This document shows positions 1-64,000 of a stretch of DNA of 64,000 nucleotides, piece after piece. Each line of letters begins with the position of its first letter. Position 1 is the stretch's first letter. Origin of the DNA: Botryllus schlosseri (taxonomy: Eukaryota). Both the position numbers and the translations under genes were made by a program. Below the pieces are notes generated by a model. It did no database searches and was not told the DNA's origin. It saw only the letters and a list, made by a program, of their open reading frames with translations. Location: NCBI GenBank assembly GCA_051294905.1, contig CM119373.1, positions 1,304,001-1,368,000 of the forward strand. Reading direction: 5' to 3'.

Positions 1-116
1 CTGGGGGCCGCGGTTGGGAATCACTGATCTATATTATACACAGTCTCGGTTCTAAGACATCACTTGATCATTAAAACCCTAAATGATACTAAATCAACCT
101 ACTGTCTTGCATTTGA

Positions 117-505
117 CTAGAGTGGACTTTGTAGTGTACTAGAACGGTACATACCTTGTGACTTTCTGCGCAGGTACAACTGCCGTACCCATTTTAAGCG
201 TTTTTTCTCCTTGAATTCTGTTTCCTCAGTTCCACCAAATAACATGAACAGACCAAGCATGCAGACGTAGCCAGCAAAATTTGATGTCTTCTCTCGTCGT
301 CCATCACTCCACACTTGCAAGACCAGCAAACTGAACAAACTCACCAAGTACCTCGCGCTGACGCTCAAAAGACGCTACAGGAGCGTTATCAAGCGCTGCC
401 GCGCGGCGGGAGTTTCGCGTTAGCTCGCGCCTGCAGTTCGCGGTACAGGGAGTCTTTAGAATAAACAAAGAATGCCTCGCGGCAACTCATCGTGTAACCG
501 AGCCT
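117..505 (-). mobile_element. PIF/Harbinger transposon 5' end fragment (TIR plus decayed transposase N-terminus)
   Basis: Minus strand reads TTAAGGCTCGGTTACACG (Harbinger-type TIR next to TAA). ORF 117..368 contains KKRLKWVRQLYLRRKSQGMY, resembling the Harbinger transposase N-terminal WVR...R...G.Y motif. Confidence 0.5.
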
Positions 506-1199
506 TAAATGGTACGCACGCACGCAATCCAAGGCGTATGCAACTATAGATAAATAGGGTAAACCGTAGATGCGACGGTTTGTGCAGAATGCATAGCGTA
601 AAATGCAGCGGTGTCGAGTGTAGGTTCCCCAATCACGAACTATTCTACACGCTCACTGTACAACCAAATTAAGGTGCAATCCGCAGTATATTCAAGACAT
701 TGTTAGAGATGTGTTGTTGCATTTCACGACATCTCAGACTTTCAGCATGTGATTTCTAAGCAATCCAGCCACTCACTGTATCTCAACTATTCAAGTATGG
801 CACCAACACATCGTGCAAAGCCGGGCTGCAATTGGTCATGTTCCAAAGCAAAGAAATGCGCGGATTGTTCACAATCCATCAACCGCAATTTGCAAACAAT
901 CCTGAAGAGAAATCTCACCGGGAAAATTTCACAACATCTATCTTGTCATTTGGAGACCACACTCAAGGAGACATAATAAAATATACGTTACATAAAGAAA
1001 CGCGAGTCAATGCTTCCCAATCCGCAAGCGTGGGTGTAGGGAGATGTGTACCGATGGAGCACTGGGACCAAAAATACTTGAACAATTCTGAATGATAATC
1101 TCATAATTACACTCCGTGAATTTCTTTACAAATTTATGCTGGCGGAATCTTCCTTCACACGCAAATAACTTTGACCTGCGCGACTTTTTGTTAATCATA

Positions 1200-1460
1200 T
1201 GTTATGGCTGGCAATTTGAACTTGAAAAAGTACAGCTCTAGCATTCTGCACTCTGACTTCATTTCTAGGTGAGTAATAAGTCTCGTCCTTTGGTGCTGAT
1301 GAGAGATGACGGACAGACTGTTCCGGCAGAAGATTCATTAGATTAGAGCAAATAATCCCAACTACATCTGAAGAAATAAACAATGCGGGAAAGCAACATT
1401 ACTGCACGAGCACGGGCGGCGACGTATACGAAGTCTGTTTCAATACTGCGACGTGAGGGA
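1200..1460 (-). mobile_element. Partial LTR related to the Gypsy LTR at ~61135-61363
   Basis: ~1280-1458 aligns by eye, same orientation, with ~61133-61319 (shared gctgatgagaga, attagattagagc, actacatctga, aaagcaacattactgcac). Confidence 0.5.
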
Positions 1461-1699
1461 TTTCACCCGCAATGTCAAGCTTTGCTAAGACCAATATCGA
1501 AGCCTGCTATGGGGTAGGCTGAAGTTGTCTATCATGGGTGTTTTTGGTATGCACTGTTAGTTTCGTGTGCTGCAAGCCAGTTTATGAATTCACACGTGAT
1601 GAAAACGTCCAGCAAAAAATAACTGAAGGAAATGAAATCTCACATTGCCGATATATGTCGATCACGCGAATGCCAATGACGACGACTCGCAATGTAAAA

Positions 1700-1900
1700 A
1701 AAAATATTGGAGTTATCAGGGACATGAACCCAAGCATTAATTTGTCTCGCAGAGAAGCCGGAATTCTAATTAGATTGCAGACTGGTCATTCTAGGCTGAA
1801 CGGCCATCTCCACAGAATGAAATGTCACCAAAATGTCCTTTGTGATGTATGCGGGATCGAAGAAAACGTGGAACATTTCCTTCTTCCCTGCCCTATAAGT
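1700..1900 (+). pseudogene. Non-LTR retrotransposon (I/Nimb-like LINE) ORF2 C-terminal zinc-knuckle fragment
   Basis: RLQTGHSRLNGHLHRM...CDVCGIEENVEHFLLPCP matches the RL.TGH...CX2C...E...H...CP motif. Confidence 0.7.
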
Positions 1901-2699
1901 ATGACGTGCCAGGATGAATCTAATTCAGACCATCAACCAGTGCGGCAGATCTTAGCAAAGCTTCACACCTTAACCAATAAATTACTTCCCGTTATCCAGG
2001 AGCCCGGTCTGGAGCCCGATCTGGTTTCGTTGGGTTTTGGCGACAATGCTTCGCGATTGGCGCAGGGATCTGAGATTTTTTCAGATGATGACAATAACCT
2101 GTTCGCCACGCCCAACTCAGTGAGGAAATATGAAACCGGAGGTTTTGTGACAGAAAATTCGAAATGGGATGTTGTAAAACTGGAAAGCTACGTCGGAGAC
2201 GAGCTGGGTGCGATCGCACAGCATAGGGAATTCTGACTTTTCTTATGTAATAGTAGTCGAATATCAAGCCTTGTGATCGCTAGCTATTTATTCATCGTAT
2301 CCTTTTGCGTCCTAGTAATAATTTCGCATCCGATTGTCATAAGAAACATCCTTGGTATTCTGATTCAGATAAACCTTGTTGCATAGATTTCACGGTGATG
2401 GGTCAACTTGTAATAATTACCCTGGTATCGGTCATGTATCCACTCGGGATGGGGGGGGGGTCCACTCTAAACGATTCTGCGAGAAGAATGCTTCATAGAG
2501 TGCAACTGACACCGTGAATTCAGTTTAAATGGAATCTGTTACTTGAATGCCGTGGAAGAATACGAGCACCCCGGTGCATCAACGGAATTTTTGAAGAAGT
2601 GCATCAATTTGCTAACCTTGCCTCGATTCCTCCGCGATAGAAACGTTCTTTTTGATGAAATGGAGAAATTGCGTCTTTCAATTGCATGACTGCAGAAAC

Positions 2700-3245
2700 G
2701 CAGTGTTCTCAATCGAGAGGCTTGTAGTACTTTGTCACTCTTCGATCTCAGTCGCTTCTGTCGCCATATGGCAATAATTGGTGCTGAGAAAAAAGAAAGA
2801 AAACCGGGCGAAGTGTGACCGCAAGAAGTTCTTATTTCGACATCGATTCGGCAAATCGGACAAAATTATTTTCAATCGGATCGATTATAAATTTTCTAGC
2901 ACCGAGGAATTCATTCGTCTTGTCCCATGGCTTGGATTTTTGTTTGCCACCCAAAAATAGAGAAGGGATTCTTGCAGAGTTCGAAGTCCTTATTGGCCAA
3001 CTACGCCATCATAATGCGCAGGATGCCAACGAGTACTCAGCATTGCGAGCTAAGTAAATTGAGTGACCTAGCTCATGCATATTGCGGAACACATGTGGAT
3101 ATTGACGACTTCTTTCATGTCCACTGAATGTTGGCGTTCAATTAAGTCTCTACGCTCTAACTCAAGTATCCACATCACGAAAGCTGACAATGGATCGGGA
3201 GTCTTTATTCTGAATAAGTGTGATTACATTTTAAAAATAGACCAC
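2700..3245 (+). pseudogene. Penelope-like element reverse transcriptase N-terminal fragment (frameshifted)
   Basis: VLSHGLDFCLPP, ILAEFEVL and IHITKADNGSGVFILNKCDY (degenerate ADKG..V.L...DY) lie across several frames. Confidence 0.75.
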
Positions 3246-4602
3246 TTGCTACAAGTGCACCAATCAACAACGTACACTCAACTGTCATTGATTTCAACGG
3301 CGAGACAAAATATCCTGATCTGGATGTTACACCGAGATGCCAAGAAGACAACCAAGTTACCAAAACTAAAGACAAATCAAAGTGTTCAAGGTCTCTTGGT
3401 GCCAGATCAAAATCATCAGTTCAAACGAGATCCATGTTCAAGGCTTTAGAGCACAAATCTTTGAAACTGTAGCGACCCTAATACGGCGCTGTCGACCTAA
3501 CAGGGACGTCGTTGTTCTTCGGTTCAGAAACCCCCTCGTCGGCGACCCGATACCACCAGCATGCCATCAAGTACACCCAGGAGTGTTCACAGAGATATAC
3601 AGGCACTGCACTACATTGCAAGTACAACCACACAGTTCACAAGCATTCCTAAGCTTCCTACTAAACGACCGCGCACCCAATAACACGTGCAGCCAGAAAC
3701 GCGAAGAACATTCTACCAGCTTCCGTGAAGAAAGGGCAGACTAGTCAATCAACTGTGACCAACAATGCAATCACTGATCCATTAAATTAATCAATTCCCA
3801 GGATATTACAAAACCAAAAAGTTCAAGCAAATCAAGTTCAAGTTACCGGTCATCGACAAGTACCGGTACTTCTACCATAGCCTTTACAAACTAGCCTGGA
3901 AGCGGCAGACCGATTCAGTGCTTTTGTTGTTCCGTGCAGCGACACCGCGTGTAAGACTGCGACTTTCAATTTCTGCAGCCATTTGATACTTGGAGATGTG
4001 TGTATTCTGCATATCTACCCGGTCGATCTGACTGAGGAAGAACTCAAAGAAATGTTTAAAGACGTAAGTAATAGCTATAAAACATCAAGGACAAAAATAA
4101 ACTTCGTCCTTTCTTGTGGTAACTGATGATATACAAATGATTTCAATAGAGCAGTGAAATCAAACGGAATCAGGGAGTATAGGCCTACTCTCCCCGTTGC
4201 TGTTCTGTTGATCCAAGCTTGTTGAGAAGTTGGATGACGTGTTGCTCATATTATGTTTCAGAATGAAGAGGACGTAGTTGTAACGTCAAATGAAGAGGGA
4301 TGTTTTGAGATTCAAACTGGAGATATTGATATCGTATGTTAACTGCCGTCACTTTCATCTTCACAACAAATATCTGTACATGTACTGCTGGTGCTGGGGT
4401 ATAGATCCTCTCTACTGGGATCATAACTATTATTGGTGTGACATTGGATATGAGAATCATCCCTGTATTTCAATAAACGCTGGAATGAAAGGATACTTGA
4501 TGTTCATGGATTGTATTGTGGTTTTTGGGGTCAATGAATAGATGGATTGGTAACAACAGTAGGTACCGGACGAGCAGGTATTCACTAGAGGTGGCAATAG
4601 AG

Positions 4603-4866
4603 TAGAGTTACCATACGTAGGATTTGTCCTCCTTTTTCGGGTTTTTGAAAATGTCCTCTGAGGACGCCTAAATGTCCTCCTTTTTGGCGATTCGTCCTTT
4701 ACAGCTAAGATAATGGAAATTTGTGGTTCGATCAAAAGCGACGACCTTTTTTTAGTCAACCCTTCAGCAAAAATAGCGAAATCGGCTGATTTCAGTTTTG
4801 ACCAACTAACTTATCTGAATTGGTAAAAGTGTCCTCCTTTCCCCCTTCCAAAATATGGTATCCCTA
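4603..4866. mobile_element. hAT (Blackjack-like) MITE nested in the P-like element
   Basis: TIR TAGAGTTACCATA / TATGGTATCCCTA; 8-bp TSD CAATAGAG / CAATAAAG (1 mismatch); subterminal GTCCTC repeats. Confidence 0.8.
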
Positions 4867-5559
4867 CAATAAAGTGATCAGAGTTTAGAACGAGTTGTTA
4901 ACCTGATGAAAATTGGATGCCCATTCTTGATCTGCAGAATGGGAGCTACCATCTTTCTCATTTGGAACTTTATACAGGCGAATCCCACTTCTCTGAGAGC
5001 TTGTACACCCCGGCAAACAGCAGTATTTACCGGAGCCCTTTCCGCACCAGGCCTTTTTCATGTCTCTCTGTAGGCAAAACTATCTAATTCTTTCTCAATT
5101 AAAGAATAGAACTCGGTCACTACTTCACAATTCCAGCAACTTGACATCAAATTTTGTCATTGTAATGCAAAAGTAACAAAGTTTAACACTCAATCATTGG
5201 GCTATATTCATGCATACCAAAACTTAGCAATTTTTTCCAATGTAGTAATTGACAAATAATTGCAAAGAATGAACGAAGTGACGAGCAGCCAGTAAGCTAT
5301 TGATATTTTTTTCCAATAAAAAACTCTAAAAACACCACAATATTGTCATAATGAAAAGTTACGACGGAGACTTGGAGTAATTGTTTTTTAATTTTCTAAT
5401 ATGACACCCAACTTGGCCTCAGAGAACATTTAAATGCATGCAAAGTGTACACTGAAGAAAATAATAGAAAGCAATATAAAATGGAAACGGAAATATGCAA
5501 AGGAAATGAAGTAGCATGTGTCGGAAATATGAAGAACCAGTTTCGATAATGTTGCGACC

Positions 5560-6560
5560 ATATTCAACTTCGGATACGATCTCGCAGTGCTTTGGAGCCT
5601 CTAGATTTATATTTCTTTTGTTCATGATAATTTCTCGTCGCAGCCAGGCAGTATGTATGAGTTCTTGTTCTCACAAATTTAGAAATGAGGAGTTTCACAA
5701 GGTCTGGTCACAATGTGGATAATGTAATGGAATATTGACATTCCCGAGAATGCTTCTCATGTCAATAAACCGTGAGTTTTTTTGCTTTTGAAAATAAATT
5801 TCGACTCCTTTCATTAGGTAAAAAAATCTTTCATTTGGGCATATAAGTCCTCTGTTTTTAGGTTCGAATTCCATTGGTAGAGGGTTCTTAGATACTTGGT
5901 TTTTACACCAATCTCTCCATTCACCAGGAAACTTTTTGACAGCCCACTTCAATATAGCACCACATATATATTTAATTACTTTCAGGTCATCATCAGTTAT
6001 CAATACACTCTTATACTTTGAAACTCCCCAGTCCGTAGCTTTTTTAATTGCTCCAGGAATAATCGTCTTCAGCAATTGCTTGACACGACTTTCAGGTATA
6101 TCTAAGCAGCAAATGTATAGGTCTTTTGCATGAGGGCAGAGTATGATAGCATCATTTCCTTTTTACTTTCGAATGATACAGTTTTCTTTATATCTTGCAA
6201 TAGTTCTTTGTATAGGTCTGTTTCCTTTTTTATCGTTATTTCCAATCCTAAAGTACAGATCCCGGTGTCCAATAGTTCCTCACAGTTAACATCCGATATC
6301 AATATCTCCACAGTTTGACTCTCCGAACATCCCTCCCTATCTGACGTTCCAACTATGTCCTCTTCATTCTGAAACATATGAGCCAAACGTCATTTAACTT
6401 CAAGAGGCCCTTTTCAACACAACAGCAAGGGGGAGTACTCCCTGGTTGCGTTTGACTTTCACTCCTTTATTAGGAACATGAAATAATTAGTATATCATCA
6501 GTTACTATAGCTATTACTTACGTCGTTAAATATTTCTTCGAGTTCTTCCTCAGTAAGATC
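5560..6560 (-). pseudogene. Degraded spliced gene in the P-like element, resembling the THAP9/P transposase C-terminal region
   Basis: Motifs IKYICGAIL, NRGLICPN and VRTRTH...SKALRDRI lie in shifting frames. Donor GTAAGT follows DLTEEELEEIFND; acceptor TTTCAG precedes NEEDIVG. Confidence 0.5.
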
Positions 6561-6761
6561 AATCGGCTAGATATATATACAAAATACGCACTCGTCCAAG
6601 TAGCAAATGGCCGCAGAAAATGAAAGTCGCAGTCTTACACGCGGTGTCGCTGCACGGAACAACAAAAGCACTGAATCGGTCTGCCGCTTCCAGGCTAGTT
6701 TGTAAAGGCTATGCTTCTACGTGAAATCCTTCAACAAAATCTCGCTATGGTGGAATCAATG

Positions 6762-7195
6762 TAGGCTTACCATATTTTGGAAATGGAAAAAGAGGACACT
6801 TTTTCAGAAATTTGCAAGATGCAAAACCGGAGTAGAAGTCTCAAAAACCCGGTGAGTTTTTCCTCCCACTTTGTGATCGGTTGACTGATCGGTTGACTAG
6901 AAAAAAAAGGTCATCACTTCCACGAGCTCAAAATGCCGTTTTTTTTCTCCACGTTGCCAGGTGGATGACTGAAAAAAAAGTCATCTTTTCGCTCAGAGCT
7001 AAAATCACCGTTTTTCACTCCGGAATACCCGCCGGAACTTCACTACTGTGCTAATTTGCGGCATATCACTTGCAATTTTCTCTAAATCTTACCTAAATTT
7101 AAAAAAAAGAGGACAAAATCTCAAAAAGAGGACAAAAGGGCGTCCTCCGAGGACACTTTCAAAAAAGTCAAAAAAGAGGACGTATGGTAAGCCTA
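6762..7195. mobile_element. hAT (Blackjack-like) MITE
   Basis: TIR TAGGCTTACCATA / TATGGTAAGCCTA; perfect 8-bp TSD AATCAATG; subterminal GAGGAC repeats. Confidence 0.9.
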
Positions 7196-7429
7196 AATCA
7201 ATGTCGAAAATTATCATCGGACACTGCAAGAAATAAGCTCTGCAGGAGAAAAACAGAATATCATATATATCCTGGCTTCAATGAACACTGAAATATACAA
7301 TCAATTCAAAATCAACAACCAATGGGGCTGTTCCACTTCATTTTAAACACGCGGTGGCGACAAAGGTAACTCGACCCAAATTTGTTTTGATGCTGTATGC
7401 TTTACTATGGGAACGGACTAAACATGGAC

Positions 7430-8490
7430 CCAATTTCGTCTAGTGGCGTACAACAAGGATGGTGAAAGTATTCATATCAATTTAAATCATCCATAGGGAT
7501 ATCAAGTAGCTGTTAGCCGACGAAAATGAGGCTATTTCTCGGCGTCTTGTCCTCGTGATGGACATTGGCACCATGTCAGGTGGAAGCTTACCGGTACATT
7601 GCTGTCAATTTTCCGAGAGTCGTCATTTGATCTCGGAATATGCATCAATTAGAAACAAAAAGTTATCGCAAGGATAGGTTCCGTTTACGAAGAGGTATGG
7701 ATGCCTGGTCCTCTCCTGGAAAAGCTGTCTGCAGAATATCATTTCACCAACATGATTTTTATACTGCCTCCCCTCACCGTAAATTAGTTCCCCCATGAGT
7801 GTTGTGTGTTATGAAAAATTATGTTGTGTACAATGTACATTTACTGCTGTGAGGTCCTACACCTTATAAAAATCATGCATTTGAATTACAATGAAGCTGA
7901 TCAAATTTCAGTAAAGGCAGCCTCATCTGTTCTGTTTTCAAGAGACGAGATGGCCTCTCCATTGCCAAAAAAAAATAAGTCTCGTAACGGGATGAAAAAA
8001 ACTGACGCAAAAATGCATTTTCAATAAGTCGTTAAATTCGAGTGTTTTATTATGATGTTTTGAACCGATTTTAAAAGGACTGTGTTGTGAATATATTTGT
8101 ATTATGGGCCCAATATTCGGTATTGTCAGTGTGTTACTTATAGATTAAAAAAAAACTGATGACAGATACCAATTCGTCAGAATAAATGCTGATTTCAACA
8201 AAAATGTGCGTATATATTGTTTTTGGGCTATAACTCCTTTTGTATAGAGAAAAGTTTCTTCTTAAGACAGAAGAAACATGATGCTTCCGCAGATTATGAG
8301 CTATATATCATGAGTCTACGACCAGCGGTTGCCGAGATGGGCCATTTTACACCCCATACGCGCAGAAATTGGGGAATTGCCGGCTGAAAAATGAGGGTAA
8401 TACCCTGAAGTCACTTTTTATTGAAGTTTTAGGTCAATTGTCAGGATTGAGGAAGCCCTTTTTTGATTTACAATCAGGGTGAAATGACTT
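7430..8490 (+). mobile_element. Truncated hAT-related element (transposase relic plus right end), same family as 34626-36948
   Basis: ~7945-8490 is highly similar to ~36390-36935. The upstream relic GHWHHVRW resembles the PG..HHARW motif. Confidence 0.65.
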
Positions 8491-9072
8491 TTTTATCTTT
8501 CAACGCGACATAGCTAGAGTCATTTTTATTTTATCACCCATCGAGTCCGAGTAATTCTACAAATGGTCGCGCCCATGTCCAAATCACAATTTTCAGTAGA
8601 AATCATCAACGGGCCATGCTTAACCATCATAAACAAGTGATGCCACGTAATAAGTAGGCCTATCCTTCTACTGCGTCGTAACTTTCGAAAGTGATGTAAT
8701 AATGAGGATTGATGAGTGGTTTCAGGCTTCTGGAGTAGTTTGAGCGAATTTTGGGTTATCTAATTCAACAAAAATTGACATTAAATATTGTCGAATACTT
8801 CTATATCCAAAATGCCGTCACGGGCCGCATGCGTGTTTGAGACCGCTGACTTAGAGGGATATGTTTCTGTGAAGAACTCAGCAGGTATAGCTGTCCAACA
8901 TGGCTGTAGCCATAGGCGCCGAGTTACGGGGTGGCGGGGTGGCGCAGCCACCCCATGACATATTTATGGGGTGGCGGCCACCCCATACAATATGATCAAA
9001 CGCCCACCGTCTGCGATTTCAAATCATCAGCGCTGTCAATTAGCGAGTCCGTTATAGCGCGTAAATGCCAAC

Positions 9073-9230
9073 TGTGGTGATCGCTATCGTCTCATTTCGG
9101 TTTTGTTATTATTACTTAATTGGTTGATTATGTACTCTAGTCTTAGGTATAAAACCATTGCGTTTCTATTCATTGTTTGTCTTAGTTAATAAAAGCCTTG
9201 GATGTAAAGAGGTGTATTCGATTCACAACA
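9073..9230 (+). repeat. 5' LTR
   Basis: Direct repeat of 12954-13111. TATAAAA at 9148-9154; AATAAA at 9188-9193. Confidence 0.97.
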
Positions 9231-9231
9231 A

Positions 9232-9250
9232 TTTTATTAACTAAGACAAA
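9232..9250 (+). promoter_or_regulatory. Self-complementary primer-binding site (not tRNA-type)
   Basis: TTTTATTAACTAAGACAAA is the exact reverse complement of LTR 9176-9194. There is no TGG-starting tRNA-type PBS after the LTR. Confidence 0.85.
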
Positions 9251-9262
9251 GCAGCTTTAGTC

Positions 9263-12200
9263 ATGTCGGTCGATGGAGGAGCAGAAAACCGCCGATGCCC
9301 TATTCTCATAAGGGTACCTACTCTTGAGGTGTTGCCGAATGCTCCGGCCGTTCAGAAGTCATTCTGTCATTGGGAACGACAACTGGAATCCTACATAGCT
9401 GCTGCATCCTTTGCCGATGCCACAGTAGATAAGCTTGCATTATTGTGTGGATTCATTTCGGCGGACGTCTACGCATTGATAGAAGAAAAGCAATCCTACG
9501 ACGAAGCTCTGAAGTTATTACAGGATCTTTACAAACCTAAGAAAAATGTTATATTTTCAAGACATCTTCTCTCAAGTAGAGCGCAAGATACCAGCGAGAC
9601 CGTTCAGGAATTTCATCAAAGCTTATCAGCGCTCGCAAAGGATTGTGATTTCAAGAGTGTCACCGCCGACCAATATCGCCAAGAATCCATAAGAGATGCT
9701 TTCATCAGAGGTTTGAAATCTTCCCATATACGTACGAGACTGCTTGAATGCGAGGAACTGCCACTGCAAAAAGCGATTATCACTGCTATTTCACTGGAGA
9801 AAGCTCAAGAATTTTCCATTTCCTATAAAGTTAATGACATCGATGCACGTTTCGTTGCAAGCACCTCTAACGATCCCAGCCGGCCTGCGAGAGACGCACC
9901 GGATCCTCAGCTCAACACGGTTTCTGCAATTAGCAGAGTGTCCGAAGTCAAATCAATCAAAGAATGCACGTTCTGTGGAGGTACCCATGTCGCTAAGCGC
10001 GACCAATGCCCAGCATCGATGGTTGAATGTTATAAATGTGGCAGACTTGGACATTTCAGAAAGTTCTGTAAATCAAAAAGCAAATACCTGGCTGCTGCTC
10101 CGAAATGTTTGAAGGACTCGACCATACCCCTTACAACTGCACAGCAGATATTCGATGCTATGCTCGATTCGGGAGCTGCTGAATGTTTCATCAAACTGGA
10201 TATTGCCATCAAACTAGGTTTGTTTCCACAGGGACCAACTTACAGTATCAAATTGGCTTCCAACAAATGCGCCACCGATGTGCTAGGACACGTTACCGTC
10301 GTATTCATAGTGGCGTCACGTGAGTACACTCATCAATTTGGCATAATCGATGATTTATGTGCAGACTTCGTCCTGGGACTAGATTTCATGAGATTGCACA
10401 AGAAGGTTATTTTCGAATTCAAAGATGGCAAGAACGAGCCATTTACAGTAGGCGTAAACTCTCACTTGGCACTTGTTACTTCCATAGTCGATGAACCGCT
10501 TCGTATATTCCAATTCTTGACTCCAGATTGCAAACCTATTGCCGCTCCTTCTCGAAGGTATAGCAAAGAAGATAACGAATTTATTAAAGGAGAAGTACAG
10601 AAGCTCCTCAGTGACGGTATCATAGAACCGAGTCATTCACCTTGGCGTGCTCGGCCACTAGTAACCAGGGACGCGCGGCATAAACGAAGACTTGTCATTG
10701 ACTATTCAGTATCTATCAACAGGTACACCAATTTGGATGCTTATCCACTGCCACGTATAGAAGATGTTATCAATGAAGTCTCTAAAGGCAAGTACTATTC
10801 AGCCGTTGATTTGAAATCGGCTTACCATCAAGTCCCGTTACACCCTGATGACAGACCTTTCACGGCGTTCGCCGCTTGCGGTTCACTTTACCAATTTTGC
10901 AGATTACCGTTCGGCGTCACGAATGGAGTAGCGGCTTATCAACGTTACATCGATTCGTTTATTTCAAAGCATCAATTACAGGGTGTAGTGGCGTATTTGG
11001 ATGATATTACAATCTATGGCGCGACCAAGGAAGAGCATGATATCCGCTTGAAAGCATTTTTAGATTCCGCAACAGCTTGTCACCTAACCATCAATACAGA
11101 GAAATCAAGTTTTGGAATCGAAGAAATACAATTGCTTGGGCACAAAATATCTCACGGCAACATAAGTCCGGACCCTGACCACATGAAGCCGCTTCTGGAA
11201 ATGGCCGCGCCAACGGACTCTAAAGGTTTGAAACGTATATGCGGTATGTTTTCATATTATTCCAAATGGATTCACAATTTCTCGGCTAAGATTAGGCCTC
11301 TTATTCGTTCATCCAATTTTCCTTTGGGACCTGATGCTATTGCTGCTTTTCATCAATTGAAGAAAGAGATAATGGACTCTTGTCTAGGATGCATTTACGA
11401 AGACCAACCATTTACAGTTGAGTGTGACGCGTCAAACTGCGCCATTGCAGCAGTTTTGAATCAGTGTGATCGGCCTGTAGCGTTCTTCTCTCGCACACTT
11501 ACAAAGACAGAATCGAACTACCCCGCTATTGAGAAAGAAGCTCTCGCAATCATTGAATCGGTTCGGAAGTGGAACTACTTGCTTGCCAATCATAAATTCC
11601 TTCTTGTTACAGATCAAAGAGCGTTATCTTACATATTTCAGAAGAAGCATCACAGCAAAATCAAGAATACAAAACTTGCGCTATGGCGTCTTGAACTCAG
11701 CTCTTTCAACTATGACATTTCACATCGCGCGGGAATCGAAAATGTCGCTGCAGACACCTTGTCTCGTATTTGCTCCGTAACCGGTTCAGGTCAAAATTTG
11801 AATGAAATCCATGCACAACTTGGCCATCCCGGAGTTAGCCGATTGGCCCACTTTGTTAAATCCAAGAATTTACCGTATTCCACGGAAGACGTGAAACGTA
11901 TCTGTTCCAGCTGCCGTGTATGCGCAGAACTCAAACCTAGATTTTATAAAGGAGATTCTCACCAATTGATCAAAGCCATTTATCCCTGGCAAAGAATATC
12001 AATCGATTTCAAAGGTCCGGTCCCCGGTAAACGTAAATTCATTTTAATCATTGTCGACGAATATTCACGATTCCCTTTTGCATTTCCATGCTACAATATG
12101 ACGTCGGAAACCGTAATCGAATGTCTAATGACGTTGTTCACTCTCGTTGGATTGCCTGAATATGTACATAGCGATAGATCGATGTCATTTATGTCGAAAA

Positions 12201-12892
12201 GAATGAACGATTTTCTAACGAAGAAAGGTGTTGCAACAAGTCAATCAACCCCTTATCACCCCACTGGCAACTCCCAATGTGAGAGAACCAACCAAACTGT
12301 TTGGAGAACAGTTAAACTACTGCTTGCCCAATACCAAATGCCACTGTCCTCATGGGAGGAGGTACTCTCAGACGCATTACATTGTATCAGGTCGCTTCTG
12401 TGCACGGCTACAAATTGTACACCTCACGATCGATTTTTCTCTTTTCAAAGACGATCAATGAATGGCTCTTCATTACCCGATTGGCTTTTCAAGTCGGGCA
12501 CTGTTCTACTGCGTAAGTTCGTCCGCGATAAGAGTGACCCTTTATGCGATAAAGTGTATTTGCTCGATGCTAATCCAAAATACTCTTTGATTCGCTATCC
12601 AGATGGCAGAGAGTCGACCGTCTCCACTACAGACCTTGCTCCTTATCCGCGTATGACCAATGTCACCGAATCCTTGCCACAAGAAAAGAAATCTCTTCCT
12701 TCTCGATCGGACTTGGATATGCCCTCCAGCGAAATCGAAGAAGAAAAGGTTACTCAGGCCGACGAATTCTGTAGTGAGGACGCTACCATCCCTGCTGAAA
12801 CCGCTGACAATGCTCAAAGCAGTTCGACTCCGAGACGCTCTTCACGGACAAGAAGAGCTCCTGATAGATATGGGGATTTCGTTTCCCATTAG
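9263..12892 (+). CDS. Gag-Pol polyprotein (Gag, two Zn knuckles, protease, RT, RNase H, integrase), 1209 aa
   Basis: CTFCGGTH..C and CYKCGRLGHFRKFC knuckles; LDSGA protease; LPFG and YLDD RT; ECDAS RNase H; H..H..CxxC plus D..D..E integrase, in Gypsy domain order. Confidence 0.97.
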   Translation: MSVDGGAENRRCPILIRVPTLEVLPNAPAVQKSFCHWERQLESYIAAASFADATVDKLALLCGFISADVYALIEEKQSYDEALKLLQDLYKPKKNVIFSRHLLSSRAQDTSETVQEFHQSLSALAKDCDFKSVTADQYRQESIRDAFIRGLKSSHIRTRLLECEELPLQKAIITAISLEKAQEFSISYKVNDIDARFVASTSNDPSRPARDAPDPQLNTVSAISRVSEVKSIKECTFCGGTHVAKRDQCPASMVECYKCGRLGHFRKFCKSKSKYLAAAPKCLKDSTIPLTTAQQIFDAMLDSGAAECFIKLDIAIKLGLFPQGPTYSIKLASNKCATDVLGHVTVVFIVASREYTHQFGIIDDLCADFVLGLDFMRLHKKVIFEFKDGKNEPFTVGVNSHLALVTSIVDEPLRIFQFLTPDCKPIAAPSRRYSKEDNEFIKGEVQKLLSDGIIEPSHSPWRARPLVTRDARHKRRLVIDYSVSINRYTNLDAYPLPRIEDVINEVSKGKYYSAVDLKSAYHQVPLHPDDRPFTAFAACGSLYQFCRLPFGVTNGVAAYQRYIDSFISKHQLQGVVAYLDDITIYGATKEEHDIRLKAFLDSATACHLTINTEKSSFGIEEIQLLGHKISHGNISPDPDHMKPLLEMAAPTDSKGLKRICGMFSYYSKWIHNFSAKIRPLIRSSNFPLGPDAIAAFHQLKKEIMDSCLGCIYEDQPFTVECDASNCAIAAVLNQCDRPVAFFSRTLTKTESNYPAIEKEALAIIESVRKWNYLLANHKFLLVTDQRALSYIFQKKHHSKIKNTKLALWRLELSSFNYDISHRAGIENVAADTLSRICSVTGSGQNLNEIHAQLGHPGVSRLAHFVKSKNLPYSTEDVKRICSSCRVCAELKPRFYKGDSHQLIKAIYPWQRISIDFKGPVPGKRKFILIIVDEYSRFPFAFPCYNMTSETVIECLMTLFTLVGLPEYVHSDRSMSFMSKRMNDFLTKKGVATSQSTPYHPTGNSQCERTNQTVWRTVKLLLAQYQMPLSSWEEVLSDALHCIRSLLCTATNCTPHDRFFSFQRRSMNGSSLPDWLFKSGTVLLRKFVRDKSDPLCDKVYLLDANPKYSLIRYPDGRESTVSTTDLAPYPRMTNVTESLPQEKKSLPSRSDLDMPSSEIEEEKVTQADEFCSEDATIPAETADNAQSSSTPRRSSRTRRAPDRYGDFVSH

Positions 12893-12953
12893 ATAAATTT
12901 TGTTTGAAATGGTTATTTTCAGCGCTAATGTCTGTTTTATTGGTCGGGGAGAT

Positions 12954-13111
12954 TGTGGTGATCGCTATCGTCTCATTTCGGTTTTGTTATTATTACTTAA
13001 TTGGTTGATTATGTACTCTAGTCTTAGGTATAAAACCATTGCGTTTCTATTCATTGTTTGTCTTAGTTAATAAAAGCCTTGGATGTAAAGAGGTGTATTC
13101 GATTCACAACA
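12954..13111 (+). repeat. 3' LTR
   Basis: Identical to the 5' LTR; preceded by the PPT and followed by TSD CCAAC. Confidence 0.97.
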
Positions 13112-15639
13112 CCAACTATTTACCATTAACCGATATCTGCGCGCGAATAATTGAACACGCAGCTTCGTCGGCGACGACGAACTAGTGCTTGAAACGCCCC
13201 AATAAATTGTGATCCGTGATTACTGATTGATTAGTAATCAGACAGTCGAAGCAACCTCGCTTACGACGACGATTTCGACACGCTTGCGCTGAGAAACACC
13301 ATCTTCTCTCTCGACCAGACGAGCGAATTCACGTTCTCGTATGTGTATTTGCTTGCGCCCATATTCGTTTACAAAATAATTCCTGAGTTAGTTCCGTGAT
13401 ATTCTCTTTAATTGGAGGTTTGGAGCGCGAAATAGGACAGTGTGTTTGTGTAGCCTATGCCTGCGAATGAAAGTCATATTCATTACTCTAACTTGGCTTT
13501 GCCAACTTTTATCGGGAAATGCAACAATGCAGCTCAAACGTCGTTATAATGAGCAAACAATTGTGGCGATGTCAGACTCGGACCCCATTGTGCTGTACGC
13601 AAATTGAGGAATTACTGATTAGATGCGCGCTTTCTCGTTCCCTATCATCTGTAGGCTACTAATTCTTGTCTGCTATATACACTCGTATTCCCTAGGTGTC
13701 CCTTATCAGCGTTTGAGTTGTTATTAATACCTCGCATTGTGCACTATAATACCTCGCATTGTGCAGTGCACAGAGTTGAATTACGTTGTCAAATATTGAT
13801 GCAACACGATATTCTCGGTAGCACAAATTATGAATTTATTCGAGTAGTTTGAACGGAAACCTTCGATGTTCCAATACACTTCATTGCTGGACGGACTCTG
13901 TCGAGCGCAACCATATCGCGGATATAATTTCAAACCTTAGGGATATGTATTTCCAGTGATAAGGTCGCGCCATGCGCCCATATCGCTCTTACTGCAATAA
14001 CACGTGGATAATTGAAAGCGCACCATTTTACGATCAAATTCGACTGGCTGACCGGGGCCTACGTAGGCCGTATAGGCCCCGGGCTGATATTAACCAGCGC
14101 GTTGTCGGCATTAAAACCCCAGATGCGTAGCCAAGGAGTTTCTCATTTATAACTAGAAATCCCGTTCTTTCGAAATGCCAATTCACTAATTCGTATTATC
14201 GATGCTGCGTACTGCAAATTGGCTAGAAGCATTTGTATGCGAAATGGGTCATTCGATATCTCATGTGCACTATCGTCGGTATTTTGATTTAGCACGTCCG
14301 CAAAAACACTTTCGCCAGACAGGAACGATCTCCGAGTGTAATATTGTTTGTGTTTATGTATCTTTTTAATTAAAACTTGTGCCCGCGCCCGAGCAAATTG
14401 GGCTCGTTGCCATTGCCGAATCTGGGTATTTGGGTATGATTAGCGCACCCTGAAATTGTAATTATTGCAGGTTTGCGGCATGTCTGCAATTTCGTTATCA
14501 GCGCAACCTTGCCGGCCGATTGTACATTCCGATAAAATTGATCAATACTATGTATTTCGCACACCGAACTGATGCCTAACGATCTTTATTAGATGTACAA
14601 ATTCTACCTCATCGTTAGAAACCTAGATTCCATCGCGTGCTCTGAGAAACACCATCTCCTATCGCGATTCAACGACCAAATATACTTTCACATTATACAA
14701 ATTAAAGTACATTAATTGCATCGATGAGGGCCGCAAGCCGCGTTTAAAATATTTTGTGAACCATTCTTGTGATAAATATTTTCGGAGCGCAAAGTTGAAC
14801 AGTGTTTTATTGTGTGTGCCTGCTAGTTTAAATTTATTCCAGTGCCCATAATATTCATCCAATTATGCTTTGCGGACGTAAATCGGAAAATGTAGCAATG
14901 CAGTCCAAATCGATGTTTTAATCAGCAATCAATTGTCGCGATGCGAGTTACTCAATACTAAGTAAAAACCTACTGTGTTGGCGGTAAGGGATAATTACTG
15001 ATTGACCGTGCGCGTTTGTAATCATAATTCTTGTCTGTCCTTCGTGTTCCAGAATTGTCGTGCCGTGTTACTATTCAGTTCTCGATCCAGCGACGAATGC
15101 CGAGTGCGCCGCAATCAATGACCTAATTTCGCAATAGCCTCAGCGGGAGATCGCGTCGCGCTGCATTGTGCGATGCGATATGCGTGCACAAACGAATCTC
15201 GCTAATTGGTCGCGGTCCCACGTAACACTGATAACACAACTTGTTGAATTGCAACTGACTAGTGGTGCCAGAATGGTCATTTCAAAAGGTCGGGGTTTTG
15301 CGTTTCAAAAGGAGGGGGTTCAACACCCCCTGGCCACGCGCCAGCCGCCACCCCAAGCAAAAATAAAAGTCGCCGCCTATGGCTGTAGCTGTCTGGTATT
15401 TAACTGAGAGGCTGTCCTGGTGTTGCGGTCGTGATATTCTAATTTGCCTAGTTCCTTTGCATCGGGTAGCATACGACCTTTTGCGCCAGCTTATTCAAAT
15501 CAGGTAGCTGGAGGTAGCTACGGCAAGCTGCACAGTTCAAACAACTGCAAACTCTGATCTCAATGTAAAGCCTCATCATCCAACTAACTAACTTGATTCA
15601 ATGTGACTATCCGTATGTCATTCACCAGGTTGAACCCAG

Positions 15640-16490
15640 TGATCAAATTGTCCCATTAAAGCTGGGTCTCCAAGTGAATTTGATACATTCAAGGAATGGT
15701 CAATGCTACTTTGAATCTGTCAACCATGGACGCAAAAGCAGAAGTTGATACACCTTTTGCAATGTTCCCGTGGTATTGCCAATACTTCTCTTACAGCTTG
15801 TGAAGATATGGAAAACTGCTTTGACGAAGCTCTCGCGGTATTGAGAGACAATTTTGGTCAACCGCTCCAAATAAGTTACCGCTACATAAACACTGTTATA
15901 AATGGCTCGAAACTCGTAAAAGGTGGGTTACAACGATTATCTGATGTCATTTCATGCACCGTTAACCGCTTGCACCAATAAGTTAACCAAATTTGGATGA
16001 ATTCGTGATGTTTCATGCTCTATATGGTTGAACAAATTGCCGAGAGACTTCCTACTTCTTGGCAGCCTGGTTGGAGAACCTTAGTGGCGGAGGTCACTTT
16101 TGACCTGAAAACTGAATTGACTGTTCAGCATGTGAACGACTATATTCGCCAGAAAATTGGAGAAATCATCAGTAAATTTACAAAACCCAGTCATGAAATA
16201 TCCAAGAAGCAAGGTACGGGGTTATTCAAAACTGACAAGCCTAAGGCACCATTCAGCACACAAGTCGTAACTCCAACATTGGAACTTTGAACATTGCAAC
16301 TTTGCTTCATGAGGCAATGTACCCAGTTCCGCAAAATGCAGTTTCCTGATCGCGTTGATCTCGTTAAAACCAGAGGGCTCTGCTTCAAGTGTCTGACGTC
16401 AGGACACCTTGGAAAAAGCATGCAAACGCATTCAAGCCTGTATAAGACCTGGTTGCAAATGTAATCATGCAACAATTCTTCACTCACCTG
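15640..16490 (+). pseudogene. BEL/Pao LTR retrotransposon gag relic
   Basis: FDEALAVLRDNFGQP, IAERLP and RVDLVKTRGLCFKCLTSGH...C...C...HATILH motifs, with frameshifts. Confidence 0.8.
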
Positions 16491-16539
16491 AAGAAAAGAT
16501 AAATGAGACCTGAAGAAAAGATAAATGAGGTTGCTAACA

Positions 16540-18420
16540 AAACCTTGAATTCAGCAAATTGAAGACCAAGGCAAGATACCATCAATATGAAATATTACAT
16601 AATTACATTTAATTAAATAAACTAAAATTAATCTGGATACCAGACTGAATATATTTTCAAGTGCATCTTGTGTCAACCGCCAAGACATGACAAAATGAAG
16701 GATGCCTCTTGCACACAGTCGGTCATGCATTGAAAGTATGCTTGCCGTTGAGAGTCTAATCCCGGTCTGAATTGGTTTCCATGCATCATTGGGAAACTTC
16801 ATCAATTCGACGAACTTCATCATCTGCAAAATGCTCAAGGTGATAAATAGTATAACGAAGCACAAGATAACTAGCGAATTTGGCTCTTTAAGAAAAGCAG
16901 GCTTTTGGGCTGCATTGGCAAATAATGGCGCCCTGCCTTCACAGCATCAAACCAATTGTTAAAATACTGGCAGAAAAATGCGGTGGTCAAGGCTTCCTTT
17001 AGCATTTACCATTGTCCGAATACCAGATGATTTTCCATGGTTGAGAACCTTTCAAAGTACGACCGTGCAGCATAAAAAATGCATTGTCTGTGCAGCAGTT
17101 CTTACACACTTCTTCGGGTATTATGAACGCGGAATATGCTTCCGGGATAAATTAGGAGCAATTTTCAGCTGCTTTCATCCTGGAACTTCATAAATTCTTT
17201 CACATCTGATGAGCATATCTGCTCAATTGAATAATAAAAATACCACAGCAACGACTTGTGTCTCAATGAAGTTATCTTATTTGACTCAAAGTGATACTTT
17301 TCCATAGCAAATTGTGGTATTGTAATGTTATGCTTCAAAAAGGCCGACCTCAGAAAAGAAGGGATGCTGTATTTCACATTTCAGTTCCAATCTACAAATA
17401 GAATTAGATGATCCGATTATCTGAGATTTTCAACAAACTCACACTTTATCACAGTCTATATACTATTTGAGTCTGCCGAGTCGCGTTGCTGTCGTAGTTC
17501 AGGGTCAATATGTCCTACAAATCTTTTGATGGATGGATTGAACTTGGGAAATCTGCATTTCATCGAGCATCAGACTACAGATCTTTTCCTCATCGGTGCA
17601 GTTTTTCATCACCTGGCCCATCCATTCATTGATTCAAAATGTTATATACCAGAAGATAATGGAAGTTTAGTCACTCTGTGACAGAGTGTAGACTTGCATG
17701 GAAGGGGATAGTAAATTTTCCGCAGAAATTCATAACTGAAACAAATTCTCCTAAATTAGCTTCACTAAATATGAACATGATTATTACCCATGCGAACCAA
17801 CATCACATTTATTCTTTAGAGCTTTAGTCACAGTGTCATCACTCCAGTTTAGCCCTTGACCTATAGAACGACTTGCCAGTAATTTCAATTAGTCAGGGTT
17901 GAGGAATGACGCCACCGAGCCATTGATTTTGGCAATACTGGACTCGAATACTTTTATCTGAATAAAATACACCAGACTAGTTAGTAGATATATTTATACA
18001 TCAATCTATATGTCCTATGGCCACGTAGGCTCCTTTAAAACTATACCATACCTTTGATCTCAGTCGGCGGTTTTCAAGAATGAGTGTGGCATCTCTCACA
18101 TTGCGGTAAGATTCATCGTATGAATCAAGATTGAGAAATACGGCTTCGGGAGCAGAGTAAGGGGGCTCTTCAATGGTTTCTGAAAGAAATACTGTAATTG
18201 CTTCCCTTGCATGAATGACAAAATGAACTTTTTTCACGTTGTGCTACAACTGGCACATTAGCTGCGCTATTACAGGTGATCGCCATTTTCCCACTATCAT
18301 CAATTCGTTTCGGACGATTAGGTATGTCGAAAACTGTAGTAGTAGGAATTGCAGTCCGTATCAATATTTTCTGGTTGTATGATGTCGAGGCCTGTTTATT
18401 TTGGATTTTTACCAAAAGAA
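16540..18420 (-). pseudogene. P-element/THAP9-like transposase pseudogene (intron-containing)
   Basis: AIPTTTVF (THAP end), WSDDTVTKAL, YPLPCKSTL, LMLDEMQIS (first catalytic D) and WKPIQTGI...RLTQDALENIFS; many stops and frameshifts. Confidence 0.8.
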
Positions 18421-19424
18421 CAAAAATACCTTAGTTTTATATGTTTTCAAATTATATTTTTTAGAATCTTCAAAAATAAGAAATGAAGGTGCTTTTAGCC
18501 CTAAAACTACTGGAAGACGTCACCGAAAGTGTGTTATTATCATGTTTCCATGTCCTGTAACACATCGCCATCATGTCCTGTAACACATCGCCATCATCTG
18601 CGATCTTGATCCAACTTTTCAATACTTTCGTCATAAAGTCTTTGGCCTGGAAAATGCCCCCCCCCCCAGAAAAATCAGTGAGAGACGCCGGGCGATACCC
18701 ATCTCGTATTTGATTTTCGAGAAATCGGCCACGACAATCGCAGTTGTTGGAAACATCGGGCCTATATGGGCCCGGAGAACTGCCGGATGGCTTCGAACTC
18801 TCATCAATCTTCCAGTCTCTTTGCTCCTGACAAGCGCTCGCAAATAAAGAGTCCGAAAGTGACGTCCATTTGGTATCAGAGCGGCAAGGATTGGAATTGG
18901 TCTTCGATATTATGTATATGCTGGGGTGTCCACTTGTTCGACAGCCGACTCTGGTGTTTGTCGACCAATTCACTGAGCTGTAAATAAATAGTATATATAT
19001 ATATATATATGTATCACTATTGTTTATATTATTAGAATCTAAAAGAGGAAGTCGTGTTTGTTGTGTCCTCTCCCCTAGTGCCCACGAAGTTGGATTACTT
19101 TGATCCACTTGGTGTGGTAGATAGAGCGGGTCCCTTTCATTGTCGGGAACATATATTTTCCTTATGACGTCGATGAGCCCTGCAATGAGGTTCCTGGCTG
19201 CCTCGAAGGTGGACTGCTTCTCCTATTCGTCGATGTTCCCTAGAAGGCCGAGGATTGCAAACCCTCTGACATTATCCCAGTCCCCAGCTGGGAACAGAGC
19301 TCGGAGGCGTTCGACCAGGCGATGGAGCTCATCCTGCTGCTCCACTATCAGTAGGACAAGTCCCTGAAGCTTCGTGACGGTTGTGCTCAGCTCTCCAGCT
19401 CTGTGACAATGCGATCACTTGGAA

Positions 19425-19533
19425 CCACCACCGCGACGAAGGTGCGCAGGCCGGACCTATCCCGTTCATAACCCCGAGCCACCACCGCGACGAAGGTGCA
19501 CAGGCCGGACCTATCCCGTTCATAACCCCGAGG
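19425..19533. repeat. 54-bp tandem duplication
   Basis: CCACCACCGCGACGAAGGTGC...CATAACCCCGAG occurs twice with one mismatch. Confidence 0.85.
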
Positions 19534-21154
19534 AGTGTGGTACGGTGTCCAGTCAACCAAGTGGTCAGTCAGCCAAATAATTTTAGCGTTTCGGAGACCC
19601 CTCCCTCACACACATGCAGTTTTAGTGTGTGTGTTTATGAGTTTCCGGGTTGTTTTAAAACACTGCTCTGACTCGTTCATTTCACGAAAGAACTTGAAAA
19701 AACATCTTATAAAATCTTATTTTTAGGGAATATTCAAAAATAAACAAGCCTGCTGATGTCTGTTTAAACTGACCTGACTGGAAGTGTTTCTAAATGCAAT
19801 AATTCGATTGGAAGCATTGATCTAAGCTTTCAACAAAACCACTAGTAGCACAAACTTCACATCATCCATATGCATCTGTTGGTTGCCACTTGTCTCGTCT
19901 CATATTAATTGCCCGCTTTTGACGACGTTGAGAAATCTTCGGGGGCCGAAAGAGGACAGAACGGGCACCCTCAGAGACTTTTCGCTTCTTCCCTGTGCTG
20001 CTACTACTACCAGTACTACGTGCTTCATTTTCCTGATCTATCATATAAAATCAACCGATTGAAAAAAAAAAAATCAATGATTAAATCCTGCCTCCCCACC
20101 GTTCACTGCCTCCTTTCCCACGTACTAGAGTGACAATGGACGATTCTCACTGCCTTAGCGCCGCCTAGGAAGGGATGGCGGTCGTAATTTTGCCTCCATA
20201 AAGGCTACCATTGTGTGCAGAAATATTGCAGTGCTTTTCCCTTTATTGCGTCTCGTTACTGTGAATGCATGAGTTGTTGGTTATTGCAACACCACTAATG
20301 CCTGATTTCATGTCATTGCTATGGAAATCCAGACCCTACTTCTTCATTATAGCTGTTTGAGAAGCTTTAGCGTGGGACTGTATTTTTTTTGCTTTAACTG
20401 AACTGCTGCTGACTTCTCTTCTGATGTCACTAGTAACAGTAAACAATTTACACAGCAATGTATGGAGCTTGTATTTTCTTAGTTGTTGACGGATCTACCA
20501 GAGTTCAGTTTTGCCGACGTAGACAGGATTGCCAGTGAATCGAGAGGTAATGGAAATAGCAAAGGCTGTAAATTATTCGCCGAATCTGACATATGAGATT
20601 TTAGAGGCATGTTGTAATTCATACTAGCAGAGGTCCTTGGTAGATTTATTCAAGCACTCAAATTATAGGCCCCTAACTGGCTTTGAGAATTAGACTTCGT
20701 GACTTTGCAAGTATCATCTGTGATCCTGATGAGTTTGAGCATGTCAGTATCAGCAGTGTTGTTGGGGTCAATGCTTCATATTGCATATTGTCAAAACAAA
20801 AAATTGTGCTGGCAACTAAAATCAAATAACTAGTCAACAAATTGTTTAGTAGCAAACAAATACGAAGCTTTACAATATGACTAAAAATTGCTGTCATTGC
20901 AATGTTCCCAGTTGCACTGCCTGACTTCCCCAGTTCGATGATTGTCAAGTGCACCATATACTGCTGCAGTATTTTATGTTCCAGGTGCAGATGTGCCTCA
21001 TCGACCAGCCACAACGACACGGACCATAGATGATCGACAAGGATATTTCGAAATCTGATGATAAAACTAGAACTGTTAAGGACACCTTGCCCATTTGCGG
21101 GATATGAAAGGGTCATGACCACCCAGAGATCTTTCATTTTACCTGAGTTTAGAC

Positions 21155-21878
21155 CAGGGCTGGCCAACCTTTTCAGCCAAAGGGCCACATTCGATTGACG
21201 AATTTTTGCGCGGGCCACTATCCGCGCGAAGCGCGAAAATTTTTTGAAGTTCATAGGTCAATAATATTGTCACTTGATTATATTGCGGGCCTGCTGTATA
21301 TCGCTGGGCCAAGTTTGCGAGGACTGGGCTATTCGGCGCATGGACATATCGATATCGAAAGCTGCGACCAACATGCGTCAATCATTTCGTGCCTAGGTTT
21401 CATAGTCGACGGTCTTACTGCCAGTGCAAACGCAAGGTCGCATATGTTGAACGACACTTTGTCACGTAATCGCTAATTTAGTTAGACTCAATCTGATACA
21501 TTATGTTTTCTTCAATTTTCACAAAAGGGCAACAATATTAAGAACAAGAAGTCGAGTGACAACATGTTGCGCTATGCTTGTAGAAAATTTTTACCTTTGA
21601 TAAATCTATCGCAAATTATACTGCTTTATTGTAGTGTACGAAGATATACCAATATATGAATGGTTGATGGATCTGTCAATGAGTCGAAACTGATATTTTA
21701 GTCATCACATCTCAAGTGTTGCGGCCAGACTAATAAAATTTTTGGTTGGCCTTGCAAGTTCACAATCTGTGCAATCCATTTTTGATGATATTAGAAATTT
21801 CGGAAATTACCTCGCGGGCCACTCAAAACCTTCTCGCGGGCCACATGTGGCCCGCGGGCCACGGGTTGGCCGGCCCTG
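21155..21878. mobile_element. hAT (Charlie-like) MITE
   Basis: TIR CAGGGCTGGCCAACC / GGTTGGCCGGCCCTG; perfect TSD GTTTAGAC; GCGGGCC subterminal repeats. Confidence 0.92.
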
Positions 21879-22891
21879 GTTTAGACTTTGTTCTCCACGG
21901 TGGAAAACAAGCCGCTCACTCCCAGTTGTGCACCGGGTAAGCTTTGTGCATAACTGGCTAGCTCCTAGCAAATGTCAGATAAATTTGTCAATATACAATA
22001 GCCAACAGAACTGATGAATGTTACCGCACTTGTTTTGTTTATTGAGCAGATAAAAAATGAAAGGATTAGCGATATAAAGCAGACTTGACTTTATGTAGCC
22101 ACTTTGGCCATGTGGCGCGATACCAATCAAGTATTATTAACATGTGCGCTACCATAATATCCTCATCTGAAGGATTGGGGCATATGTTCTCTAATTTTCT
22201 CTCTACTCACCCAAATTGTCAATTTCCCAAGAGTAAAATATGAAAAATCTGCCCAGCCAAGTTATCGATAACCCGCTAACAGATGCAGTTGACAAGTTGA
22301 ATCGAACACCAAGGTCTTTCACTCCCCAAAGCCTTGGTGAATCCGACAAACAAATGAAAACAGTTCTTCATGCAATGGCAGAGTTTTTGAATTTGCCATT
22401 GCTTGAAATTCTTCAATATACCACTTCTGAGATAATTTTGAACAGCTGATAAAAGTGGAACAGTTGCAGCTGTTGAGACTATATCAAAAACTTCAAAATC
22501 AATCCATAACATGAAAATCCAGAATAATACAGAAACATATATCATCGGATGCCTTGAATCGTGCACAAAATCAGCTACTCCAGCTCGTTACTCAAATCCT
22601 GCATTATTCCCTTGCTGTAGATGATTTTTCTTCACAATACGCGTGATCCAGCAATGGCTGTTGTAGATGTGGAATCTGATCAGTGCTACTTGGACCAAGA
22701 ATTTCTTTCGGAGTATGATGTCCACTGCAAATACAGTTGGATGCATTAATAACATGCCGACAGAAATGAAAACATTTATAGTTACGGACGTACGGTATAT
22801 TTACGATCAACTTACAATGGCAGTTATTCAAGTACATCTACGTTTTTCAGGTATAGAGTTCCTTTTACTAAATAGTTAGTGCTGTTGGTAT

Positions 22892-23766
22892 CAGACTTGG
22901 ACAACTAGAAAATTTTCAGCTTTTCCGAATTAGATTAGAATTAGAGCTCCACAGTTTTTTCAAACTAGATTAGAATTAGAATTAGAGCTACACAGCTTTT
23001 TTCAAATTAGATTAGAATTAGAATTAGAGCTACTAAGCTTTTTTCAAATTAGATTAGAATTAGAGGTACTAAGCTTTTTCCAGATTAGATTAGAATTAGA
23101 GATCTACTTAGTTCGCAAAAACTTGGAAATCGAATGAAATTGTATATGGGATTTGAATACAGCAAAATGCAGTTCACATCAAATCACAGTGCGTGGTGCA
23201 AAAGGCCGCGAGGCGATATGCGCCACATATTTTGTTTGATAAACAACAACAACAGTGCATTCCCATGAACATGAGAATGGTTAACTTCTGTACACCAAGC
23301 TTGGCTCGATTTTACCATACTTTAATAAAATATTACTTCTTTTATGGTAACCGTGGGCATCGCCCATGTTAGTCAGAATGGCGATGTACTAACGTAAAGT
23401 TTAGAAACTAGAATGTTGTTCGCAGACTACAAGCTACTCCAGCAGGCTATATTCGTCATAATATCTACTATGACTGCACGGTGTAAGTAAGGCGATGGCG
23501 GCTTGGCACTGGATTTCCCTGCGCAAGCGGAATATTATTTTTTATCTCACTTCAATAGTGCAATATGCCTCGGACAAAGAGGAATTTTCAGGAAACAATA
23601 ATTAGATTAGAACTAGAATTAGAGAATACGGACATTTCGCAAATTAGATTAGAATTAGAATTAGCGCATGGAAGCATTTCACAAATTAGATTAGAATTAG
23701 ATTACTGGCATTCCGCTCTAATTTAGTGAAATTAGACAACTAGAATTATCTAGTTGTCCAAGTCTG
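22892..23766. mobile_element. hAT MITE with subterminal (ATTAG/ATTAGA)n arrays
   Basis: TIR CAGACTTGGACAACTAGA / TCTAGTTGTCCAAGTCTG; perfect TSD GTTGGTAT. Confidence 0.92.
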
Positions 23767-25979
23767 GTTGGTATAACCAAGTGCAGAAAAAAATTTAAAG
23801 TAAACAATCACCCGAATAACAAATGAGCCGAATTGGATAAATGTCTGTCAGCTTGCCACACACTAATAATGTTCGGTCATAATGTTTGTCGCTGTTCAGG
23901 TGATACAGCAGCTTGGGATTGAGCTCGGGATTTTGCTGCACTAATCATAATAACCAGAAATACTTTTACACAGTTCTAGAATGGCCAAGCACACCTTGGA
24001 CATATTTCCTGATACTGAGTTGTGCAAGTTATATATTTGGCTGCAATGCACTCTACAGTCTACATATAGTTGGAAAGGCAGTATCATGTAGTTACTGGAC
24101 TTTCCCTTCCACCCAATTGATGTGCCGAGTTCGCGAAATAGTTTTAAATAATATTGGAATCTCTCACACATAGAGACCTATCTACAATGTACCAGTCATT
24201 GTTAAGAATTGAAATAAATTTATAGTCTCATATCATGTCAGTTTACTTTGATCTCATCTCTGATGGCAGCCATACAAATAATATATACATTAAATATCTT
24301 ATTGATATATACAGAAATATATAATCTGGGACATATAAACGAGATATATTTATGATATGTTTCAGCACAAGATTTAAACAAAATTAGGACAAGAAAAAGA
24401 TATCTCAACATGTCAGAAAAAATGTATCTCGTGTTTGCTGGGTACTAGCCTACTGTGTACGAGGGTTGGATTATCCGGATAACGGTTAACCGCAGGTTTT
24501 TTTATTATCCAATATCCGGATATAAATCTGCCGGTTAACCGGATAAAATAGTATCGTTATTAATGTGTTTTAAAGTTTTTAGGAAGCTTCAATAAGTCGT
24601 ATTATCAGTATTCCGCGCGTCCAATTAGGTCATTGATTGCTGCCGCGAACTCGGCTATCGTTGCTGGCCTGATTTTTCGAGTCTTCAACAAGCCTATAGT
24701 TCCACTGGCAGAATCACATCTGCAATAGGCTCTGTGGACATTAAACCATCACTGGCCTACGTAATCGCATCTGCATTGGCTTGGTGCTCACGATGTTATC
24801 GCTGGCCTGCACAATCGCATCTACAATAGGCGTGGTACGAACGATATCATCGCTAGCTAAACCATAGTCTCGGGCCTGGCATGCGTTGGCTCCTATCTCT
24901 TAGTGGCTTGGAGACAATATGCCGCTGAGATTATTATGATCAGCGATTGTGATTAATGAGTCACATTGCGAAACTGAATGACATCGAATGTTCGCATTCC
25001 GGAAACATGTTCGTGCGTGCAAGCGTAATTGATTTACGCTGATACTAAATTCGAAAAAAATCTAAACCACCTCGTTCTATTTAAAACACCCCCCTCACTT
25101 TTCGGCTCGCTACGGGCCTGATCATGTGAATTTCGCATAAAGGAATTAGAACGAGCTAGCATGTCGGCCTCAATTACGGTATCAGCTACTCATCATTCCA
25201 GTACTGGACACCTAAACAGAAGAATGGGCAAAAAGGAAGCACTGCTTACTATATTCAGCCTTGCTTACTATCATTCAGCCCATTTTGTGGAAGCAGAAAG
25301 AGGATTTAATACGTCTGGACTCTTTGTTACAAAACTCGGTCCCGGCTACAGGATGCGCCACCTCGTAACCGCGTAAGTCGGGGCCTATGATCACAGGTAT
25401 AGGGAGGGTAGGTAGGGTAGGGTATGGCATGGGATAGGAATCGTTATTATAACGTTTAAGGGAATGTAGGATGAAAGGAGGGGACTTAATATAACATGGG
25501 TTATGGTAATTAGCAGAAGAAAAAAATTGTGGTCAAGTTATATATGTAATAAAACAAAAAGCTGCTGTGTAGGTGGAAATGCCAAAGGTGTTCTGAACTT
25601 GAAATGTTGGCTTTCTTCTTCATCATCTTTATTTTCTACTTGACCTTCTTCTTTTTGTGAATTAGTTTATTGTTCGTTAAAAATTGTTTCAATTTCTTTC
25701 CAGTTTTGAATCCGATACGAAAGGGAATGGGGTAACTGCGTTTGGTGATGTGTCTGATCTGTTTTGTTATGGTCGAAGACTTTATAGAATTGGTGCGTGA
25801 TGTAGGTCAGATTATGGGTAAGTTTTTCTATGTTCGTATCTCTCTTAGCAATACTCCTGCAATTTTGTATGACTCTTCTGGGGCATTGTATGACTCTTCT
25901 GGGGCAATTTAGCTTGCGTAGCCTATTCTTGAATCTATGTGTTGTGTTTTTCAGATATCTTGGATTCGAATTTGTATGG

Positions 25980-27430
25980 TTCATTGCACCTGCTATTGCC
26001 AGACATCTATGCACATTTTTCAACTTTTCAATCAATCATGGAATATTTCCAGACCATCTCAAACAAGCCAAGGCTGTACCAGCTTACAAAAAGAATGACA
26101 TTACATTTGAAAGACTTCTCTACCGTAGAATAATTGACTTTGTTATGAAAAATTCACTATTATCCGATGAGCAATTCGGTTTTTTAGCCAATAGAAGCAC
26201 TACGCAGGCCCTAGCCGACATGACATCCAGACACTTCAAGTCATTTGATAACAAAAAAAACATCATGCTGTGTTTTTTAAGACATCAGCAAAGCATTTGA
26301 CTCTGCTAACCACCAGATACTGATTAGAAAACTTGTTCAGTTTGGCATACGTGGTATTGGCTCGAAACTTATATCTGACTACTTGAAAAACCGACGACAA
26401 TGTGTGTATGTCAATAGTACTATCTCCGCTCCATCAACTATAACTTGTTGCGTCCCTCAGGGGTCTGTATTGGGGCCTTTATTATTTCTTATATATATCA
26501 ATGATGTTAGCAAGGTCTCCTCTCTGAAAGCCGTACTATTCGCTGATGATGCCTGTTTCTCAGCATCCTCAACATCCTTGCAGACCTTGCAAGAATTGAC
26601 ATCTGATGAAATGACAAAGATCTGTAATTGGATGAGAAATAATCTACTTTCCATCAACCGCAGTAAAACCCAACTTCTCTTATTTAATAATTCCAATTCG
26701 CAAAAAAACAATCCATTTTCCAATTCGCAAAAAAACAATCCATTTTCTGTAAGAATCAATCAAACTATCATTAACCCAGCTGATCACGTTCGCTAGCTTG
26801 GAATTCTTGTCGATTCGAAATTGTCATGGAAACCTCAGATCGACTCAGTCACCTCGAAATTGTCAAGGGCTACGGGCATGCTACAACGATTGAAATATCT
26901 AATGCCACAAAAAGTGTGCGCAGTGTATTTTGCTATTTTTCAATCTCAGCTTCAATATGCAATAAATATATGGGGACATACAAATGTAACAAACCTTACA
27001 AAAATCAAAACTCTCCAGAACCAGGCTCTTCGTGTCATTAGTAAATTACCTCCCAGGCGACGAATTCTCCCGGAATGTCGAAGTCATGGTATACTCAGAG
27101 TTGCCGACCTAATTCAGTACGAGACGGCAAAGATGATGCACACCATCTTCCACACAAACGGGTCATACTTTAATTCGCATTTTACAACTTTTGCGAAAAC
27201 TCATGGGTATGAAACTAGACAGGTATCGAGAAATTCTATTTCGCTGCCTCTCCTGTCCCGATGTTCATCCCGCAATAGTTTACATTTTGTCGGTGCGAAA
27301 ACTTGGAATGATCTCCCTGCAGAGCTGATACCAATACCGCCATGGCAGTTAGAAAAAAATATAAAAATTATCTACTACAAATGTACTGTTGATTTTTTTT
27401 CTTTTATACAATATTCATATGTATTTAGTG
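25980..27430 (+). pseudogene. 5'-truncated CR1/L2-group LINE ORF2 (reverse transcriptase)
   Basis: AKAVPAYKK, QFGF, DISKAFD, YLKNRRQCV, VPQGSVLGPLLFLIYIND, LFADD, LGILVDSKLSWK and H.YETR...WN.LP; stops and frameshifts present. Confidence 0.9.
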
Positions 27431-27793
27431 AAAGTGTTAAGGTGTGTGGGGTGTATGGAGGTGATTATTAGTCCGTCGTCTAAGTATCTGCGGGACACTG
27501 TTATTGGCCAAGTTGTGGAAAGTTGAGATATAAGGTTTTGTTCGTATATGGCAAGAGTTAGATCGGCTGCCTGTGCAGAGTAATAGCTTCACATAGCTAA
27601 ACCGTCTTTTTGTATATACAGCGGAAGAGAAGTAACAGAGACTTAGGCAGAAATCAAAGAGGTCAAAGGTTGTAGATGGAATCCGGGACATCGATTATAT
27701 ATACATGGTATCACGGAAGAATTGTTTTCACGCTACTTCGATAGCGAGCTACCAAGTTTCAAGGTGGGCAACCACAAACAGAACACGCGAAAC

Positions 27794-29112
27794 CAGTGGT
27801 TCCCAAAGTGGGCGCCAGCGCCCCCCTGGGGGCGCTCGTGGACGTGAAGGGGGCGCTGGCTACAAAATTGGGCGGCAGGGGGGCGCTGAGAGCAATTGAC
27901 CGCGTTGTAGGCTTAGAAGGCAACTGCTCCGTAGTCCGTAGTGATGAAGGTAAATGAATAAAGCAGCTAAATATGCAGTAAACATGCAAAATCGATTCAC
28001 TCAAGGCAATTTAGGGTCGTCCGTCTCTGTCAGCTTTACCGGAAAAGTCCATTGTTACCAGACAATGTTGATCATGCCATCAATGGACTAATTTAGCAGT
28101 CGTCAGAATCCCTAGAAAGCGTGGTTCATTGTATGCTATGAGATCTACAAAGTATTTGAGCAGTTGTTGCTCACAACAAGGTGTGATGACTTTGAGAGAA
28201 ACTGCCATGTGTGATTTTAATCTCTGATTCAAACGATTGTGAAATATACACAGTGCTGCGACCGGTGCGTTCGACACGACGTTCTGGTTGCGAGAAGCGA
28301 CATCATTTCTAGGCCTGCTTGACGGGCATATTCTCTAAAATTATCGAGTAGAATATTTCCGTTCTTACTAATAATGAAACCTGCTAAAGACGTAAATGGC
28401 CCTGCCCGGATTCAGTGATAAGCCCGTGATATTTAACCGAAAGTTTGCAAGACCTGAAGTGTTCCCATTACCATCAAGCTCGCATGAGCTACTGGCCCAG
28501 CTCGAATACCCGATTTTGACAGAGAAGCATAAATCAATCATCTTAAAAAACTGCACAAGGATAGGGTGGGTTGATTCGGGGATATATTCCAATTAAAAAT
28601 TCCTAACCGGATTATCAATTCTTTCTGTAAAGTTTCCGAGCATAAAATGATTGAGGAGCTGATTACATTGTAATGTAGTTAGGCCTATGTAGAACAATTT
28701 TGAGTTCGAACTGAAGTTCAATATCTCGAATCAATCGTCCTGGATACACAATTAAATCAAATGAAAATACTCTGACTGGAGTCGGGTGACATTTTTTGTC
28801 GTTGCCCTTCCCCGTCCATATTTGATAGAACGCGTCTTTAATACCGTGACAAGGTTTCTGGCTCACGGCAGAAACCGACTTGACAGTACGGTACGTGGAG
28901 ACTGGAGATTTCAGATTGCGATTGCTCTCATCAAATTTCTAACCCAGTATGACGAGGATGTTGATAATAATTATAATAAACCATCTTGATCCGCCTCGTT
29001 ATTAGCTGAAATAAATCCAAAACAAGATTCATTTGATTTAGGGGGTCGGGGGCGCTGGCACTTTTTTCGTTGTCCAGGGGGGCGGTGGCTCAAAAAAGTT
29101 TGGGAGACACTG
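27794..29112 (+). mobile_element. hAT Charlie/Buster deletion derivative retaining transposase C-terminal relic
   Basis: TIR CAGTGGTTCCCAAA / TTTGGGAGACACTG; TSD CGCGAAAC / CGCTAAAC; relic PYLIERVFNTVT..RNRLD..RGD at ~28790-28960. Confidence 0.85.
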
Positions 29113-29537
29113 CGCTAAACAGATGTTACGCAATGTTCGATGTTGAACGGCGTTGGTTTTGAAGGTGTTACATCACGAAATACTTGACAACATTCGGTAT
29201 GATACACGTAAATGATGGCAAGTTTCAAGGTGGGTACCCAATGATTAGCATGGTAAATCTGTCATTAAAGTTGACTATGTATATATTGTGTAGATGCACT
29301 GTAAAATATAACCTCGATTTACACGCGAAATGTTTGGAAGCGCGGTAGCCAGACATTTCGTGATAAGGTACCATTACCGTCAGTCCATGTAAATTAAACT
29401 TACACTCGTTCGGTAATCTCACTTTACACGCCAGACTAATGTTACAGTCACATCCGGCGTATCCCATATACAACCTCCTGTACAGTGCACATTAGTGACC
29501 GAAACTGTAATTTTACCGCCTACCTACATACATGCTG

Positions 29538-29707
29538 TCCGTGTAAATCAGGATTACGTACCAGCTCGTAAATTAACGTGCATCCATACCTATCGCTAAG
29601 CAACGCGATGATAAAATATCGCTCCGTGTAAATCAGGACTACGTACCAGCTCGTAAATTAACGTGCATCCATACCTATCGCTAAGCAACGCGATGATAAA
29701 ATATCGC
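29538..29707. repeat. 85-bp tandem duplication near a probable Harbinger left end (~29310)
   Basis: TCCGTGTAAATCAGGA...AAAATATCGC occurs twice with one mismatch. Confidence 0.8.
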
Positions 29708-30398
29708 AAGTTTCTTCACACTCACAAAACGACATTGGAACAAACTGTGTATATTCATTCATGATTCACGATGAAATGGTTCTCGATGGAAAAGTATTGC
29801 TGCTGGAGGTCTAGTTCTTCTTTAGAAGGTATGCAGTAGCCAGTGTTGGGATCAAGTCACTACCATCGAGTCACGAGTCACCTCGAGTCATTGCAGATTT
29901 TGAATCGAGTCAAGTCAAGTCAATCTATTTTCAAAGGTCTTCGAGTCAAGTCAAGTCACGAGTCGAGTCACAATTCAAGTCAAATTGAATTTTCGAAGTA
30001 TGAGCGATGATTCAAAGTCATTACATTTTGCTAGATGTGTGAAAGACAGATTAATTGGACATTTATCTTGAATCAAATAACGAATATCTAGTTAAATATA
30101 CATGCAAAAAGACGTTGTATCCTTCACGCACACGTAGAACTGCTAATAAAATACGTGCGTAACTGTACAGCTACATGTTACAGTCAGTCATTATCAGCCA
30201 AAATATAGGACCTAATACGAAGCTTCGAGCAGTTGAAACAAAAACTAGCCTACACTACCCCTCTTCACATCTGTGAGAATATAGACGCACAAACTACATT
30301 TGTTCGATTTAAATCACACAAGAGGGTTGGTAAAGGTGTGCATTGCGCAACGTAAGCATTGAGAGCCGTCTAAGAAACAGAGAAACATTGCTATTTAG

Positions 30399-32447
30399 CA
30401 GTGTTGGGATCAAGTCACTACCTTCGAGTCACGAGTCATTGCACATTTTGAGTCGAGTCAAGTCAAGTCACTCGATTTTTGGAGGTGACTCGAGTCAAGT
30501 CGAGTCAAGCCAAGTCGAGTCAAGTCAAGTCACGAGTTGAGTCACAATTCAAGTCAAATTGCCTTCTCGAGGTATGAGGCGTGATTACGTCATTGTATTC
30601 TACTAGCCGTCTGAAATACATATTAAATATACACACGAGAAAGGCGCTGTATCACTCACATATAAGTAGAGCTAATAAACTACGTAAGTAATTGCACAGC
30701 GTCAGTTTATAGTTACCAGCCAAAATAGAGAAACGAATTGATAAGATGCAATACATAACCCTTTTGCAAATTGATATGATACAATTCGAGCCTGCGCCAA
30801 TGGTCGAGGACTATGAATAAACTATTTTCTAATTCCATTTCAATAAAACAAGAGGTTTGGTCAAGTTAAGAACACATTTTGCTATAATATTACTTTACTA
30901 TGCTATAGTTTACGGCAGGGGTTCTCAACTTTCCTTGCGTAACGGGCCGCATTTTAACAGCAAAAAGCGCTGCGGGCCGCACAACATTATTACCGTATAT
31001 TTGTGGACTATACTATTATATTTAGGCTAATATAGCCTATTTACCAGTCGTGTATGGGCATTTAGTTTGTATGCATTCTACAGCATAATGGACAGCGTTC
31101 GTAAGCTTTCAGTTGCTGTTTCTAGTGAGATTGTGTCATCTTCCGACGGAACATCAAGTAAATCCCTTCATGAAGCGTGCATTGCATTCGTTCCCAAGTC
31201 GGTATGTGCAGTTGTGCACCTTCAAACCCTTGCACCAGAGAACTGAACTCTCTGTTTCAATAAGTCAGCGAGCAAGTATAAAACTACGGCAACTTTGTCT
31301 TTACAGAGGCCATTGTCACTTTGGGCTCTCAGTGATATGAGAAGAAGTCTCATGTCCGGAGTAATTTCTGAGCAAACCAATCAACCATTCTCCTTTCCTT
31401 CTATGGCTGATGCCCTGCACCAATAATAACAAAGTTGATGTTGTTTGCTAGTCCGCTCTCCCCACGTTTGCCCAGCCAGCATTACCTCTACAAATATATC
31501 CACTCTGATAGAATACCCCAATACAATTGGCGTTGCAATGTCCGTAGATTTTGTCCAATGCTAGGTTAAAGTAGTCTACGGAGCAACACGTTTCAAAACA
31601 TGCGACAAAAGATTAACTGACATTGCTGTTACTCTTCTTGTCACGGTTGAATCAGACAACGGCAGCTTCGAAATTTGTTAGGTGAAGTTGTCCTTGCTGC
31701 TAAATTCCGGAAACTGCGGAGATTCGCACATTATAGTAACGTTTTGTTGGAGAAACACCTTTTCTAACAGATTTCATGGGTTTAGCGATACACCAAGCAA
31801 TTTTGAACCACGCGTTTTTAACGTCGCCGGCAATCTCAACAATGCCTCAAAATATGGATTGCTTAGAAAAAAGCGTTGCTAGCTAGGTCTCAGGCTAAGT
31901 TCAGGTGATATGTATAACTCGAAATGGAACTGTCCGAAGACCTATTCAGAACAATGAGAATCTAAACTCGACCATATATCAAGAAACCAGAAAACATTGA
32001 AGAATGAGAATAAATCAAACGAAACAGAGACGGAGCGATAAGAGAGCTTTAATAGCTAAATTGATACTGTATTCAACAATACTGCGCCGGTAATAATTGC
32101 GATCATATTGAAAGATCTCGCGGGCCACAGAAAAAGCATCTGCGGGTCGAGAACCCCTGGTTTACGGCAACGTAGGCTCTAAGCTTCGACCACTTCGTTT
32201 GCGATTCTGAGAAAACAATGGAGGCTCAGAAAAACGCACGATCATTGATTGATTGGTCGATCTCACGGGTTGCGCGAACAATCCGAACATATGCAAGATA
32301 CAGTGATTTTTATCTACACCGATTACTTGATGACTTTGCTTCGAGTCACGAGTCAATCAACATTTCTGATACGTCGAGTCAAGTCAAGTCAAGTCATTTT
32401 ACCAAAGCGACTCGAGTCAAGTCATGACTCAAGTCATCCCAACACTG
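30399..32447. mobile_element. Second copy of the same MITE family nested in the first
   Basis: Same TIR; perfect TSD CTATTTAG. Confidence 0.92.
30916..32159. mobile_element. hAT Charlie-like non-autonomous element (innermost)
   Basis: TIR CAGGGGTTCTC / GAGAACCCCTG; perfect TSD GTTTACGG; related copies start at 34357, 46709 and 57478. Confidence 0.92.
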
Positions 32448-32792
32448 CTATTTAGTAGATTATTCTTCTACTACTACGTCCTACGACAACCTTTAAGGCT
32501 AAGCTGTGATTGTTTAGTTTGCGGTCAATCTATTTGTGATCTAACAATCGAGGATCAGTGTATCGCACAATTACTGAATGACTGGTTGCTCTCGCAAGTC
32601 GCAATTGACACCGGCGTATCTCGAACAATCCGAACATAGGCCTACACAAGATACAGTGATTTAATCGACACCGTTTACTTGATGACTTGAAATTGACTAG
32701 TAAATATTGCTCTGATTCACGAGTCAATGCGCATTTTGCGCATTTTTGAAGCTCCAAGTCATGACTCGAGTCATCCCAACACTGGCAGTAGC

Positions 32793-33730
32793 ACGGCAGC
32801 AAACAGCAACCTCAATATGCAAATTAGTTTGCTGGTCTCGTGCACAATATTATCGCCTACTTCTCATTACCAGATTCTATGAGGCTCTGTATCGGCGGGC
32901 GAACGAATTTATACGCATACTTAACGTGCGTGAGGTACGGGATATAGCAAGCGCTAATTTTCAAAAGACCGGCTTCCCGCAAGTTTCCGAAGCAATCGAC
33001 GGCTGTCATATTCACGTAAGGCCAACGCGGGATTATATCAATAGGAAAATATATCCATCTCAGGTTCTTCAAGCAGTGGTTGATGATAAATGCCGGTAAT
33101 CACAATAACATCTTACTGCCAAATTTTTAACCTGTAAATAATTTGTCGAATCCGTTAGCTTCAGAGTTGTGTCAGTCAAGATAAGATGCCCGGCAGTGAG
33201 CACGACGCCTCAGTGCAGCGAGATTCGAGACTATAAAGAGAAAGCGAGAATCTCCCAAAGTAATTTTTGATCTGACCACTTAATTATAACAGCGAATACA
33301 AATGTTTGGATATTTACATATTCAGAGCAGTATTTAAATCAACAACGTCGATTTTCCGCTGAAGATTGTCGGTGATGCAGCTTATCCGATGCTACCGTAT
33401 CTCACGCGCCCGTACTGCGGAACAAATCTGACGCCGATACAGGAAAAATTCAATTTTCATCACAGCAGTGAGAGAATTGTTGTTGAAAACGCGTTTGGAA
33501 AACTCAAATCACGGTGAAGGATTTTTTAATGTCAATTGGACGTGAATATATGTCAAGCACCATCATATGTGATTGGTGTCCTACATAATATTTGTTAGGA
33601 TGCGCAAACCCCGGCTCCAATGGATGCAAGAGCTGTGAATGGAGATCTCAGTAATCCAACACCTGATCCCGCTTTTGATAGTGAAGTTCGCCAAACCCTT
33701 GCCGAATATATTTTCAACATTCGCCAATAA
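32793..33730 (+). pseudogene. PIF/Harbinger (HARBI1-like) DDE transposase pseudogene
   Basis: FPQVSEAIDGCHI, YINRK..SQVLQAVVD, PGSEHDA, IVGDAAYP, RIVVENAFGKLKSR and VLHNIC; premature stops; N-terminal part lies left of the MITE nest. Confidence 0.9.
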
Positions 33731-33807
33731 TTGTGTGTTATTGGTCGTTAGTCTCTGTTCGTTTGGTCGTTTGAATAATATATTTATCATTAATAAACAT
33801 TATTTTT

Positions 33808-34310
33808 TCAAATAAAATTTCGGCTGGAAATACTAGCCGCGATGTTGTTTATTATTGCCGTCAAAACCGACTGCATTAAGGCATTGGGATTGGCTATTTG
33901 CTCCACGTGCCTCTCCTCGGACTCTCTCAAGAACTGGAGCTGCTGGTCACTCATTTCCTTCAGATATTTTTTTATACTCTCTTTTTCTGATAGCTGGTCA
34001 TCCGATTCCCTTCTTCTTTTGGTGTCCCTTGAAGTCCCTTCATTAAAGAAATAATAGTACAACGCATAGTACATTGAATTATTTTTATACCATTTATGAC
34101 CTGTTGCGGAGTCTCACATGCTGGAATATCAGCAACAGGCGATGACGTTCCTGACGGCTCCATAGCGATTGCCTCACTTGATGCACTAGAGTCCCAGTCA
34201 ACCGTTTCGTCGTTAACTGCATTCGGCTGTACAAAACGCTAGCTCTGAAGACCGGCGTTTTGAATTGCTGACTAACGAAGTAGAGTATATTTATTAACTC
34301 GGCTAATGGC
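33808..34310 (-). pseudogene. C-terminal exons of the convergent Harbinger accessory (Myb/SANT-type) gene
   Basis: Spliced, coiled-coil-like ORF (KKYLKEMSDQQLQFLRESEERH) converging on the transposase, as expected for Harbinger. The Myb domain itself was not seen. Confidence 0.45.
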
Positions 34311-34356
34311 ATTTACTATTTATCACGAATCATAAGCATATACGCTTACTTTACAG

Positions 34357-37300
34357 TAGGGGTTCTCAACATTACCTGCATAACTGGCCGCATCTTAACA
34401 GCAAAAACCGCTGCGGGCCGCAGAACATTATTATCGTATATTTGTGGACTACTAATATATTTAGCCTATTTACCTGTCGTATATGGGCATTTAGTACATT
34501 TGTATGCATTCTACAGCATTAATGGAAATCGTTCGTAAGCTTTTAGTTGCGTTTTTTCATGGGATTATGTCATATTACGACGAAACAAGTAGGCTAAATC
34601 CCTTCATGGAGCGTGCATTATGCACTAGGGTGGAGTGAAAATGACTTTTTTTTTTCAAATCAAAAAAGGCCTTCCTCAATCCTGACAAATGATCTAAAAC
34701 TTCAATTAAAAGTGACTTCAGGGTGTTTCCCCCATTTTCCAGCCGGCAACCCCCCAATTTCTGCGCGTGGGGGGGGTAAAATGGCCCATCTCGGCAACCG
34801 CTGGTCGTAGAGTCATGATATATAGCTCAAAATCTGCGGAAGCATAATGTTTCTATCTGTCTTCTGAAGAAAGTTTTCTCTATTGTGAACACAAAATGAG
34901 TTATAGCCAAAAAACTATATATACGCACATTTTTGTTGAAATTCAGCATTTATTCTGACGAATTATGATCTGTCATTAGTTTTTTTTAAAGTAAAGTAAC
35001 ACACTGGCAATACCGAATATTGGGCCCATATTACAAATATATTCACAACACAGTCCTTTTAAAATCGGTTGAAAACATCATAATGAAACATTAACATTGA
35101 ACGTCTTATATTAAAAATGCATTCTTTTGTCAAGTTTTTTCATCAGTTTACGAGACTTAATTTTTCGGCGAATGAGGCCATCTCGTCTTTGAAATCCCGA
35201 AACGTGCCCTGATGCTTCTGTTACGAGCTTTACATGATGTTCCATGCACTGTTTGATTGCGGCATGGATGAAACAAAATCAGAGGCTTCTCGCGGCATTC
35301 TTCTAACTCTGCATCAGTTAAGTGCTCAATCGCTGGAGAAAGTTGTTGATATAAGGTTCAATATCAACCAACTCGTGGTATACCTTTGCTTCCAAGTTCA
35401 ACTTTAAGACGCAGAATAAACGAACAGGACCGCAGTTCAATTGGTTGGAACCGCTATGACTCTCAATGTCCAGGAGTGAATTTTATTCAGCGGCATGTTT
35501 TCGAATCGCCAGCACCTTGGTCACACCCAATTGAAAAAAACTACGTGGAAGTGTATCTTGTTGGCCAGTTACTCAATTCAAAAAGCTCTTGCCACCACTT
35601 ATGGCCTTTCAAAAGCTCCCACAGGAAATTGTTAGTGACTTAAGGACCAGTTATAGGCCCTATGCTTATAAATGTGCTGGGCAATTATTCAAGGAAATGC
35701 TGATGATGATCTGGCTTACTTGGAGGTTGGACCAGCGGTTGCGCATTCAAGATGGCTAACTTTAAGATGCAGTGCAGAGTTTTACGGTATTATGTAACAG
35801 TTAATGAACCGCCTTTAAACCTGGAGATTCTAGTTCATTTTTGCCTTGAAGTATATTTTCCAACTTGGTTTGAGATCAAGGGAAACAAACATATAACACA
35901 TGGACCCAGAAACATCCACAACTTGATTAAACAGGTTTTGAATTTCTCTGACCGAAACGTTCGAAAAATTGCTCCGAATGTGGTGATAAGAAACGGTTAT
36001 TCCGCACACCCCGAAAATATTATGATTGCAATGCTGGTAGATGATAATGAAGACATACGAAATAAGGGTGTGACCAAGGTGCTTGCGTTTCGAAAACATG
36101 CCGCTGAATAAAATTCACTTGTGGACATTGAAAGTCATAGCAGTTCCAACCAATTGAACTGGGGTCCTATTCGTTTATTCTGTGTCCCAAAGCCTAGGCA
36201 TACCACGAATTGGTTGATATTGAACCTTATCAACAACTTCCTCCAACGATTGAGCACTTAACTGATGCAGAGTTAGAAGAATGCCGCGAGAAGCCTCTGA
36301 TTTTGTTTCATCCATGCCACAATCAAACAGTGGAACGACATGTAAAGCTCGTAACAGAAGCATCAGCACTAGTTTCGGGATTTCAAAGATGAGATGGCCT
36401 CATTCGCCGAAAAATTAAGTCTCGTAAACTGATGAAAAAACTTGACAAAAGAATGCATTTTTAATAAAAGTCGTTAAATGTGAGTGTTTCATTATGATGT
36501 TTTGAACCGATTTTAAAAGGACTGTGTTGTGAATATATTTGTAATATGGGCCCAATATTCGGTATTGCCACTGTGTTACTTTACTTTAAAAAAAAACTAA
36601 TGACAGATCACAATATGTCAGAATAAATGCTGAATTTCAACAAAAATGTGCGTATATATAGTTTTTTGGCTATAACTCATTTTGTGTTCACAATAGAGAA
36701 AACTTTCTTCAGAAGACAGATAGAAACATGATGCTTCCGCAGATTTTGAGCTATATATCATGACTCTACGACCAGCGGTTACCGAGATGGGCCATTTTAC
36801 CCCCCCACGCGCAGAAATTGGGGGGTTGCCGGCTGGAAAATGGGGGAAACACCCTGAAGTCACTTTTAATTGAAGTTTTAGGTCATTTGTCAGGATTGAG
36901 GAAGGCCTTTTTTGATTTGAAAAAAAAAGTCATTTTCACTCCACCCTATTATGCACCTTCAAACCCTTGCACCGGAGAACTGAAATATGTTTCAATGCGT
37001 GAGCGAACAAATAAAAAATTACGGCAACTTTTTCGTTACAGAGGCCATTCTCACTCTAAGCTCTCAGTGGTATGAGAAGAAGTCTTATGTTCCGGAAATT
37101 TTTGAGCAAACCAATCAACCATTTTTCTTTCCTTCCATTGATGATATGCTGCACCAAGTTACAATAGTCAGCTTTGCCACGTTGATGTTGTATGCTGGTT
37201 CCATCTCCCCACGTTTGCCCGGTCAGCATTACGTTAAAAATATGTCCACTCCGATAGAATAATCTCTCATACAATTAGCGTTTTAATGTCCGTGGATTTT

Positions 37301-37997
37301 GTCCGATGCTAGGTTAAAGTAGTCACGTGGCAACGCGTTTCAAAACATGCGACAAAAGATCAACTGACATTGCGGTTATTCTTCTTCTCGTCACGGTAAA
37401 ATCAGACAACTGTAGCTTCGAAATTTGTTAGATGAAGTTATCCTTGCTGCTAGATTCCGAAAACAGCGAAGATTCACACAGCATAGTAACGTTTTGTTGA
37501 AAACACACCCTTTCTAACAGATTTCATAGGCTTAGCGATATTCCAAGCAATTTTGAACCATGGGTCTTCAACGTCGTCGGCAATATTAACAATGCTTCAA
37601 AATATGGATTGCTCGGCTTGGCACCTAGCTAGCAACGCTTATCTCTAAGATCAGGCGAAATGCCCCACGCGTCTTTGACGTCGTCAACAAACTTAACAAT
37701 GCCTAAAAATATGGATTGCTAGGCTTGACACCTAGCTAGCAACGCTTTTTTCTAAGATCAGGCGATATGTATAACTCCAGATGGAACTGTCAGAAAACCT
37801 ATTCAAAACAATATGAATCTAACTAAACTCGACCATATATCAAGAAACCAAAACACACCAAAGAATAAGAATAAATCAAATGAAACAGAGATAGTGCGAT
37901 AAGAGAGCTCAAGTAGCTGAATTAATATGTAACAATACTGTGCCAGTAGTAATTGCGATCATAATCAAAGATCTCGTGGGTCGCGGAATAAGCGTCT
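34357..37997. mobile_element. Charlie-like element (same family as 30916-32159), right TIR lost, containing a nested fold-back element
   Basis: Starts TAGGGGTTCTCAAC; colinear similarity to 30916-32140 on both sides of the nested insertion. Confidence 0.8.
34626..36948. mobile_element. Fold-back hAT-related element with ~870-bp inverted repeats
   Basis: TIR TAGGGTGGAGTGAAAATGAC; perfect TSD TTATGCAC; inverted identity runs to ~35505/36088; transposase C-terminus relic (YFPTWFEIK, AHPENIM, PCHNQTVERHVKLVTEAS). Confidence 0.92.
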
Positions 37998-39355
37998 GAT
38001 GATGCATCCCTTCTGAAACAAGAAATTCGTTCACCACTTGCATAAGCGCCTTTGCAATATTTCTCCGCAGGTTCTGTGCTATCCATCGGTCAAAACAGAC
38101 ATGTAGGCTACGGCGGTTTCCTTCACAGCAAGCCAGTCATGCTTTAAGTTTGTGGGAAGTAGCCGCTGTTTGTTCATCATCATGTATCTAGTCACTGTGA
38201 ACATGTCCTGCATCAATCTTAAGTCATTATCTTCCAACCAACCTACAATGCGCTTACAGAATTACCGCCGTTAGTAAACTCCTTTACCAACTGATCAGCA
38301 AGCCACTGCCGTCGTGATCATTGAAGCATAGCCGATTAGCCAATCGAGAGCCGTGATTTCATGATTACTAGTCTTGATTCCGTTCGATGGTCGCTAGCAC
38401 GCCCACTCGTCGGTAGCTACTTTCAAACGCTTTGCGACAAATATTAACGACGTTCCTGAGAGCTTATTCCAGGCTCATTGTTATTTTTTATCAATAATCT
38501 ATAGAATGAGACATTGATACCCATCATTTTTGAGATTTTCCAAATTTTGGACAACCCTAATGCACATGCATATTTGCTTGAATGGTGGAAAATACTGAAA
38601 CCGATCATTTGGCGACTAGCAAAAAATCTCATTATAAAATCGCGGAATGTTCATATGACAAGAACGTTTGATATCGTGAATGCATTCCCTTCAATACACC
38701 ACTGGATAAGAATTCGATATAATATACATCTACACTCGTACAATTGATATGTTAGCAAAAAGTAGTGATGAAAATAACGAGAAGAGTTGCCTCTGACACG
38801 AACCGATCATCATCATGGGGAACACTTCTCAATGCGGTCAATATATCGAACAAGTTCTCATTACTCTCTCGCAATATAACTTACATGATTGATTTTCTGC
38901 ACTAACTACAGACAATACTGTGGAATCACTTTTAAAATGATGTTCAAGTGGCTGATCCTATGCTGGTATGACAGCTATAACCATTCATTTACTGATATGC
39001 GCCACATTATGGATATAATCAATGTCTACAAATTTACCTTGAAATAAATAGCACCATCACCGGGTCAGATACCATATCTTCAGTCACTCTTCCAATTGAT
39101 GTTCTGAAGGTCTTGACTGGCATTTTCAGTTTGGGCATTTTCTCTTGTTTTGAAGCAACCTTCAATTACTGTTCTGTTCTTTTGCGATGTTTGGCGATGT
39201 AGCATTTCACGGCTTGGTTGATTGTATCCAATGCAAGAGAACGGCTGAACTCATTTATTACATAGTTTGTATGCAATTATCATTATACATTCTGTAATAA
39301 CATGATCATCAGTCAATAAGGAGAAGCACAATTGCGTACCGGTAACAAACTATCG

Positions 39356-39893
39356 TCAACATGCAATCTTCACTATCTTTATTACGAACCTCAGATAAGC
39401 AATTACAATCCACAATGTCCTAACTATTACAAACCTCGCCAAATTTATATGCTTGTGTACCTTAATCGAGACTTTAATAATCCTGGTGGCGACCAGGATC
39501 AAGAAGCAGCAGTCTATACTCAGTCGGTTGTGGCAGAATCTTACTAATCTACCTTTCTGGTCCGCAGAAAATCCAGCAACGTGCAAAATCGCCAGATCTA
39601 TTATTTGATCTATATTTTTGGCCTCCACCCTTAATCATTGGATTTGCTCGGACTCGGAATTTTATGGGGTTGAAGTAATACGTATGCATTGTCACACTAA
39701 CATGCGCAGCTAGAAGAACTGGTGTGTTATCATTTCTATTTGTCCAAATTCGTAAATGCGAGACACAAAATAAGACAACTACTGGCACCATAAAACGTGC
39801 AGGCCTATTCACGTTTTCAACGACTGATACAACGCAAAATAGGCAAGAATGGTAGCGACGCTGGAAAATACGTTCCAATATTATCAATTCCAA
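39356..39893 (-). other. Unknown intronless ORF pair, putative paralog of 41293-42004
   Basis: By-eye similarity: IFQRRYH..FCVVSVVENV..PAR versus IFDIRYEH..FRVLSVSRNM..EAR. Confidence 0.3.
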
Positions 39894-41292
39894 TGAAATT
39901 CATGAACCGCTGAGAGCCTAATAAAACTATATAGCTGTTCAGAAAATTGGTCACATGGTCAGTTATGTGCAAAAAAGTATACGTTACTAGTAAATTCTAC
40001 GATATGCGTAAGCTTCTGTGCTATATCATTTGTATTATCAAAATTGGTAACTATAATTTGTATTATCAAATTGGTAAACATAGCGTTACGACGGAAGTAC
40101 GCTAACTACTCGAACAGGACGTATTTGCGTCACATCATTGGTACGCCGCAAAATACGCCGAGTGTCACAGGGAACACAGCTCGACTCCGCCAAGACGCTC
40201 AATGGTGTCAAATCGGTACGATACGTTTATCGGCATTCTGCTCAGGGACCCCTATTGTTCGCTATTCGGGACAACCTGTATATGGAATCGTGTCCTGTGC
40301 TCTTTCCTAATTAATATGGAATCGTGTCCTGTGCTCACACTATACGTTTTCTTAATTAATTAACTTGGAGAATCATCGCGGCTCGCCTGATATATCTTTT
40401 GAACTTCCAGGGCGAATATAGGATTTTAGTGCCCGGGCCAGATTTTAATTATTATTTTCGGAATCAGTGAAAAGTACCTCCCAATTGAGACTAGTTTAAA
40501 TAAATATTGCGCTCTGGTCGCCAGCACGAAGATAACCTATTCCGTTGACATTTTAGTGCTTACACACTACAGCAAAATACGCGAGTGATTAGTCTACCAG
40601 TTGCCGTTGTAATTAGTAATTACGACGTCAACATTGCGCCGCCATTCACTAAAGATAGATAGACAGATCAGGGTTCCATTTCCTTTGCCAGATTTTAATT
40701 GATGTTTACGTACCAACTATATAAAAATATATATCAAATAAATACTGATGGGAACTAACTACTGGGTCCCATGTGGAATATCGACACATCTTTATTGACG
40801 AAAATCGCTATCTTAAATGATGTGATCACAGAAATATAATGAGTAAAAGTCGTCCTGAGTTGAAAATAGTAGATACAAAGAAATGAGAAAGGGTATGGGA
40901 TATAGGTGGGATTAGTATGGTATATCCCAGCAACTCATTGGCTTGAAAATATAACATGGAGCCATCCCCCATGGAGCCTATGTGGGACCCATGTTATGAG
41001 ACCCTTCAATTTTGCCAACTCGACCCTTCAATTTTGCCAACTCATCTATCCACCTAAATACCACATGGGTACTACGGGGTTGAGTCTTGGACCATATTTT
41101 CAAGCTCGAAATAGTGCCAGGTGAGTACTACATAGTGTAGTTTATACATGGATGTTGTACCATGGATATATCTGCTGCTACTATACTGAGACGAGTCACA
41201 CGGTAATAAATGAAACGGAATCCAAACGAAACTCTTCAATGACCAGAAAATTGTGGAGGTTGAAGTGAATTCTCGGTTATTTTCAGTACAGC

Positions 41293-42004
41293 ATGATTTT
41301 TGATATTAGATACGAACACAAAACTGAAGAATTTCGAGTGCTATCTGTTTCCCGAAATATGCCTCAAGAGGCTCGAATTATCCGACGAGGCAAAAAATTC
41401 TGACCCACTCTGTGTGTAGTACCAATTGAAGCACTGCAGCAATGTAGAGAGATCCATCTGCGGCCCATTTATCGTGACATTAGAGTTAGACAGAAGCATC
41501 GCATCATCTCTGTATTATTGACTTCGCCAGCAACTGGCCGAGAAGTAGTAGAATATTATCAAGTAATTAGCCAAGTCATTTGAAAGCCATATGGCAGGTA
41601 TTCACCATTCACCAACCCGTTTTTCAAACAACCGCTACGTCGAAGCAGCGTTGTTAATCAAGAATGGATATTTTGCTCGGGGTGTGATCATTGCGGATCA
41701 TGAAACCGTGAGGAACGCTGAAGGCGGTACAACGTTTCTCACAAGACCGCAAAATCCGTTCCATTATAACGTCACGCTGCCGGCGAATTTTTCCCGGATG
41801 TTCGATTACGCACAAGTTGGTCTTCGCACCACCATGTTCGAGGAAATTGCAGAAGTTTTCGTGTTGACGCACTATGATGGCCGCGGATTAGTCGTCAACC
41901 CGGAATTCGAAGCACAAATACACGTCTTTTGTGATATACACGTCGGCCAGGACGGAATGGGCTTTTTTGCTTGTAGTTCCTGTATTTTGGTAATAGTAAG
42001 TTAA
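41293..42004 (+). other. Unknown intronless ORF pair (first has an internal stop; second is 137 aa)
   Basis: ORF 41591..42004 has natural-looking composition and is followed by an AT-rich tail. No family recognised. Confidence 0.35.
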
Positions 42005-42417
42005 GTATTTTTTGTTGGCCACCATATGCAATTGTGTAATTATGTTTTATTGCCATTCTATTCTATTTTGGCCATTTGATTAGAGTTTCTTTTTCTTAGC
42101 ATTGTGAGGTATTTTGTTTAGTTTGTCGCTTTTATGATTTCATTTCTAATTGCAATTTTGTATTATCCAAATAATGCTTTCACAGCATTAAAAAGGTTTT
42201 TAAAACATTAGTGAGCCGTTTCAATGTTGGTGTCGAGATCAATCAATAATATAAAATAGTTGTATTCAAAGTGTTTGTGGTTGCAATGTCTGTGTATATA
42301 GTTTATTTGCCTCTCTGAGATTACACTGTTTCATGGTTTCGTCGTATATTTGCATTAACGTATGCGTCACTATTTAAACTTCAGATAGATAGCATGCGGT
42401 TGTTTCATGAACTCATG

Positions 42418-43580
42418 TAGTGACGTGCGGTCCAATGAGGCAGGTGAGGCAGTGCCTCACCTGTCGTCTGGATGAGTAAGTGAAAATTGTGAAACCCCTC
42501 AATGAGTCGATGATGATATTGATGTTACACATCGATGTTCATAAATAACTAAATTGGAACATTTTTTCACCCAGCATCATCAATTTGCATCATTATTATT
42601 CAAAAATACAACGCGAAAGGAGAGGTGAGGCACGGGCGCGTCGTGCCTCACCTGCAACAATGCAATTCATCATAAATAGCTCGGCATTCTTAATAACTGG
42701 AATCAATGAAATGCTATAGTCACACTGATTCCAAAAATCTGAATATTAACAGTGTCAGAGCACCAGGACCCCCAAAAATCGCCAAGGAAAGTGACCTTCG
42801 CCTTCATCACAGACAATGCCATCGTAGAGAAACAATGGCTAGGTGAGGCACAAACGAATCTGCTTCATGCACTATTCGCTAACAATTGGAAAATCGAGAC
42901 GCAGTGAAACGCGCTACCGATTTCGGAATCCAACGGTCTTGTAGGAATTATATAAAAATAAGAAACGACGGCCAATGCGTAATGCGAAGCCAATACATTC
43001 CCTTACTTATTATGTAGCTGTTACGTATTTTGCACCCATAGCTACGTTAAATTGTGGCATGTGATAGCTACTTGCATAGGCTGGATTGTCGTTGTTTGTG
43101 TCCTTCATGCTGCGTTCGACTGCAATCCCTTTATCCGTTAATTGTGGTATGTGATTGTGATAGCCATACTTACAAAGCCTGCGTTGTTGTTTGTGGTGCC
43201 ACTCCTAGACACTAGATCTAGTATATTTTGACTTGACCTAGAGCATTTTCTTTCGAAATTCGGCAAATCTAGTGTTTTTTACTGAATAAAATTTGTAACT
43301 GAGGATGCTTTTTTCATGTTCATCGAATAGTTTATGCCGGAAGGCCTACTTGAAGAGATAGTAATTAATATTTGTCTAAACATGCCCATTTAGCACAATA
43401 GCGACCAGTCCTACATGTATTATAGAATGTGAAATTGCAACGGCTACCAGTGTGCAAAGAAAAGGCTCTCTATACCCGCTGCTGTTGTTATTCACATTTC
43501 AAGTCTCTATAAGTGCGTGTTGTTCTTTTGTAGGGGGGGGGGCGTGCCTCACCAGCCGTGAACCTCACCGCACGTCACTG
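42418..43580. mobile_element. hAT (Tip100-like) MITE
   Basis: TIR TAGTGACGTGCGGT / ACCGCACGTCACTG; perfect TSD AACTCATG; GTGAGGCA/TGCCTCAC repeats. Confidence 0.92.
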
Positions 43581-44299
43581 AACTCATGTCATTTGAAGTT
43601 TTACATAGCGTTGCATAACATGACGATAATTGTCGGATGAGTTGTCTTCAAAGATTTTGTGCTTGCAAGTTTTATATACAGTATGTTGCCGGTTTTGTAC
43701 TTCCTTGTTTCATGTTGTAGGTGCAATGTCCGGCACCACACTGTGTCATGACGTTGCCTTCGTCGTCGAATTAGGATCGACCTACAATTCGTCTCGAAAT
43801 TCTTACCATATTTGTTCGCGTATTATGACGATGGTGCTCGTATTAATCCTGGTCCTTAACTTTCTTTAATGTTACCAATCTTCTTCCTTCAAGAACACGC
43901 GTTCATACAGTTTTTATTTTGCGTTTATTTTTTATTTTTTGAACTTGCGTACATGAGGAAGCTGCCTGAATGCGAACAGGTACTCTCACACAACCCAATA
44001 CATTCGAGAAATACGTTCAAAAAGCAGTAACATCACAATCGGCAAGACATTGAACAAGTTCACTTATACCCACATGACTGCAACACAGAACACTACAGAA
44101 TGCCAACACCATATCAAGATATCTCGTTCAGCAGCTGCAACACCCATCGATCCCATCCTTACAGGGATACCCACAATAAATTACCGACCCGCCTATCCCA
44201 TCCTTACAAGGAGACCCCTTCGATCCCATCCTTTCAGGGAAATAACTGCAACACACGCACACAGATGAAGCGTCGACGAAGGACAAAGCCATCTCAAAG

Positions 44300-46230
44300 G
44301 TCAAGAGTCCAACGCTATGATTCCGATCAGCCTCGATCGTCCTCACCCGGGAGCGCCCTTTCAATGTCTTGCTTCAAAGAAAGTCCATGCAAAACAAAGT
44401 GGCTTGAGTAGTCTGCAACCAAGATAGCAAAGCACTCCTCCAAAGATGTATCTCTCTCCAGCATGTCATTACCGAAATCCAACATATCTTTAATTCTTCA
44501 GTAACACACTGCCCGTACCATGGTCCTGGCGTGCTCGCCACTGTAGAGGTAAGTGTTTATTCCAGCAACATAGCCCAAACCGGGCGTACACACGTCAACA
44601 CATCGGACGAGCGGAAGATAGTCCGCTCGCCGAGACAGTCCAGCACAAAAGAGAGCGAGTACGGTACAGCATGCGTGACAACGATAATATTGGTCACCTG
44701 CGGCAGTAGCAAGCAGGGGTGCCACAGTTGGATTGCATGTTCTAGCACCACGTTCTCTTTGCATGCCGAAGTATGCCTCCAAAGTGCCCTGGTTTAGTTT
44801 CTTCGTCATAACAAATTCTGCTCCGTTGCTCGGGGTTTTGATAATTTCAATGACTGATTTTGTGGCAATCCGCAAACCGTTTCTAGTCGCATCACTGAGA
44901 ATCATTTTTGATCGATCAACTTCGCATTCCAATTGCAGATTCCGGGCATTCACTTCCAAGCTATCCAAATATCCCAAAAATTCTGCGGACAGCCAGTTTA
45001 ACCGTGGGTAGTTTGTATTTTCGAATGGTCTTCTTGAATCCTTGGTATTTTCGAATGGTCTTCTTGAATCCTTGGTATTTTCGAATGGTCTTCTTGAGTC
45101 CTTGAACTTTTTACCCCAATACTCAGTATTCATGCAATCGAACCAAGTATCAATTGTGATTAGGTATTTTGCCAACGCCTCATACCCTCTACTTTGAACA
45201 GCTAAGCCTGAAAACAGCATATGCTAATATTGGGCTGAGTGGCAAACTTCATTTAATAGAATACCCGCCCACAATTGAAGATACATTTAATAGAATACCC
45301 ACCCACAATTGAAGATAATGTTTGGGCGGCAATACGCACATTCATTTTTTTTCATGTATTCTAGGATGCTCCGTCCTTCACCAGTGTTGCTGTCTTTTAT
45401 TTACTTTTGTTCATTATGTTACTCTTTGCGGTGCTACTCGACTGAGAGAAGAAATTGATTCATATTTTTATTAATACTGCTTGGGTGACTCCGGCCTAGA
45501 AGAGTTCGGTCATATCGGGTCTCCCAGTCTATACCGTGTAAAATATAGTTGGGAAAGTTTTTAAAAAAATGTATACTATTGGACGTGAATGTTTGTGGAC
45601 ATTACCTTTACTATATTTCATGGTTGACGAATAAAAGAATTCCTCTCTCTCTCTCGCCGCTCTAGCTCTTTGAGGCGTCCGAACCTCGCCTTGTTCTTTT
45701 GGCGTCTTCTCGCGCCTTAACCCAATTTCTTCGGCTCGGCCCCGTAAGTGAAGCGCGTATTCATATAAACATATACAGACGTACCAATACACAGAGGGCA
45801 GATGAGCAGAGGCGGAAACAATACCTCTTATGTTCATCGGCTTCGTTACTTATCGTGACACTGATCTGTGAAATCGTCTCAAAACCGTAAGTTGAATACG
45901 CAAAATCAGACATTGCCCGAACTCGCGGTTTTGACGCGAGGCTTCCGGGACCTCGTTTTGATTCTGGTTTCGCGGGTTTGCGTTCCCTGATCTTTAAAGA
46001 CTTTATCCATTATGAACCGTGTCCCTGTACATAAGCTGTAATGTAGTGCAATGACGCTGTAATGTAGTGCAATGACAACAGTTTGCAGACGAGTTCTTCC
46101 CACTGTCTTTAAAACGACTTGTCGCGCACGCATCTGTCCAAACTCGATAGTGCACCCATCCCTCGGACGTGCGCGGTAACGATCGCATCTGGAGAACTAT
46201 ACGTACGTGTTCGGGAGCGCAATCAATCAT
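44300..46230 (-). pseudogene. Second P-element/THAP9-like transposase pseudogene
   Basis: IDTWFDCMN, RLNWL..EFLGYL, LSDATRNGLRI and FVMTKKLNQGTLEAYFGMQRERGARTCNPTV; 30-bp triplication (KDSRRPFENT x3); weak THAP-like relic at ~45950-46200. Confidence 0.8.
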
Positions 46231-46708
46231 CATTTGGCCTTGATTGACACTCCTTAATCAAGCAGTCTGCAGTCACGGCTCATTTACGTAGCGTTGAGCG
46301 GATTCCGTAGTCCGTACCCAGTAATCGCAGCCATGCGTTAGATTCGATGAACAGTCGGACACGCGTCAGCACAAGCCGATAAAATAAACGCGCTCCTTGA
46401 GGATTAATGTAGCACTTTCGTTGACACGTTCATCCGCTTGCGTTGTTTGGTGACAGTGTTCATGTTCACTTGCGGCGCGGCTAGGCTGCCAAGAACAAAT
46501 CGACAATTGTAATTGTCGCAAAGCTTCTGACCTAACAGTATGTCGATGTGACGCTCCATCAAGCAAAGTTAACAGTGATGACATATAATTATACACACAC
46601 TGCCGAAACTTCCGGACCGGAACGCGTGTTTTTGAGTGCATATAGTTGTACTTTTTTCCTTTTGCCGGCTGTGGATTTGTTAATGGAGTCATCAGGTACA
46701 CTTTAGAG

Positions 46709-47390
46709 CAGGGTTTCTCAACTTCCGCAGAACATTATTACCTTGTATTTTTGGGCTGCTATTAAATTTGGGTTTCTGTAGCCTATCTACCAATCGTATA
46801 CGGACATTTAGGACATTTTTATGAATTGTAAAGCATTGATGGGCGAAGTTCGTAAGTTTGCAGTTGCTGTATTTTTGTGAGAATAAGTATCTTCCAGCGG
46901 CGCAAGTAACTCCCTTCATGGAGCGTGCATTGCATTCGTTACCAAGTCGTTATATGCACCTTCAAACTCTTCCACCATAGAACCGAACTTTCTGTTTCAA
47001 TGCGTGAGCGAGCAAGCATTAAATTACTTTCACTTTTTCGGTACTGAGGCAATTATCACTTTAAGCTCACAAATATACGAGAAGAAGTCTGGCGTTCGGG
47101 GTCATTTCTGAGCAAACCAACAACCCTTCTCCTTTCATTCCATAGTTAAAAAAGTCAGCTTTATCAAGTTGATGTCTTTCGCTGGTCCCTCCCCACTTTT
47201 GCCCCGCCAGCATTTCGTCTGCAAATATGCCCACTCTGATAAATGTACCCAGATAATAAGCTCTGCAATGTATATGGACTGGAGCCAGTGGATTAGTCCA
47301 ATGCGAGGCTAGAGTAGTCTTCGCGGCAACTTGTTTCAGAACATGTGGTAAAAGATCGACTGACATTGCTGTTACTCATCTGGTCCCCTT
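46709..47390. mobile_element. Truncated Charlie-like element copy
   Basis: CAGGGTTTCTCAAC start; colinear with 30916 onward. Confidence 0.75.
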
Positions 47391-47814
47391 GAACCAGAGT
47401 CCAGCCGTCCAATCAACTTGACTGAAACGATCAATCAACTCAGTGACATTAATCCGAAAATGCAGCAATACAGCTTAAACACCGATATAATGAGAAAACA
47501 ATTGTCGCGACGAAAGCTACTCAATATGGTGTCACACTCAAAACCGATTCGTGGTGATACTGATTAATTAGATTACACGCTTTCTCATTTGCCATCATCC
47601 ATATTTCTTGTTATCTACTTGATACATTCGTACTACAAAATTGTCGCACAAAGTCATTTTTCGCTCATCTGTTTTGTGAATGTCGCCGGTGCCGACAACT
47701 ATTTTACTTGAAGGATATTATAGTTATTGCTAGACAGTATTTTCAAAATTTGATTCGTAAATTAGTATGAAGTAAAGTATTTTAGGACAGATATATTGGC
47801 ACCATGGGGAAAAT

Positions 47815-48892
47815 ATGAATTTGGAATCGGTCGAAATTGGTGACGATCTAATTATAGTTCATTTTTTCTACAGTCTTGCTGTATTTTAGGTTTCTCAGTC
47901 AAAAAGCCTACCAGTATAGACGGACAAAGCAATCGATCGCTCCACTCTCTCGACGACGATGAAATAGACGCTGGGGAGGACGTGCCCGACTGCTTGGATG
48001 GCGAACCAGATAAATCTCTCGATGACAGTGAAATTGACATTGGTGAGGATATAGCAACCTCCGTCAAATCCACTCCAAATCACAGTCGCGGTGTGTATGA
48101 TTTTATTTCCGCAGTATATAAAAAATTAAAACTATCATTTTTATCTTACAGGCATATCAGCTCAATTGCAAGCCAGCATGGATGTTGCATTGCGAGCCAT
48201 GGATGCTAGATTACAAGCTACATTGAAAGCTACATTGAAAACCATGGGCCATAAAGTCCTCAACGTTCAACAAGACATCAAGCAAATGTCAAAGAGTGTT
48301 TACAAAACAGAAAGAAACATGGACTTGATTCTGCCACACTTCAAAGTGTCTCTGCCTACAGAACTCCCTGCCGCGTTTCCAATTAAAGATGGCGAGGAAC
48401 TCAAACAGATGGATCAGCTTGTAAAAAGTGATTCTGGAGTATTTGAACAAATTGTAAAAAATACCCCTGCCAATTAAGGTGCAGGCGCGTACTAATCTGC
48501 ACTTTCTTATAGGTGAAGGCTCTTATCGGTGTTGGTGGAAATACTACTGACGAATTCATAAGGCGGACAATGCCAAGACTAATGAAAAATGAATTTGCAA
48601 ATTGCTGCAGTGTCTTCGGAAGAAAGGATGACAAAATCTGTCTGAAAGATACAGTAATTTTTAATAGTGTTTTTGGTATGTTGCTCGATAGAATTTGAAG
48701 TATTTTATTCAGTTATGGACTGATTTATCTTGAACAGCTGCAGTCAAGATGAACTTGGCCACAAAAGAATGCACCGAAAAGGACGTTGAAAGCTCCATTC
48801 GAAAATGGCTTCAGAACTCCAGAGATCGTGCCGGCGGTTCAAGGTACGGACAAAAGAGCTGGAGTCAAGAGTGCCACAATGCCACAATCTGA
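47815..48892 (+). CDS. Spliced DUF4806-like protein (CACTA/EnSpm accessory gene), apparently open
   Basis: Manual splicing over four short GT-AG introns gives ...FPIKDGEELKQMDQLV...LIGVGG...IRRTMPRLMKNEFA..SVFGRK..KICLKDT...IRKWLQNSRDRAGG. The start codon is uncertain. Confidence 0.7.
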
Positions 48893-48999
48893 AGCATTGG
48901 GGTTACCTTCAACCAGAAAAGCGCGGCGTATTCATAATAGCAATCGTTTCATTTAACTGTGAGCACGCAAATAGTGTTCCGATTGTATGATAATCCAAG

Positions 49000-50753
49000 C
49001 TACCTCGGCTGTGTGGCTATTGCACTCTGGACGTTTCTGTGCCAGGATATACCAAGACATTGAAATATTGCCGGAGTTGCTCAAGTAGGAGTTATGCATT
49101 ACCAAATTTGAAGTGGAAGGAGCAATTTCCAAGACATGTAAAAACTATTTCAGGTGGAAGTACAAAATGAATTGAGTAGTATCAGAGAGTAGACTTTTTT
49201 CAATGGATTCCATAATCTAGCAGTTAATCGGGGAGGCTAATTTCGAAATATGTATCTCTGTAGGCTAATTCAAAATGACTAATTTATGCGTCCACTATAG
49301 ATAAAAGAGGCTTTTTCGTGCTGTTGTTTAAACAAACTTATCCTGAAACTACTAGCCACCTTTCAAAATCCTAATTGTAAAGAATAAGTTGTCAGTTTTT
49401 CGTAAACTGTTCACAGTGTTCAAGTAGAAGTTGGAGTAGTCTACACATAGTTGCTTGAGTAAGTGGTGCAAGTAGGCAAAACCTATTGAAGAATTCTGAA
49501 AGAGTAGGTGAGTGCAGTCGTGTAATTTCCTTGCCGAGTCATATCTTGATGGAAATCTCCCAAATGTACGAATGTTACATTGAATATATTGGATGGTTTT
49601 CTGTAGCCGATGTTGATGCTTATTTATTTGCACGGAGAAATTCTGCGTATCTGTTGTGAAACTAATAACATACGTCTATCGTTATGTTGAATCGGGGAAT
49701 TTGAAGTTGGCTCGTCTTGTTAGTTTTAATATCTGCCTTGCATAGAACGACATTATCCTTCCATTAGAATGGTCCACGTGTTCAGTTGAAAAATTTGGGA
49801 ATGTGTGTGTTGCATTCAAAATTATTCGCACCCAGAAATTCCCTAGGCCTAGAACACAAATTGATAATGAACATCTTTGCACTGTTGAGGGTAAAGAGGA
49901 ATTGCCCAATACCCATTGCAAACTCTTCACATTCCAAAACTGATCTCGTACCTGCTGCCTCTTCAGATTTTAATTAATGTCATGCCTTGACGTAATCAAG
50001 TTTGACCTGCATATTGAGTGACTACGGTAACCGATTTCAATTGATCACTGCTTCATATAATGATGATTTCTGTTCATATCCTTGCCATGTTTTTTATCAT
50101 TCTATTCCTTGCTGTATGTGATGCCTTTTGCACATGGTTTTCCAATTTCTTTATCATGCATTACCTTGCTTCATGTGACACTGCCTTTGTACATATTCTT
50201 GCCATATCTTTTAGTATTCTTTTGCTAGATTGCGGTAATTGCTTCTTTTTCAAGTCTTGCCAATTTTGATAATTTTTTCATCGCTGCCTCAAATTACTAC
50301 CTCGAATTACTTGTGTGGATCACTCAAATTTTTCAACCAAACGTGCAACACCACAAGGACAAGGGTTTAATGTTCTGCCGTGACCCATACATCTTTGTGT
50401 AATGTGTATTTGTTACTACTCACTATCGCCAACTGTACAGTTTCTCTGCATGTATAAATTTTGCAATATACTGATTTGCCCGATGACTGTGTGAATAGAT
50501 GTTGTTGTATTAGGTTTCGGGGTATGATATTGGTGGATGAGATAGTACAGAAGTGGGAGACAGGGCTAGTGGTGGATTGCGGCGGCGGGCTGTGGCACCT
50601 ATCCGGCATCGTGGGGCACCCACGTGGTACCCCACCTAATACCGACAGATATAGCCGCCACAATTTTGTGGTTACCAGGTGGTTTCCCTCGCGGTCACCT
50701 GCTATCGACCCACGTTGGTCCCTTGTTGTCCCCAAGTGGCCGTGTTACCTGGG
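49000..50753 (-). mobile_element. Probable CACTA/EnSpm transposase relic and element end
   Basis: Converges on the DUF4806 gene; ends in subterminal GTGG/CCAC repeats and GTTACCTGGG (CCCAG-type TIR) followed by TA. Protein motifs are heavily decayed. Confidence 0.45.
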
Positions 50754-61840: not shown

Positions 61841-64000
61841 ATTTGTAGACCTTCCTGTAGGTACAGAGCGTCATTATTTCACATTTAGTGTATCGTATTG
61901 CTGATTAATCAAATACTAAAATCACTGCAGTAGAAAAATCACAGATATCGCACTTCCGCTGTTCTCAAGGTCTTCGTTGCTTTTTCTGCGGGTATCGTGC
62001 AGTTATTTCTTTCGAAGCTTAAAGGGCGAACCCATGAACAATATTCACTCGCAACAATATCACTTTCCACTAAATCGACGTATTATGTCAACGCTATATG
62101 AATGTGTGCCGAAATTCCAATACTTCGCATTCAAATCAACACTGGCATCGCACACTATTTCCTATAATGTAGGGTTATCATATTTTGGATTCGGGAAAGG
62201 AGGACGTTCGCACAAGTACGAACCGTCATACAGGTTGAAAAGCACTTTATTCTGTAGCCGTTTTTCAGAGAAACAGTAATTTCTTATCCACAACACGAAT
62301 ACCACCAGTCAGGGTTCCCCATGAACATGACAAAATTCATGACATTCAAAATTGGTGGTTCGGGTACTGTAGGAAAATTCATCATCCCTAACCAAAATCC
62401 AACGGCACGCAAACCTAACCTGAGCCCACAACTCCGCAGCTGACCCTAAAACATATATAATATATTCATTATATTGTAATGTTACTAATCCCCAAGCCAT
62501 AATTTTAAGATACTCTCAAACCCTCATCTTATGATTCTCCAACCTGAATGCGAAACCAATTATGACCGCTCTGAATTTTGAAATGTTCAGAGGGCACACT
62601 GATTGGTGATGGTAATGTTTTATACATAACATAAGAATAGGACATGATCTATTCCTTCCCTCAAGAAATAGAATACACTAGGCCCGATTACTAGAAAAAT
62701 CTAGTGACTGAATATCGTCCGTGGAACGCCGTATCTACACCACCTTGGAGTGTTAGACATATTTGCTTCAGAACATCGGCTGACAACTATCTGAAGCTCG
62801 TCCTCTGCGTGACTGCGTAATCGCGTCGAGCAAGTGCGACGATGAAGTCATCGTGCCATGTTACGGGTTAAGAGATTATCCGGAGCCGCGACTGCTGCAA
62901 CTCTGGAAATTTCAATAAATTGCAGCTCCATTACGGTGGCGTTCTGAAGAAAACGGCTGCGGCCAAAATTTTTTTTTCGTTCTACTCTTCAATTTGAGAC
63001 CACATCATTTTTTGAGCGCAGTGCCCCTTTAAGTTTGTCACTGAACTATGTGGGTGGTAATTTCGTTTCCAAAGTCGAGTAAGAGCTGACTCTTCATTTA
63101 TCGCCAACAAATTTACGCAAAAGCCGTTATTGGTCTCTATTGATTTTAACGATGTTCCATACCTAGATCTGTCATGAGCTTTCACACGGTATGTCTTGAT
63201 TTTAGTATCGAACGCGGTGCCAAGTCTTAAAGTTGACACTCAATGATTGAGGCAGTTATTTCGTTTTCGAGGTCGAGTATGGTAGAGATGCGCGCTGATC
63301 TGATACTTAGCCTACCTACGTCATTGCGGATCTCACGCAAAAGCCGGTGTCGGTCTGTGCTAATCTATAGTCTGCGTTCCATAACGAGATCGGTGATGAT
63401 ATTTCCAATGGTATATCTCGATGATCGCATGAAACAGCTAACCAAGATTCTCGGTTTGCATTCAAATATTCACATAATTTTATGTTCGCCAATGTCCATT
63501 TCACTGTGAAATTGTGGCCTTCAAACCATTTGCTTACAATCCCCTGTCAATTGCGATAGCTATTTCATTTTCGATGTCGGCTAACAGCTGATCATTCGAT
63601 CAGCCTATTCCTCGATCTATTTTACTCAAAGTTCGGTGTTCGTCTGTTTGCATTGATTTTGACAGTGTACCATACCGGAATGGGTTATGAGATTGCGTAT
63701 GCTACTTCTCGATGATTTCTTGTAACAGTATACTAAGTTACGGCTTTTATTCATGTATTTATTGATTAATATATTTTCCAACGGCGATTTCGCAGCAGAC
63801 TTATAGACAGTAAGCCGTATGTGTTGTGTCACAGTCTCCAGTTTCAAGGCCAAAATGTCCTACGTTGTTCCGAGACCGAAGTTCCGAGGCTGCTGTCCTT
63901 AGTTCTTCAAAGACCATTCAAATTGATGTTCTGGATTCAATATAACAGGCCCAATCTATGAGATAACAATTGCGTATGTGTCCGAACTCGTTGACCTTTC

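Follow-up and report, generated by a model that had tools for sequence, protein, structure and literature searches.

The primer of the retrotransposon Tf1 is 11 nt long. According to a passage of PMC4600332, self-priming has been shown for this element and is implicated in others from fungi to vertebrates. The parts of bioRxiv 10.1101/2022.12.06.519325 that deal with the Tf1/sushi elements describe them as self-primed chromoviruses, whose priming structure is a pretzel made of three duplexes. The Tf2 section of PMC5341516 reports a primer site with complementarity to the R region of the element itself, and no tRNA site. In plants a prediction of self-priming was made for 12% of the elements, in Tcn1 and in the Copia lineage TAR, the criterion being at least 10 bp of complementarity starting 0-5 nt after the LTR (passages of PMC6317226). 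Self-priming itself is already known, in animals too (Tf1/sushi, including vertebrates). The Cigr-1 clade occurs in Ciona and in molluscs, and the passages of PMC6238403 on this clade are silent on primer sites.

The window, i.e. the whole stretch of DNA analysed here (64,000 nt of Botryllus schlosseri contig CM119373.1), carries a Ty3/Gypsy element of 4,039 bp with two identical LTRs of 158 bp each. We consider it probable, judging from sequence comparisons, that the minus-strand DNA of this element is primed not by a tRNA but by a fragment cut from the element's RNA. Its features, all on the + strand, are as follows.

9068..9072, +, 5' target-site duplication CCAAC, the same as 13112-13116
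9073..9230, +, 5' LTR of 158 bp, TG...CA, identical to 12954-13111
9148..9154, +, TATA-like box TATAAAA, 31 nt upstream of G9179
9176..9194, +, arm within the LTR, predicted to act as self-primer; invariant core at 9183-9193, 5' end likely near G9179
9188..9193, +, AATAAA poly(A) hexamer, within the LTR arm
9195..9230, +, loop between arm and primer site (remaining R and U5), folding only weakly
9231..9232, +, AT dinucleotide after the 5' LTR, mirroring the AT before the 3' LTR; predicted 2-nt cDNA end
9232..9250, +, primer-binding site complementary to the own LTR, without TGG, with the invariant core 9233-9243
9263..12892, +, single Gag-PR-RT-RNaseH-IN ORF of 1,209 aa with its ATG at 9263, no chromodomain, no env
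12946..12953, +, short polypurine tract and terminal dinucleotide preceding the 3' LTR, similar in relatives
12954..13111, +, 3' LTR with a copy of the arm at 13057-13075; the poly(A) hexamer is presumably used here
13112..13116, +, 3' target-site duplication CCAAC

The LTRs, the target duplication and the Gag-PR-RT-RH-IN order are those of Ty3/Gypsy elements, and we classify the element as a recently inserted, non-chromoviral Ty3/Gypsy retrotransposon. Pfam matches in the ORF comprise protease, RT, RNase H, H2C2, the integrase core and one weak zf-CCHC, and the DSG and YLDD motifs as well as the four acidic residues of RNase H are visible in the translation. The preliminary description, which was made from the DNA sequence alone, stated that there was no chromodomain, and this was borne out by the Pfam search of the ORF (no match at E up to 0.1). 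It also counted two zinc knuckles; one corresponds to the weak zf-CCHC match, but the second is a knuckle-like Cys/His motif recognized in the sequence.

The window contains several other repeats and frames. Short GC-rich inverted repeats, possibly a small DNA transposon end, are clustered about 90-150 bp upstream of the insertion (8923-8987). Broken reading frames at 25806-27471, with an RVT_1 match at 26281-26793, probably represent a decayed retroelement, and one longer repeat has dispersed copies of 60-87% identity at about 30900-38000, 46700-47400 and 57400-58300. There is also a 216-bp unit in 8.2 tandem copies of 99% identity (51838-53598), and a frame with a P2RX7_C match, E 1e-5 (59966-60553).

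The two arms, 9176-9194 in the LTR and 9232-9250 in the primer site, are complementary at 19/19 nt and lie 37 nt apart, the primer-site arm beginning 1 nt past the end of the 5' LTR. In 20,000 shuffles of the LTR, each matched against the 25 nt following the LTR, the longest match was 13 nt vs. 19 nt in the real sequence, and when the entire window was scanned at 5-nt intervals, at least 14 nt were reached at this site only. The perfect 19-nt reverse complement 1 nt after the LTR, the starting point of the preliminary description, was thereby confirmed, and so was its statement that a TGG-type primer-binding site is missing: no TGG follows the LTR. A point absent from that description is that the LTR arm includes AATAAA (9188-9193). 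The loop 9195-9230 gave a z of 0.49 in folding and the stem test a p of 0.99 in the window element; an Rfam search returned no match at E up to 1.

Copies of the window element's own family are informative about the length of the putative primer. A genome search with the element yielded 42 matches, 17 of which include the primer site, and 15 of these 17 were compared. The LTR side of the duplex is unchanged in all 15. Full 19-nt pairing is found in eight copies and one internal mismatch, with the far end kept, in two, whereas in the other five pairing is lost from +18 onward (numbered from the LTR end), by several different changes. Position +17 pairs with G9179, and the spacing of 31 nt between the TATA box and G9179 is the same in 15/15 copies, one of them having a variant box. 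With tRNA primers the primer site is recopied from the primer in each cycle. If, by analogy, the site were recopied from a self-primer in each cycle, its protected part would stop at the 5' end of the primer. The variation among the family copies points to a start near G9179, and to a primer of 15-16 nt rather than 19.

The RT search used to survey the lineage listed 150 places, 134 of which were outside the window family; 80 were fetched, the choice favouring long open frames and identities spread over 48-69%. Counting the window element, 51 of the 81 have two TG...CA LTRs and a 5-bp duplication, and represent 12 families at 80% RT identity. The full 11-bp core (+3 to +13) pairs with the own LTR in 41 of these 51 elements, 10 of the 11 positions pair in seven and 8 of 11 in three, and TGG is present at the primer site in none (0/51). 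In the last trio L080 and L100 are deleted right after the LTR, and in L090 the LTR end had been mis-called, with 16 bp pairing at the true end. L100 (G000:C4:25471875-25478522) has identical LTRs and a target duplication; its deletion extends from just past the LTR into the gag zinc-knuckle region, with a single-copy junction. The idea that L100 had switched to a new 7-bp primer site was rejected, the bases being native gag sequence at this single-copy deletion. When 31 loci without an LTR pair were rescanned, 15 had the same geometry, four had unrelated matches and 12 had none. The metagenome contributed 18 loci, 16 of them scanned: in two contigs the geometry lies as far from RT as expected, namely in L112 with 13 bp (LTR end inferred) and in L113 with 11 bp, and the other scanned loci, many of which are short or decayed upstream, gave one misplaced match and otherwise none. 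Among viral contigs there were 22 pattern matches, with no relative among them, and an atlas search with Gag produced generic Gag clusters only.

As controls 17 more distant Gypsy elements were fetched, and the 13 with callable LTRs belong to about four families. All 13 have TGG at the primer site, their self-duplexes are 3-5 bp long, and 6-7 of the 11 core positions pair. From their primer-site motifs we take these same-genome TGG elements to be Mag-like. Judged from these sequences, the self-pairing trait is lineage-wide. The expectation, put forward in the preliminary description, that relatives keep the complementarity by compensatory changes held, and the tRNA-type Gypsy elements of the same genome do not self-pair.

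Pairing is kept and TGG is absent, and an 11-bp Watson-Crick core is maintained through differing sequences. The covariation was followed in 15 representatives (13 from this genome, two from the metagenome), which were picked with an intact duplex and aligned on the base opposite +3; in this set all 165 cells of the core are Watson-Crick and none is G-U, and every one of the 11 positions has 2-4 pair types. Outside the core +14 is paired in 12/15, +19 in 5/15 and +2 in 13/15 representatives, and +1 in none. The duplex begins at a fixed register, +2 or +3, which is where a primer must end. The duplex longer than that of Tf1, which the preliminary description ascribed to the element, turned out to be a family-specific feature: only the 11 bp from +3 to +13 are invariant (15/15 representatives), and even within the family the five copies mentioned above are unpaired from +18. 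The LTR is followed by the dinucleotide AT in 47/51 and GT in 4/51 elements, and AT or AA precedes the 3' LTR in 50/51. These terminal dinucleotides fit 2-nt cDNA ends and a primer ending opposite +3, which would place the cut after 9193, 9194 being possible.

The specificity of the pairing bears on the question whether the primer could be a host RNA, i.e. a tRNA fragment, a mitochondrial tRNA or another small RNA, the match to the LTR being secondary. The own LTR is the best partner in 12/13 rows, with a tie in one, and a foreign LTR gives the full core in 4 of 132 cross pairs. With 2-4 Watson-Crick pair types at every core position no single host RNA can be the primer; each family would need a different host RNA that tracks its own LTR, and it is this need to change with the LTR of each family which makes a host primer hard to accept. 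In the genome, the 16-nt complement of the primer site has 48 exact matches and all of them are in copies of the window element (45 inside matches of the family search, the other three in further LTR copies). It must be noted that half-tRNA primers do occur in Copia lineages (passage of PMC6317226), and that the tRNA set was incomplete: it consisted of 41 sequences of four isotypes (Lys, Met, Glu, Ala), and the best matches of 4-6 nt have to be read knowing that the TGG controls also matched just 5 nt, so that the comparison, which had no positive control, counts for little. On balance priming by a host RNA seems to us extremely improbable. Most of the distinct tRNA sequences among the 30 fetched loci are Lys(ttt), and G000:C3:34.49-34.51 Mb (L138-L150) is a dense tRNA gene cluster.

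The position of the transcription start was deduced in the preliminary description from the TATAAAA, which would place it near the arm. The box at 9148 and its constant spacing in the family speak for this, but the argument is not valid for the lineage, since only 4/15 representatives have a TATA-like box upstream of the arm. In L052, L062, L075, L092 and L108 the pairing continues upstream of the core for another 7-20 bp, interrupted but better than most cross-family pairs. This pattern suggests that in these five the start sites are upstream of the arm, hence the RNA does not necessarily begin with the arm. Most families share a (T/C)AGTT-like word (9183-9187 in the window), placed 10-11 nt ahead of the arm's end, which resembles an initiator or a 3' splice site. 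A trans-splice interpretation of the AG in the arm was dropped, since the match between primer site and unspliced LTR continues for 8 nt past this AG.

The mechanism that we favour, priming by a cut piece of the element's own RNA, would proceed as follows. Transcription would start at or upstream of the arm, in the window element probably at G9179, and the 5' end of the RNA would fold onto the primer site. The cut, just 3' of AATAAA (after 9193 or 9194), would be made by a nuclease, probably, if Tf1 is a guide, the RT/RNase H of the element. RT could then extend the new 3' end through U5 and R, copying about 37 nt before strand transfer. After strand transfer the plus strand would copy the primer back into the primer site, a step by which the two arms would stay exact complements. 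The preliminary description had proposed a mechanism analogous to that of Tf1. The analogy stands as far as the primer site derived from the own LTR, the lack of TGG and the compensatory changes are concerned, but it does not extend to the pretzel, and cleavage and priming are assigned by deduction. Pairing of the Tf1 pretzel type, between the stretch downstream of the PBS and the LTR after the arm, was significant in 0/15 representatives (p 0.12-0.80). In relatives the arm is immediately followed by a recurring (G/A)CC(T), and an (A)GGT recurs 6-7 nt ahead of the LTR end; the two could form a stem of 4-5 bp in about half of the representatives. In spite of this recurring short motif, a stem adjoining the arm was significant in only 2/15 representatives, the window element not being one of them. 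The pretzel and stem tests were simple energy and shuffle tests, which could miss weak structure.

The primer could also come from the element in trans or from its 3' end: the arm copy in the 3' R, the second RNA packaged along with the first, or a short small RNA derived from the LTR might anneal to the primer site. The arm is present also in the 3' LTR and in solo LTRs, and sequence cannot separate cis from trans. The loop, however, is 22-70 nt long across the 15 representatives, which suits local folding, and pairing in the window family decays just past the position 31 nt from the TATA box, as would be expected for a primer from the capped 5' end. We therefore hold this origin of the primer to be unlikely, and prefer the folding of the RNA onto itself.

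In three runs with raw reads on 8900-9700 and 9231-13200 (13-67 reads per run), neither the starts nor the ends of the reads pile up. None of the runs is recorded as RNA and X1 may be DNA; many of the reads are partial matches and thus come from other copies. A fourth run had no read.

A further possibility is that the helix has a different job, and does no more than mask the poly(A) signal in the 5' LTR while another primer is used. Hairpins mask this signal in some retroviruses, and here a poly(A) hexamer is in or overlaps the arm in 13/15 representatives. In L092 and L108, however, AATAAA is 39 and 21 nt from the start of the arm, outside the helix, and the pairing persists; masking is therefore not the only job of the helix. 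A purely structural helix would tolerate G-U pairs, yet the core has none, its end is fixed at +2/+3, and the elements offer no other primer site (TGG in 0/51). Masking as the sole function is in our judgement very unlikely. Together with self-priming, the same fold probably conceals the poly(A) signal present in the 5' LTR, and it is plausible that such masking is a second job of the helix in most families. The helix would also offer a way to ask by what means use of the 5' poly(A) signal is avoided in an LTR whose R and U5 are very short.

The RT-RNase H tree has 37 rows, and a branch with 100/100 support separates the 15 self-pairing rows and 15 database proteins from six TGG rows; the tree has long branches and contains no chromovirus reference (Tf1, sushi), and so does not reveal how the trait arose. 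A search of the genome with PF24626 for a chromovirus-type outgroup found none, but the control gave no match either. Protein relatives, known from proteins alone, are present in Trichuris, Trichinella, Ciona, an aphid, butterflies and crustaceans. The Ciona protein P0013 falls inside the self-pairing clade, with 54.5% over RT-RNase H. Cigr-1 is about 4.2 kb long, with one ORF of about 1,210 aa, which fits the window element. The supplements of PMC6238403 and PMC8556966 that were searched contain no Cigr-1 reference sequence. Cigr-1 is a candidate, and the likeliest, among existing names for the clade.

Our literature search found no report of self-priming in a non-chromoviral Gypsy lineage of animals; most subscription journals, Repbase and GyDB were outside this search. 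The relevant passages of PMC3601003, PMC5445492, PMC7472051, PMC5443660 and PMC3670739 contain nothing on priming in the self-pairing clade. A search for the name 'Selfy' turned up no paper. 'Selfy' may be a Repbase group, and we put at about one half the chance that self-priming of this lineage has already been noted in subscription journals, Repbase or GyDB. In its widest form our proposal is that of an undescribed pan-animal, non-chromoviral Gypsy clade (nematodes, insects, crustaceans, tunicates), in which self-priming is independent of Tf1/sushi and uses one 11-bp helix, not a pretzel, and in which the primer of most families is the poly(A) signal of the 5' LTR, so that one fold silences premature polyadenylation and primes. 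This combination we advance only tentatively, and are inclined to doubt. If it is true, tRNA-independent priming is the rule in a widespread lineage of animal Gypsy elements and not a chromovirus speciality, such elements would presumably lack a site for silencing by host 3' tRNA fragments, and annotation pipelines which demand a tRNA primer site would mis-annotate them. A helix so simple and so strongly covarying also allows a clean test of what RT/RNase H needs to cut an RNA-RNA duplex.

It is instructive to compare the element with the systems to which it is closest. The tRNA-primed Gypsy elements of the same genome share with it the TG...CA LTRs, mostly 5-bp duplications and the single ORF, but they differ by TGG (13/13), by not self-pairing and by their position across the 100/100 branch. 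Plant Tcn1, a Gypsy chromovirus, and TAR, a Copia element, conform to the same sequence criterion in the passages available on them, and TAR shows that the trait exists outside chromoviruses; these are, however, elements of other hosts and lineages, TAR being Ty1/Copia. In the parts of the sources that describe Tf1 and Tf2 of S. pombe, Tj1 of S. japonicus and the Tf1/sushi group, the 5' LTR is likewise followed by a primer site complementary to the element's own R, with no tRNA site. The window element differs from Tf1/sushi by having no chromodomain and no detected pretzel (0/15), and against Ty3 its RT-RNase H scores 161 bits, no better than that of a tRNA-type TGG control (191 bits). Since the chromodomain and pretzel tests fail and the Ty3 score is below that of the control, we do not file the element under Tf1/sushi. 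A further difference is that the arm usually holds the poly(A) hexamer here, whereas the 11-bp core of this lineage has the very length of the Tf1 primer.
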